A stretch of 64,000 nt of DNA. Origin: Escherichia coli. Lineage in GTDB: Bacteria > Pseudomonadota > Gammaproteobacteria > Enterobacterales > Enterobacteriaceae. The position numbers and the translations under genes were made by a program. The notes under the pieces are model-generated. The model was given only the letters and a program-made list of their open reading frames with translations. It ran no database searches and was not told the origin of the DNA. The stretch is from NCBI RefSeq assembly GCF_030013595.1, contig NZ_CP122768.1. The stretch is one strand, 5' to 3'. How positions within the stretch are numbered: the first letter of the stretch is position 1; every line of letters begins with the position of its first letter. Shown in pieces: positions 1 to 64,000 of this stretch.

Positions 1-1632
1 TACCAGTACGAACGCAGGACGAATATTCAGATGACGCTCCCCCTCTTTCTGAACGCGCATCAACTGGCGGGCTTTATCCAGCGATGCCACGTCCATTGCA
101 GCGCTCTCCAGTACGTTTGCATGTTTCGCTTTATCGAACAGACTTACATTATCTGTGGAGATTTTCGGGTTAGACGTCAGAATGGCATAAACCAGATCGG
201 CAATAGTGGATTTCGCCGCACGGCCCAGTTTCATCGGGACATCGGTCAGCATATTCAGATCATCATTGATAATGGCCTGACGGGTGATACTGAACAGCTC
301 GCCATAGGTCGCCAGTGCAATAGTGGCCTGTTTATCTCCGGTGGTGACGTATTTATATTCCGCCCCTTCACGCACCTGACGCAGAGCACTGAAGCCCCCC
401 ATACCCACACGATGGGCAATTTTAAAATCAGACAACTGACCTTTCCGCGTCCACTGTTCATAGGTTTCAGGGGCATCTTCCCAGCCCTGCAGAATGGCTT
501 TGTTCGCAACATCCAGCAGAATATTACCGAAGTCAGACGTACTGTGTGTGAACGCCGCACCGACCATCTGCATCGGGTTATAACTGGAAACCCCAATACC
601 CCGTTCAGTCAGTGACATACGGGCATATTCACGCAGGGTCATCCCGTTGTAGACATTATCACGTTCGGTTTTTTCAAATCCGGCACGCGCCATCAGCGCC
701 TGGCGGATCCCGTCCCCCACAAAATTACCGTTTCCGGCATAAATATGAGCCGGGGTATTTTTATTGGATGGCGTGGACTCGCGCCCCATCTCGTTCAACA
801 GCTTTTCGCGGGCCTGTTCCAGCGAACATTCAGGATCGGCAAGACACTGAGCCTGCAGCGTCTGATAACGCCCGCCAAACATGGCAAACAGATCATTAAT
901 ACCGTTTACACGCGCTTTTTGCTCTGCCAGTACCTGCGCACGGATACTGTTTTCATCCACCACGGGTGCTGCTGCCTGCACTGGCGTCCGGGAGGCTGCA
1001 GGTTCATCATCCTGTACGCGTGGAGCACTGTTGCGTGGCGGAGTAATCATGTTTCGAATGGATTCCGGCATCTTTTTAAATTCCTCTGTACGTTTTGACT
1101 GAATACATGCCATTGCCTTAACGGCTGGCGTCACCTGATCAGCAAATCCCTGTGCCAGACATTCGGCACCGGACATCCAGGTCTCATCCGCCAGCATGGC
1201 AGCAATTTCATCGGTGGTTTTCCCGGTTTTCTGTGCATAAGCGGGTAACAGAACCGCCTCAACCTTATCGAGCAGGTCGGCATAGGTGCGCATGTCCTCC
1301 GCATCACCGCCCGTAAAGCCAAATGGTTTATGAATCATCATGAAGGTGTTTTCCGGCATAATGACCGGGTTTCCCACCATCGCAATGACCGACGCCATTG
1401 ACGCCGCCACACCGTCGACATAAACGGTAATGGACGCACCATGTGTTTTCAGCGCATTAAAAATGGCGATGCCTTCAAAGACATCGCCACCCGGTGAATT
1501 AATATGGAGATTAATGTGGGTGATATCGCCCAGTGCATTCAGATCACTGATAAACTGCTTCGCTGTAACACCCCAGAAACCAATCTCGTCATAAATATAA
1601 ATATCCGCGTCACTCTGGTGACCAGCCTGCAT
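1..1632 (-). CDS. Prohead protease (ClpP/S49-like) with C-terminal HK97-like capsid-type domain; 3' end beyond window
   Basis: Manual translation of the minus strand from ATG at 1632: MQAGHQSDADIYIYDEIGFWGVTA...INSPGGDVFEGIAIFNALK (ClpP/S49 SPGG motif). Frame stays open to position 1 (...NIRPAFVLV). Not in the ORF track because no stop lies in the window. Confidence 0.8.
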   Translation of the reverse strand, partial: MQAGHQSDADIYIYDEIGFWGVTAKQFISDLNALGDITHINLHINSPGGDVFEGIAIFNALKTHGASITVYVDGVAASMASVIAMVGNPVIMPENTFMMIHKPFGFTGGDAEDMRTYADLLDKVEAVLLPAYAQKTGKTTDEIAAMLADETWMSGAECLAQGFADQVTPAVKAMACIQSKRTEEFKKMPESIRNMITPPRNSAPRVQDDEPAASRTPVQAAAPVVDENSIRAQVLAEQKARVNGINDLFAMFGGRYQTLQAQCLADPECSLEQAREKLLNEMGRESTPSNKNTPAHIYAGNGNFVGDGIRQALMARAGFEKTERDNVYNGMTLREYARMSLTERGIGVSSYNPMQMVGAAFTHSTSDFGNILLDVANKAILQGWEDAPETYEQWTRKGQLSDFKIAHRVGMGGFSALRQVREGAEYKYVTTGDKQATIALATYGELFSITRQAIINDDLNMLTDVPMKLGRAAKSTIADLVYAILTSNPKISTDNVSLFDKAKHANVLESAAMDVASLDKARQLMRVQKEGERHLNIRPAFVLV

Positions 1633-1645
1633 CCTGAACCAGGAA

Positions 1646-3226
1646 TTAATCTTCGGACTGGTCGTCGGTGTGCTGCGGCTCCTGTCGTTTCGTTGCGGCA
1701 CTACTGCCTCCTTTATCACTGGCCGGATCGGTATCAAATACCAGATCCAGCTTGCGGTTTTCATCAATTTCGGCCTTGCGCCGACGTTTGACATCATCCG
1801 GATTACGACCACCAGCACGTACCCAGTCTGATTCTGTCGCCGCTCCACCACGAATCTGGATTTTCCAGGCCTCAGCCTCCTTAACAGGGTCAATCCACGG
1901 CATCACTGGTCCGGAATACACCGCGGTATACAGTGAAGAACGGTCAAGATCGCGGGGTAGCCTGATAACACCGGATGCCACAGCCTGTTTCAGCCATGCA
2001 CGATACATCGGGCGGGTGACGGCACCAATAAACCAGTCCTGCAGGATCAGGTAGCCATCAGTGGATTCAACCAGCTCCTGACGCTGGGCGCTGTAAGTGC
2101 CGTTATAGTTGCGCGCTGTACTGGAAAAACTCAGACGACTGCCCGCCGCCACGGCACGCAACTGACCATTACGAAAAGTTTCAAGGTTAGGATTGGGGCG
2201 ATCCGACTTCACCATTCCGATTTCTTCGCCGGGTTTCAGATCATCGTAAATAATGCCTGGCTGAATGGTAAGCTCGCGTTCCTTATCCTTGCTGCCATTA
2301 CCATCCGGTTCATAGCTCTGCCCGTCGCCTTTGCGGATGTACATCCCCAGAGCAGCGGCGATCCTTGCTGCAGTCAGCTCATAATCTTCATAATCTTTCA
2401 GGGCACTGAGGCGGATCAGCACACCGGACAACAAAGACGTCCCGCGCATCTGGTGCAGACGGCGAACAAATTTAAGATGCAGCATTCGCTCTGCATCCAC
2501 TTCTTTGGTTTCCATCTGCCGTCCGGATACGGGACGGCTTTTATACACCAGATATTTTTCGGGACGCCCCCAGTCATCAACAAACACGCCCTGATTCAGC
2601 CTGTTGCTCTCATCACTGGTCATGGGAATAAAGTCCGGCTCGAGCGCCTCCAGCCAGAAATGAACACCGGCAGAAGGCGTCAGGCTGTTTATGCGCCCGG
2701 AAACCATCTGGGCAAACACCTCACCATCGCGCAGCCAGGTACGCAGCATCAGACGTTCCAGCATCGGACGGGTAAACTGCCCGGTGACTTCCGGGCTGAC
2801 AGACCATTCACTCCATCGGGTGCGAATCTCCGCTGCCAGATCACGGGCAATGGCCCCATTGCGTAATACCGGATGTGGCTCGACAATAATCCCGTTTTTC
2901 CCCACCACCCGTTCTTCCAGCTTGTCAAATACACCAATAACCAGATCGTGGTTGTTATCAAGGTAACGGGCCTGCTCACGTAACGACACGGCCCCGTACT
3001 GGCTTAGCTGGTCGGCAGTTCGGTTCTCCCGTCGGGCTTTGTGTGTCCGCGTCGTTTTTACGGCTTCATAAGCCTGGATCACCGCACGGGAACGCAGCCT
3101 TGCCGCTTTCCATCCAGGTGAAAAAACGCCAATCACATCATCAAGAATTGCCATCAGAACCTCGCCAGCCGGTACCCGGGATGCCCCCGTCGTCGTGTAA
3201 TCAGAGCCGCAAGGCGGCGCTCCCAC
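1646..3226 (-). CDS. Phage portal protein (lambda gpB-like)
   Basis: 526-aa ORF between terminase and protease genes; size and position as lambda B. Confidence 0.8.
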   Translation of the reverse strand: MGAPPCGSDYTTTGASRVPAGEVLMAILDDVIGVFSPGWKAARLRSRAVIQAYEAVKTTRTHKARRENRTADQLSQYGAVSLREQARYLDNNHDLVIGVFDKLEERVVGKNGIIVEPHPVLRNGAIARDLAAEIRTRWSEWSVSPEVTGQFTRPMLERLMLRTWLRDGEVFAQMVSGRINSLTPSAGVHFWLEALEPDFIPMTSDESNRLNQGVFVDDWGRPEKYLVYKSRPVSGRQMETKEVDAERMLHLKFVRRLHQMRGTSLLSGVLIRLSALKDYEDYELTAARIAAALGMYIRKGDGQSYEPDGNGSKDKERELTIQPGIIYDDLKPGEEIGMVKSDRPNPNLETFRNGQLRAVAAGSRLSFSSTARNYNGTYSAQRQELVESTDGYLILQDWFIGAVTRPMYRAWLKQAVASGVIRLPRDLDRSSLYTAVYSGPVMPWIDPVKEAEAWKIQIRGGAATESDWVRAGGRNPDDVKRRRKAEIDENRKLDLVFDTDPASDKGGSSAATKRQEPQHTDDQSED

Positions 3227-3366
3227 TCCTGCCGTCCCTGCCGGATCTCAGATAAGTTTTCCATGGTCATCTGCTGACCATTAAAGGTGACGGATTTTCC
3301 GTCCAGCACCGCCATTTCAGCTTCCGTATAACGCTGAATCATGGCTTCGATATCATTCTGGTTCAT
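3154..3366 (-). CDS. Head-tail joining protein (lambda gpW-like)
   Basis: About 70 aa ending ...RRRGHPGYRLARF, resembling the gpW C-terminus; start overlaps the terminase stop (ATGA). Confidence 0.6.
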   Translation of the reverse strand: MNQNDIEAMIQRYTEAEMAVLDGKSVTFNGQQMTMENLSEIRQGRQEWERRLAALITRRRGHPGYRLARF

Positions 3367-5465
3367 AACCATCCTCCGGAAGTCAGCCAGGGGTTAACAT
3401 CGTCAGTTACTGTTTTCTTCCGTTTTTGTTTTTTAACAGGCGTGGATACCGGTTCCGGTGAGGATGACGGTTCGGTACTGTCCTGGACACACTCCAGCCA
3501 GGTTTCCCGGCTCGCCCACTCCGGTGCATCCGGCCAGCGGATCTTTTCGTATCCATGCAGAATGACCAGAGCCTCGGCATACACCATCAGGTCAAAAGCT
3601 TCGTTGGCACCGCGACCAGGCTTACTCCATTTCCCGTCACTGCTCCGCTCTTCATACGTCAGTTCGTCGTAAAACCAGCTCCCCAGCCAGTCAGGGAAAT
3701 GCACATAGCCGGGACCTGGCGAGTCACGCCATAACGCGTTATTCACCCGGTCTTTCAGTGCATCCGTCTGAAGAAGCCAGAGCGGCACATCACCTGCGGC
3801 CTGCGCCCGTCGGCCCGTTCGTCCGGTGTTATCAGGGAATGTACGAGTGATCAGTTTTGCGCGCCGGATGCTGTCGCCCTTAAACAGGTAAATACGTTTA
3901 CCAAGGCCATCACGACGGCAACGACGCCAGAATTTATAGGCATTATCAGTGACCCCGTCTTCACCGCCGGAGTCCACCGCCATTGCCATCAGTCGCATTT
4001 GTTGAGAAGGATCGGAGGCCAGCGGCCAGCTTTTATGAAAAACATCCGTCAGCAGGACATCCCAGTCTTCCGGATAGCTGGCCGGATCAATTCGCTGGCT
4101 CTCCCCGTCGCTGTCACCGCGCAATGACTGCGTGATGTTGTAACGATCAATAATCCAGCGTTCGCCACGGCTGCCATAGCCCGTTACCTGAACCACAAAA
4201 CGGCGATGACGTCCCGCCTGCACATCCACTGTCGCCACAAGGAAATTAACGCCATCCGGCACACTGCGGGAAGGAACTGGCTCTGCCCGCTGCTCAAGCA
4301 GTTCACTTTTTCGTTGCTCCATGCTGGCGCGGGGAAGATAAGGTAATCCCCAGTCGGTATTGATAACCGTCTTGAGTGTTTCTTCACTTCCGGTTGTCTC
4401 GTATTCCTGTTCTGCAGTAAGCAGTTTGTAAACGAGTTGCGAGAGTGTCTGGTAAGCAGCTGCCGGACCCTCCATCCAGAATGACGCAATACGTGAGCGT
4501 CGGGGATCACCATAACGACTGCCATCCGCATTGATGGATTCACCATCCCGCAACCAGACCCCACGTCCGTTCAGCTCACGTTTTTGTTCAGGCATAATCC
4601 GTCCTGAACAGGAAGGGCACTGAATATAAGCCGCCTCACTTGCCAGCACGGGATCGGCAATATCACGGAAACCAGCAACCACATCGCCGCAGGGCTGAAA
4701 ATACTCACCACAGTGTGGACAGGGCCAGTACCAGCGACGGCGATCACCACGGTTATAGAGCGACAGGATCCCCGTGGTTGGTGGAGCCTCATGCGGTGAA
4801 GTCCGTCGCCATTTCACATCCTTCACATCCCTGCCGGGGGAACTCTCCACCAGCGTCATACCGCTGGACATAAATGTGGTGGTACGTTTTGAGGCAAGAG
4901 AGAAAGCATCCCCCTCGCCATCAATATCTTCCGGAAAACGGTCATAATCCGTCAGCGCGACGCATTTATAATCTGATGAGGACATGATATTGACTGACGG
5001 CCAGCCGATTTTCAGGTAGTTACCAGCAAGGAATGTTCTGTCATAAACGTTGTTGTCATTTTTGTTCGGACTCAGGCGACTGACCACTTCCGGGCTGACG
5101 CGAAACGTTCTGGCAAGTCGTTTTTTGGAGTGTTCGCGGGCTTTTTCCTCCGTCATCTGAATGATCAGCATATCAGCAGGATCGCAAATCACGTTGTAAA
5201 TCACCCAGCCGTCAATCAGGCCGATAGTCTTGCCAGTTCGTGCCGGGCCAACAAATATCACTGCGTCGTATTCACGCGAGGCCAGGCAGTTCATCGGCTC
5301 AATAACATACGGTGCCACCAGCGGATCCCACGGGACTGAGTTCCCTGCCCCCATGGGCACCCGCATATACTGAGCAACGGCATCAGCAACCCGCATTCGT
5401 CTCGGTGCGCGAAGGATATAACCTGAATCGGTTCGTGCTGCCTTTGCGGTTTCCTGATTCAGCAT
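3363..5465 (-). CDS. Terminase large subunit (GpA-like)
   Basis: 700-aa ORF with ATPase P-loop VGPARTGKT, directly downstream of the small subunit. Confidence 0.9.
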   Translation of the reverse strand: MLNQETAKAARTDSGYILRAPRRMRVADAVAQYMRVPMGAGNSVPWDPLVAPYVIEPMNCLASREYDAVIFVGPARTGKTIGLIDGWVIYNVICDPADMLIIQMTEEKAREHSKKRLARTFRVSPEVVSRLSPNKNDNNVYDRTFLAGNYLKIGWPSVNIMSSSDYKCVALTDYDRFPEDIDGEGDAFSLASKRTTTFMSSGMTLVESSPGRDVKDVKWRRTSPHEAPPTTGILSLYNRGDRRRWYWPCPHCGEYFQPCGDVVAGFRDIADPVLASEAAYIQCPSCSGRIMPEQKRELNGRGVWLRDGESINADGSRYGDPRRSRIASFWMEGPAAAYQTLSQLVYKLLTAEQEYETTGSEETLKTVINTDWGLPYLPRASMEQRKSELLEQRAEPVPSRSVPDGVNFLVATVDVQAGRHRRFVVQVTGYGSRGERWIIDRYNITQSLRGDSDGESQRIDPASYPEDWDVLLTDVFHKSWPLASDPSQQMRLMAMAVDSGGEDGVTDNAYKFWRRCRRDGLGKRIYLFKGDSIRRAKLITRTFPDNTGRTGRRAQAAGDVPLWLLQTDALKDRVNNALWRDSPGPGYVHFPDWLGSWFYDELTYEERSSDGKWSKPGRGANEAFDLMVYAEALVILHGYEKIRWPDAPEWASRETWLECVQDSTEPSSSPEPVSTPVKKQKRKKTVTDDVNPWLTSGGWL

Positions 5466-5995
5466 TACTCCTCCTGCTGTAATTCCTCCTCATCATCCGC
5501 ACCTGCTTCAGTCACCCGCAGGGCTATCTGATCGCGCAGATCATCAATAATGGACTGAACACGGCTCACAGCGGCAGGCTGCAGACCGCAGTCACGTTCA
5601 AGAATATCCGGTAATGTCTCCAGCACCTGCACGACCGCTTTTACCCAGATGGCAAACTCCCGTCTGACATCACTGGCCGGAATGAGTTGTGCCGTTTCCT
5701 GTTCGAACTTAAGACGCTCACGTTCAGACTGATACCAGGCTTTGCGCTCATGCGCGTCCATTTCGCCTTCTGCAACCGGCGGAGGTAATGCCAGAAATGC
5801 CGACACAATATCAACCACCCGATAAAGCTTGAGGTTGCTTTCATGCCCCCCTGCAACGGGTAGATTTTGCAGCCTTGCCGCAGCAGTCTGGCGATGTACA
5901 CCTGACAGTGCCGCCAGTTGACTGATATTCAGCGTCAGATTTTTTAACTCTCGATCCATACCCGCTCCAGAATGTTTTAAACATGCATCTTGCAA
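5465..5995 (-). CDS. Terminase small subunit (Nu1-like, N-terminal HTH)
   Basis: 176-aa ORF; LNISQLAALSGVHRQTAAARL HTH and acidic C-terminus; true start may be the internal Met (MDRELKN). Confidence 0.65.
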   Translation of the reverse strand: MQDACLKHSGAGMDRELKNLTLNISQLAALSGVHRQTAAARLQNLPVAGGHESNLKLYRVVDIVSAFLALPPPVAEGEMDAHERKAWYQSERERLKFEQETAQLIPASDVRREFAIWVKAVVQVLETLPDILERDCGLQPAAVSRVQSIIDDLRDQIALRVTEAGADDEEELQQEE

Positions 5996-6373
5996 ACAAC
6001 TTTAGGCAAACGGTGTCAGTGATGAACAAAAAACAATCAAGATCGACACCATGAAAATAAAACAGCTGTAATATCAATTAATTATAGTGGTGGTGATGAC
6101 GGATAAAATTTCAAAAACTAGCCTTTTTCCGCGACGCTCCCGCCCCGTGGCAAGGCCACCCCACCGGGAGGACCCATGAAAAATGAGAGAAATTATCATT
6201 TATGCTCAATTAAACATCAGCATTATCGCAGCCCCTCACTGAAGGACTGCTGTAATGCTGATTGTTCAACATCAAAAAACCCAATCTGTTGCAAGTTATA
6301 AAAGCAACAAACGACATTGCGCGTTAAGATTTTCTTAATATTTAAGAAATATATTTTTTAATCTCATTTATTT

Positions 6374-6967
6374 TTGCAAAAGACTTTTCATATGCAGCGT
6401 CGAGAAATAAAGAAAATTACTTATTTAATCACTTTGATTTTAACTACTCTTTTGTTTGTTTATTTTTTAAGAACACCCACCACAATCAATATGAAACAGG
6501 CGCATAAAATAAATCAACAACACCAGACAATTTTCCTTATCCGTCACGGTGAACGATGTGACAGAAGCAAAAATGCATGTCTCTCAAGCAATAAAGGAAT
6601 TACCGTCAATGGTGCCATTAAAGCTCATGATTATGGAAAAATATTTAGCAATACTTTCCCGTCATTCAGCCTTTACTCCACGGATACCATACGGACAATG
6701 CAGACAGCCTGTTTTTTCTCTGGAGGAAAAGCAGCCTCCCGGATACCGTTGGCTGCAACATGCGGACTTGATGCTGCAAAGGACATACTCAAATTGTCAT
6801 CCGATAATAAAACTACCGTTATATTCACCCATAATCATTGCCTGACACAAATAGCAAAAAAAATGAAATGGTGGAAGTTAAAGCCAGAATATCTTGAAAC
6901 ACTGGTTCTTCATATCGAAAACAATCGTCTCATTCTTGACGGAAAACTGACTCACGATAAAGCGTAA
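6374..6967 (+). CDS. Secreted histidine phosphatase, Ais/PmrG-like (moron at the lambda bor position)
   Basis: Hydrophobic N-terminus, then LIRHGERCDRSKNACLSSNKGITVNG ... VIFTHNHCLTQIAK, matching the RHGE catalytic motif and overall pattern of Ais. AT-rich, opposite strand to flanking late genes. Start ambiguous (6374, 6392 or 6491). Confidence 0.7.
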   Translation: MQKTFHMQRREIKKITYLITLILTTLLFVYFLRTPTTINMKQAHKINQQHQTIFLIRHGERCDRSKNACLSSNKGITVNGAIKAHDYGKIFSNTFPSFSLYSTDTIRTMQTACFFSGGKAASRIPLAATCGLDAAKDILKLSSDNKTTVIFTHNHCLTQIAKKMKWWKLKPEYLETLVLHIENNRLILDGKLTHDKA

Positions 6968-7038
6968 CAATCATTCAAAGAGTCAACATATTTTCTGCAT
7001 TAACCCCGAACAGTTCCTCTGCCGGGGTTTTGTATTAG

Positions 7039-7422
7039 TTATCGCCTCAACTGAAAATGCGGTCCGTCTTTCAGGCTGGTCCACTCCCCGCCCCATTCGA
7101 TGGCAGTTCCCAGCTCTGCGGCAGCCTGCTTAAATGCCTGCGCGATTTTCTCGTACAGAGGCCAGTCCCATGACACCTGGCTGCCAACCCAGGCCACAAC
7201 ATCCACCGCATCACCGGTCAGGTGGCGGCTGTTCATGGTCTGGCTCTTGCCTTCTGCAACCAGCTGTTTCTGGCGTTCTTTCGTGCGCAGGCCTTCCGTA
7301 ATACCGAAATCAACCTCCGTCAGCTCCAGCGCACGGCGAACGACAGCAACCAGCTGTGGTTTAACGCCCTCCAGATTTTTCTCGCTCCGACGACTGAATC
7401 TGAATTTACCCGACATATTCAC
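7039..7422 (-). CDS. Endolysin, peptidase M15 family (L-alanyl-D-glutamate peptidase type)
   Basis: 127 aa with SRHLTGDAVD ... DGPHFQL metal-binding signature; last gene of the lysis cassette. Confidence 0.8.
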   Translation of the reverse strand: MNMSGKFRFSRRSEKNLEGVKPQLVAVVRRALELTEVDFGITEGLRTKERQKQLVAEGKSQTMNSRHLTGDAVDVVAWVGSQVSWDWPLYEKIAQAFKQAAAELGTAIEWGGEWTSLKDGPHFQLRR

Positions 7423-7694
7423 CTCAACAATGGAAAGATTTTTGTGACGTTCCCGCGTGCGCGTATCACCAGCACGCAGAACAGCAGATTAAAAAACACT
7501 TCCAGCCAGCCCGTTGCTAACGGGCGACCACACAGATAGCTGAGGGGCGCAAAGGCATACAGCAGCATCAGCAGCCAGGCCAGCCATGACATCAGCGGTT
7601 TGTGCGTGGCATCTTTTCGGCGATAAAAAAAGAACGTCAGCACGATAACCGTGCATAACGCCACATTCAGCAATCCGGGAAGGTTACTTAACAT
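7419..7694 (-). CDS. Small membrane protein of lysis cassette (putative holin/antiholin partner)
   Basis: 91 aa, two or three hydrophobic helices; overlaps both neighbours. Confidence 0.5.
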   Translation of the reverse strand: MLSNLPGLLNVALCTVIVLTFFFYRRKDATHKPLMSWLAWLLMLLYAFAPLSYLCGRPLATGWLEVFFNLLFCVLVIRARGNVTKIFPLLR

Positions 7695-8076
7695 TGCCGC
7701 CTCCTCCGCCCCTCAGGCGGGAGAACAGGCCGGACACCAGTGATGCGATATCCTGCTGGTGGATGAATGACAGAATCTTCACTGACACCACCGATACCAG
7801 CACCGCACACAGCGCATCTGCCGATGTACCGTCATACCCTGTTTTTGATGTAATCCAGGCTGACAGTACACGTGCTCCCAGCACGCCGACGATAAACGAC
7901 ACCAGAAAATGCGCCGCCACACGCCAGGCGGAAATCTTCTGCGGCACAGTTGCCACAAACAAAGCCCCCGCGAACGCACCAAACACAATCCCGAAATCCG
8001 TTCCGGTGAACAGCCCGAATACCGTCGCCCCTCCGAGCGCAGCCGCCGTGCCGGAACCGGATAAGGGTTCAGACAT
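7684..8076 (-). CDS. Putative holin
   Basis: 130 aa, Gly/Ala-rich TM helices and charged C-terminus; first gene of the lysis cassette. Confidence 0.6.
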   Translation of the reverse strand: MSEPLSGSGTAAALGGATVFGLFTGTDFGIVFGAFAGALFVATVPQKISAWRVAAHFLVSFIVGVLGARVLSAWITSKTGYDGTSADALCAVLVSVVSVKILSFIHQQDIASLVSGLFSRLRGGGGGNVK

Positions 8077-8534
8077 ACTTTTTTCTCCTGTAAATAAAAA
8101 AGGGCCACCAGCGGCCCGTAAAAAAACAACACCCCGTCAAAGGCACCCGCAGATACCTTTTGTGTGGTGTATTCAGATTTGACATACGCTGAGCAGGGCG
8201 AAGAAATGAAAAAGGCCCGCAGTAGCGAGCCATGAAGAAACTGAATAAAAAAAACCGCCTGGTACGGCGGTTAAGATGAATTTCCAGGTTTTGCTTAATA
8301 CGTGATTAATCTCAACGTTTTTTATAGATGTTAACAACATCGGAATGATGCATCACCGGCCCTGTCAGGAAATACAAAATCTCCACCGATAATGCACCAT
8401 TACGCTGTTGTAAAAAGACAGCACTGGACTGTAACCGATATCACGTATTACAGAACAGGATGTGGATAAAGATTCAGGAAAACATCCCACATATAATATG
8501 TCAGTGCCCAAAACAACTTGGTATCGTCTACTGC

Positions 8535-8609
<75 letters not shown>

Positions 8610-9026
8610 ATACTATGCGGTCTTCAGTAATCACACGAATTACCGTGAAAGCCAGCACTGGTCTTTCCGACGGTAGTAACACCCCTGTGAACACCAAAAT
8701 AACCGTCTTCCAGACCGACGAGAATACTAACGACATTTTTTCAGATATCAAAAATATATTTTGTTTTTAGTTTTTAATATATGTATGCATCTGTATCAGA
8801 AATATACAATTTATATCATTACTAAATTAAAAACATTTCTCTGACGTCTGATTAAAACGTTCCTGTTCCAGTTCCGCGCCAATCACACATGGTCATTGCG
8901 TTTTACCAGTCCATCGCCACTATCAGGCTGACCAGGGGACGCCCCACCCGAACTGCTGAGAATGCCAGGCACACAAAGAATAATGCCCGCCAAAGCGTTC
9001 CTGCATACAATGACTGCAAAATTCAG

Positions 9027-9878
9027 TTATTCTTGAGCGGAGCCAGAACTCATCTCACTGAATGCAGCCATCCTGTAACCTTCCGGGGTGACCCCAAAAT
9101 AACGCCTGAATACACTGATAAAATAAGATGTATTATTATAGCCACACTGCACAGCGATTCTGTTGATGGCACAGCTATATTGATGCAACAGCATTGCTGC
9201 CATTCTCATTCTCTCCGTAAGCAACAACTCACTGAAACATGTGCCTTCTTCTTTCAGTCTTTTTTTTAACAAACTTTCACTCATACATAACCGTGATGAC
9301 ACATCTCGCAGAGTCCAGTTTGCTGCAATGTCTGTATGAAACAACGCACCAAGCCTGCCGCTGATAGTACTGATACACGCGGTCATAAACGACGAAAACA
9401 TTTTATCTGATGAAAAAAACGCCAGACACGAAAAGGAAAGCATTTCCGCTAAATTGTCCGTATGAATCTTTTCCTCATAAAGATAATCAATCAGGATGCC
9501 CATCAATTCTGGCCTGGGAAAACTCATGCAAAGATATCGTGGCATTTTCCGGACTAAAACAACATCCTGTTTTACCCCACTACGCAACAGGTAACGGCTA
9601 ATTGTCGATTCACTGAGACTTATACGCCGAAAACATTCAGAAAAGGGCAATAACGGTCCAGCCCCTCCCCTGACAAGAAGTGCACTACCACTTTCCAGAG
9701 AGAGTACTTTTCCTTCGAAGAGCACAACAAACGGGGAATGAACAAAAATAACAGAACAGGCCTCATTCATATCAATATCCCTGACATTACTGGTCGCAAG
9801 ATAAGTATATATCACTTTACAAAAATGCAAGCCGTGAGCCCCGAATTCACGACCACCAGCGTGTTTACTGTACTGCAC
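9027..9878 (-). CDS. AraC-family transcriptional regulator (AppY/Rns-like), moron
   Basis: C-terminal AraC HTH (LRDVSSRLCMSESLLKKRLKEEG ... VQCGYNNTSYFISVFRRYFGVTP); AT-rich; start uncertain (internal Met MNEACSVIFV possible). Confidence 0.8.
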   Translation of the reverse strand: MQYSKHAGGREFGAHGLHFCKVIYTYLATSNVRDIDMNEACSVIFVHSPFVVLFEGKVLSLESGSALLVRGGAGPLLPFSECFRRISLSESTISRYLLRSGVKQDVVLVRKMPRYLCMSFPRPELMGILIDYLYEEKIHTDNLAEMLSFSCLAFFSSDKMFSSFMTACISTISGRLGALFHTDIAANWTLRDVSSRLCMSESLLKKRLKEEGTCFSELLLTERMRMAAMLLHQYSCAINRIAVQCGYNNTSYFISVFRRYFGVTPEGYRMAAFSEMSSGSAQE

Positions 9879-10274
9879 CAGGTTTACAGGTACAAAAAAC
9901 CGCTCGACGGCGGGTTTAAGCTGTGTGGCGAAGTAACCACTCTTAACAGATTAAGATAAAATTTGCGGACCGCGGTAATTTTTTTTGCTAAATTAAAGCC
10001 ATATAAAAAAAGATCCATAAGAAATTATTAGTATACTAAGGTTTAACATGGCTACTATTGCGCAATCAAAGAAACAAAAAAACTTAAAATTGGTTTTTAC
10101 ACCAGCAGTTCTGGGACTATCCGCAGCCATTCAGTTGCTAAGCAAGCAATTGAAAATCTGTATAATACTTGCGTAACCGTTACGAATAATCATTTTGATA
10201 CCATCTATAGAAATAAAAAGTTAAAAATAGCTTTTATAAATAAAGATACAAAAGCTAAATATTTCTTCGGCTAC

Positions 10275-18591: not shown

Positions 18592-19284
18592 ATGAACATA
18601 GGAAACCGAGTCAGACAACTTCGCCAGGCGAAGAACATGAAAATAGCCGATCTCGCTGAAGCAATAGGAGTGGATGCGGCGAATATCTCACGCCTGGAAA
18701 CAGGTAAGCAGAAACAATTCACTGAACAAGCCCTGAGTAATATTGCCAGGAGCTTAGGTGTTGATATTGCTGATCTCTTTACCTCAGACTTCAAAAGTAA
18801 TACTGTATGCAAAAACAGTATTAGTGAGGATGTTGCGCAGGTGAAGGATGTATTCCGTATTGAAATGCTGGATGTCAGTGCCAGTGCGGGAAATGGCCTT
18901 ATCCAGGGCGGTGATGTCATTGATGTGATTCATGCCATTGAATACAGAACTGATAATGCTGTATCGATGTTTGGCGGACGGCCAGCCAATCACATTAAAG
19001 TTATCAACGTTCGTGGGGACAGTATGTGTCCAACCATTGAGCCAGGAGATCTCATCTTCGTTGATGTCAGTATCAATCAGTTTGATGGAGATGGTATCTA
19101 TGTATTTGGTTTTGATGATAAAATTTATGTCAAACGACTGCAAATGATACCTGACAAACTACTGGTGATTTCTGATAACCAGATTTACCGTGAATGGGGA
19201 ATTACCAGCGAAAATGAACACCGGTTTATGGTCTTTGGAAAGGTCTTAATCAGCCAGTCACAAACCCTTAAGCGACACAATTAA
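18592..19284 (+). CDS. CI-type prophage repressor (HTH + S24 LexA-like peptidase domain)
   Basis: 230 aa; N-terminal XRE HTH; C-terminal GDSMCPTIEPGDLIFVD (Ser nucleophile) and later Lys in FDDKIYVKRL. Confidence 0.85.
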   Translation: MNIGNRVRQLRQAKNMKIADLAEAIGVDAANISRLETGKQKQFTEQALSNIARSLGVDIADLFTSDFKSNTVCKNSISEDVAQVKDVFRIEMLDVSASAGNGLIQGGDVIDVIHAIEYRTDNAVSMFGGRPANHIKVINVRGDSMCPTIEPGDLIFVDVSINQFDGDGIYVFGFDDKIYVKRLQMIPDKLLVISDNQIYREWGITSENEHRFMVFGKVLISQSQTLKRHN

Positions 19285-19304
19285 CCCTTACCTCCTCATC
19301 AATT

Positions 19305-19329
19305 AGCCACCCGAAGGTGGCTTTTCATT
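19305..19329 (+). terminator. Rho-independent terminator after cI
   Basis: AGCCACC-cgaa-GGTGGCT followed by TTTCATT. Confidence 0.65.
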
Positions 19330-19804
19330 ACTCATCAAATTGCATATCTCGCAACAAAAACACTTGCATAATGCGCAACTTCATTTTATCTTTCTTTCCA
19401 GACAAACAAACAAGGTACTAACAAAATTTGGTTGTAACACGGCGTATGGCACATGCGTCGTTAGCGGTCTGGGGACGTTAAAGGGGACAATCCACTCCTT
19501 GCTCGGGCAAACAAACCAGGTAGCCGGAATGTGCAAGTCAATGATGATGCTGATAAGACGCCTAACCAGCGTGGCGATTCGGTTTGACGCCTGGGAAGAG
19601 ACCAGGGTGCAACGATGAGGGCATTTATGGAACCGCGACAAAGTGTGGTGCCGTAACTGGCTAAGTGCTCTCAGCGTTGTGGTGAATGCGCAGGCTGATG
19701 CGCGAAAGACATTGCAGATATTGCGGAAAAGAGCTGTTCGGCGGGGCAATTAAATGCCCGTGAGAGTCTGAAATAACCGCAAGCCGGAGATCAGCACCGG
19801 TCAC

Positions 19805-19869
19805 CACAACAGCCACTGCTTTGGCGGTACCAGTTTGTACACTTGCTTCCGGCTGGTACCGTCCTTTTT
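19805..19869 (+). ncRNA. Candidate DicF-like sRNA
   Basis: TTTGGCGGTACCAGTTT resembles the DicF core as recalled; followed by GGTACCAG...CTGGTACC hairpin and CCTTTTT; lies in a ~700-nt stretch with no convincing ORF. Confidence 0.35.
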
Positions 19870-20083
19870 ACAAAACAGAGAAGAGCATCACCGGACGACG
19901 GGCTCATAACCCAATCCATCCGGGCGGCTGCCACCGCAGGTGTTCTTCTCTGTTTTGTGGAGAAACTAACCGCCCCTGCGGGGGCATCTATTGAAACGTA
20001 ATTGACTCAATAATCGCCGGATGGTGAGGGCTTCCTTTTCCCAAAATTCAGCGCGGTGCAGCGCATATAAAGTGGAGAACGAA

Positions 20084-20620
20084 ATGTCATTTATTAAAAC
20101 TTTTTCCGGGAAGCATTTTTATTATGACAAGATAAATAAAGACGACATCGTTATTAACGATATCGCGGTTTCCCTTTCAAATATCTGCCGCTTTGCCGGT
20201 CATCTTTCTCACTTCTACAGCGTCGCCCAACATGCGGTGCTTTGCAGCCAGCTGGTGCCGCAGGAATTTGCTTTTGAAGCTTTAATGCATGATGCAACAG
20301 AAGCATATTGCCAGGACATCCCCGCACCACTGAAACGACTTCTTCCTGACTATAAACGGATGGAAGAAAAAATAGACGCCGTAATCCGTGAGAAATACGG
20401 GTTACCTCCTGTTATGAGCACGCCAGTGAAATATGCCGATCTCATTATGCTGGCAACCGAACGCCGCGATCTCGGGCTTGATGATGGCTCTTTCTGGCCT
20501 GTGCTGGAAGGTATCCCGGCAACAGAGATGTTCAACGTGATTCCACTGGCTCCAGGCCATGCCTACGGGATGTTTATGGAACGCTTTAACGAATTATCGG
20601 AGTTACGCAAATGCGCATGA
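20084..20620 (+). CDS. HD-domain phosphohydrolase, YfdR-like 5'-deoxynucleotidase
   Basis: MSFIKTFSGKHFYYDK... with H...HD motif (AQHAVL ... MHDATEAY); recalled as near-identical to CPS-53 YfdR. Start set at internal ATG of ORF 20021..20620. Confidence 0.8.
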   Translation: MSFIKTFSGKHFYYDKINKDDIVINDIAVSLSNICRFAGHLSHFYSVAQHAVLCSQLVPQEFAFEALMHDATEAYCQDIPAPLKRLLPDYKRMEEKIDAVIREKYGLPPVMSTPVKYADLIMLATERRDLGLDDGSFWPVLEGIPATEMFNVIPLAPGHAYGMFMERFNELSELRKCA

Positions 20621-20973
20621 ATGTTTTCGAAATGGAAGGGTTTCTTCGTGGGAGATGTGTACCGCGAGATCTGAAAGTGAATGAAACGGATGCTGAATAC
20701 CTAGTGCGTAAATTCGATGCGCTTGAAGCTAAATGTGCAGCACAGGAAAACAAAGTAATACCAGTGTCAACTGAACTGCCACCAGCAAATGAAAGTGTTT
20801 TGTTATTTGATGCTAATGGAGAAGGCTGGCTGATTGGCTGGCGTTCTCTCTGGTATACATGGGGGCAAAAAGAAACCGGAGAATGGCAGTGGACATTTCA
20901 GGTCGGGGACCTTGAAAACGTCAATATCACTCACTGGGCAGTAATGCCAAAAGCACCGGAGGCTGGAGCATAA
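20611..20973 (+). CDS. Hypothetical prophage protein (YfdS-like)
   Basis: 120-aa ORF overlapping neighbours in an operon. Confidence 0.55.
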   Translation: MRMNVFEMEGFLRGRCVPRDLKVNETDAEYLVRKFDALEAKCAAQENKVIPVSTELPPANESVLLFDANGEGWLIGWRSLWYTWGQKETGEWQWTFQVGDLENVNITHWAVMPKAPEAGA

Positions 20974-21593
20974 TGACCACATTTACCGATAAAGAACTGA
21001 TTAAAGAAATCAAAGAACGAATCAGCAGCCTAGAGGTTCGAGACGATATTGAGCGCCGTGCTTATGAAATTGCTCTGGCATCGCTAGAAGAGGAGCCGGT
21101 GGCATGGCTGCATTCAGAAAATGGCTTAGGTATTCCGGCAATAACGAGGAGTAAAAACATTGCTGACAGTTGGTTATCAAAGGGCTGGTATGTTCAGCCG
21201 CTATATATAGCCAAGCCAGTGCCGGTGGTGCCAGATGCTCGTCCGTCTTTAAATAATGGCATAGTCGGTTTTGATGAAGGCTGGAACGCCTGCCGCGCCG
21301 CCATGCTTCATGGTGCCGAACCTGTAAGCCAGACTTACAAGTTGAACAAGCTGTCGGGCAACTCTCCAGTAACTCCGGATGGTTGGATAAGCTGTAGTGA
21401 GCGAATGCCGAACGATAAACAGTATGTTTGGTGTTGGGGGAAGCCTTACGGCTGGACTGAGTGCGATACCTTCGAAGGGTATTACGATTGGTCGAGAAAC
21501 AAATGGTGGGCAGTTACTGACGATAGGGAAGAACCGGCATCGAAAGTAACCCACTGGATGCCGCTACCGGAGCCGCCGCAGGAGGTGAAGTAA
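20973..21593 (+). CDS. DUF551-domain prophage protein
   Basis: 206 aa; C-terminal ...VTHWMPLPEPP motif. Confidence 0.6.
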   Translation: MTTFTDKELIKEIKERISSLEVRDDIERRAYEIALASLEEEPVAWLHSENGLGIPAITRSKNIADSWLSKGWYVQPLYIAKPVPVVPDARPSLNNGIVGFDEGWNACRAAMLHGAEPVSQTYKLNKLSGNSPVTPDGWISCSERMPNDKQYVWCWGKPYGWTECDTFEGYYDWSRNKWWAVTDDREEPASKVTHWMPLPEPPQEVK

Positions 21594-21787
21594 TGAACAA
21601 CTTAATGACAACTAAACAAGTCGCCGACTTCTGTGGCGTTTCAGTATCGACTGTTCTTCGCTGGAACAGCGTAAACAGGAGAACTGGCCAGAAATACAGG
21701 CCTGACTTTCCAGATCCTGATATTAAATCCTGCCCAAATAAATGGGCATCACGCAAGATATACAGATTTGCTGGAGTTATTGAGTAA
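21593..21787 (+). CDS. Excisionase/AlpA-like small DNA-binding protein (putative)
   Basis: 64 aa; TTKQVADFCGVSVSTVLRW winged-helix-like; position near int. Confidence 0.5.
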   Translation: MNNLMTTKQVADFCGVSVSTVLRWNSVNRRTGQKYRPDFPDPDIKSCPNKWASRKIYRFAGVIE

Positions 21788-22000
21788 CGTGTATTATCTC
21801 AGATGGGAGCTGACATATCTATGGCACAGACCAAACTAATCTGACAGTCAAGTCTGTGCCAAGAGCAAACGTTGCTAATTTAATGTTAAGTTGTTTCTCT
21901 TGAAGACGATCACGCTATGATACAACCTATAAAATTATCGATATCTGAGAGAACCAGTAAAAAGTTTAAGTCAAGGGTTCTATAAGTGTGTTAATTTATT

Positions 22001-22030
22001 GGGAAGCAATAAGCTTCCCTTCTCTTTATT
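22001..22030. terminator. Hairpin terminator between convergent xis operon and AIPR gene
   Basis: GGGAAGC-aataa-GCTTCCC followed by T-rich tract. Confidence 0.45.
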
Positions 22031-23726
22031 TAGGTACGCTATCAACACTTTTGAGAATCGTTGATGTTAAAGGCTGCGACTTTAGTAAGTCTCGAGAAAT
22101 ATCCGGATCTGGTATAGCTATTTTTACTAAACTCTCAAGTTTTTCAAACCACTCCCCATCATTCATTGAGAATAAGTTATGAAGAGCTTCATTTTTATTT
22201 TTGAACCCCCAAGCCTTATAATTATTACCACAGTATTTTGACGCAGCAGTTAGAATATGCCAGCGTAATTTTGAATACTTCCCATCAAACCTCTTATTTG
22301 AGATAAGAGCCTTTAGCCTATACAAGCAATAGCAAGATATATAATAATCATCCTCGAGGGCATCGGAAGAGAAAACCTCATTAAGTAAGTCACCAGTTAA
22401 CCTATTTGGATAACGACTGGAATAATCTGGTCTCATCATAACAATAGCAGCATATGCTCGCGCAACTTCTCTGATATCAAATATGCGTACTGGAGCTATA
22501 CTTTCTGAACTATACTGCCCCTTTCTTCTCTCAAAATAAATTTTATTTCCTTCAATAGCACCTTTAGCATTAAAATAATGTTCTAATTCCCTTAATTTTT
22601 TTAGCGTTGAAATGAACTGTGCATCTTCAACTTTAGATTGTCTATTCGTAGCTCGTACAATGTCATCAAGGATCGCTGGCTCATCGGTTTCAATTAATTT
22701 AATCATTAAACTAACTGATTCATCTACTTGAATGTCTTTTGATATAAGAACATTAGACGTTTGACATCCATTAACAATTTGAAAATCTCGTATAAAAATT
22801 TCTTGCCCTGCAGGCCTCACGCTTGATGCAACTATTGTCACTCCATTATTCATTAAACCAAATCTTGCTTTTTTTCCATCAGTATCTAGTGTTCCTGCAA
22901 TTTCTGAATTTACGTCACCATCAATTCCCAGAAAATCTCTAACATTTTCTTCGAATAATTTTTTTCGAGGGTTTCCATTTTTGTCTTTAAGTATAGAATC
23001 AATAAAACTACGAGCTTTGACTGTAGCTACATAGGCATTATTAATATTAGGGGCCGCTGGGAATGGAGCATAGCCTATTGTAGGAAGTTTAGCTTCTATT
23101 GGACCTTCCGCAGCAAGCCAAAGCTCATGAATCATGTCTTTGTGAGCCATAATGAAGGATGTTTCATGTGAAAACCCGAGTGACTTTAAGCTTTTTTCAC
23201 CCGATGCAAATGCAGCTTTTATTTCTCTGGCCTCTGTATTTTGTGCAGCACTAAAAAAATATGCGTATAAGTCTGGAAGGCCATTTTTGACTCTGCCGAT
23301 ATTAGCAAATATCAAGTTGAACATTTTTTTAAAGTCCGCTAGATATTCACTGTGGGGTTGTTGTGGCGCTGGTGAAAGATAATCTCTTATTGACGCAATG
23401 TAAGAGTCTATTTCCTGTTTGCTCCACTTCTCCGATGACTTAGCTTGCGTGAATACTAATGAAACTTGAAACTCGCGACGTGAGTTTTGGAAAATCTCCT
23501 GAAGTTCTTCAGTTGAAAAAATGGCTCTGTCGTCTAAAAATAAAAATGCTCCATCAATACCAGGGTCCGGGCCTTCATACACAAGATCACTGACCTCAAC
23601 TTTGTCGCCTGAGTATTTTGAAAAAGCACAATAGTTCACAAACGCCTCAAAATTTTTGGTCTCCTCATAGGGCGCAGCGAATGCTTTGCAAAAGGCATCG
23701 AAATAAGATTTCGTGACTAAATGCAT
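22026..23726 (-). CDS. AIPR-family abortive infection protein
   Basis: 566 aa from ATG at 23726 (AAGGAG Shine-Dalgarno 7 nt upstream); FGLMNNGVTIVASSV ... FQIVNGCQTSNVL resembles the AIPR core; very AT-rich. The ORF-track N-terminal extension is translation of AT-rich upstream DNA. Confidence 0.7.
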   Translation of the reverse strand: MHLVTKSYFDAFCKAFAAPYEETKNFEAFVNYCAFSKYSGDKVEVSDLVYEGPDPGIDGAFLFLDDRAIFSTEELQEIFQNSRREFQVSLVFTQAKSSEKWSKQEIDSYIASIRDYLSPAPQQPHSEYLADFKKMFNLIFANIGRVKNGLPDLYAYFFSAAQNTEAREIKAAFASGEKSLKSLGFSHETSFIMAHKDMIHELWLAAEGPIEAKLPTIGYAPFPAAPNINNAYVATVKARSFIDSILKDKNGNPRKKLFEENVRDFLGIDGDVNSEIAGTLDTDGKKARFGLMNNGVTIVASSVRPAGQEIFIRDFQIVNGCQTSNVLISKDIQVDESVSLMIKLIETDEPAILDDIVRATNRQSKVEDAQFISTLKKLRELEHYFNAKGAIEGNKIYFERRKGQYSSESIAPVRIFDIREVARAYAAIVMMRPDYSSRYPNRLTGDLLNEVFSSDALEDDYYISCYCLYRLKALISNKRFDGKYSKLRWHILTAASKYCGNNYKAWGFKNKNEALHNLFSMNDGEWFEKLESLVKIAIPDPDISRDLLKSQPLTSTILKSVDSVPK

Positions 23727-23982
23727 AAAAACTCCTTTCTGAAATAAGATAAGTTTATTAGAAACAACAAGATAAAGATAAAGATAATAGTAATACAAGT
23801 TAAAGACATACTGCATCACATAAGTTGGTCAAGATCAATAAATCAATAAGGATCCCCTATGTTTTATGTATTGTTGATAATTCTATCACCTCTTACTTCT
23901 GGTCTAAGCGTAACCTACTCAAGAATGCCATTGAAAATGTCCACTGTTCGCTCAAAACAGACTGTCAGGGCTACGCAAGCTG

Positions 23983-25206
23983 TCAGGTAGATTCTGGGCC
24001 AGTACAAGTAACGATCGATTCAACTCTCTCCCACCATGCCTGATATGCTTTACGCTGTTCTTCTAGATAATCGCTCTTGTCATAAACCTGCCAAACCCCT
24101 GGCAGTTTATGGCCGAGCATTATTTCTGCAATATGAGGAGCAGTAAGATCAGAAAAGTTTGTTCGTGCTGTTCGCCTCAAATCATGAAGAGACCAATGAG
24201 GGAATTGATGCCCCAAACGCCTCCATGCGTACTGCATTAAATTGTAAGGCAGCGACTGCAATGATGTTCGACCAACGGGTTCCCTGCTTCCTTCCTTAGT
24301 AAAAAGCATATCGGAACCATTGTTCATAGAGATAGCGTTCTTTATAAGCTCCTCCACCGGTTCAATAATGGGCCTCTTTAGCGGTTCGCCTGTTATCTCT
24401 CCAGTCTTATGTCGTTCTGGTGGTACAGTCCATACCTTATTAATGAAATCAAAATCGCCCACCCTGGCAGTAATTAGCTCTGAACTACGGCAGCCAAAAT
24501 GCAGCAATAGCTTAATGAAGGCCCGGTATTTAGGAACCATTCGAGAACCATCGATCGCAGAATAAAGGATTTTAATTTCATCATGTGTCAGAAACCGTTT
24601 CTTCTGACCTTTACGGATATCCATATCTTTACCCGTGATATCCGACAGCGGGCGAGTTTCAATGAGCTTTCTCTTATACGCCCAGACATGGGCCTGCTTT
24701 GCGTTAATTAGCAATCGGTCTGCTATTGCTGGAGTCTTAGTGCTAAGAGGCTCCAGGACTTCTAACCAATCATGCAATGTAGCTGCATCGTGAGGGATAT
24801 TCCCGATTTTAGAGAACAGGTGCAGCTCAAACGAGCGGAGTATCTGTTCAGAACCTTTTTTATTTTTTACACAATATGCTTCATACCAGGCACGGATCAC
24901 AGACTCTACCGTCATGGCTTCAGTAGCTTTTCGTTTTTCAGCCTGCTTGACCAATCGTGGATTACGGTTTGACTCAAGTTCACCACGGAGACGGATAACT
25001 TCTTCTCTGGCCTCTTTTAATCCAGTTGCCGGGTAAGTTCCGATATCAAGACGCTCACCTTTCCCTGCCCATTGATAACGATATTGGAACACTACGCGAC
25101 CTTTCGGTGATACTCTGACAGACAGACCATCACGATCGGATTTAACCAAAACCTTATCACGTTCCTTTCCAACGACTGAACGCAACCACGCATCAGACAA
25201 CGCCAT
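23983..25206 (-). CDS. Tyrosine integrase (P4-type)
   Basis: 407 aa; C-terminal catalytic region HDLRRTARTNFSDL ... HIAEIMLGH ... VYDKSDY. Confidence 0.9.
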   Translation of the reverse strand: MALSDAWLRSVVGKERDKVLVKSDRDGLSVRVSPKGRVVFQYRYQWAGKGERLDIGTYPATGLKEAREEVIRLRGELESNRNPRLVKQAEKRKATEAMTVESVIRAWYEAYCVKNKKGSEQILRSFELHLFSKIGNIPHDAATLHDWLEVLEPLSTKTPAIADRLLINAKQAHVWAYKRKLIETRPLSDITGKDMDIRKGQKKRFLTHDEIKILYSAIDGSRMVPKYRAFIKLLLHFGCRSSELITARVGDFDFINKVWTVPPERHKTGEITGEPLKRPIIEPVEELIKNAISMNNGSDMLFTKEGSREPVGRTSLQSLPYNLMQYAWRRLGHQFPHWSLHDLRRTARTNFSDLTAPHIAEIMLGHKLPGVWQVYDKSDYLEEQRKAYQAWWERVESIVTCTGPEST

Positions 25207-25214
25207 TACTCACC

Positions 25215-25272
25215 TTGTACAAATCGCAAAACACCTCTGCTGTTTTGTACATTATGTACAAGCATATGTACA
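25215..25272. repeat. Four TGTACA-containing repeats beside int (candidate arm-type integrase sites)
   Basis: TTGTACA (25215-25221), TTTGTACA (25244-25251), TATGTACA (25253-25260), TATGTACA (25265-25272). Confidence 0.4.
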
Positions 25273-25426
25273 GATTTTTGATGAAAGCAAACTGATCGAT
25301 TTAAAGTTACATGAAAGAATTTTCAATTAAAGAAGCCACATAACCAAATGTATTTAAATGAGTTATATAGCTCAAGCTCAATTAACTGAAAGGATTTTGA
25401 AAGAGTAAAAGAGCTTTAATTTGGGC

Positions 25427-25501
25427 TTAATTATTGGGGTGAGAAATAATGGCAAAAGTGCGGCGCTTCGCCACCTCTTGCAAATAAGGAGACAACGTCA
25501 T
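25427..25501 (-). pseudogene. prfC: prfC 5' fragment (codons 1-22) truncated by prophage insertion
   Basis: Minus strand reads [22 protein letters not shown] then NN-stop; the host P-loop ...SHPDAGKTT is broken after P22 at 25435/25436. Confidence 0.8.
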
Positions 25502-25590
25502 AATTCTTTCTTCTTGAGTAAGCGGCATCGCGCCGCGCTTGTTGAAAACGAAAAATTGCGGCTATTTTACCCATCAACGGGGGGAGGCAA

Positions 25591-26268
25591 TCAGTGTTTA
25601 CACAGGAGCTGCTCCAGTTCGTGCAACGAAGAAACGGTCCAGGTAGGCGCGATGCCTTCTGGTTGCTCGCGATTGTGCGCATTCAGCCAGCAGGTCGCAA
25701 GCCCGGCGTTGATGCCACCGAGAATATCGGACTCGGCAGTGTCGCCAACCATCAGCACGCGTGAACGGTCAGGATTGCCCGCCTGTTCCAGCGCATAATC
25801 GAAAATTTTCTTATTCGGTTTGGCAACGCCAACTTCTTCGGAAATCACCAGCAAATCGAAATAATCACGCAGGCCCGTGCGTTCCAGACGCACTTGCTGC
25901 AAGGCGCTAAAGCCGTTGGTGATGATGCCAATTTTAGCGTTGCCACGAATGGCGTTAAGCAGAGAAACCGCGCCCGGCAGCGGCGTACAGATTTCCGCCA
26001 TCGCATTAATAAAGGCTTCGTTGAGTTTACCCGGCTCGACGTTCAGCCGTTCGGCCCAGCTCTCAAACCGCCCGTGCTGAAGCTGTAATGAAGTGATCGC
26101 GCCGTTTTGATAATCCACCCACAGTGGCTTGTTAACGGCCTGATAGTCCTGAAAATCTTCAGCGGTAAAGGTGACGCTGTAATCAAGAAACATCCGCTGC
26201 AGGCCGGTGAATGAGTCAAAGGTAAACAGCGTTTCATCGGCATCAAAGAAAATCCAGTCCCACTTCAT
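25591..26268 (-). CDS. yjjG: Pyrimidine 5'-nucleotidase YjjG (HAD family)
   Basis: 225 aa [15 protein letters not shown]...; K-12 synteny. Confidence 0.95.
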
Positions 26269-26282
26269 TATTCCACCTTGTC

Positions 26283-26729
26283 TTACATACTGATTGGCAA
26301 CGCCATGATGATGGCGTCTTCGCGACCGTCCGTGGTGGGGTAGTAATTGCGGCGAATTGTCGCCTCGTTAAAGCCTAAACTTTCGTACAGGGCAATGGCG
26401 GCAGCGTTTGAAGCACGGACTTCCAGCCATAGCGTCGCCACGCCGCGTTTTTCCAGTTCGTCGATCAGATGTTCCAGCAGCGCCCTTCCCAATCCCTGAC
26501 GCTGATAGTCAGGATCGACCGCAATATTGAACAATGTAGCTTCATCCAGCACCACTTGCGTAATCGCAAACGCCGCCATTTTGCCGTTTTGCGTTAACTG
26601 AAAGTTGAGATAACGCTCGCCCTGATTACTGGCAAAGGTTTTTTCACTCCACGGAAAGGCGTGGGCGCGTTGTTCAATGTGGTAAGCCGCTGGTAAATCA
26701 GTCGTTTCGAGGGAAGAAATCGTGTTCAT
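26283..26729 (-). CDS. rimI: Ribosomal protein S18 alanine N-acetyltransferase
   Basis: 148 aa GNAT protein; K-12 synteny. Confidence 0.95.
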
Positions 26730-27111
26730 ATGTGCAAATTTGTTGCCATAACGCGGCGCGTGCCGTTGGGTTTGCCCGTAATTCGGTGAGCGCCGGTGAT
26801 GCCACCTGAGCGCCTTCCAGTGATAGCGGTTCGTCAGTACCCAACCGCCAGCTGTTGCAGCGACTGCCTTGCGGCAGCATCGCGATTTTTTCTGGCGTCA
26901 GTTGCAGCACTTGATCGGGGCTGACGGTTAATGCGCGCAGAACATCGCTCACTAAAGGATCGGTCAGGGCGGGAAGATCGTTTGCCACCATCACCAGACG
27001 GACGTGTGCCGGGATCGCAATGGCAATCTCCCCCTGCAACGCGCCAGGGCGACGCAGCGACCACTGGGTAATGCCCAGTTGCTGTAACTGCCAGTCTCGT
27101 CGGGATGTCAT
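26698..27111 (-). CDS. holD: DNA polymerase III psi subunit
   Basis: 137 aa; overlaps rimI start as in K-12. Confidence 0.95.
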   Translation of the reverse strand: MTSRRDWQLQQLGITQWSLRRPGALQGEIAIAIPAHVRLVMVANDLPALTDPLVSDVLRALTVSPDQVLQLTPEKIAMLPQGSRCNSWRLGTDEPLSLEGAQVASPALTELRANPTARAALWQQICTYEHDFFPRND

Positions 27112-27213
27112 AGCGAATCGCTCCTGTTGTCAGGGGCGCAAATATAGCAAATTCGTCGATACCGCGCCAACATATGGCTATAATCGCCGCCAGTATCAAT
27201 TGAGGAGCATTCC

Positions 27214-28245
27214 ATGTCTGCATTTACCCCGGCAAGTGAAGTCTTGCTGCGTCACAGTGATGATTTCGAACAAAGCCGTATTCTTTTTGCCGGAGACTTA
27301 CAGGATGACCTGCCCGCGCGTTTAGATACCGCGGCCAGCCGTGCTCATACCCAGCAATTCCACCATTGGCAGGTGTTAAGCCGCCAGATGGGGGATAACG
27401 CCCGTTTTAGTCTGGTCGCCACGGCGAATGATGTCGCAGATTGCGATACGTTGATTTACTACTGGCCGAAGAACAAACCGGAAGCCCAGTTCCAGTTGAT
27501 GAATTTACTTTCTCTGCTGCCGGTGGGCACGGATATTTTTGTCGTTGGCGAGAACCGCAGCGGCGTGCGCAGCGCCGAGCAGATGCTGGCAGATTATGCG
27601 CCGTTGAATAAAGTGGACAGCGCTCGTCGCTGTGGCCTCTATTTTGGTCGTCTGGAAAAACAGCCGGTGTTTGATGCCGATAAATTCTGGGGCGAATACA
27701 GCGTCGATGGCCTGACGGTCAAAACGCTGCCGGGCGTGTTTAGCCGCGACGGTCTGGATGTCGGTAGCCAGTTGCTGCTCTCGACGTTAACTCCGCACAC
27801 GAAAGGTAAAGTGCTGGATGTCGGCTGCGGCGCGGGCGTGCTTTCGGTTGCCTTTGCGCGCCATTCACCGAAAATTCGTCTCACTCTGTGCGATGTCTCT
27901 GCGCCAGCGGTAGAAGCCAGCCGCGCAACACTTGCGGCCAACGGTGTTGAAGGTGAAGTCTTTGCCAGTAACGTCTTTTCCGAGGTGAAAGGTCGTTTTG
28001 ATATGATCATCTCCAACCCGCCGTTCCACGATGGGATGCAAACCAGCCTCGATGCGGCGCAAACGCTGATTCGCGGCGCGGTGCGTCATCTTAATAGCGG
28101 CGGCGAGCTGCGAATTGTAGCGAACGCCTTCCTGCCTTATCCGGACGTGCTGGATGAGACATTTGGCTTCCACGAAGTGATCGCGCAAACCGGGCGCTTC
28201 AAGGTGTATCGCGCCATTATGACCCGCCAGGCGAAGAAAGGTTGA
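27214..28245 (+). CDS. rsmC: 16S rRNA m2G1207 methyltransferase
   Basis: 343 aa; methyltransferase motifs ([15 protein letters not shown]). Confidence 0.95.
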
Positions 28246-28257
28246 GTATCTGATATC

Positions 28258-28295
28258 TGTCGCCGCATACCGTGTCGGATGCGGCGTACACGCCT
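28258..28295. repeat. REP-like palindromic element
   Basis: CGCCGCAT ... ATGCGGCG palindrome with REP-type GGATGCGGCG core downstream of rsmC. Confidence 0.45.
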
Positions 28296-28444
28296 TCTCT
28301 GACCGACAAACGAATTATCCACAATCCGCTGATGGACATTTTTCCAGCAATTACACCTCCGGCGATAATTAACTATTGACGAAAAGCTGAAAACCACTAG
28401 AATGCGCCTCCGTGGTAGCAATTCTTTTTAAGAATTGACGGTAT

Positions 28445-28531
28445 GCGAAGGTGGCGGAATTGGTAGACGCGCTAGCTTCAGGTGTTAGTGTCCTTACGGA
28501 CGTGGGGGTTCAAGTCCCCCCCCTCGCACCA
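28445..28531 (+). tRNA. leuQ: tRNA-Leu (CAG)
   Basis: 87 nt GCGAAGGTGGCGGAATTGGTAGACGCG...CCTCGCACCA; anticodon loop UUCAGGU. Confidence 0.95.
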
Positions 28532-28559
28532 AAAACCACGTTGATATTGCTCGCACTGG

Positions 28560-28646
28560 GCGAAGGTGGCGGAATTGGTAGACGCGCTAGCTTCAGGTGT
28601 TAGTGTTCTTACGGACGTGGGGGTTCAAGTCCCCCCCCTCGCACCA
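28560..28646 (+). tRNA. leuP: tRNA-Leu (CAG), single-nucleotide variant copy
   Basis: Identical to flanking copies except GTGTTCTT versus GTGTCCTT in the variable arm (C to T, preserves pairing as G-U). Confidence 0.9.
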
Positions 28647-28680
28647 AACGAGGCGATATCAAAAAAAGTAAGATGACTGT

Positions 28681-28767
28681 GCGAAGGTGGCGGAATTGGT
28701 AGACGCGCTAGCTTCAGGTGTTAGTGTCCTTACGGACGTGGGGGTTCAAGTCCCCCCCCTCGCACCA
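28681..28767 (+). tRNA. leuV: tRNA-Leu (CAG)
   Basis: 87-nt copy identical to the first. Confidence 0.95.
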
Positions 28768-28805
28768 ATTATCTTTACTTCCTTTCTTGTTGCTTCCCTG
28801 TTTTA

Positions 28806-29042
28806 TCATCCCTGTTTCAAATTCATTATCATCAGCATGATGCCAGCAATAAGCGCCAGGCACGATGGCAGCAAAACGTAATGCCGCAACTGTTTGTGAT
28901 ACAGCATCACCGGCGTCAATACTAATCCCATCAGAATGACAATCCGCCACTGATCCGGCGATAAATCCGCATACATCAGCCCTGCAATCAGCAATCCCGG
29001 CAGCAACACTCCCCAGCCACTGCCCAGCATACGTTGCAACAT
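28806..29042 (-). CDS. yjjZ: Small membrane protein YjjZ
   Basis: 78 aa from internal Met MLQRMLGSGWGVLLPGLLIAG...; divergent from fhuF. Confidence 0.6.
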   Translation of the reverse strand: MLQRMLGSGWGVLLPGLLIAGLMYADLSPDQWRIVILMGLVLTPVMLYHKQLRHYVLLPSCLALIAGIMLMIMNLKQG

Positions 29043-29060
29043 GGTTTCATCTCTTTCATT

Positions 29061-29099
29061 GATAATGATAACCAATATCATATGATAATTTTTATCATT
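29061..29099. promoter_or_regulatory. Fur box(es) in the yjjZ/fhuF divergent promoter
   Basis: GATAATGATAACCAATATC (29061-29079) matches the Fur consensus GATAATGATAATCATTATC at 16/19; second TGATAATTTTTATCATT at 29083-29099. Confidence 0.55.
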
Positions 29100-29182
29100 T
29101 GCAAGCCAGAGAAATCCCTTGCTATCGGGTAAACCTATCGCTAGGATTAGCAATCATTATCATTTAGATTACTATCCCGATT

Positions 29183-29971
29183 ATGGCCTATCGTTCCGCA
29201 CCGCTCTATGAAGATGTTATCTGGCGAACGCATCTCCAGCCGCAGGATGCTGGGCTTGCACAAGCCGTACGGGCGACGATCGCCGAACATCGTGAACATT
29301 TGCTCGAGTTTATCCGCCTGGATGAACCCGCTCCGCTTAACGCCATGACGCTGGCGCAATGGTCATCAACGAATGCGCTAAGTTCTCTACTGGCGGTCTA
29401 TTCCGATCATATCTATCGCAACCAACCAACGATGATCCGCGAGAACAAACCGCTGATCTCACTATGGGCGCAATGGTATATCGGCCTGATGGTGCCACCA
29501 TTAATGTTGGCGCTGCTGACGCAGGAAAAAGCATTAGATGTGTCGCCGGAACATTTCCACGTTGAGTTTCACGAAACCGGACGCGCCGCCTGTTTCTGGG
29601 TCGATGTGTGTGAAGATAAAAACGCAACACTACATTCGCCGCAGCAGCGAATGGAAACGTTAATCAGTCAGGCGCTGGTTCCGGTAGTGCAGGCATTAGA
29701 AGCAACGGGAGAGATCAACGGCAAACTTATCTGGAGCAATACCGGTTATTTGATCAACTGGTATCTGACTGAGATGAAACAGCTGCTTGGCGAGGCGACG
29801 GTTGAATCGCTGCGCCATGCCCTCTTTTTTGAGAAAATGCTCACGAACGGTGAAGATAATCCACTCTGGCGTACCGTGGTACTGCGCGACGGCCTGCTGG
29901 TGCGCCGCACTTGCTGCCAGCGTTATCGCTTACCGGATGTGCAGCAATGTGGCGATTGTATGCTGAAATGA
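29183..29971 (+). CDS. fhuF: Ferric-siderophore reductase FhuF (2Fe-2S)
   Basis: 262 aa; C-terminal Cys cluster CCQRYRLPDVQQCGDC. Confidence 0.95.
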   Translation: MAYRSAPLYEDVIWRTHLQPQDAGLAQAVRATIAEHREHLLEFIRLDEPAPLNAMTLAQWSSTNALSSLLAVYSDHIYRNQPTMIRENKPLISLWAQWYIGLMVPPLMLALLTQEKALDVSPEHFHVEFHETGRAACFWVDVCEDKNATLHSPQQRMETLISQALVPVVQALEATGEINGKLIWSNTGYLINWYLTEMKQLLGEATVESLRHALFFEKMLTNGEDNPLWRTVVLRDGLLVRRTCCQRYRLPDVQQCGDCMLK

Positions 29972-30008
29972 AAGCACTGCCGGGGAAGTAAACCCGGCAT
30001 CATGCGGA

Positions 30009-30686
30009 TTAATAGGGATGCAACACATTACTTGCTTCGCAATGCCGCATACATAACAGAATATCTGCGGCCTCCAACAACCCTGCATCAGAACTTACGC
30101 CCAGTTTCGACATCACATTAAATTTATGTGCACGGATCGTTTTGATATTGCGTTTAAGCTGCTCGGCAATTTGTGTCATTGAGTAGCCACGCGACATAAA
30201 GCGCAATATTTCTCTCTCCGTCGGGCTTAGCGTTCGGCTTTGATTAATGTACCACTGATTGTTCAGTCGGTCGGTCGCCTGACGTACACCATTTAATGAC
30301 AAAAAGAGTTCCTGATGAAAAATCTCCAGCGTTGACGCTTTACTTAATACACCGTCCAACGGTGATGGCGACAATGAACCAATCAGCCGAGCTTCAATAT
30401 CATCATCCGCAATAACTAAACGCCGGGTACGCGGAAACTTAATCGCCAGTTCAGTCAGGCAAGATAATCCCTCTCTGCGCTCACTTCTCATGGCAGAAAA
30501 AGAAAAAATGACCGCCGCAAACGAGATCCGCGACATGGCATCCTGAAATGACTCCTGACTGGTATAGGTATGGAGCTTATAAGGGTTACCCGCAAACTTT
30601 CTGAATAAACTCTCAATACCGATACTACTCATGACGCATTTTTCTATGAGTGCGACATTTCTCTTCTTAATTCGGCTGTGTTCCAT
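30009..30686 (-). CDS. bglJ: LuxR-family transcriptional regulator BglJ
   Basis: 225 aa; C-terminal LuxR HTH; K-12 synteny. Confidence 0.9.
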
Positions 30687-31369
30687 TCTGCGGCATCTCC
30701 ATAAACAGAAGGCAAGTTAAGTTCTCTTGCACCCTGCGCGCTATTTATCCATGCATACATTTCAGCGTTGCTGTGAATTGCCAGTCGACGCATCGCACTG
30801 TTTTTTTGGGCGCTGATAGTTTTATTACTTTTCTTAAGCAATGAAGCTATCTGGTTGATGCCCCATCCTTTACCTAATAGCCGCAGTACCTTGCGCTCTG
30901 AAAGAGTGAGAATGACGGAGCGATAGCTAAAATCATGAGTTTCAGTCATTGCCGGAGAGGTCAGCATGGCGCTGATACGCTCTGCGTGCGTATTGCCGGA
31001 ACGTACGGTCTTGACCAGATTCTCAATGGGTTCAACATCAGACAATAACGTTGCCGTAGGGCACATAAGCAGTTCTACTGCCTGGGAATACCAGGAGCGT
31101 GACACCATGAAAACCCAGTGAATTTCCCGATATTGTGAGATTAAAGAATAATAATGTTCACAAACAGAACGTGGATCTTCACTTTCACCGGCTAAATCAG
31201 CAATGACTAATCCGGAACGACGTAATTGTAATAAGGTAAGGTCCTCCGCAGAGGCGCTGGATATTATTTCATATTCAGGGAAGTGAGTCCTCATGACCTC
31301 TTTTAACCCTGCTTGCATAACAGGTATTTTACTGATAACAATTCCATTTTTGCAGCATCCTGGCAACAT
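30644..31369 (-). CDS. yjjQ: LuxR-family transcriptional regulator YjjQ
   Basis: 241 aa; overlaps bglJ as in K-12. Confidence 0.9.
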
Positions 31370-31987
31370 ATTTCCTCCACATCCACTGTCTAAAAATTAT
31401 GATGGTTTATTCAGGATATTCATTCCTTAAATGTTTCCAGCAAATTAATAGATTAAGCGAATAAATTATCCTTAGCATTCACTTTCATATCAGCATACTC
31501 CTGCTGCACAACAACTCCACTGCATGTGTCAGAAGGTTAGCATCAAATGATAACCTGGTGAAATAGCCTGGAGACATTTAAAATATCTACATTAAGTTGT
31601 TAGAAATACTTAATGAAAAACAGAATTCTCATTCATTTAATTTATAATTAACTGATATCCCTTCCAGTAGAATGCAAAATCACACAATCAATATTTACTC
31701 AATAAAATCTGATAGTTTTAACTTGTAAAAAATAAAAAACGCGCCCAGTTATCTTTTATCCTGATTCGTAAAGGCTAAACAATAAATTCATTATAGTGAT
31801 AATATTCATGTGATAATTTGTTTGCGGCGAGAGATAATTCGCTTTTTATCACCGAGCTTCTCCCGATAACCAGGATTAATCAGCGCAATTTTGATCTTAA
31901 CCTACCGCAAAACAACCGTGCTTCATGATACAAATGGATTCTCATTATCTGAACAATACGCAGCACGTCTATGACAAAGGGCGAGTT

Positions 31988-32758
31988 ATGCAAACTGAGC
32001 AACAGCGAGCCGTAACACGGCTTTGTATCCAGTGTGGATTATTTCTTTTGCAACATGGTGCGGAAAGCGCGTTGGTTGATGAGCTTTCCTCACGACTGGG
32101 TCGGGCGCTGGGAATGGACAGCGTCGAAAGTTCTATCTCTTCGAACGCCATAGTGCTGACAACTATTAAAGATGGGCAATGCCTGACATCGACACGAAAA
32201 AATCAAGATCGCGGCATTAATATGCATGTGGTGACTGAAGTCCAGCACATTGTGATTCTGGCGGAGCATCATCTGCTGGATTACAAAGGTGTAGAGAAAC
32301 GATTTAGCCAAATTCAGCCATTACGTTACCCGAGATGGCTGGTAGCCTTAATGGTCGGCCTTTCTTGCGCCTGTTTCTGTAAACTCAATAAAGGTGGCTG
32401 GGATGGTGCCGTCATCACCTTCTTTGCCAGTACGGTCGCGATGTATATCCGCCAGCTACTGGCACAGCGTCATCTTCATCCACAGATCAACTTTTGCCTC
32501 ACCGCTTTCGCCGCCACCACCATTTCCGGATTGCTTTTGCAACTTCCCACTTTCAGCAATACCCCCACCATCGCGATGGCCGCCAGCGTTCTGCTGCTGG
32601 TGCCGGGCTTTCCGTTGATTAATGCCGTCGCCGATATGTTTAAAGGCCACATCAATACCGGACTGGCACGCTGGGCGATCGCCAGTCTGCTGACACTGGC
32701 TACCTGCGTCGGCGTGGTGATGGCACTGACGATTTGGGGGCTACGCGGATGGGTGTGA
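31988..32758 (+). CDS. yjjP: ThrE-family inner membrane protein YjjP
   Basis: 256 aa from [12 protein letters not shown]... Confidence 0.9.
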
Positions 32759-33222
32759 TCGAATTTCTGTTAGCGTTGGCGCAGGATATGATCCTCGCCG
32801 CCATTCCTGCGGTCGGCTTTGCGATGGTGTTCAACGTTCCCGTGCGGGCGTTACGCTGGTGTGCGCTGCTTGGCTCGATAGGTCATGGTTCCCGAATGAT
32901 CTTAATGACCAGCGGGCTGAATATTGAGTGGTCAACTTTTATGGCTTCTATGCTGGTCGGCACCATTGGTATTCAATGGTCGCGCTGGTATCTGGCGCAT
33001 CCGAAAGTGTTTACCGTGGCGGCTGTTATTCCTATGTTCCCTGGCATATCGGCTTATACCGCAATGATTTCGGCGGTAAAAATCAGCCAGCTAGGTTACA
33101 GCGAACCGTTGATGATTACCCTGTTAACCAACTTTCTTACAGCTTCATCAATTGTTGGTGCGTTATCCATCGGTCTTTCCATTCCTGGATTATGGTTGTA
33201 CCGCAAGCGCCCTCGCGTATAA
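32749..33222 (+). CDS. yjjB: Inner membrane protein YjjB
   Basis: 157 aa from [10 protein letters not shown]... Confidence 0.85.
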
Positions 33223-33328
33223 AATTGCCTCGCTTAAGCACACGGATGAGAGACAGCCTCCTCTCCTCCGTGTGTTACTATAAAAGTTATCTCCCTTCTC
33301 GTTCATCGTTCCATATTTGAGAAACAGT

Positions 33329-33868
33329 ATGTCTTCCAGAGTTTTGACCCCGGACGTCGTTGGTATTGACGCCCTGGTACACGATCACCAAACCGTTCTG
33401 GCAAAAGCTGAAGGCGGTGTGGTTGCCGTATTTGCTAACAATGCCCCGGCGTTTTATGCCGTCACGCCTGCACGCCTGGCTGAACTGCTGGCGCTGGAAG
33501 AAAAGCTGGCGCGTCCGGGAAGCGATGTCGCTCTGGACGATCAACTCTATCAGGAACCGCAAGCTGCTCCCGTTGCTGTACCCATGGGGAAATTCGCCAT
33601 GTATCCGGACTGGCAACCCGATGCCGACTTTATCCGCCTGGCGGCGCTATGGGGCGTGGCACTAAGAGAGCCGGTGACCACCGAAGAACTGGCCTCATTC
33701 ATTGCCTACTGGCAGGCGGAAGGTAAAGTCTTTCACCATGTTCAGTGGCAACAAAAACTGGCGCGCAGCCTGCAAATCGGTCGTGCCAGCAACGGCGGAC
33801 TGCCGAAACGAGATGTGAATACGGTCAGTGAACCTGACAGCCAAATTCCACCAGGATTCAGAGGGTAA
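33329..33868 (+). CDS. dnaT: Primosomal protein DnaT
   Basis: 179 aa [17 protein letters not shown]... ending [10 protein letters not shown]. Confidence 0.95.
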
Positions 33869-33870
33869 CG

Positions 33871-34608
33871 ATGAAAAACGTTGGCGACCTGATGCAACGC
33901 CTGCAAAAAATGATGCCTGCCCATATCAAACCTGCTTTCAAAACGGGTGAAGAACTACTGGCCTGGCAGAAAGAACAAGGGGCGATCCGCTCCGCCGCTC
34001 TCGAACGTGAAAATCGGGCGATGAAAATGCAGCGCACCTTTAACCGCTCCGGTATTCGTCCACTGCATCAGAACTGCTCCTTTGAGAACTATCGCGTTGA
34101 GTGTGAAGGGCAAATGAATGCGTTAAGCAAAGCGCGCCAGTATGTCGAAGAGTTTGACGGCAACATCGCCAGCTTCATCTTTTCTGGTAAGCCAGGAACC
34201 GGCAAAAACCATCTGGCGGCGGCAATCTGCAACGAGCTGCTGCTACGCGGTAAATCCGTATTGATCATCACCGTGGCCGATATTATGTCGGCGATGAAAG
34301 ATACCTTCAGGAATAGCGGTACCAGCGAAGAACAACTGCTTAACGATCTGAGCAATGTTGATCTGCTGGTGATCGATGAGATCGGCGTGCAAACCGAATC
34401 GAAATACGAAAAAGTGATCATCAACCAGATCGTCGATCGCCGCTCTTCTTCCAAACGCCCAACCGGGATGCTGACCAACAGTAATATGGAAGAGATGACC
34501 AAGTTGCTGGGCGAACGCGTGATGGACCGTATGCGCCTGGGTAACAGTTTGTGGGTGATCTTCAACTGGGATAGCTACCGTAGCCGGGTAACGGGTAAAG
34601 AGTATTAA
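33871..34608 (+). CDS. dnaC: Helicase loader DnaC
   Basis: 245 aa; Walker A GKPGTGKNHLAAA. Confidence 0.95.
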   Translation: MKNVGDLMQRLQKMMPAHIKPAFKTGEELLAWQKEQGAIRSAALERENRAMKMQRTFNRSGIRPLHQNCSFENYRVECEGQMNALSKARQYVEEFDGNIASFIFSGKPGTGKNHLAAAICNELLLRGKSVLIITVADIMSAMKDTFRNSGTSEEQLLNDLSNVDLLVIDEIGVQTESKYEKVIINQIVDRRSSSKRPTGMLTNSNMEEMTKLLGERVMDRMRLGNSLWVIFNWDSYRSRVTGKEY

Positions 34609-34656
34609 TCCTCGTTTCTGGCGGTATACTGCGACACAATTCCACCTTGAGTAATG

Positions 34657-35151
34657 ATGATGAAAACTGTTAAACATCTTCTGTGCTGTGCCATTGCCGC
34701 CAGCGCATTAATTTCCACCGGGGTGCATGCTGCGTCCTGGAAAGATGCGCTCTCCAGCGCCGCCAGCGAACTTGGCAACCAAAACAGCACGACACAGGAA
34801 GGCGGTTGGTCGCTCGCGTCATTAACTAACTTGCTTAGCAGCGGAAACCAGGCCTTAAGCGCAGATAACATGAACAATGCCGCAGGCATTCTGCAATACT
34901 GCGCGAAGCAAAAGCTGGCTTCGGTAACCGATGCCGAAAACATCAAGAATCAGGTACTGGAAAAACTGGGCCTGAACAGTGAAGAGCAAAAAGAAGACAC
35001 CAATTATCTGGATGGCATTCAGGGTTTGCTGAAAACTAAAGATGGTCAGCAACTCAATCTGGATAATATCGGAACGACTCCGCTGGCAGAAAAGGTGAAA
35101 ACCAAAGCCTGCGATCTGGTGTTAAAGCAGGGGCTGAACTTCATTTCCTGA
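34657..35151 (+). CDS. yjjA: Periplasmic protein YjjA
   Basis: 164 aa with signal peptide. Confidence 0.85.
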   Translation: MMKTVKHLLCCAIAASALISTGVHAASWKDALSSAASELGNQNSTTQEGGWSLASLTNLLSSGNQALSADNMNNAAGILQYCAKQKLASVTDAENIKNQVLEKLGLNSEEQKEDTNYLDGIQGLLKTKDGQQLNLDNIGTTPLAEKVKTKACDLVLKQGLNFIS

Positions 35152-35403
35152 ACCGCGAAACGCCGCGTTTTAGCTGTTACCGGCTGACGCGGCTCTCTCC
35201 TGCCCTTTTCCCTGCTCCTGGACGGTTTTACCCCTGTTACACGGGAAGCGACCGCGATCAAAAAAGTCTGTTTATAAACTAATTCCTAACAACATCGCAT
35301 TTTTTTGACACTAGAATTGCAGCAATATGGCGACGCCATTACATTGTGCTTCTCAAAAAGCTTAAACGTTGGCTAAACGGCCCGGTTTAGTGAGGATCGC
35401 CCG

Positions 35404-37695
35404 TTGTCAGAACTACTCTCTTTCGCCCTTTTTCTCGCCTCTGTGCTGATTTACGCATGGAAAGCGGGACGTAACACCTGGTGGTTTGCAGCCACGTTAA
35501 CGGTGCTGGGGCTATTTGTCGTTTTAAATATCACCCTGTTTGCCAGCGACTATTTTACTGGCGATGGTATTAACGACGCGGTTCTCTATACCTTAACCAA
35601 CAGCCTGACCGGTGCTGGCGTCAGCAAATACATCCTGCCGGGTATCGGCATTGTGCTGGGGCTGACGGCGGTGTTCGGTGCGCTGGGCTGGATCCTGCGC
35701 CGTCGTCGTCATCATCCGCACCATTTTGGTTACAGCCTGCTGGCACTCTTACTGGCGCTGGGTTCAGTGGATGCCAGCCCGGCATTTCGTCAGATAACGG
35801 AACTGGTGAAATCCCAGTCACGCGACGGCGACCCGGACTTTGCGGCTTATTATAAAGAGCCGTCGAAAACTATCCCTGACCCGAAACTCAACCTGGTTTA
35901 TATCTACGGCGAAAGTCTCGAGCGGACCTATTTTGATAACGAAGCTTTCCCGGATCTCACGCCTGAACTGGGCGCGTTGAAAAATGAAGGCCTGGATTTC
36001 AGCCACACGCAGCAGCTGCCGGGAACGGATTACACGATTGCAGGCATGGTGGCTTCTCAGTGTGGCATACCGCTGTTTGCCCCCTTTGAAGGCAACGCCT
36101 CCGCCTCTGTCTCCAGCTTCTTCCCGCAGAACATCTGTCTGGGCGATATCCTGAAAAACTCGGGTTATCAGAACTATTTCGTGCAGGGCGCGAATCTGCG
36201 TTTTGCCGGTAAAGATGTGTTCCTGAAATCGCACGGCTTCGACCACTTATACGGCTCAGAAGAGCTGAAAAGCGTGGTGGCCGACCCGCACTATCGCAAC
36301 GACTGGGGATTCTACGACGATACCGTTCTCGATGAAGCGTGGAAAAAGTTTGAAGAGCTTTCCCGCTCAGGTCAGCGATTCTCACTGTTTACCCTGACAG
36401 TCGATACCCATCACCCGGATGGTTTTATCTCGCGTACCTGTAACCGCAAAAAATATGATTTTGACGGTAAGCCGAATCAGTCATTCAGCGCGGTAAGTTG
36501 CAGCCAGGAGAATATCGCGACGTTTATCAACAAAATCAAAGCGTCACCGTGGTTTAAAGATACCGTCATCGTCGTCTCTTCTGACCATTTAGCGATGAAC
36601 AACACGGCGTGGAAATACCTTAATAAACAGGATCGCAATAACCTGTTTTTTGTCATTCGTGGCGACAAGCCGCAGCAAGAGACGCTGGCAGTGAAGCGTA
36701 ACACGATGGATAACGGCGCGACGGTGCTGGACATTCTCGGTGGCGATAACTATCTCGGACTTGGTCGTAGCAGTTTATCCGGGCAGTCGATGTCGGAAAT
36801 CTTCCTCAATATCAAAGAGAAAACATTGGCGTGGAAGCCGGATATCATCCGCCTGTGGAAATTCCCTAAAGAGATGAAAGAGTTCACCATCGACCAGCAG
36901 AAAAACATGATTGCCTTCTCGGGTAGCCATTTCCGTTTGCCATTGCTGTTGCGGGTTTCAGACAAACGCGTGGAACCGCTGCCGGAAAGTGAATACTCAG
37001 CACCGCTGCGTTTCCAGCTGGCCGATTTCGCTCCACGCGACAATTTCGTCTGGGTTGACCGTTGCTACAAGATGGCACAACTCTGGGCTCCGGAACTGGC
37101 ACTTTCCACCGACTGGTGTGTCTCGCAAGGGCAGCTTGGCGGTCAGCAAATTGTCCAGCATGTTGACAAAACAACATGGAAGGGCAAAACGGTATTTAAA
37201 GATACGGTCATCGACATGGCGCGTTACAAAGGCAATGTCGATACGCTGAAGATTGTTGATAACGATATTCGCTACAAAGCCGACAGTTTCATCTTTAACG
37301 TCGCCGGTGCGCCAGAAGAGGTGAAACAGTTTAGCGGAATTTCCCGTCCGGAGTCGTGGGGCCGCTGGTCCAACGCTCAGCTGGGCGATGAAGTAAAAAT
37401 CGAGTACAAGCATCCGCTGCCGAAGAAATTTGACCTGGTGATTACCGCCAAAGCATACGGCAATAACGCCAGCCGTCCTATTCCGGTACGCGTAGGCAAT
37501 GAAGAACAAACCCTTGTGCTGGGCAATGAAGTGACCACCACCACACTGCATTTCGATAACCCAACCGATGCAGACACACTGGTAATTGTGCCGCCGGAAC
37601 CTGTCTCAACCAACGAAGGGAATATCCTCGGACACTCGCCGCGTAAGCTCGGGATCGGCATGGTGGAAATTAAAGTGGTAGAACGTGAAGGGTAA
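35404..37695 (+). CDS. opgB: Phosphoglycerol transferase I (OPG biosynthesis)
   Basis: 763 aa [19 protein letters not shown]...; TTG start. Confidence 0.95.
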
Positions 37696-37706
37696 TTCCT
37701 GACTGA

Positions 37707-37737
37707 TGTGTAGGTCGCATAAGGTGCGACCTACACA
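37707..37737. repeat. Intergenic palindrome (13-bp stem) between convergent opgB and lgoD
   Basis: TGTGTAGGTCGCA-taagg-TGCGACCTACACA. Confidence 0.4.
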
Positions 37738-37833
37738 CCTTCTCCGGCCTACAAAACATCATTGAGAAACAGAAAAAAACAGCGCCCAACACTTCCCCGG
37801 ACGCTGCATGGCAACTTTAATAATCTCGCCTTA

Positions 37834-38856
37834 TCAGAAAGTAATTACACCCTTAATCAACTCACGATTGTTAATCACATCGCGCTCGTAGGTTTCTGCC
37901 AGCGTGGCGAACGGATAGCGATGGGTTAACATCATGTCGGCAGTGATTTTCCCTTCCGCCATCAGTCGACCGACTTTAGCGAAATCTTCCGGCGTGGCGT
38001 TGCGGCTGCCCATCATCGTCGTTTCTTTTTTATGGAATTCCGGATCGGAGAACTGCAACTCACCTTTAAACAGGCCGACAAATACCACCGTGCCGCCGTG
38101 ACGAATCAGATTCACGGTGTTATTCATCGCATGTTGATTACCTGTCGCGTCGATCACTTTCTGCGCCAGAGAACCACCAAACTGCGCCCGCAGCTGCGCG
38201 TCAAAATCTTCGGCTGACGGGTCCAGTACAGGTAATTCCAGACGTGTTGCCACATGTTCACGGCGCGCCGGACTGGTATCCGCCACCACCACCTGTGCGC
38301 CATCGGCTTTAGCGATTGCCGCCGCGCCCAGACCGATTGGCCCCGCCCCGACCACCAGCACCTGCTCGCCGGGAGCAATGGCTGCGCGACGCACCGCATG
38401 AGCGCTAATAGCGAAAGGTTCAATCAATGCTGCCGCCTGCGGGTCAATACCATCTGCGGGCAAAATGTTCGCCACCGGCACGCTCAAATACTCACTAAAA
38501 CCGCCATCCTGATGCACGCCAATGACTGAAATTTTTTCACAGCAATTGGTACGCCCGCTTTTACACGCCGGGCATTGCTGACAGGCAACATAAGGGATCA
38601 CAGCAACTTGCTGACCATTTTTAAGATCAGCAATATTTTTACCCAGCCCAACAATCTCCCCACATATTTCATGGCCTAAAACCCGTGGATAACTAAAAAA
38701 TGGTTGATTTCCACCCCAGGCATGAATATCGGTACCGCAAATCCCGACAGACTTAATTTTTATTAATGCTTCATTGTCACCCGGAATAGGTATCTCGCGT
38801 TGTTTCCAGACTAATTCTTTCGGCTGCTGGCAAATTAAAACATTCATCGTAGACAT
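37834..38856 (-). CDS. lgoD: L-galactonate 5-dehydrogenase (Zn-dependent ADH family)
   Basis: 340 aa from MSTMNVLICQQPKELVW... Confidence 0.9.
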   Translation of the reverse strand: MSTMNVLICQQPKELVWKQREIPIPGDNEALIKIKSVGICGTDIHAWGGNQPFFSYPRVLGHEICGEIVGLGKNIADLKNGQQVAVIPYVACQQCPACKSGRTNCCEKISVIGVHQDGGFSEYLSVPVANILPADGIDPQAAALIEPFAISAHAVRRAAIAPGEQVLVVGAGPIGLGAAAIAKADGAQVVVADTSPARREHVATRLELPVLDPSAEDFDAQLRAQFGGSLAQKVIDATGNQHAMNNTVNLIRHGGTVVFVGLFKGELQFSDPEFHKKETTMMGSRNATPEDFAKVGRLMAEGKITADMMLTHRYPFATLAETYERDVINNRELIKGVITF

Positions 38857-38994
38857 GATTCGGCTCTCCATTTTTTGTTGCCTTAGATATCAATGAAAAT
38901 GAAAAATGGCAGCGGAACGGAAAATCTGTTTTGTGAAAACACACGCATAAAAATGTTTTAAATCGGGTTTTAATGGACTCACAAGGAGGAAAAT

Positions 38995-39909
38995 ATGAGT
39001 CGTTCACAAAATTTACGCCACAATGTGATTAACCAGGTCATTGATGATATGGCGCGGGGTCATATCCCTTCCCCACTTCCATCGCAAAGTGCGCTGGCGG
39101 AAATGTACAACATCAGCCGCACTACAGTGCGTCATATTCTCAGCCACTTACGCGAATGCGGCGTCTTAACGCAGGTTGGAAACGACTATGTTATTGCGCG
39201 TAAACCTGACCATGATGACGGTTTCGCCTGTACTACCGCTTCAATGAGTGAACAAAACAAAGTGTTTGAGCAGGCTTTTTTCACGATGATAAACCAGCGC
39301 CAGTTACGCCCTGGGGAAACTTTTTCTGAACTGCAACTGGCTCGGGCCGCGGGTGTCAGCCCGGTTGTAGTAAGAGAATATCTTTTAAAATTCGGCCGTT
39401 ATAATCTTATTCAAAGCGAAAAGCGCGGCCAGTGGAGCATGAAGCAATTCGATCAATCCTACGCCGAGCAGCTGTTTGAACTACGCGAAATGCTCGAAAC
39501 ACATTCACTTCAGCACTTTCTCAACCTGCCTGATCATGATCCCCGCTGGCTGCAGGCGAAAACCATGCTCGAACGTCATCGGCTACTGCGTGACAACATC
39601 GGCAATAGCTTTCGCATGTTCTCGCAACTTGACAGAGATTTTCACTCCTTACTGCTTTCAGCTGCCGACAATATCTTTTTTGATCAATCTCTTGAGATCA
39701 TCTCAGTCATCTTTCATTTTCACTATCAATGGGACGAAAGCGATCTTAAACAGCGCAATATCATTGCCGTCGATGAGCATATGACCATTCTCAGCGCTCT
39801 GATTTGCCGCAGTGACCTTGATGCCACCCTTGCGCTCCGTAACCATTTGAATTCAGCTAAACAATCAATGATTCGATCCATTAATGAGAACACGCGTTAT
39901 GCTCATTAA
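38995..39909 (+). CDS. lgoR: GntR-family regulator of L-galactonate operon
   Basis: 304 aa; N-terminal GntR HTH. Confidence 0.9.
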   Translation: MSRSQNLRHNVINQVIDDMARGHIPSPLPSQSALAEMYNISRTTVRHILSHLRECGVLTQVGNDYVIARKPDHDDGFACTTASMSEQNKVFEQAFFTMINQRQLRPGETFSELQLARAAGVSPVVVREYLLKFGRYNLIQSEKRGQWSMKQFDQSYAEQLFELREMLETHSLQHFLNLPDHDPRWLQAKTMLERHRLLRDNIGNSFRMFSQLDRDFHSLLLSAADNIFFDQSLEIISVIFHFHYQWDESDLKQRNIIAVDEHMTILSALICRSDLDATLALRNHLNSAKQSMIRSINENTRYAH

Positions 39910-40123
39910 GTACGGATTAAAAACAGCAAACTATTAGCGGGTGCACGGTTTTATCAAAAGATAAATACCGGGAAATTCCCGCTTACCTATGCTCACAATC
40001 AGTCGACTAAAAATGTTTTTGTGAGCGGTAGTAAAGTCCTAAAACTTTAACCTGCCGTTAATGTCAACCTTGCGTAATGCACAATTACGTAAACAATTAA
40101 AATTATAAATACAGGAGTCCGGC

Positions 40124-41485
40124 GTGGAAAAAGAAAATATCACCTTCGATCCGCGTTCTTCATTTACTCCATCTTCATCGGCAGATATTCCCGTGCCACC
40201 AGATGGATTAGTTCAACGCAGTACCCGAATTAAACGCATTCAAACCACCGCCATGTTGTTATTATTTTTTGCGGCGGTAATCAATTATCTCGACCGCAGT
40301 TCGCTGTCGGTAGCAAATTTAACGATTCGTGAAGAATTGGGATTAAGTGCCACCGAAATCGGCGCTTTGCTCTCCGTGTTTTCACTCGCTTACGGGATTG
40401 CGCAACTTCCTTGCGGCCCACTATTGGATCGTAAAGGCCCACGCCTGATGCTGGGACTGGGGATGTTCTTCTGGTCACTGTTCCAGGCCATGTCTGGCAT
40501 GGTGCACAGCTTTACGCAGTTCGTGTTGGTGCGTATTGGTATGGGGATTGGTGAAGCGCCGATGAACCCATGCGGTGTAAAAGTCATTAACGACTGGTTC
40601 AACATCAAAGAGCGCGGACGCCCGATGGGCTTCTTCAACGCAGCTTCTACCATTGGCGTTGCCGTAAGCCCACCGATTCTTGCGGCGATGATGCTGGTGA
40701 TGGGCTGGCGCGGGATGTTTATTACCATTGGTGTACTGGGGATTTTTCTCGCCATCGGCTGGTATATGCTCTATCGCAACCGCGAGCACGTAGAACTGAC
40801 TGCCGTTGAACAAGCTTATCTCAATGCAGGTAGCGTCAATGCCCGCCGAGATCCGCTCAGTTTTGCCGAATGGCGCAGCCTGTTCCGTAACCGCACAATG
40901 TGGGGAATGATGCTCGGATTCAGTGGCATCAACTACACTGCGTGGCTGTATCTGGCCTGGCTTCCTGGTTACCTGCAAACAGCCTATAACCTGGATTTAA
41001 AAAGCACAGGATTGATGGCGGCTATCCCTTTCCTGTTTGGGGCTGCCGGGATGCTGGTCAACGGTTACGTTACCGACTGGCTGGTCAAAGGGGGAATGGC
41101 TCCGATTAAAAGCCGTAAGATCTGCATTATTGCCGGGATGTTCTGTTCTGCCGCCTTTACGCTGGTCGTACCGCAAGCGACAACATCCATGACGGCGGTT
41201 CTGCTGATTGGCATGGCACTGTTCTGTATTCACTTTGCCGGAACATCCTGCTGGGGCTTGATCCACGTCGCAGTTGCTTCTCGCATGACTGCATCGGTGG
41301 GCAGTATCCAGAACTTTGCCAGCTTCATCTGCGCCTCTTTCGCGCCGATCATTACTGGTTTTATTGTTGATACCACCCACTCATTCCGTCTGGCACTAAT
41401 CATCTGCGGTTGCGTCACCGCAGCGGGGGCACTGGCGTACATCTTCCTGGTTCGTCAGCCGATCAACGACCCGCGTAAAGATTAA
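40124..41485 (+). CDS. lgoT: MFS L-galactonate transporter
   Basis: 453 aa, 12-TM MFS pattern. Confidence 0.9.
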   Translation: MEKENITFDPRSSFTPSSSADIPVPPDGLVQRSTRIKRIQTTAMLLLFFAAVINYLDRSSLSVANLTIREELGLSATEIGALLSVFSLAYGIAQLPCGPLLDRKGPRLMLGLGMFFWSLFQAMSGMVHSFTQFVLVRIGMGIGEAPMNPCGVKVINDWFNIKERGRPMGFFNAASTIGVAVSPPILAAMMLVMGWRGMFITIGVLGIFLAIGWYMLYRNREHVELTAVEQAYLNAGSVNARRDPLSFAEWRSLFRNRTMWGMMLGFSGINYTAWLYLAWLPGYLQTAYNLDLKSTGLMAAIPFLFGAAGMLVNGYVTDWLVKGGMAPIKSRKICIIAGMFCSAAFTLVVPQATTSMTAVLLIGMALFCIHFAGTSCWGLIHVAVASRMTASVGSIQNFASFICASFAPIITGFIVDTTHSFRLALIICGCVTAAGALAYIFLVRQPINDPRKD

Positions 41486-41494
41486 ACTCCCTAT

Positions 41495-41527
41495 GCCCGA
41501 TAACATTTTGCTTATCGGGCATTTTTA
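41495..41527 (+). terminator. Rho-independent terminator shared by lgoT and convergent tsr
   Basis: GCCCGATAA-cattttgc-TTATCGGGC followed by ATTTTTAT. Confidence 0.7.
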
Positions 41528-41533
41528 TGGCGA

Positions 41534-43198
41534 TTAAAACGTTTCCCAGTTCTCCCCGCTATCTGCCACGGCCATTTTACGCGGCGTAGCTGGCGTCACG
41601 GTTTTTACTACAGCCGATGTTTCACGCTGCTGTTGCTGCTGTTGCTGAATCCGGAACACTGCCACAGCTTCGGTCAGGCGACTGGCCTGCTCTTCCAGCG
41701 CGGCAGCGGCGGCGGCAGATTCTTCCACCAGCGCGGCGTTCTGTTGAGTTACCCGGTCCATCTCAGCAACCGCTAATCCAACCTGATCGATACCACGGCT
41801 CTGCTCATCAGAAGCAGAAGCAATTTCGCCCATAATGTCCGTCACGCGGGTCACGGCACTGACAATCTCCGCCATTGTTTCCCCTGCGCTTTCGACCAGC
41901 GTAGAGCCAACATCTACTTTCCCCACCGAGTCTTCAATCAGGCTTTTAATTTCACGAGCCGCCTGAGCGCTGCGCTGGGCCAGATTACGCACTTCACCCG
42001 CGACCACCGCAAAACCGCGCCCTTGCTCACCCGCGCGCGCTGCTTCAACCGCCGCGTTCAAAGCCAGAATATTGGTCTGGAAGGCAATGCCGTCAATTAC
42101 GCTGATAATATCGGCGATTTTCTGCGAACTGGTGGAGATATCGCGCATAGTCTGCACCACGTTATCTACCACTTTGCCGCCGCGTTGCGCCGTTTCGGAA
42201 GCACTTAACGCCAGGTGGCTGGCCTGACGCGCATTTTCGGCGTTCTGCTTCACCGTTGCGGTCAGTTGCTCCATGCTGGCTGCCGTCTCTTCCAGCGAAG
42301 CGGCCTGTTGCTCGGTGCGCGAAGAGAGATCGTTATTGCCGGTGGCGATTTCGCTGGCACCGCTATAGATGGCATTGGCCCCGTTGCGCACATCACCGAC
42401 GGTACGCATCAGCTCTCCCTGCATATGGCGCAAACTCTCTGCCAGTTGCCCCATCTCATTAGAGCCATCCACCTCAATCGGTTTCACCAGATCGCCGCCT
42501 GCAATATGACGAATGCTGTCAATCAGGCGATTCATTGGCGCTACCAACGAGGCTTTAATACCGAACCAGACGGCGAAGATGACCGCCAGTACGACGATCA
42601 TCACGCCCACCAGAATCCACATCGCCTGGCTGTAGGAGGCATTATTATCGCTGACGGCGATATCATAGAGCCGATCGTTTTGCTCCATGTAAGCCACATA
42701 CTGCTTCTCGAAACCGTCCTGATATCCCTGGGTTGGCTGATCAAAGAACTCGTTGATTTTGCCTGCACCTAACAGTTGGATCAGCTCCGCCAGCGCATTG
42801 TGATAAATATCGTAATTACGTTTGATCTCTGCCGCTGCGGCGGTGCTCTGACGCGGGTCACGCGGCAACGCTTCGTAATCCGCCCAGTTTTTTTCCGCCT
42901 GTTTCAGCGAAATACTGGCACTCTGCATTAGCTCAGCAACGGTTGAACCGCTACCAATATTATTCTGATCCATCATGTAGCGGATACCCGCGCGGTTGAG
43001 GGTGTTACGCGTCTGCAACAACGCAACCCAGCTGCCATTCAGCGTGGATTGCTGCTGGCGAATGGTTTGTAAAACAGTGAAATTTTCTTTGTCATTCTTT
43101 AAGGCATTAAAGAACAGACCGCCTGATGTCAGTTGTAAAAGGCCAAAAACGGCCAAAACCAGCAGTAAGCTGGTCACAATTTTGATACGTTTTAACAT
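41534..43198 (-). CDS. tsr: Serine chemoreceptor Tsr (MCP I), with a 7-Gln tract before the C-terminal tail
   Basis: 554 aa; near-identical to K-12 Tsr as recalled; CAG/CAA tract at 41627-41647 encodes Q7. Confidence 0.95.
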
Positions 43199-43574
43199 GG
43201 TTTCTCTTTCCTGTGGACCGATGCAAGATTTTCGGCCTGGAAAGGAAAAACTTTATGAATATCCCGCGGAGATTACGCCGAGTAATTTTATTCACACTCT
43301 GAATTTAAAAAACCATTATTTACATAAATTATTCACAATATAAATATGTGATATGAATCACATATTTATCGTCACTTAAACGACGCCTTTGCCGCTCAAC
43401 CGCAAAACTGACCGCTTACATCCCTAAAATAACCACTCAGTTATTTACCTTACTTTACGCGCGCGTAACTCTGGCAACATCACTGCAGGATAGCGGTCAA
43501 TTTACCTCCTCAAACGCAACGCAAACCTAGAACGGCTTCGGCCAACTATTAATCAATACATGCCAGGTTTTACT

Positions 43575-45725
43575 ATGGATACTAAAAAGATATTCAAGCA
43601 CATACCCTGGGTGATTCTCGGAATCATCGGTGCATTCTGCCTCGCGGTAGTTGCATTACGTCGGGGGGAGCACGTCAGCGCCCTGTGGATCGTGGTCGCC
43701 TCTGTGTCGGTGTATCTGGTGGCTTATCGCTACTACAGTCTGTACATCGCCCAGAAGGTAATGAAACTCGACCCCACGCGCGCGACGCCTGCGGTTATTA
43801 ACAACGACGGTCTGAACTATGTTCCGACCAACCGTTACGTGTTGTTTGGTCACCACTTCGCCGCTATCGCCGGTGCTGGTCCGCTGGTTGGTCCGGTGCT
43901 CGCCGCGCAGATGGGCTACCTGCCTGGCACGCTGTGGCTGCTGGCGGGGGTAGTACTGGCCGGTGCGGTTCAGGACTTTATGGTGCTGTTTATCTCCTCT
44001 CGCCGTAACGGCGCATCTCTCGGTGAGATGATCAAAGAAGAGATGGGACCAGTACCGGGGACTATCGCGCTGTTTGGCTGTTTCTTAATCATGATCATCA
44101 TCCTCGCCGTTCTGGCGCTGATTGTGGTTAAAGCCCTGGCCGAAAGTCCGTGGGGTGTCTTCACCGTTTGCTCAACCGTACCAATTGCGCTGTTTATGGG
44201 TATCTACATGCGCTTTATCCGTCCGGGGCGTGTGGGTGAAGTCTCTGTCATTGGTATCGTGCTGCTGGTTGCCTCTATCTACTTCGGTGGCGTGATTGCT
44301 CACGATCCGTACTGGGGTCCGGCACTGACCTTTAAAGACACCACCATTACCTTCGCGCTGATTGGCTATGCGTTTGTTTCCGCACTGCTGCCGGTGTGGC
44401 TGATCCTCGCACCGCGCGACTATCTGGCAACCTTCCTGAAAATCGGTGTTATCGTCGGCCTGGCGCTGGGTATCGTGGTGCTGAACCCGGAACTGAAAAT
44501 GCCTGCGATGACCCAGTACATTGACGGTACTGGCCCGCTGTGGAAAGGCGCTCTGTTCCCGTTCCTGTTCATCACCATCGCCTGTGGTGCGGTATCTGGC
44601 TTCCACGCACTGATCTCTTCCGGTACGACGCCGAAACTGCTGGCTAATGAAACCGACGCGCGTTTCATTGGCTACGGCGCAATGCTGATGGAGTCCTTCG
44701 TGGCGATTATGGCGCTGGTTGCAGCGTCCATCATCGAACCGGGTCTTTACTTCGCGATGAACACCCCGCCTGCGGGCCTTGGCATCACCATGCCTAACCT
44801 GCATGAAATGGGTGGCGAGAACGCGCCGATCATCATGGCGCAGTTGAAAGACGTTACCGCACACGCGGCGGCGACCGTCAGCTCCTGGGGCTTCGTGATT
44901 TCGCCAGAGCAGATCCTGCAAACCGCGAAAGACATTGGTGAGCCTTCTGTCCTGAACCGTGCAGGTGGTGCGCCGACACTGGCGGTAGGTATCGCTCACG
45001 TGTTCCACAAAGTGCTGCCGATGGCTGACATGGGCTTCTGGTATCACTTCGGTATTCTGTTCGAAGCCCTGTTCATCCTGACCGCGCTGGATGCCGGTAC
45101 CCGTTCTGGCCGCTTTATGCTGCAAGACCTGCTGGGTAACTTCATCCCGTTCCTGAAAAAAACCGACTCTCTGGTTGCTGGTATCATCGGTACTGCGGGC
45201 TGTGTGGGTCTGTGGGGCTACCTGCTGTATCAGGGCGTGGTCGATCCGCTGGGCGGCGTTAAGAGCCTGTGGCCGCTGTTCGGTATCTCCAACCAGATGC
45301 TGGCCGCCGTGGCGCTGGTACTGGGTACCGTTGTGCTGATTAAGATGAAGCGCACCCAATACATCTGGGTAACTGTTGTTCCGGCTGTATGGCTGCTTAT
45401 CTGCACCACCTGGGCGCTGGGCCTGAAACTGTTCAGTACCAACCCGCAGATGGAAGGCTTCTTCTACATGGCAAGCCAGTACAAAGAGAAGATTGCTAAC
45501 GGTACTGACCTGACGGCGCAGCAGATTGCCAACATGAACCACATCGTTGTGAATAACTACACCAACGCAGGTCTGAGTATTCTGTTCCTGATCGTGGTGT
45601 ACAGCATCATCTTCTATGGTTTCAAAACCTGGCTTGCGGTGCGTAACAGCGACAAACGTACTGACAAAGAAACACCGTACGTTCCAATCCCGGAAGGCGG
45701 CGTGAAGATCTCTTCGCACCACTAA
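43575..45725 (+). CDS. btsT: Pyruvate/H+ symporter BtsT (CstA family)
   Basis: 716 aa from MDTKKIFKHIPWVILG... Confidence 0.9.
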   Translation: MDTKKIFKHIPWVILGIIGAFCLAVVALRRGEHVSALWIVVASVSVYLVAYRYYSLYIAQKVMKLDPTRATPAVINNDGLNYVPTNRYVLFGHHFAAIAGAGPLVGPVLAAQMGYLPGTLWLLAGVVLAGAVQDFMVLFISSRRNGASLGEMIKEEMGPVPGTIALFGCFLIMIIILAVLALIVVKALAESPWGVFTVCSTVPIALFMGIYMRFIRPGRVGEVSVIGIVLLVASIYFGGVIAHDPYWGPALTFKDTTITFALIGYAFVSALLPVWLILAPRDYLATFLKIGVIVGLALGIVVLNPELKMPAMTQYIDGTGPLWKGALFPFLFITIACGAVSGFHALISSGTTPKLLANETDARFIGYGAMLMESFVAIMALVAASIIEPGLYFAMNTPPAGLGITMPNLHEMGGENAPIIMAQLKDVTAHAAATVSSWGFVISPEQILQTAKDIGEPSVLNRAGGAPTLAVGIAHVFHKVLPMADMGFWYHFGILFEALFILTALDAGTRSGRFMLQDLLGNFIPFLKKTDSLVAGIIGTAGCVGLWGYLLYQGVVDPLGGVKSLWPLFGISNQMLAAVALVLGTVVLIKMKRTQYIWVTVVPAVWLLICTTWALGLKLFSTNPQMEGFFYMASQYKEKIANGTDLTAQQIANMNHIVVNNYTNAGLSILFLIVVYSIIFYGFKTWLAVRNSDKRTDKETPYVPIPEGGVKISSHH

Positions 45726-45732
45726 CCGTGTT

Positions 45733-45760
45733 TAGCCCCGCTTCGGCGGGGCTTTGTTCT
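45733..45760 (+). terminator. Rho-independent terminator after btsT
   Basis: AGCCCCGC-ttcg-GCGGGGCT followed by TTGTTCTT. Confidence 0.7.
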
Positions 45761-45774
45761 TATCAGAGTGAACT

Positions 45775-45978
45775 ATGTTTGGTAACTTAGGACAGGCAAA
45801 AAAATATCTCGGCCAGGCGGCGAAGATGTTGATTGGCATTCCAGACTACGACAACTACGTCGAGCATATGAAGACCAACCATCCCGACAAGCCGTACATG
45901 AGCTATGAAGAATTCTTCCGCGAACGCCAGAACGCGCGCTACGGCGGCGATGGTAAAGGCGGTATGCGCTGTTGTTAA
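45775..45978 (+). CDS. yjiX: Small protein YjiX (DUF466)
   Basis: 67 aa [33 protein letters not shown]... Confidence 0.85.
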
Positions 45979-45988
45979 TGGAGAGAGC

Positions 45989-46945
45989 ATGAACCCGATT
46001 GCAGTGACCCTACTCACCGGTTTTTTAGGCGCGGGCAAAACTACCCTGCTGCGCCATATTCTTAACGAACAACACGGCTACAAGATTGCCGTGATTGAAA
46101 ACGAATTCGGCGAAGTCTCCGTTGATGATCAACTGATTGGCGACCGCGCCACGCAGATCAAAACGCTGACCAACGGCTGCATCTGCTGTTCGCGCTCCAA
46201 CGAGCTGGAGGACGCGCTACTCGACCTGCTGGACAATCTCGACAAGGGCAATATTCAGTTCGACCGTCTGGTCATTGAATGCACCGGCATGGCCGATCCT
46301 GGCCCGATTATTCAGACCTTTTTCTCCCATGAGATTTTATGCCAGCGCTACCTGCTGGACGGCGTGATTGCGCTGGTGGATGCGGTACATGCCGATGAGC
46401 AGATGAACCAGTTCACCATCGCCCAGTCCCAGGTTGGCTACGCCGACCGTATTCTGCTGACTAAAACCGACGTCGCAGGCGAAGCAGAGAAACTGCGTGA
46501 ACGTCTGGCACGCATCAACGCCCGCGCGCCGGTCTACACCGTCACCCACGGCGACATCGACCTGGGCCTGTTGTTCAACACCAACGGTTTTATGCTGGAA
46601 GAAAACGTCGTCAGCACCAAACCGCGTTTCCACTTTATCGCGGATAAACAAAACGATATTTCGTCGATTGTGGTGGAACTGGATTACCCGGTAGATATCA
46701 GCGAAGTTTCCCGCGTGATGGAAAACCTGCTGCTGGAATCGGCAGATAAACTGCTGCGTTACAAAGGGATGCTGTGGATTGACGGCGAACCTAACCGCCT
46801 GCTGTTCCAGGGCGTCCAGCGCCTCTACAGCGCCGACTGGGACAGGCCGTGGGGTGATGAAACACCGCATAGCACAATGGTGTTTATCGGGATTCAGCTG
46901 CCGGAGGATGAGATTCGGGCGGCGTTTGCGGGGTTGAGGAAGTAA
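45989..46945 (+). CDS. yjiA: GTPase YjiA (CobW/COG0523 family)
   Basis: 318 aa from MNPIAVTLLTGFLGAGKTTLL (P-loop). Confidence 0.9.
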   Translation: MNPIAVTLLTGFLGAGKTTLLRHILNEQHGYKIAVIENEFGEVSVDDQLIGDRATQIKTLTNGCICCSRSNELEDALLDLLDNLDKGNIQFDRLVIECTGMADPGPIIQTFFSHEILCQRYLLDGVIALVDAVHADEQMNQFTIAQSQVGYADRILLTKTDVAGEAEKLRERLARINARAPVYTVTHGDIDLGLLFNTNGFMLEENVVSTKPRFHFIADKQNDISSIVVELDYPVDISEVSRVMENLLLESADKLLRYKGMLWIDGEPNRLLFQGVQRLYSADWDRPWGDETPHSTMVFIGIQLPEDEIRAAFAGLRK

Positions 46946-46954
46946 GGGGTTATG

Positions 46955-46984
46955 GGCCGGATAAGGCGCAGCCGCATCCGGCCT
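46955..46984. repeat. REP element
   Basis: GCCGGATAAGGCGCAGCCGCATCCGGC palindrome between convergent yjiA and mrr. Confidence 0.6.
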
Positions 46985-46990
46985 GATATT

Positions 46991-47905
46991 TCACTCAAAA
47001 TAGTCCATATCCAGTTTCGGCACCTTCAACAAACGTGAAGAAACCCCTACTTCGTTTTCGATCATTAAGTGCACCAGGCGTTCCCCATCAACCAACACCA
47101 TACCCTCAACGGATTGGGCAAAGTCACGCGCCTGAGAAGTAAATCCAGAAGTGGTAATAAACACCCCACGTTTCGCTTTTTGCCCAGCCAGTGCGCCGTA
47201 AAATGCCTGTAATTCTGGCCTGCCTACAGTATTCTGCCAACGTTTTGCCTGAACATAAACTTTCTCCAGGCCAAGTTTATCAAGCGATATCACACCATCG
47301 ATGCCACCATCTCCAGTACCGCCAACACGCTGCAAATCATCACGGTGGCCGCCATACCCCAGGCGATGCAAAACATCCAGAACAATGACTTCAAAGCGCG
47401 AAGGAGAAACCTGCAATAAGTTTTCCAGAACCTCATCAGCCACCGCATCACGAAGCTCTTTTAGCGCCTGATCTAACCGATCGTCCGGGCTGCTCTTTGC
47501 AAGTTCTTCATGATCGGGAGAGTCGGCTTTCGGATCTAAATCGACGGCATCCGGCCGTGACTTAAGTTTGACATTCACAAAATCGAAGGCCAGATGGTTC
47601 GTCTCCTGCTCCGTCATTGGCTGGGGATGAGACGCAACCCAGTCAAAACCCGCAGGAGTCAGGCACCATTTGCCACGCGACAAACTTTGCGACAACCCGG
47701 CACGTTTTAAACGGTCATGCGCCCAGCCTGCACGATTTTTATAAACAAGTTGTCCGCTGGTAATGACTTTCGCTCGCTGGCTGTCATCCAGTCCTAATGC
47801 ATCCGCGGCAGCCTCATGAACATCACGCGCGGCTGCACCTTCCGGTTTTGTCGCCAGATAACGCAGAACAGGTTCAATAAATTTGTCATAGGTTGGAACC
47901 GTCAT
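46991..47905 (-). CDS. mrr: Type IV restriction endonuclease Mrr
   Basis: 304 aa MTVPTYDKFIEPVLRYLATKPEGAAARD... Confidence 0.95.
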   Translation of the reverse strand: MTVPTYDKFIEPVLRYLATKPEGAAARDVHEAAADALGLDDSQRAKVITSGQLVYKNRAGWAHDRLKRAGLSQSLSRGKWCLTPAGFDWVASHPQPMTEQETNHLAFDFVNVKLKSRPDAVDLDPKADSPDHEELAKSSPDDRLDQALKELRDAVADEVLENLLQVSPSRFEVIVLDVLHRLGYGGHRDDLQRVGGTGDGGIDGVISLDKLGLEKVYVQAKRWQNTVGRPELQAFYGALAGQKAKRGVFITTSGFTSQARDFAQSVEGMVLVDGERLVHLMIENEVGVSSRLLKVPKLDMDYFE

Positions 47906-48092
47906 AGTACATCCTTGCAGAATCAGGTAGATGTTTTTCGGCTACTATAACACTACCAAAATAGGCGAACACGTTAGAAATGAGTCAGTTGCTGTGACCG
48001 TGGTCATTGCCCGGAAAGGTACAGAAAGCTAAGATGCGATGTTATGGGCCTTAAATATTTGGACAGGCCCACACAGCAATGGATTAATAACA

Positions 48093-51000
48093 ATGATGAA
48101 TAAATCCAATTTTGAATTCCTGAAGGGCGTCAACGACTTCACTTATGCCATCGCCTGTGCGGCGGAAAATAACTACCCCGATGATCCCAACACGACGCTG
48201 ATTAAAATGCGTATGTTTGGCGAAGCCACAGCGAAACATCTTGGTCTGTTACTCAACATCCCCTCTTGTGAGAATCAACACGATCTCCTGCGCGAACTTG
48301 GCAAAATCGCCTTCGTTGATGACAACATTCTCTCTGTATTCCACAAATTACGCCGCATTGGTAACCAGGCGGTGCACGAATATCATAACGATCTCGACGA
48401 TGCCCAGATGTGCCTGCGGCTAGGCTTCCGTCTGGCTGTCTGGTACTACCGTCTGGTCACCAAAGATTATGACTTCCCGGTGCCGGTATTTGTGTTGCCA
48501 GAACGTGGCGAGAACCTCTATCACCAGGAAGTGCTGACGCTAAAACAACAGCTTGAACAGCAGGTGCGAGAAAAAGCGCAAACTCAGGCAGAAGTCGAAG
48601 CGCAACAGCAGAAGCTGGTTGCTCTGAACGGCTATATCGCCATTCTGGAAGGCAAACAGCAGGAAACAGAAGCGCAAACCCAGGCTCGCCTTGCGGCGCT
48701 GGAAGCACAGCTTGCCGAGAAGAACGCGGAACTGGCAAAACAGACCGAACAGGAACGTAAGGCTTACCACAAAGAAATTACCGATCAGGCCATCAAGCGC
48801 ACACTCAACCTTAGCGAAGAAGAGAGTCGCTTCCTGATTGACGCGCAACTGCGTAAAGCAGGCTGGCAGGCCGATAGCAAAACCCTGCGCTTCTCCAAAG
48901 GCGCACGCCCGGAACCCGGCGTCAATAAAGCCATTGCCGAATGGCCGACCGGGAAAGATGAAACGGGTAATCAGGGTTTTGCGGATTATGTGCTGTTTGT
49001 CGGCCTCAAGCCCATCGCGGTGGTAGAGGCGAAACGTAAAAATATCGACGTTCCCGGCAAGCTCAATGAGTCGTATCGCTACAGCAAATGCTTCGATAAT
49101 GGCTTCCTGCGGGAAACCTTGCTTGAGCATTACTCGCCGGATGAAGTGCATGAAGCGGTGCCGGAGTATGAAACCAGCTGGCAGGACACCAGCGGCCAAC
49201 AACGGTTTAAAATCCCCTTCTGCTACTCGACCAACGGGCGCGAATACCGCGCAGCAATGAAAACTAAAAGCGGCATCTGGTATCGCGACGTGCGTGATAC
49301 CCGTAATATGTCGAAAGCCTTACCCGAGTGGCATCGCCCGGAAGAGCTGCTGGAAATGCTCGGCAGTGAACCGCAAAAACAGAATCAGTGGTTTGCCGAT
49401 AACCCTGGCATGAGCGAGCTGGGCCTGCGTTATTATCAGGAAGATGCCGTCCGCGCGGTTGAAAAGGCAATCGTCAAGGGTCAACAAGAGATCCTGCTGG
49501 CGATGGCGACCGGTACCGGTAAAACCCGTACCGCAATCGCCATGATGTTCCGCCTGATCCAGTCCCAGCGTTTTAAACGCATTCTCTTCCTTGTGGATCG
49601 CCGTTCTCTTGGCGAGCAGGCGCTGGGGGCGTTTGAAGATACGCGTATTAACGGCGACACTTTCAACAGCATTTTCGACATTAAAGGGCTGACGGATAAA
49701 TTCCCGGAAGACAGCACCAAAATTCACGTTGCCACCGTACAGTCGCTGGTGAAACGCACCCTGCAATCGGATGAACCGATGCCGGTGGCCCGTTACGACT
49801 GTATCGTCGTCGATGAAGCGCATCGCGGCTATATTCTCGATAAAGAGCAGACCGAAGGCGAGCTGCAGTTCCGCAGCCAGCTGGATTATGTCTCTGCCTA
49901 CCGTCGCATTCTCGATCATTTCGATGCGGTAAAAATCGCCCTCACCGCCACCCCGGCGCTGCATACGGTGCAGATTTTCGGTGAGCCGGTTTACCGTTAT
50001 ACCTACCGGACCGCAGTTATCGACGGTTTTCTGATCGACCAGGATCCGCCGATCCAAATCACCACCCGCAACGCCCAGGAGGGAGTTTATCTCTCCAAAG
50101 GCGAGCAGATAGAGCGCATCAGCCCGCAGGGGGAAGTGATCAACGACACCCTGGAAGACGATCAGGATTTTGAGGTCGCCGACTTTAACCGTGGCCTGGT
50201 GATCCCGGCGTTTAACCGCGCCGTCTGTAACGAACTCACCAACTACCTTGATCCGACCGGGTCGCAAAAAACGCTGGTCTTCTGTGTCACTAATGCTCAT
50301 GCCGATATGGTGGTGGAAGAGCTGCGTACCGCATTCAAGAAAAAGTATCCGCAACTGGAGCACGACGCGATCATCAAGATCACCGGTGATGCCGATAAAG
50401 ACGCGCGCAAAGTGCAGACCATGATCACCCGTTTCAATAAAGAGCGGCTGCCCAATATCGTGGTAACCGTCGACCTGCTGACGACCGGCGTCGATATTCC
50501 GTCGATCTGTAATATCGTGTTCCTGCGTAAAGTACGCAGCCGTATTCTGTACGAGCAGATGAAAGGCCGCGCCACGCGCTTGTGCCCGGACGTGAATAAA
50601 ACCAGCTTTAAGATTTTCGACTGTGTCGATATCTACAGCACACTGGAGAGCGTCGACACCATGCGTCCGGTGGTGGTGCGTCCGAAGGTGGAATTACAAA
50701 CGCTGGTCAACGAAATTACCGATTCAGAAACCTATAAAATTACCGAAGCGGATGGCCGTAGCTTTGCCGAGCACAGCCATGAACAATTGGTGGCGAAGCT
50801 CCAGCGCATCATCGGCCTGGCCACGTTTAACCGTGACCGCAGCGAAACGATAGATAAACAGGTGCGTCGTCTGGATGAGCTATGCCAGGACGCGGCGGGA
50901 GTGAACTTTAACGGCTTCGCCTCGCGCCTGCGGGAAAAAGGGCCGCACTGGAGCGCCGAAGTCTTTAACAAACTGCCTGGCTTTATCGCCCGTCTGGAAA

Positions 51001-51605
51001 AGCTGAAAACCGACATCAACAACCTGAACGATGCGCCGATCTTCCTCGATATCGACGATGAAGTGGTGAGCGTAAAATCGCTGTACGGTGATTACGACAC
51101 GCCGCAGGATTTCCTCGAAGCCTTTGACTCGCTGGTGCAACGTTCCCCGAACGCACAGCCGGCATTGCAGGCGGTGATTAATCGCCCGCGCGATCTCACC
51201 CGTAAAGGGCTGGTCGAGCTACAGGAGTGGTTTGACCGCCAGCACTTTGAGGAATCTTCCCTGCGCAAAGCATGGAAAGAGACGCGCAATGAAGATATCG
51301 CCGCCCGGCTGATTGGTCATATTCGCCGTGCAGCGGTAGGCGATGCGCTGAAACCGTTTGAGGAACGTGTCGATCACGCGCTGACGCGCATTAAGGGCGA
51401 AAACGACTGGAGCAGCGAGCAATTAAGCTGGCTCGATCGTTTAGCGCAGGCGCTGAAAGAGAAAGTGGTGCTCGACGACGATGTCTTCAAAACCGGCAAC
51501 TTCCACCGTCGCGGCGGGAAGGCGATGCTGCAAAGAACCTTTGACGATAATCTCGACAACCTGCTCGATAAATTCAGCGATTATATCTGGGACGAGCTGG
51601 CCTGA
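48093..51605 (+). CDS. hsdR: Type I restriction enzyme R subunit (EcoKI family)
   Basis: 1170 aa from MMNKSNFEFLKGV...; helicase motifs ATGTGKTR and DEAH (VVDEAHRG). Confidence 0.95.
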   Translation: MMNKSNFEFLKGVNDFTYAIACAAENNYPDDPNTTLIKMRMFGEATAKHLGLLLNIPSCENQHDLLRELGKIAFVDDNILSVFHKLRRIGNQAVHEYHNDLDDAQMCLRLGFRLAVWYYRLVTKDYDFPVPVFVLPERGENLYHQEVLTLKQQLEQQVREKAQTQAEVEAQQQKLVALNGYIAILEGKQQETEAQTQARLAALEAQLAEKNAELAKQTEQERKAYHKEITDQAIKRTLNLSEEESRFLIDAQLRKAGWQADSKTLRFSKGARPEPGVNKAIAEWPTGKDETGNQGFADYVLFVGLKPIAVVEAKRKNIDVPGKLNESYRYSKCFDNGFLRETLLEHYSPDEVHEAVPEYETSWQDTSGQQRFKIPFCYSTNGREYRAAMKTKSGIWYRDVRDTRNMSKALPEWHRPEELLEMLGSEPQKQNQWFADNPGMSELGLRYYQEDAVRAVEKAIVKGQQEILLAMATGTGKTRTAIAMMFRLIQSQRFKRILFLVDRRSLGEQALGAFEDTRINGDTFNSIFDIKGLTDKFPEDSTKIHVATVQSLVKRTLQSDEPMPVARYDCIVVDEAHRGYILDKEQTEGELQFRSQLDYVSAYRRILDHFDAVKIALTATPALHTVQIFGEPVYRYTYRTAVIDGFLIDQDPPIQITTRNAQEGVYLSKGEQIERISPQGEVINDTLEDDQDFEVADFNRGLVIPAFNRAVCNELTNYLDPTGSQKTLVFCVTNAHADMVVEELRTAFKKKYPQLEHDAIIKITGDADKDARKVQTMITRFNKERLPNIVVTVDLLTTGVDIPSICNIVFLRKVRSRILYEQMKGRATRLCPDVNKTSFKIFDCVDIYSTLESVDTMRPVVVRPKVELQTLVNEITDSETYKITEADGRSFAEHSHEQLVAKLQRIIGLATFNRDRSETIDKQVRRLDELCQDAAGVNFNGFASRLREKGPHWSAEVFNKLPGFIARLEKLKTDINNLNDAPIFLDIDDEVVSVKSLYGDYDTPQDFLEAFDSLVQRSPNAQPALQAVINRPRDLTRKGLVELQEWFDRQHFEESSLRKAWKETRNEDIAARLIGHIRRAAVGDALKPFEERVDHALTRIKGENDWSSEQLSWLDRLAQALKEKVVLDDDVFKTGNFHRRGGKAMLQRTFDDNLDNLLDKFSDYIWDELA

Positions 51606-51805
51606 CACGTATACACTTCATCCTTCAGGCTGCCTCTGCGTTGGCTGCGCTCGTTCACCCCGGTCACGTACTTCTGTACGCTCCCGGGGATTCACTCACT
51701 TGCCGCCTTGATGCAACCTGAATGATTTTGTGTATATTACCCTCGGCAATTTCTTCTTCTGCGGCCCGATGAATTTGGGCCGCTGCTTAATTTACGGAAC
51801 TCACA

Positions 51806-53395
51806 ATGAACAATAACGATCTGGTCGCGAAGCTGTGGAAGCTGTGTGACAATCTGCGCGATGGCGGCGTTTCCTATCAAAACTACGTCAATGAACTCGC
51901 CTCGCTGCTGTTTTTGAAAATGTGTAAAGAGACCGGACAGGAAGCGGAGTACCTGCCGGTAGGCTACCGCTGGGATGACCTGAAATCCCGTATCGGTCAG
52001 GAGCAGTTGCAGTTCTACCGTAATCTGCTGGTACATCTGGGCGCCGACAATCAAAAGCTGGTGCAGGCGGTGTTCCAGAACGTCAACACCACCATTACCC
52101 AGCCGAAACAGTTGACCGAACTGGTCGGCAATATGGATTCACTGGACTGGTACAACGGCGCACACGGTAAGTCGCGCGATGACTTCGGCGATATGTACGA
52201 AGGGCTGTTGCAGAAAAACGCCAACGAAACCAAGTCTGGCGCGGGCCAGTACTTCACCCCGCGTCCGCTGATTAAAACCATTATTCATCTGCTGAAACCG
52301 CAGCCGCGTGAAGTGGTGCAGGACCCGGCAGCCGGTACGGCGGGCTTTTTGATTGAAGCCGACCGCTACGTTAAGTCGCAGACCAATGATCTGGACGACC
52401 TTGATGGCGACACGCAGGATTTCCAGATCCACCGCGCGTTTATCGGCCTCGAACTGGTGCCCGGCACCCGTCGTCTGGCGCTGATGAACTGCCTGCTGCA
52501 CGATATTGAAGGCAACCTCGACCACGGCGGCGCAATCCGTCTGGGCAACACCCTGGGCAGCGACGGTGAAAACCTGCCGAAGGCGCATATTGTCGCCACT
52601 AACCCGCCGTTTGGCAGCGCCGCGGGCACCAACATTACCCGCACCTTTGTTCACCCGACCAGCAACAAACAGCTGTGCTTTATGCAGCATATTATCGAAA
52701 CGCTGCATCCCGGCGGTCGTGCGGCGGTAGTGGTGCCAGATAACGTGCTGTTTGAAGGCGGCAAAGGCACCGACATCCGTCGTGACCTGATGGATAAGTG
52801 TCATCTGCATACCATCCTGCGTCTGCCGACCGGTATTTTTTACGCTCAGGGCGTGAAAACTAACGTGCTGTTCTTTACCAAAGGGACGGTGGCGAACCCG
52901 CATCAGGATAAGAACTGCACCGATGATGTGTGGGTGTACGACCTGCGTACCAATATGCCGAGCTTCGGCAAGCGCACGCCGTTTACCGACGAGCATTTGC
53001 AGCCGTTTGAGCGCGTGTATGGCGAAGATCCCCACGGTTTAAGCCCGCGCACTGAAGGTGAATGGAGTTTTAACGCCGAAGAGACGGAAGTTGCCGACAG
53101 CGAAGAGAACAAAAACACCGATCAGCATCTGGCTACCAGCCGCTGGCGCAAGTTCAGCCGCGAGTGGATCCGCACCGCGAAATCCGATTCGCTGGATATC
53201 TCCTGGCTGAAAGATAAAGACAGTATTGATGCCGACAACCTGCCGGAGCCGGATGTATTAGCGGCAGAAGCGATGGGTGAACTGGTGCAGGCGCTGGGCG
53301 AACTGGATGCGCTGATGCGTGAACTGGGGGCGAGCGATGAGGCCGATTTGCAGCGTCAGTTGCTGGAAGAAGCATTTGGTGGGGTGAAGGAATGA
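51806..53395 (+). CDS. hsdM: Type I restriction-modification M subunit (N6-adenine methyltransferase)
   Basis: 529 aa; NPPF motif (ATNPPFGSA). Confidence 0.95.
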   Translation: MNNNDLVAKLWKLCDNLRDGGVSYQNYVNELASLLFLKMCKETGQEAEYLPVGYRWDDLKSRIGQEQLQFYRNLLVHLGADNQKLVQAVFQNVNTTITQPKQLTELVGNMDSLDWYNGAHGKSRDDFGDMYEGLLQKNANETKSGAGQYFTPRPLIKTIIHLLKPQPREVVQDPAAGTAGFLIEADRYVKSQTNDLDDLDGDTQDFQIHRAFIGLELVPGTRRLALMNCLLHDIEGNLDHGGAIRLGNTLGSDGENLPKAHIVATNPPFGSAAGTNITRTFVHPTSNKQLCFMQHIIETLHPGGRAAVVVPDNVLFEGGKGTDIRRDLMDKCHLHTILRLPTGIFYAQGVKTNVLFFTKGTVANPHQDKNCTDDVWVYDLRTNMPSFGKRTPFTDEHLQPFERVYGEDPHGLSPRTEGEWSFNAEETEVADSEENKNTDQHLATSRWRKFSREWIRTAKSDSLDISWLKDKDSIDADNLPEPDVLAAEAMGELVQALGELDALMRELGASDEADLQRQLLEEAFGGVKE

Positions 53396-54760
53396 GTGCG
53401 GAGAAATTGCCGGAGGGGTGGGTTGAGTGTGAATTATCCGAACTCGGTAACATTGTTACAGGGAAAACTCCCAGTACCAAGGAGCCTTCCAATTTTGGAG
53501 GCAGCATTCCTTTCATTAAACCAGGCGATCTTGATCTCGGTGGCTATATCATGAATACCGCCGATACTCTGACGGAGAAAGGGTTATCTCTTGTCCCCAC
53601 TCTTCCTGCCAATTCAGTCGTTGTGACGTGTATTGGAAATTTAGGAAAAGTTGGAATTACCGCTAAAAAATCAGCATCTAATCAACAAATAAATGCATTG
53701 ATCCCGTCAGAAAAGCTAAATGTAAAATTTGTTTATTACCAAATTTTAACATTAAAACCATGGTTAGAGTCTCAATCAGCAGCTACTACAATTGCGATTG
53801 TGAACAAGAGCAAATTTTCTCAGGCACCATTTAAATTCCCGTCGCTTGCCGAACAAAAAATCATCACTGAAAAACTCGATACGCTGCTGGCGCAGGTAGA
53901 CAGCACCAAAGCACGTCTTGAGCAAATCCCACAAATCCTGAATCGTTTTCGTCAGGCTATTCTAGCTAATGCTGTGGAAGGAAAATTGACCGACGAATGG
54001 CGAGCCGGAAAATGTTATATTACAGAAATCAAAAAATATCTGATATTATTCAGAATGCTCAAGTCGGATTAGTTCGTTCAGCTTCAGATCAAAGCGAAAT
54101 ATGCACTCAAAAAATGAGAACGCCTTACATAAAAATGAATAACATTCACAATGTTCTCGGAACAAATTTAGAAAAACTCGCTTATGTCAACTGTGATAGC
54201 TATGAACTGGAAAAATATAGATTAAAAAATGGAGATTGGCTCTTTAATACACGAAATAGTTATGAGTTAGTTGGTAAATCCTGTGTCTGGAATGGATGTA
54301 GCAATGCTGTATATAATAATAATATATTAAGAGTTAGACTAAAAGAAAACTACAATTCTGTTTTTTTAGATTATTGGTTTCACTCGTTCTATGGAGTGAG
54401 CATGCTTAATAGTATTAAATCCGCAACAACAAATGTTGCTGCGATATATCAGAAAGAACTCTTAAGTAAAAGTGTTCCATTCCCCCCCTTCCCGAACAAG
54501 CCGAGATTGTTCGCCGCGTCGAACAACTCTTCGCCTACGCCGACACCATAGAAAAACAGGTCAACAACGCCTTAGCCCGCGTTAACAACCTGACGCAATC
54601 CATCCTGGCAAAAGCGTTCCGTGGTGAACTCACCGCCCAGTGGCGGGCCGAAAACCCGGATTTAATCAGCGGAGAAAACAGCGCCGCCGCGTTGCTGGAA
54701 AAAATCAAAGCTGAACGCGCAGCCAGCGGGGGTAAAAAAGCCTCGCGTAAAAAATCCTGA
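53392..54760 (+). pseudogene. hsdS: Type I specificity subunit HsdS with non-EcoKI TRDs, interrupted by two -1 frameshifts
   Basis: TRD1 and central repeat in frame of 53392 (stop at 54070-54072). TRD2 in ORF 53997..54551. Conserved C-terminus [51 protein letters not shown]...SRKKS in a third frame ending 54760. Frame changes coincide with A6 (54031-54036) and C7 (54482-54488) homopolymers. Confidence 0.6.
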
Positions 54761-54893
54761 TCATTATTTTCTGGCGCACCTTTCCGGTGCGCTTTTTATT
54801 ATTTTACGCCAATCATAACTCACGCAAATATATTTAAATCATTCCAGAAATTGCCTATTTTATTCTATTTTTAGCTGGACTTTCCCTGTATTT

Positions 54894-54911
54894 ACTGATG
54901 ATATATCCAGG
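54894..54911. promoter_or_regulatory. LexA (SOS) box upstream of symE
   Basis: aCTGatgatatatcCAGg fits CTG-N10-CAG. Confidence 0.5.
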
Positions 54912-54916
54912 TATTT

Positions 54917-54993
54917 AGCGCGGTGCGGATGTGCGCCAACACACCCGCACCGCTCATCACAATCACTATTCCAGGAGAATAGCAGTTATGACT
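54917..54993 (-). ncRNA. symR: SymR antisense sRNA (approximate, placed from K-12 knowledge)
   Basis: In K-12 a 77-nt antisense RNA overlaps the symE 5' UTR and start codon; coordinates inferred, not read from sequence signals. Confidence 0.3.
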
Positions 54994-55329
54994 GACACGA
55001 ATTTTATTGCACAACCGTTCGAAGCAGAAGTCTCCCCGGCAAATAACCGTCAATTAACCGTGAGTTATGCGAGCCGCTACCCGGATTACAGCCGTATTCC
55101 CGCCATCACCCTGAAAGGTCAGTGGCTGGAAGCCGCCGGTTTTGCCACCGGCACGGCGGTAGATGTCAAAGTGATGGAAGGCTGTATTGTCCTCACCGCC
55201 CAACCCCCCGCCGCTGAAGAGAGCGAACTGATGCAGTCGCTGCGCCAGGTGTGCAAACTGTCGGCGCGTAAACAAAAGCAGGTGCAGGCGTTTATTGGAG
55301 TGATTGCCGGTAAACAGAAAGTCGCGTAA
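54988..55329 (+). CDS. symE: SOS-induced toxin-like endoribonuclease SymE
   Basis: 113 aa from [38 protein letters not shown]... Confidence 0.9.
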
Positions 55330-55490
55330 CAGCGTTTACTCCCGGTTAACCACCGGGAGCCTTCCACTGACTCAATAGAAACTTTCCCCCTCAGTAAATA
55401 TTTACCTGCCTGATTGTGCAGTAAAAATCTATTGTTTCAGTACGTTGCGAAAGCGATAATAGAGGCTTAGCAATGAGGAAGGCACATCTT

Positions 55491-56870
55491 ATGGAATCAA
55501 TTCAAGCCTGGATTGAAAAATTTATTGAGCAAGCACAGCAACAAAGTTCACAATCCACTAAAGATTATCCAACGTCTTACCGTAACCTGCGAGTAAAAGT
55601 GAGTTTCGGTTATGGCAATTTTACATCTATTCCCTGGTTTGCATTTCTTGGAGAAGGTCAGGAAGTTTCTAACGGTATATATCCCGTTATTCTCTATTAT
55701 AAAGATTTTGATGAGTTGGTTTTGGCTTATGGTATAAGTGACACGAATAAACCACATGCACAATGGCACTTTTCTTCTGACATACCTAAAACAATCGCAG
55801 AGTATTTCCAGACAACTTCGGGTGTATATCCTAAAAAATACGGACAGTCCTATTACGCCTGTGCCCAAAAAGTCTCACAGGGTATTGATTACACCCGGTT
55901 TGCCTCTATGCTGGACAACATAATCAACGACTATAAATTAATATTTAATTCCGGCGAGAGTGTTATTCCACCTATGTCAAAAACTGAATCATACTGTCTG
56001 GAAGATGCGTTAAATGATTTGTTTATCCCTGAAACCACAATAGAGACGATACTCAAACGATTAACCATCAAAAAAAATATTATCCTCCAGGGGCCGCCCG
56101 GCGTTGGAAAAACCTTTGTTGCACGCCGTCTGGCTTACCTGCTGACAGGAGAGAAGGCTCCGCAACGCGTCAATATGGTTCAGTTCCATCAATCTTATAG
56201 CTATGAGGATTTTATACAGGGCTATCGTCCGAATGGTGTCGGCTTCCGACGTAAAGACGGTATATTTTACAATTTTTGTCAGCAAGCTAAAGAGCAGTCA
56301 GAGAAAAAGTATGTTTTTATTATAGATGAAATCAATCGAGCCAATCTCAGTAAAGTATTTGGCGAAGTGATGATGTTAATGGAACATGATAAACGAGGCG
56401 AAAACTGGTCTGTTCCCTTAACCTACTCCAAAAACGATGAAGAACGATTCTATGTTCCGGAGAATGTTTATATTATCGGTTTAATGAATACTGCCGATCG
56501 CTCTCTGGCCGTTGTTGATTATGCCCTGCGCAGACGATTTTCTTTCATAGATATTGAGCCAGGTTTTGATACGCCACAGTTCCGGAATTTTTTACTGAAT
56601 AAAAAAGCAGAACCTTCATTTGTTGAATCTTTATGCCAAACAATGAACGAGTTAAACCAGGAAATCAGCAAAGAGGCCACTATCCTTGGGAAAGGATTCC
56701 GCATTGGGCATAGTTACTTCTGCTCCGGGTTAGAAGATGGCACCTCTCCGGATACGCAATGGCTTAAGGAAATTGTGATGACGGATATCGCGCCTTTACT
56801 CGAAGAATATTTCTTTGATGACCCCTATAAACAACAGATATGGACCGACAGATTATTAGGTGACTCATAG
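55491..56870 (+). CDS. mcrB: McrBC GTPase subunit McrB (5-methylcytosine-specific restriction)
   Basis: 459 aa from MESIQAWIEKFIEQAQQQ...; AAA+ GTPase motif GPPGVGKT; an upstream in-frame start at 55473 is also possible. Confidence 0.95.
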   Translation: MESIQAWIEKFIEQAQQQSSQSTKDYPTSYRNLRVKVSFGYGNFTSIPWFAFLGEGQEVSNGIYPVILYYKDFDELVLAYGISDTNKPHAQWHFSSDIPKTIAEYFQTTSGVYPKKYGQSYYACAQKVSQGIDYTRFASMLDNIINDYKLIFNSGESVIPPMSKTESYCLEDALNDLFIPETTIETILKRLTIKKNIILQGPPGVGKTFVARRLAYLLTGEKAPQRVNMVQFHQSYSYEDFIQGYRPNGVGFRRKDGIFYNFCQQAKEQSEKKYVFIIDEINRANLSKVFGEVMMLMEHDKRGENWSVPLTYSKNDEERFYVPENVYIIGLMNTADRSLAVVDYALRRRFSFIDIEPGFDTPQFRNFLLNKKAEPSFVESLCQTMNELNQEISKEATILGKGFRIGHSYFCSGLEDGTSPDTQWLKEIVMTDIAPLLEEYFFDDPYKQQIWTDRLLGDS

Positions 56871-57916
56871 TGGAACAGCCCGTGATACCTGTCCGTAATA
56901 TCTATTACATGCTTACCTATGCATGGGGTTATTTACAGGAAATTAAGCAGGCAAACCTTGAAGCCATACCCGGTAACAATCTTCTTGATATCCTGGGGTA
57001 TGTATTAAATAAAGGGGTTTTACAGCTTTCACTCCGAGGGCTTGAGCTTGATTACAATCCTCATACCGGGATCATTCCTGGCATCAAAGGGCGAATAGAG
57101 TTTGCTAAAACAATACGCGGCTTCCATCTTAATCATGGGAAAACCGTCAGTACTTTTGATATGCTTAATGAAGACACGCTGGCTAACCGAATTATAAAAA
57201 GCACATTAGCCATGTTAATTAAGCATGAAAAATTAAATTCAACCATCAGAGATGAAGCTCGTTCACTTTATAGAAAATTACCGGGCATTAGCACTCTTCA
57301 TTTAACTCCGCAGCATTTCAGCTATCTGAACGGCGGAAAAAATACGCGTTATTATAAATTCGTTATCAGTGTCTGCAAATTCATCGTCAATAATTCTATT
57401 CCAGGTCAAAACAAAGGACATTATCGTTTCTATGATTTTGAAAGAAACGAAAAAGAGATGTCATTACTTTATCAAAAGTTTCTTTTTGAATTTTGCCGCC
57501 GTGAATTAACGTCTGCAAACACAACCCGCTCTTATTTAAAATGGAATGCATCAAGCATATCGGATCAGTCACTTAATTTGTTACCTCGAATGGAAACGGA
57601 CATCACCATTCGCTCATCAGAGAAAATACTTATCGTAGACGCAAAATACTATAAAAGCATTTTTTCACGACGAATGGGCTCAGAAAAATTTCATTCTCAA
57701 AATCTTTATCAACTGATGAATTACTTATGGTCGTTAAAGCCTGAAAATGGCGAAAACATAGGGGGGTTATTAATATACCCCCACGTAGACACCGCAGTGA
57801 AACATCGTTATAAAATTAATGGCTTCGATATTGGCTTGTGTACCATCAATTTAGGTCAGGAATGGCCGTGTATACATCAAGAATTACTCGACATTTTCGA
57901 TGAATATCTCAAATAA
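56870..57916 (+). CDS. mcrC: McrBC endonuclease subunit McrC
   Basis: 348 aa; start overlaps mcrB stop. Confidence 0.95.
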   Translation: MEQPVIPVRNIYYMLTYAWGYLQEIKQANLEAIPGNNLLDILGYVLNKGVLQLSLRGLELDYNPHTGIIPGIKGRIEFAKTIRGFHLNHGKTVSTFDMLNEDTLANRIIKSTLAMLIKHEKLNSTIRDEARSLYRKLPGISTLHLTPQHFSYLNGGKNTRYYKFVISVCKFIVNNSIPGQNKGHYRFYDFERNEKEMSLLYQKFLFEFCRRELTSANTTRSYLKWNASSISDQSLNLLPRMETDITIRSSEKILIVDAKYYKSIFSRRMGSEKFHSQNLYQLMNYLWSLKPENGENIGGLLIYPHVDTAVKHRYKINGFDIGLCTINLGQEWPCIHQELLDIFDEYLK

Positions 57917-57938
57917 GCGGTAAGTTTTATAGAAAATA

Positions 57939-57965
57939 CCGCTCCCGACACGACGTCGGGAGCGG
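57939..57965. terminator. Strong hairpin between convergent mcrC and giant helicase gene
   Basis: CCGCTCCCGAC-acgac-GTCGGGAGCGG (11-bp stem). Confidence 0.55.
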
Positions 57966-57972
57966 CACATCA

Positions 57973-60900
57973 TCAGGAGGCGAGCACCTCCACCAGCACA
58001 TCCGTTGCCCAGCTCTCTTCACTGTTGACCACATTCCCTTCCTGACAAGCTTGATCCATTTTGACTAACTGGAAAGAAACGTCATCGCGGAAGTCAAAGT
58101 AATGCCATTGCGATGCAAAGTTGATACGCCAGTAGCCCATCCCCTGATCGAAGCGGATCTTCAATACCTGACCATCCTCAAAAGTCACCGTCAGTTTACG
58201 ATGGTGAGGGATATCGCGCGGCGAGTCGAACACCGCCAGTTCTACCGGCCTGCCCAGCGCAGCTGCAAACCACTGATCAGCGAAATCCTGAAAATCCGCT
58301 ATGCTCATCCAGTCATGAAAAGGCCGGTTACCGGGGCGATCTTTATCTTTAAACAGCGTATCCAGCGTCACTTCAGCGCCATCGGTCAGCTTTGTTTTTA
58401 GCGGTCTCAGAATTGATCCCAACAACGCCAGCGCAACCGGGTTTTGCAGATAGCGATCGGTATAGTGAACGCCGGTAATTCGCGTATTTTTCATCAGTGA
58501 CTGCGCTTCTTCATGGTCGTTAAACAGCACGTCCCAGAAGCGTTGCCCAAACTGCGACAACGGTCCATTCAACTGTTTGTGGATCTGGATGTCTTTGACC
58601 CGCTCGACAGCGTTGGCGGCTTTAGCTGGCAGAATAAACTCGCTCAGTTCTACCGTTTTATAACCGAGGCTACGCACTACCAGTTCGTCATTCAGGTGCC
58701 ACTCCGGCCCCGGAATCGTTGCCTGCTGACTGCGAGAGGCCAGCGTCATCACGCGATCGGCAAAGGTAACCTGGGCAACAATCGGTAATTGCAGATCCTG
58801 TTCAACATGGCACAGTCGCACACCCAGCGCAGTAAATTGCGATAGTTCATGCAACAGGTCCGGATCATCCACTCCCGCAGGAATAACAAGATCGACCTCG
58901 ACGTTGTCTTTTAGCCGATAGCTCTGAATAGCCGCGCGGAACTGACGGGCGTATAAATCCCACTCATTGGGCGCGCCAGTCATCCACAGGGTGAGCTTTT
59001 CAGCGCCTTCGTTAATCGCCCGGCGAATCGTATCGCCAATAGCGCCAGGGCAGTAGCGGGCATCCGGCAGCGAGAATGTCTCTTCATCCGGTAAACCGAT
59101 GTAATACGTGAAGTCATCGCCAAGCCAGGCCAGCGCCGCTTTGCGATCCAGCAAATCATGATCGTGGCGAGTCTGGGAATCAAGCAGGCATTCACTGCAT
59201 GCAGTATCACAATGGCGGCAGCCTAACTGTTTCACCATTCCCTGCAAAATAGCTTCAATGTGTACCGGTGCGCTGGAGGCAAAACCTGCACCACCGCTGA
59301 TCACATCATAAAGCTGTACGGCTAATACCGATTGCCCATCCTCCAGTCTGACCGGACGTACAGAATAGCCGAGTTCTGCGGTGGAGATACCCAGAACGCC
59401 CGCCAGCGCCTGACGCAGAGCAACCGCCAGAGTCATGGCGACAATCCGCCCCTCTTCTGTGTTATCTGGCAGATACTCGCCATTTTGTGGTTTGCGCAGA
59501 ACCATTTCAAAGACATCGGTGCGCGCCAGTGCGCCCAGGGTGACTTTCTTCACGAGTGCCGTCGAACCTGGGCAAATCAGACGATGATTCTGGCTGTCGC
59601 GGTCCGCTTTACCCGGACGCGGTGGATAGTGAGCTTCCATACTTTTCGGCGCATCATTTTCATTCAGCATCGACTCCGCACGGCCACAGCTCAGACACAA
59701 TGCATAACCGTGTCCACCTTCCCCCAGACTTTGCTGGAAAACATGCCCATCAGCCCCAGAAGCCATATAACCCATTAGCGGGTTAGGCAACGGTACGGGC
59801 TCTGCTTTAACAAAGACCCACGCGGGGACAACCGGGACGAATTTCATGGTTTCAATATTGTTCGTTACCGGAGCATGTGCATCGGTAACAAACCCGGCAG
59901 GCTGCAGCACCTGACGGCGATTATCCAGGATGATTTTTTCGCCGCAGGCGCTGTTGGAGCAAAAGAGCATCCCGGAACTGCTCATCCCCTCTTCATAGCC
60001 AATGGTCCCGCATTTATGACAGCGCCAGGCGCAATCCAGACGCTGGGCTTCATTGGTATCAGCATTAATGTTGTGCCAGTGCAGTGAGACACCGGCAGAG
60101 CGGAAGACACGGCCATCAAGAATGATCTCTGCTCCCGGTGCATATTCACGAATGGCAACACCGAGGTTACGGGAAGGTAATCCTTTATAACGGGAGACGT
60201 TATCTTCACGGTCCTTTTTATCACGACTTTTCTGCGATTTTTCGCGGATATAATCTTCCATCGTGAAGTTATCAAACGTCACTACATCTGTCGGGAAACC
60301 GTATCCCGGCAGGAAGGTTCTGGCAGCCAGATCGCGCAGCAGATACTCGCCACAGTGCCGTTTCTTCTCCAGCTCTATGCGCTTACGATAAGGCGTTTGC
60401 GGCTGCGACTCACGCTCCTGGGTCACGAGATCGCGATAAACGGAGAGCCACCGCTGTTGCAGGAAGGTGATCGCGTTGATTGTTTTGTCCCGCAGATGTT
60501 CGGCTCTTGCGCCATGCAATGCCGTACCTTTCACCAGCCGTTCCAGCGCCGTGTCGATATCAAGAACAGAGCGTTCCAGCCAGACTTTGAAGCGTTCGCA
60601 TTTTGACTCCCCGTCATCTTCACCGAAAAACCAGAGGCTATCGAGGCTGGTTTTCTCTTTATCGGTTTCGCCAATAACGTTACATAAAAAGTCGGACAGT
60701 AATAATGCATTGACGTGACGTTGCACCAGTCGGGCGGAGTTCATCGCGACCATGGGTGCCGGGATCATGGTTTCAAACGGCCAGAGTGGGTTGGCAAAAA
60801 CCTGTTGGTCGTGTGGGTTACCCTTACATAGGGTGTAAGAGATCGCGCGCGATTCTTTACTACGCCCGGCTCGCCCGGCGCGCTGTAAATAGTTGGCCGG

Positions 60901-63900
60901 ATGTGGCGGTACGTTGTTCATTACCACCGCAGTAATGCCCCCGATATCAACCCCCATTTCCATGGTGGTGGAACAGTTGAGAACATTTAGTTGCCCATTC
61001 TTGAACATCTTTTCATAGCTTTGCAGACGTTCTGACGACTGCTGGGCAGAGTGCTCGGCAGTGCGATAGTAGAAACCGCCTTCCACGACACGATCGTTGA
61101 TGTCTGTCCAGACGTTTTCCGACCGCAATTGTGCGATCAGCGGATCATTGCTGACCCAGTCGCGTGCTTTTGCCAGACCCTCTGCGTAGTCTTCCTGTGA
61201 ACGATCCAGCTTCCAGATTTCCGGCATGGTGACTTTCTGCGCGACAAAAGTGTCATATTGCGCCTGGGTAAGATGCTCGAACGAAATATGGGTAGGCAGA
61301 TAAGGGGTTAAGCCTTTAAAAGCCGTATCCAGGATTTTATTGGTTACCGGGCAAATCCAGGCATCCGTGATTAAAGAAAAAGTCATATGCTCTTTCGGTA
61401 AATAAAAACGGTTGCCATCGGGTTTCAGTACTGCAAGCGGTCCGGTAAGTTGGGCCCATGCTTCTTTCAGCCATGTATTGATAATATCAATAGTCGCCGT
61501 ATTGACGGTTTTGAATCCAGCCCCCAGCATCAGTAACTTCGCTAAACGATGGGATACGTTGCCATTACGAATTTGAGGCCAGCGTCTGTTCTGATTATCT
61601 TCAGGATCTTTTGATTCCGGGTTACGGACGAATTTTGATGAAAAACGGCTACCAATCCAGTTTTTCAGCTCATCATCCAGCTGTGTGAAGTTGCTTTCGC
61701 GAACATAAAGATCCAACGTAACCTTGAGAAAATCGCGCCAGTCATCCAGCGTTAATCCTTTTTCCTGCCAGTGCAAGGGGCTCTTATGTATTTTCTCCAG
61801 CCCCTGGTAACCAACCTGAACCAGCCCCTGTGTTTCCAGGCTGTTAGTCCGTTTAGGGCGACGCATGAATTCCCGGAACAACAACATTTCCGAAAGCTTT
61901 AGTGGCCCGCCGTTTTTATTAAACACTTCAGGCTGCAAATAGTGGTTATATTTCAGTACCGGGCCACGGATATCGGCTTTATCTTTAAGCTCGTTAACCA
62001 TTTCTGTCCAGGTGCGGGATACCAGGGTAGTTGCTGCTTTTCCACCGGTTGCAGCCTGATAAGCCTGTTCAAGCTGTTCAGCCTGCGCTTGTGACAATTT
62101 CGCCTGGTCTGGCATTCCCCAGCTTCGATATTCTTCTGCCTGCTCACGGGCTTGCTTCGCCCTGGCCGCTAATTTTTCCAGATCGGCATTGGCATTCGGC
62201 GCCGTGGACGTTTGCGTCCGTTGATGCCAGCTCAGAATTTCGACTACGCTTCCGCGTAAGAGACTGCGTTCTGCTTCTTGCTGCATACGCACCGCCATTC
62301 GAGCTGTACCTTGTCGACTGTCCGTAAAGGTAATGAGTCGACGTCCTCGCCCTGGCAACGAATCTGGTCCGACGCCCTCTTTGCCTTCATCACTGGTAAA
62401 GTCCTGACAATACTCAAGAACGGTAGGCACGATGTTAGTAACGTAAAATGGCCCACCTAATAATGCACGCCGGAAGGGTTGTTTCCCACTCATGCCTCGG
62501 TAGCCACAGCCGCTGGCGCTACAAACCTTTTTATCATTAATAATCAGCGGAATGCTGTCATTATTAATAACGCCAATACGGCGCGTCTGACGGTCGAGGC
62601 GTTGTAGGGTATAGCCTGTCTCGCTGGTCTCTCCTGCGGCAATAATCAACGGAGGCAGGAAACCGTTCTCTTTTTCGACTTTTTCCTCTGTAGTGTCATG
62701 TTCAACAGGTACTTCATCCTGCAAGGAGAACTCATCGCCACCTTTATTTTCCCATTGGACAAGTTTGCCCTTTTTGTCCTGCGCCAGAAGATGAGGCTCA
62801 TTACAATCATTACAGAACGCCACTTCGTAGACAGGGCTTCCACAGTCGCAATTTTGTCGCTGGTTCACATACACATAGCCAAAGGGCCAGCCTTTTTCGA
62901 GCGGTGTACCGTGCTTTAATCTGCAATCTTTATCAACACAAGCCCATATTCCTTGGGTATTACGCTGGAAGATATGCGCCCTGACTTTAAGAAATGCGGG
63001 ATCCTTTGCATTAGGTTGAGTCCCTGAACAGACATCGATCCAACGCAGTACTTCCTGCTGGCTGTAATGCTGTTTTGTCAGCGCATTTAACCGCTGCGTC
63101 ATCTCATCCAGTTTCATTGGATTAGGTTGGCTAACCAACATTTCACGTATGTAACGCGCTTCGGGGGAGTGCGTAAGCGCATAAAAGCGCTCAGGACTTA
63201 TCCCTTTAATTTTATTATCATTTTTATCTTTTAGATCCAGATCAGGTATTTGCTCTATTTCGTCTAACGGAACAGAAACGTTTTTGGATGGTTCCAGTTC
63301 AGGAATCACCCGACTTCCGTCCAGAACATCGATGCGCTCCTGCGGGATACCGGATAATTCAGAGAGAAATTTTTTCAGCTGTTTTTCGGCGTCGCTGCCG
63401 GCAATGGTCGCAGAGGTCGCTACAAAGCGCACATCATCTGGCGTCACGCCAAACGCTGTCATCACACGACGCAGCTGGAGTGCCAGTTCAGCGGCCTGCG
63501 ACCCGACATAGGTATGCGCTTCATCCAGTACAATCCAGCGTAGTGATTTTTGTGCTTTGGATTGCTGGATAATCGGGGCGTCGACCTGGCGAACCATCAT
63601 ATATTCCAGCATCGTGCCGTTGGTCACCAGAATCGGGGCAGGCTCCAGACGCATCTTTTCACGGGATAAGACTTCATTTGGTCTATTATCCTGCACTGTT
63701 TTCATTTTTGCGTGGAGCTCTTCTGTATTTCCGTTATACAAGCAGTAGCGGATCCCAGTACCAAAACCACGCGTCCAGGCATCCAGACGCTCGCGCTGTG
63801 AATTAATCAAGGCGTTCAATGGATAGAGAAAAAGGGCTCGGACACCAACCAACGGATTGTTGCCATTTTCATGCAGTTCCCGGTAAAGATCTTCCAGCAC

Positions 63901-64000: not shown

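Follow-up and report, generated by a model that had tools for sequence, protein, structure and literature searches.

A 9-bp in-frame repeat of variable copy number at the start of the CheR/CheB tether of Escherichia coli Tsr

What kind of sequence encodes the run of seven glutamines near the C terminus of the serine chemoreceptor Tsr, and does the length of that run matter? The question is raised by a stretch of 64,000 nucleotides from Escherichia coli (contig NZ_CP122768.1; hereafter the window), in which a sequence-only reading had singled out the run as a trinucleotide tract and a likely slippage site. The explanation that we prefer, and regard as probable, is that the run represents an in-frame 9-bp VNTR in its two-unit state, at the start of the receptor's C-terminal tether. 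According to this explanation the repeat descends from a segment of seven codons, was perfected by substitution, changes length by slippage of whole units and is nearly neutral.

The gene occupies 41534..43198 on the minus strand. This open reading frame comprises 554 codons plus a stop codon, and its product ends in ...SGENWETF. Pfam domains were found in the order TarH (residues 1–176, E 9e-55), HAMP (217–263, E 2e-12) and MCPsignal (327–484, E 2e-62). A 121-nt query centred on the tract matched 5,382 of 5,426 complete E. coli genomes, and the gene under the match is annotated as tsr. The locus has the btsT-tsr-lgoT gene order of K-12, and the two genes share domain architecture and the NWETF end and differ at 28 nucleotides over their length. 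Domain order, C terminus, orthology and synteny with K-12 identify the gene plainly as tsr, as the sequence-only reading had it; the 554-residue receptor and its seven-glutamine run were also read correctly. By orthology, the window Tsr would sense serine and dock CheR and CheB.

On the minus strand, positions 41627-41647 read CAG CAA CAG CAG CAA CAG CAG and encode Gln518-524, flanked by ATT (Ile517) before and CGT (Arg) after. A first 9-nt unit, CAGCAACAG, lies at 41639..41647 (Gln518-520) and an identical second unit at 41630..41638 (Gln521-523); the second is the one missing in K-12. A partial unit, CAG, trails at 41627..41629 (Gln524) and is present in every allele that we read. The tract holds 2.33 perfect copies of the unit. 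Tandem Repeats Finder reported period 9, 2.4 copies and 100% matches at 41626-41647, with CAGCAACAG as the coding-strand unit. Its period-3 description reached only 78% matches, because CAA recurs at intervals of three codons; no more than two CAG codons stand side by side. The true repeat unit is therefore 9 nt, and "CAG/CAA trinucleotide tract", as the feature had been called, is the weaker description. The run is not what the composition of Tsr would produce by chance: the expected number of runs of at least seven Gln was 9e-6, and none appeared in 200,000 shuffles.

The tract begins exactly where conservation of the receptor ends. In an alignment with 21 non-E. coli orthologs, conservation was 70-100% up to residue 517 and below 60% from residue 518 onwards, until Arg-Lys 540-541 and the terminal NWETF, which is invariant in 26 of 26 aligned orthologs. 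Position 517 has been described as the last conserved residue, with a K-12 Tsr tail of 34 residues after it (PMC4692393); another study counts a flexible chain of 30 residues from I517 (PMC10561060). Ile517, with which conservation of the kinase-control module ends and to which the tether is anchored, has its codon at 41648..41650 on the minus strand, an assignment that draws on conservation, on both papers and on an AlphaFold2 (AF2) model. By alignment, the non-conserved tether spans residues 518-549 (41552..41647, minus strand), which is 32 residues, or 33 counted from I517. It leads to the NWETF codons at 41537..41551 on the same strand, the site at which CheR and CheB dock (PMC4692393). 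Segregating sites make up 29% of the linker and 10% of the gene body. The AF2 model of Tsr, a monomer of mediocre quality (mean pLDDT 69.6, pTM 0.39), has pLDDT below 50 for residues 517-554, which fits disorder, although DSSP assigns a helix to 431-528 that passes through the Gln run. From the conservation break at 517 and the low pLDDT beyond it we place the Gln units in the CheR/CheB tether, at its proximal end. This bears out the earlier placement of the tract in the linker before NWETF.

Reading the tract in other strains revealed a series of alleles of the form (CAGCAACAG)n + CAG with n = 1-4, which encode Q4, Q7, Q10 and Q13 in Tsr proteins of 551, 554, 557 and 560 residues. The K-12 MG1655 allele, CAGCAACAGCAG (CAG CAA CAG CAG), has one unit, four Gln and a 551-residue product, in agreement with the four Gln given for it in the sequence-only reading, and is exactly one 9-nt unit shorter than the tract of the window. 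Q4 is also carried by BL21 and MC4100. Two units were read in the window and in strain 144. Q10 alleles, which have one unit more than the window, were located with a synthetic Q10 query whose matches span 130 nt in one piece; three units, (CAGCAACAG)x3 + CAG, were read in HS, KSC64, PapRG-04-4, SC455 and ET350 (557-residue protein), and LF82 is a further Q10 carrier. A synthetic Q13 query located four units, two more than in the window, in three genomes (RM14723, A13 and Z1323HEC0355; 560 residues). Counted from I517, these natural alleles give tethers of 30, 33, 36 and 39 residues. The window allele differs from K-12 accordingly (two units, Q7 and 33 residues versus one unit, Q4 and 30 residues), and its tail carries in addition an A-to-T and an E-to-G substitution. 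The reading frame is kept in each of the 71 full-length alleles, and each terminates in WETF; the same holds for the Q10 and Q13 alleles.

Intermediate lengths were searched for in the same way. Synthetic Q6 and Q8 queries against about 5,380 genomes returned nothing at 99% identity or above, the best matches being Q7 alleles with a 3-nt gap; Q1 and Q16 queries against these genomes returned only two-piece matches to existing alleles. As an independent sample, the pattern GTGTTCCGGATT-N{3,33}-CGTGAARCATCGG was run over metagenome contigs and matched at least 120 of them; 119 of those listed were tsr, and the odd one (L098) was a chance match in unrelated sequence. Among the 119 tsr contigs listed, the tract was pure Q7 in 75, Q4 in 28, QQQQQHQ with a CAT codon in 11 and Q10 in two; QQHQ, QQQQQQQQHQ and a Q7 with a synonymous CAA were each seen once. 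No length other than 12, 21 or 30 nt (for example 15, 18, 24 or 27 nt) occurred among these 119 contigs. Thus a survey of tract length across tsr alleles, which the sequence-only reading had proposed as a check, did find variation, in one to four units. The slippage-site claim holds in that the site is length-variable. It fails as to the triplet: lengths are 12, 21, 30 or 39 nt, the Q6 and Q8 queries and the contigs listed gave no single-triplet allele, and there is no pure CAG run. With head-to-tail copies and whole-unit copy differences between strains, the tract is a coding VNTR. It is not a phase-variable contingency locus: with a unit of 9 nt, no allele loses the reading frame or is truncated, and there is no on/off switching.

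We then estimated how common each length is. The frequencies in complete genomes (about 5,380) are estimates from BLAST identity bands and 60-row samples. The 121-nt query from the window matched 4,059 genomes at 95% identity or above, with one common length in every sampled row. A Q10 query on K-12-type flanks, against which a 7-codon allele cannot exceed 93.1% identity, matched 155 genomes at 95% or above, with a 130-nt span in all 60 matches listed. The remaining 1,115-1,165 genomes are Q4 plus a few divergent alleles. This remainder is consistent with the K-12 query, which matched 1,270 genomes at 95% or above, including Q10 alleles matched as two pieces. Seven codons are accordingly found in about 75% of complete genomes and 73% of the metagenome contigs listed, Q4 in about 21% and 24%, and Q10 in about 3% and 2.5%; Q13 is found in less than 0.1% of complete genomes (three genomes) and in none of the contigs listed. 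The window's seven-Gln allele is the ordinary majority form, and the K-12 form is the shortest and a minority. The run had been set against K-12, but of the two alleles that of the window is not the unusual one. A seven-Gln tract in K-12 and in most strains had been named as the observation that would refute the sequence-only reading; half of this holds, since most strains do have seven codons, but K-12 has four.

Which length came first can be read from related genera. Between Ile517 and the next Arg, Leclercia has the interrupted 7-codon segment QQDQQKA, Enterobacter cloacae QQEQQKA and Citrobacter QHDQQRA; Salmonella enterica has QQEQQRA in subsp. arizonae and QQQQQRA in subsp. enterica, and a divergent Escherichia (95% protein identity) has QQAQQRQ. 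Since interrupted segments of seven codons occur in all of these outgroups, the ones that we read, seven codons is the ancestral length, and the Q4 of K-12 is a derived minority deletion. E. coli PSS-10 still has QQEQQRQ (CAG CAA GAG CAG CAA CGC CAG), already an imperfect 9-nt tandem. From such a sequence, point substitutions GAG to CAG and CGC to CAC/CAT to CAG would have perfected the repeat; QQQQQHQ and QQQQQQH, intermediates of the same length that are present in E. coli, fit the second of these paths. Pure Q7 thus arose by substitution, and Q4, Q10 and Q13 by later loss or gain of whole units. In the interrupted outgroup segments among the 21 aligned non-E. coli orthologs we found no length variation in multiples of 9 nt at this position. 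We infer that the perfecting of the repeat is what made its length unstable.

The step of 9 nt is what slippage on a perfect 9-nt repeat would be expected to give. A misalignment by one unit, in replication or in repair, would retain perfect pairing, and a shift by 3 nt would pair CAA with CAG; whole units would be gained and lost for this reason. In the Q7 tract a 9-nt misalignment would leave 12 nt perfectly paired. In Q4 only 3 nt of overlap would be left, and re-expansion from Q4 is predicted to be rare.

Unit number varies on otherwise very similar backgrounds. A last unit marked by a CAT (His) codon occurs with one, two and three units in the metagenome contigs listed (QQHQ, QQQQQHQ and QQQQQQQQHQ). 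The K-12 tail haplotype is found with Q4 (K-12) and with Q10 (HS), the tail haplotype of the window with Q7 and Q10 (PapRG-04-4), the REAS...SEE tail with Q4 (BEN2908) and Q7, the VVKNV tail with Q4 and Q7, and the MAMADSEE tail with Q10 (SC455) and Q13 (RM14723). In seven genomes Q4 lies on flanks one SNP from those of the window, and unit number can differ between genes separated by only 2-5 SNPs in 1,641 nt. On a neighbour-joining tree of the 71 full-length tsr alleles, built with the tract masked from loci partly picked for being Q10 or Q13, unit number needs at least 16 changes, compared with 21-26 in 1,000 shuffles of the tips. However, recombination within the gene is heavy: in tsr the four-gamete test failed for 35% of the informative site pairs, and ordinary SNPs are also homoplasic on the tsr tree, with 2-9 changes each. 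Much of the apparent homoplasy could thus be shuffling of alleles and not new slippage. Because of this we did not rely on the count of 16 as such and instead compared unit number with SNPs of matched frequency. Scored as Q4 versus the rest, the tract needs 10 changes, while 17 frequency-matched SNPs need 5.9 on average and at most 9; scored as Q10 or longer versus the rest it needs six, against 3.0 on average and at most 6 for matched SNPs. Unit number is only about 2-fold more homoplasic than such SNPs, and recurrence is modestly supported. We conclude that units have probably been gained or lost several times, but that the tract does not count as hypermutable in the sense of a contingency locus. 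Q10 is found in each of four separate HS assemblies, and the tract is therefore stable on laboratory timescales.

How strongly tether length acts on the receptor can be gauged from Tar. In Tar variants with chains of 22, 29, 34 and 46 residues the shift of the CheR concentration peak was linear in chain length, 0.128 +/- 0.048 nm for each residue (0.233 nm in an alternative fit), and the engineered lengths changed adaptation behaviour (PMC10561060). Extrapolated to Tsr, one unit corresponds to about 0.4-0.7 nm and the whole range from Q4 to Q13 to about 1.2-2.1 nm; the distance between adjacent methylation sites is about 1.05 nm. Tethers work in trans, serving 5-7 receptors in the neighbourhood (PMC4692393), and effects of a single receptor are buffered in mixed arrays (PMC10561060). 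By this analogy, an effect of Tsr tether length on adaptation is plausible and probably small. The engineered Tar chains resemble the natural Tsr alleles in that an unstructured chain between receptor body and NWETF is changed in length. They differ in that they are laboratory truncations and insertions at the distal end in steps of 5-12 residues (PMC10561060), whereas the Tsr alleles are natural, lie at the proximal end and differ in steps of three residues over 30-39 residues.

Could the lengths be errors, or a small set of old alleles rather than the products of repeated slippage? Draft assemblies can miscall a low-complexity tract, and some short database fragments do contain odd indels nearby. 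Yet 12-39 nt fits well inside single reads, every allele is in frame and ends in NWETF, and thousands of finished genomes, as well as the metagenome contigs listed, show the same lengths. The frequencies agree between these two independent data sets and the four HS assemblies are concordant, which rules out an artefact for practical purposes; we give it hardly any credence. Shuffling by recombination of a few ancient alleles, in which each length arose once by three or four events in all, has more behind it and is still unlikely in our judgement. The four-gamete failures and the homoplasy of ordinary SNPs are what such shuffling would produce, and the tract keeps phylogenetic signal, its 16 changes lying below the lowest of the tip shuffles (at least 21). 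Against it, the Q4-versus-rest count lies above that of every one of the 17 matched SNPs. Moreover, a CAT-marked unit at one, two and three units would require crossovers within no more than 30 nt of tract, and the length differs where markers within 60 nt on both sides are identical, as for Q4 and Q7 on the VVKNV tail and Q4 and Q10 on the K-12 tail.

The remaining alternatives concern what the units do. If the Gln run were a continuation of the final helix in the cytoplasmic bundle, a change in copy number would move the anchor or alter packing near HAMP instead of lengthening a random coil. The helix that AF2 draws straight through the run and the wealth of helix-favouring residues in outgroup segments such as QQEQQKAR would agree with such a structural role. 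We consider it very unlikely, given that conservation ends at 517, that the modelled helix has no confidence from there on, and that EPR work, in the passages of PMC7390727 and PMC10561060 that cite it, has the Tar tail unstructured. Adaptive tuning, by which a selected tether length would adjust the reach of CheR and CheB and thereby, in different niches, the speed or precision of adaptation to serine and to other signals that Tsr senses, could draw on the predicted shift of about 0.4-0.7 nm per unit (PMC10561060), on the persistence of several length alleles at 3-75% across lineages and on the greater homoplasy of unit number than of matched SNPs. We nevertheless find it improbable. Among the matches listed there was no association with host or source, isolates from humans, livestock, pets, rodents and the environment being present in each length class. 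No part of tsr evolves faster than the linker, and overall length is free among genera (553-564 residues), which suggests relaxed constraint; action in trans and buffering in mixed arrays would further dilute any effect. A strong effect is hard to square with a linker that is more polymorphic than the rest of the gene and drifts in length from genus to genus, and with tethers that act in trans. We therefore favour near-neutrality over adaptive tuning: the polymorphism would most likely be close to neutral, and any quantitative effect on CheR/CheB reach along the methylation helices would be small. A bolder version, in which the 9-bp VNTR is a natural tuning knob, we likewise think improbable; in it, copy number would measurably alter the sampling of Tsr's five methylation sites by tethered CheR and CheB, and with it the rate or precision of adaptation, and selection would keep the lengths across lineages and niches. 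If it were true, the reference behaviour of K-12 would be that of an atypically short-tethered receptor.

Nearly neutral or not, the polymorphism bears on how Tsr is modelled. The K-12 receptor is among the most intensively modelled signalling proteins, and its 30 residues are treated as "the" Tsr tether. The 30 residues of Tsr and the 34 of Tar have been related to their methylation-site distances, the shorter tether of Tsr going with shorter distances (PMC10561060). The Tsr figure in this argument is that of K-12, while in most E. coli the tether has 33 residues, close to the 34 of Tar, and natural alleles reach 39. Caution is therefore advisable before adaptive meaning is read into the K-12 value. 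At the same time, the series provides natural alleles in steps of three residues, ready for testing tethered-enzyme models of adaptation.

In-frame coding VNTRs are well known in bacteria, for example among MLVA typing loci, where copy number varies without breaking the frame and slippage is the presumed cause. The tsr tract differs from these in its very low copy number (1-4) and its modest apparent rate. Eukaryotic polyglutamine tracts also mix CAG and CAA codons, and their interruptions are related to stability. The likeness extends to tsr, where the interrupted ancestral forms are without length variation and the purified forms have it; the differences are a unit of 9 nt instead of 3, a tiny tract and no context of aggregation or toxicity. 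With phase-variable contingency loci the tract shares repeat-mediated heritable variation in a gene for interaction with the environment, but the tsr alleles are all in frame and stable across laboratory re-sequencing. A search of the available literature found no description of this tsr polymorphism and no listing of tsr as a VNTR locus. Variation of this kind is familiar, and the tract adds a new case of it; the window allele is an ordinary one. The 12-kb stretch around it is 100% identical in the pig isolates HCP5S3_I2 and LCP30S3_I5.

Among 71 alleles, segregating sites were approximately threefold more frequent in the linker that follows the Gln tract (29%; codons at window positions 41552-41626) than in the rest of tsr (10%). 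Intragenic recombination is strongly indicated for the entire gene: in the same 71 alleles, 35% of the informative site pairs failed the four-gamete test.

The length of this linker enters a published comparison of the two receptors Tsr and Tar. In the discussion of PMC10561060, a Tsr tether of 30 residues is set against 34 in Tar and tied to the shorter mean methylation-site distance of Tsr. We found that the 30-residue tether is specific to the K-12-type allele, which is in the minority. The majority E. coli allele has a tether of 33 residues, and natural alleles reach up to 39. Scanning of metagenomes with the two tsr flank sequences around a variable gap yielded, among the matches listed, a single one outside tsr (contig Ga0209395_1042349, positions 1534-1586). 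This match, which has a gap of 28 nt, is located in sequence that is unrelated to tsr and contains stop codons in its reading frame, and it was therefore rejected as a chance match.

A longer Gln run is also found outside E. coli. At the corresponding segment of Tsr, most genera and Salmonella enterica subsp. arizonae have QQEQQRA, and Salmonella enterica has QQQQQRA (Tsr fragments P0164, P0138 and P0136). The latter represents a parallel change from Glu to Gln, by which the run is lengthened.

Two rare E. coli Tsr variants carry in-frame tandem duplications outside the Gln tract. In one (P0014, 570 aa), 16 residues of the HAMP domain are duplicated; in the other (P0078, 568 aa), the duplication covers 14 residues of the first methylation helix, which is exactly two heptads. 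The window also contains a second short repeat, GCGGCA-like and with a period of 6, at 41700-41718. This repeat encodes an Ala run (a stretch of 10 residues) that lies inside the conserved last helix of Tsr and is mostly kept in orthologs, with occasional replacements by Ser or Val. One E. coli Tsr of 553 aa (P0048) has one Ala fewer, and several short database fragments have 4-5 Ala at this place. The sequences with an altered Ala run may represent broken genes or assembly errors.

The surroundings of tsr were variable on both sides. In the window, btsT diverges from tsr 361 nt upstream (43199-43559), whereas in strains 144, HS, PapRG-04-4 and KSC64 tsr is preceded by hpaR, the regulator of the homoprotocatechuate operon, which ends ≈ 120 nt before tsr (loci L004, L079, L080 and L083, positions 1-181). 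Because of this difference, the hpa cluster next to tsr appears to be an insertion/deletion polymorphism. The downstream neighbour varies by lineage (window 41486-41533 onward; positions ≈ 2000-3700 of loci L002, L081 and L204-L206). The MFS transporter gene lgoT follows tsr in the window, K-12, HS and others, and a TRAP-transporter permease pair follows it in BEN2908, SC455 and the three Q13 strains (RM14723, A13 and Z1323HEC0355). The junction at which lgoT and the TRAP-permease arrangements diverge lies only ≈ 45 nt past the tsr stop codon.

Follow-up and report, generated by a model that had tools for sequence, protein, structure and literature searches.

A probably decaying Type IA hsdS with two homopolymer frameshifts in the immigration-control region of Escherichia coli

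In the 64,000-nucleotide stretch of Escherichia coli DNA analysed here (the window), the gene order mrr, hsdR, hsdM, hsdS, symE, mcrB, mcrC, obtained from an open reading frame (ORF) map and annotated relatives, is that of the E. coli immigration-control region (Table 1). Both hsdR and hsdM are intact; hsdR is free of indels against NZ_CM149870.1, a genome that carries an intact hsdS, and the exact HsdM protein is found on 67 public contigs. The hsdM stop codon overlaps the start of hsdS in the motif ATGA (53392-53395), and directly 3' of hsdS lies a terminator-like hairpin, recognized by consensus match only, with an 8-bp stem containing six G-C pairs and followed by TTTTATTATT.

Table 1. Coordinates of the hsd features in the window
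Feature	Position	Strand	Remarks
hsdR, intact	48093..51605	+	1170 aa; 100% identical to HsdR of NZ_CM149870.1
hsdM, intact	51806..53395	+	529 aa; 97% identical to EcoKI HsdM
hsdS segment 1	53392..54036	+	TRD1 ~53392-53841, central conserved region ~53842-54006, then 10 more codons
Broken frame-0 ORF of hsdS	ATG 53392 to stop 54070-54072	+	226 aa
A6 run, first -1 frameshift	54031..54036	+	A7 in the intact allele
hsdS segment 2 (TRD2), -1 frame	54037..54481	+	mechanical ORF 53997-54551; AT-rich, 31% G+C
C7 run, second -1 frameshift	54482..54488	+	C8 in the intact allele
hsdS segment 3 (C-terminal conserved region and tail), third frame	54489..54760	+	TGA stop 54758-54760
Terminator-like hairpin and T-run	54773..54803	+	directly 3' of hsdS; consensus match only

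Frame analysis of the window revealed that three frames are needed to read hsdS (53392-54760, + strand), with one -1 shift at the A6 run and a second at the C7 run, in agreement with a preliminary description of this DNA. All three segments are HsdS, and the NCBIfam model of the EcoKI-type S subunit, PRK09737, matches the first fragment with E=1e-45 and the second with E=1e-19; segment 3, which lacks a start codon, has no called ORF. The frame-0 product corresponds to residues 1-214 of a 456-aa protein followed by a 12-residue frameshift tail, and includes the entire central conserved region. The same description had predicted that A7 and C8 would restore the frame, which proved exactly right, as in three complete E. 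coli genomes the gene reads through as one 456-aa ORF, where the C8 codons TTC CCC CCC CTT encode F-P-P-L at the junction of the second target-recognition domain (TRD2) with the C-terminal conserved region. The frameshifted pattern is not due to chance.

Only three differences separate the allele of these genomes from that of the window: A7, C8 and a synonymous T/C site at position 54128. An exact protein look-up placed the intact 456-aa protein on 97 public contigs, and the intact form accounts for ~85% of the contigs counted. Alignment of the 456-aa protein with EcoKI HsdS gave 47% identity overall, with a near-identical central conserved region, divergent TRDs and complete identity from E369 to the C-terminus, which bears out the earlier observation that neither TRD is that of EcoKI. 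PRK09737 matches the full-length protein with E=1.6e-140 at 469 bits, under the curated equivalog cutoff of 662, and the best match among solved structures is EcoKI HsdS (2Y7C/2Y7H, E=5e-94). TRD1 occurs in two other E. coli alleles, while TRD2 is rare: in a search of 5.8 billion proteins its next-best relative is 55% identical, and no relative above that identity and no characterized enzyme was found. Classically, a Type I family is defined by subunit complementation, here with EcoKI HsdM and HsdR. From the locus and operon order with the hsdM-hsdS overlap, and from the EcoKI-like conserved regions around two variable TRDs, hsdS is predicted to encode a Type IA (EcoKI-family) S subunit with a rare combination of TRDs.

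The exact 226-aa product of the A6 form is present on 9-13 public contigs, comprising several NCBI assemblies and Logan runs. A6 was observed in at least 10 independent assemblies or runs, every time with the synonymous C at 54128 and at loci otherwise identical to the window, among them GCA_021649405.1, GCA_008326365.1, GCA_049544575.1, GCA_036246625.1 and GCA_036246605.1 as well as ERR4421133, ERR4421135, ERR14362488 and SRR19716120. Over 8.75 kb, the sister assembly GCA_008326365.1 shows no base substitution against the window and differs from it solely by C8 in place of C7; GCA_021649405.1, likewise without substitutions over 8.75 kb, differs by C8 and by a 1-nt deletion of its own in mcrC (CCC to CC). 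Exact-protein look-ups detected none of the tract variants A5, A8 and A9. Because at least 10 independent assemblies share the linked synonymous SNP, A6 is a real, clonally inherited lesion that marks a lineage, and the A-run data fit one clonal event with no evident reversion. Sequencing error, one of the readings offered in the preliminary description, thus fails for A6; C7 in combination with A6 is private to the window.

At the C-run, lengths of C7, C8 and C9 are found on otherwise identical haplotypes, C8 being the state of most assemblies. C7 occurs on the A7 background in SRR14510402 and ERR4899789, and C9, which is out of frame, on the A7 background in ERR5386556; these assemblies are apparently of short-read origin. 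Since the three lengths share identical backgrounds, at least three independent C-run events have taken place, against one SNP in the gene, and in the haplotype table the remaining A/T runs of these loci that are 7 nt or longer are invariant. Exact-protein look-ups found A7/C9 but none of C6, C10 or C9 on the A6 background, and exact look-ups in a collection of 15 billion proteins found the A6+C7 combination nowhere outside the window, the four possible middle-fragment products of 184, 179, 145 and 138 aa being unmatched. The C-run is thus a mutational hotspot, although it falls under the usual 9-nt criterion for phase variation. In E. coli, indel rates climb exponentially with homopolymer length (PMC8510543).

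We consider it probable that the window holds a decaying Type IA hsdS in which A7 to A6 is an inherited truncation and C7 a later slippage or an error, leaving the strain r-m- for this system. Strand slippage in the A7 run, with loss of one base, would have truncated HsdS past TRD1 and the central conserved helix, and the C8 to C7 contraction at the TRD2/C-terminal junction would fall in a stretch already out of frame. Without full-length S, the intact HsdM and HsdR could not be directed to the bipartite site recognized originally, and loss of both restriction and modification, with hsdR and hsdM retained, is the most likely state of the strain. Since restriction depends on HsdS as well, a Type I system can safely be lost through this subunit. 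The pseudogene option of the preliminary description thereby becomes the main reading: the intact allele is widespread, A6 is derived and inherited within a lineage, and the window carries a further lesion, so that reversion would need two independent +1 events and the gene is effectively a pseudogene in this genome.

The C7 run of the window would be either a second slippage event, at a tract that is demonstrably unstable, or a G/C-homopolymer consensus error of one assembly. The latter, by which the strain is truly A6/C8 like its sisters, is a serious possibility that falls somewhat short of even. It is favored by the C8 run of the otherwise identical sister assemblies and by a second private contraction in a G/C run, the pattern expected of long-read consensus error: at 25579-25584 the window has G6, whereas G7 is found in eight other genomes. 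The adjoining integrase is too widespread to serve as an anchor for sister genomes, and the six loci reached via it all have G7 but are not proven sisters. Conversely, the tract is genuinely variable elsewhere (C7 twice, C9 once), making a real C7 plausible, and three C8 runs in tRNA-Leu genes are correct in the window, which fits selection-filtered real mutations better than random consensus error. The best complete-genome match to the prophage half of the window covers 79% of it at 98.7% identity; ~20 kb of prophage compared at 98.6-99.0% identity showed no isolated homopolymer indels, though this level does not amount to a near-identical control.

Slipped-strand phase variation, in which the C-run and perhaps the A-run reversibly switch the system on and off or alter its specificity in the manner of NgoAV, is an unlikely alternative. 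Phase-variable hsdS genes with simple sequence repeats (SSRs) have been defined by a mononucleotide tract that spans 9 nt or more, lies inside the ORF and falls between the TRD coding regions (PMC7383803). The two tracts flank TRD2, and the A-run, 10 codons past the central conserved region, lies between the TRDs, the usual SSR site in hsdS (PMC7383803), while the C-run, past TRD2, lies outside that interval. Variation in tract length among otherwise identical strains is present, with the recurrent C7/C8/C9 changes at the C-run and one event (A6/A7) at the A-run, and tracts of less than 9 nt still phase-vary in some species (PMC7383803). However, the tracts of the ON state are just 7 and 8 nt long, against the 9 nt required in that REBASE survey; the window has A6 and C7, and the only 9-nt tract, C9, is an out-of-frame variant. 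The predominance of intact contigs and the single, apparently unreverted A6 event also speak against switching, E. coli Type I systems have been described as non-phase-variable (PMC8287963), and a shift at the C-run, coming after TRD2, loses the C-terminal conserved helix and yields no clean half-S. The observed frequency is moreover compatible with ordinary homopolymer mutability and tolerated loss. Phase variation, also raised in the preliminary description, is accordingly not upheld for the A-run, where a single clonal event fits; for the C-run, with its three lengths and an intact state of 8 nt, the data are suggestive at most.

It is similarly doubtful that the 226-aa product, consisting of TRD1 and the central helix, dimerizes and binds two HsdM subunits to act as methylase or restriction enzyme on a symmetric (palindromic) target that is new. 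The resemblance to half-HsdS proteins noted earlier is confirmed for the architecture, as the product has one TRD and one complete conserved coiled-coil helix and ends before TRD2. Its truncation, 10 residues past the central conserved region, matches that of active engineered and natural half-HsdS, alignment identifies the two conserved regions, central and C-terminal, as homologous repeats, and hsdM, which overlaps the hsdS start, is intact. Half-S proteins are known to be functional in other families: that of S. aureus CC398-1 methylates ACCN5GGT (PMC6158711), and the 208-aa HsdS1 of NgoAV recognizes GCAN8TGC (PMC9577141). Against such a function here, no Type IA precedent was found in literature covering NgoAV, EcoDXXI and S. 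aureus CC398-1, the long Type IA C-terminal region is missing from the fragment, which also bears an out-of-frame tail, and the engineered half-S proved unstable and a poor restriction enzyme (PMC6158711); the A6 lineage, with no SNPs in 8-20 kb, is too young for a test of purifying selection. An AlphaFold model of a linked half-S dimer was set aside because it mimics normal HsdS by construction and cannot discriminate between the hypotheses. A combination of the two ideas, by which slippage-prone runs bracketing TRD2 toggle the clone between a full-length bipartite state (A7/C8), a palindromic half-HsdS state (A6) and an off state (C7/C9), seems highly improbable; if true, this three-state toggle would give E. 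coli, a species considered to lack phase-variable Type I systems, an epigenetic or defence switch of the NgoAV kind, driven by SSRs.

That the whole pattern is a sequencing or assembly artefact, the true gene being intact A7/C8 with both lengths miscalled, is hardly credible. The window differs from its nearest complete relative, NZ_CM149870.1, by 11 SNPs and three indels over 38.5 kb, with no other gene disrupted, and, in favor of an artefact, each of the three indels is a homopolymer 1 nt shorter in the window; G6 at 25579-25584 and the pairing of C7 with A6 occur in the window alone, and the exact 226-aa fragment is also found on a 5.58-Mb contig, so that the window may derive from a long-read assembly. 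The recurrence of A6 with its linked SNP contradicts this, and with A6 confirmed elsewhere, hsdS is broken at any length of the C-run. The intact tRNA-Leu C8 runs, together with all 7-8-nt A/T runs, which are likewise intact in the window, and the occurrence of C7 and C9 in other, apparently short-read assemblies argue in the same direction. Recoding, by which some full-length HsdS would still arise through transcriptional slippage or -1 ribosomal frameshifting at the runs, is next to negligible: slippage at a low level is possible on A-runs and C-runs, but two independent events would be needed, the zero-frame sequence C-AAA-AAA-T departs from the canonical X-XXY-YYZ heptamer, the intact allele requires no recoding, and the lesions are derived.

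With a decaying hsdS as the preferred reading, the Type I barrier of the immigration-control region is very probably off in this genome, affecting its predicted transformability, phage susceptibility and methylome. At the boundary between TRD2 and the conserved region, the C8 run is a hotspot at which inactivation recurs in an E. coli clone that is in circulation, and the locus provides a small, concrete case of Type I specificity genes decaying or possibly toggling. For homopolymer frameshifts in hsdS more generally, sister assemblies should be checked before the shifts are dismissed as sequencing errors. Should half-S formation or switching prove true, NgoAV-type behavior would be extended to the classical EcoKI family.

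Among known systems, the closest are EcoKI, the Type IA system of E. coli K-12, and the Type IA systems allelic to it. EcoKI occupies the same locus with the gene order mrr-hsdR-hsdM-hsdS-symE-mcrBC and shares the near-identical HsdM and essentially identical central and C-terminal conserved regions of HsdS; the window allele differs in both TRDs, of which TRD2 is AT-rich, and in being frameshifted twice. NgoAV of Neisseria gonorrhoeae has a poly-G tract in hsdS that yields either a truncated HsdS1 or a fused full-length HsdS (PMC9577141, PMC7383803), and the likeness consists in a mononucleotide tract after TRD1 and the central region that sets a half-S (~210-226 aa) against the full-length protein, and in a tract length that varies between isolates (PMC9577141, PMC7383803). 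NgoAV, however, is from another Type I family, with two forms that are proven active and differ in specificity, whereas in the window allele the tracts are shorter, full length is the common state, the A-run change looks single-clonal and a second tract follows TRD2. Engineered or accidental half-HsdS proteins (M½S of S. aureus CC398-1, truncations of EcoDXXI and EcoR124I) are likewise cut directly past the central conserved region; with one TRD and one coiled-coil helix, they dimerize and recognize palindromic targets (PMC6158711 and references 28, 29 and 31 therein). They belong to other Type I families, and their verification came from methylome or restriction assays, whereas the window product is a predicted Type IA fragment with a frameshift tail. 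Lastly, in the ordinary homopolymer-frameshift pseudogenes of E. coli restriction genes, 1-base slippage deletions in short runs kill a dispensable defence gene, just as a sister assembly has also lost mcrC by its CCC to CC deletion; from these the window hsdS differs in nothing essential, the recurrent +1/-1 change at the C8 run being its only unusual feature.

Three-frame translation of the hsdS gene in the window revealed that frame 0 encodes 214 HsdS residues followed by a 12-residue tail and a stop at 54070-54072, that the HsdS reading resumes in the -1 frame past the A6 run at 54031-54036 (ISDIIQNAQ...SVPFPP), and that past the C7 run at 54482-54488 it proceeds in a further -1 frame (...SRKKS) to end with TGA at 54760. 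The NCBIfam EcoKI-type S subunit model PRK09737 matched both fragment 1, the 226-aa product carrying the first target-recognition domain (TRD1), the conserved central region plus the tail (E=1e-45), and fragment 2, the TRD2 part (E=1e-19). The gene coordinates in the preliminary description, and its proposal that A7 and C8 would restore the frame, proved exact, A7/C8 copies in three complete genomes being uninterrupted 456-aa ORFs.

Features at and near the hsd locus (window coordinates unless stated)
Feature	Position	Strand	Remarks
Prophage	1-25437		left part of window; terminase, portal, capsid genes
AIPR-family protein	22026-23819	minus	in prophage
Tyrosine integrase	23983-25206	minus	in prophage
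hsdR	48093-51605		upstream of hsdM and hsdS; intact
hsdM	51806-53395		intact; stop overlaps hsdS start by ATGA
hsdS	53392-54760		downstream of hsdR, hsdM; three-frame translation
mcrC CCC->CC deletion	L015 ~7514 (= window 57525)		retrieved locus L015; also in L031
DEAD/DEAH-box helicase gene	57973-64000, runs off window	minus	YjiV_N and MZB domains
Doubly annotated intact hsdS	L001 6001-7371 = NZ_CP151004.1 4044245-4045615		retrieved locus L001; same in NZ_CM149870.1, NZ_CM149862.1

A megablast search of 5,426 complete E. coli genomes located the allele in three (NZ_CP151004.1, NZ_CM149870.1 and NZ_CM149862.1), whose 1371-nt copies differ from the 1369-nt window gene only by A7 versus A6, by C8 versus C7 and, at 54128, by a synonymous T/C; these copies are free of stops and frameshifts. 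RefSeq/PGAP splits this intact gene into two "partial" pseudogenes, in frame with each other and overlapping (aa 1-160 and aa 152-456); the split seems to be an artefact that the chimeric TRD combination causes in annotation. Upon alignment, the 456-aa HsdS is near-identical to EcoKI HsdS in the central conserved region and identical from residue 369 to the C-terminus, while both TRDs are unrelated (overall identity 47%). Based on these conserved regions, the best PDB match (EcoKI HsdS, 2Y7C, E=5e-94), an HsdM 97% identical to that of EcoKI and an HsdR that a genome with intact hsdS carries in identical form, sequence comparison identifies the gene as a Type IA allele occupying the classical mrr-hsdRMS-symE-mcrBC locus. 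TRD1 is common to this and two other E. coli alleles; TRD2 is rare, occurring in only three of the complete genomes, with a next-best relative 55% identical among 5.8 billion proteins. TRD2 is also AT-rich (G+C 31% versus 56% in the adjoining conserved region), and the C-run lies exactly at the junction of the two. Many public short-read contigs with this allele stop within TRD2 (54317-54423, near 'tatataataataataatat'), probably through coverage or assembly dropout, giving rise to numerous "partial" HsdS proteins in databases.

The exact 226-aa A6 product was found on 9-13 contigs of the public protein collection, among them contigs from several NCBI assemblies and from independent runs assembled in Logan; a 5.58-Mb contig likewise has an entry for it. 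All recovered A6 loci carry C at 54128 and are otherwise identical to the window. These independent occurrences and the constant linked C rule out a miscall, and A6 is a heritable lineage marker. Sisters with long enough contigs (GCA_021649405.1, GCA_008326365.1, GCA_049544575.1, SRR19716120) have C8, so that their hsdS consists of a 226-aa N-terminal and a 249/254-aa C-terminal ORF.

Constructed tract variants were looked up as exact proteins, and both the C7 (386 aa) and C9 (398 aa) forms were found on the A7 background.

Haplotypes at the two hsdS runs and position 54128
A-run	C-run	54128	Source	Flanks
A7	C8	T	GCA_026547945.1, GCA_002925925.1	window-like
A7	C7	T	SRR14510402, ERR4899789	window-like
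A7	C8	C	SRR30668523 (contig common to 6 samples)	window-like
A7	C9	C	ERR5386556	window-like
A6	C8	C	four assemblies	window-like
A6	C7	C	window alone	

Over 20.6 kb ERR5386556 has zero base substitutions relative to the window and differs only at the two runs; for SRR14510402 the only differences over 11.2 kb are A7 and T at 54128. To account for the haplotypes, at minimum a single SNP, a single change in the A-run and three independent C-run events are needed, of which two are -1 and one is +1; other runs of at least 7 nt in the same loci are invariant. Thus, the C-run is a slippage hotspot in the population, although the intact protein dominates (97 contigs versus 9-13 with A6, 2 with C7 and 2 with C9). 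The pattern fits an indel rate that in E. coli depends exponentially on run length (PMC8510543), together with tolerated loss of hsdS.

Exact protein look-ups in other assemblies found the A6+C7 combination nowhere beyond the window. Over 8.75 kb the sisters and the window differ by no base substitution; the C-run is the sole difference in GCA_008326365.1, and GCA_021649405.1 adds its own mcrC deletion. The window has a second private contraction, G7 to G6 at 25579-25584 (G7 in 8/8 other genomes examined), and the two may reflect either genuine slippage or an error in a long-read consensus. Sequencing error, offered in the preliminary description beside pseudogene and phase variation, accordingly fails for A6 and could apply to C7. 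A generally error-prone assembly is unlikely, since three C8 runs in tRNA-Leu genes and all 7-8 nt A/T runs agree with relatives, and the 11 SNPs and 3 indels separating the window from NZ_CM149870.1 over 38.5 kb disrupt no further gene. One of these differences is T in NZ_CM149870.1 versus G in the window at 28750, in the T-arm (GGTTCAAGTCC) of the third tRNA-Leu copy. As we take the window's G to be the canonical form, some differences may be errors in the reference.

The G6 run is intergenic, directly downstream of the yjjG 3' end and 141 nt from the prophage junction. The prophage adjoins yjjG, at a place taken in NZ_CM149870.1 by prfC-osmY and nearby genes; its closest complete-genome match reaches 79% coverage at 98.7% identity. 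The A6 sisters GCA_021649405.1 and SRR19716120 harbor the additional deletion splitting mcrC, intact in the window, into 222 + 108 aa, and in this sub-lineage the restriction genes of the locus are eroding further. The very large helicase gene (2113 aa in relatives) is intact in the window and relatives, while its K-12 counterpart yjiV is a pseudogene.

Both -1 lesions are derived, and that at A6 is inherited. With no S subunit of full length, neither the methylase nor the endonuclease would find the original bipartite site, and the strain would be r-m- for this Type I system. Since reversion would need two +1 events, we infer that hsdS is effectively a pseudogene.

Two minority readings would grant the gene a function. 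The 226-aa product might be a functional half-HsdS, as it has the architecture of the engineered S. aureus CC398-1 half-HsdS, which stops immediately past the central conserved region and is active on a palindromic target (PMC6158711), but the literature consulted on half-HsdS systems yielded no Type IA example. Alternatively, the runs might mediate phase variation, but neither reaches the tract length of at least 9 nt used as criterion in a REBASE survey (PMC7383803), and Type I systems of E. coli have been described as not phase-variable (PMC8287963). On these grounds the gene is filed as a Type IA pseudogene with a slippage hotspot rather than a demonstrated phasevarion or functional half-S. 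The preliminary description is upheld in its observation of a double frameshift and partly supported in its interpretation, which loses sequencing error for A6. The closest mechanistic analogue is NgoAV, whose poly-G tract after TRD1 determines which HsdS is made: a 208-aa half-HsdS that is active on GCAN8TGC, or a full-length fusion of other specificity (PMC9577141, PMC7383803).
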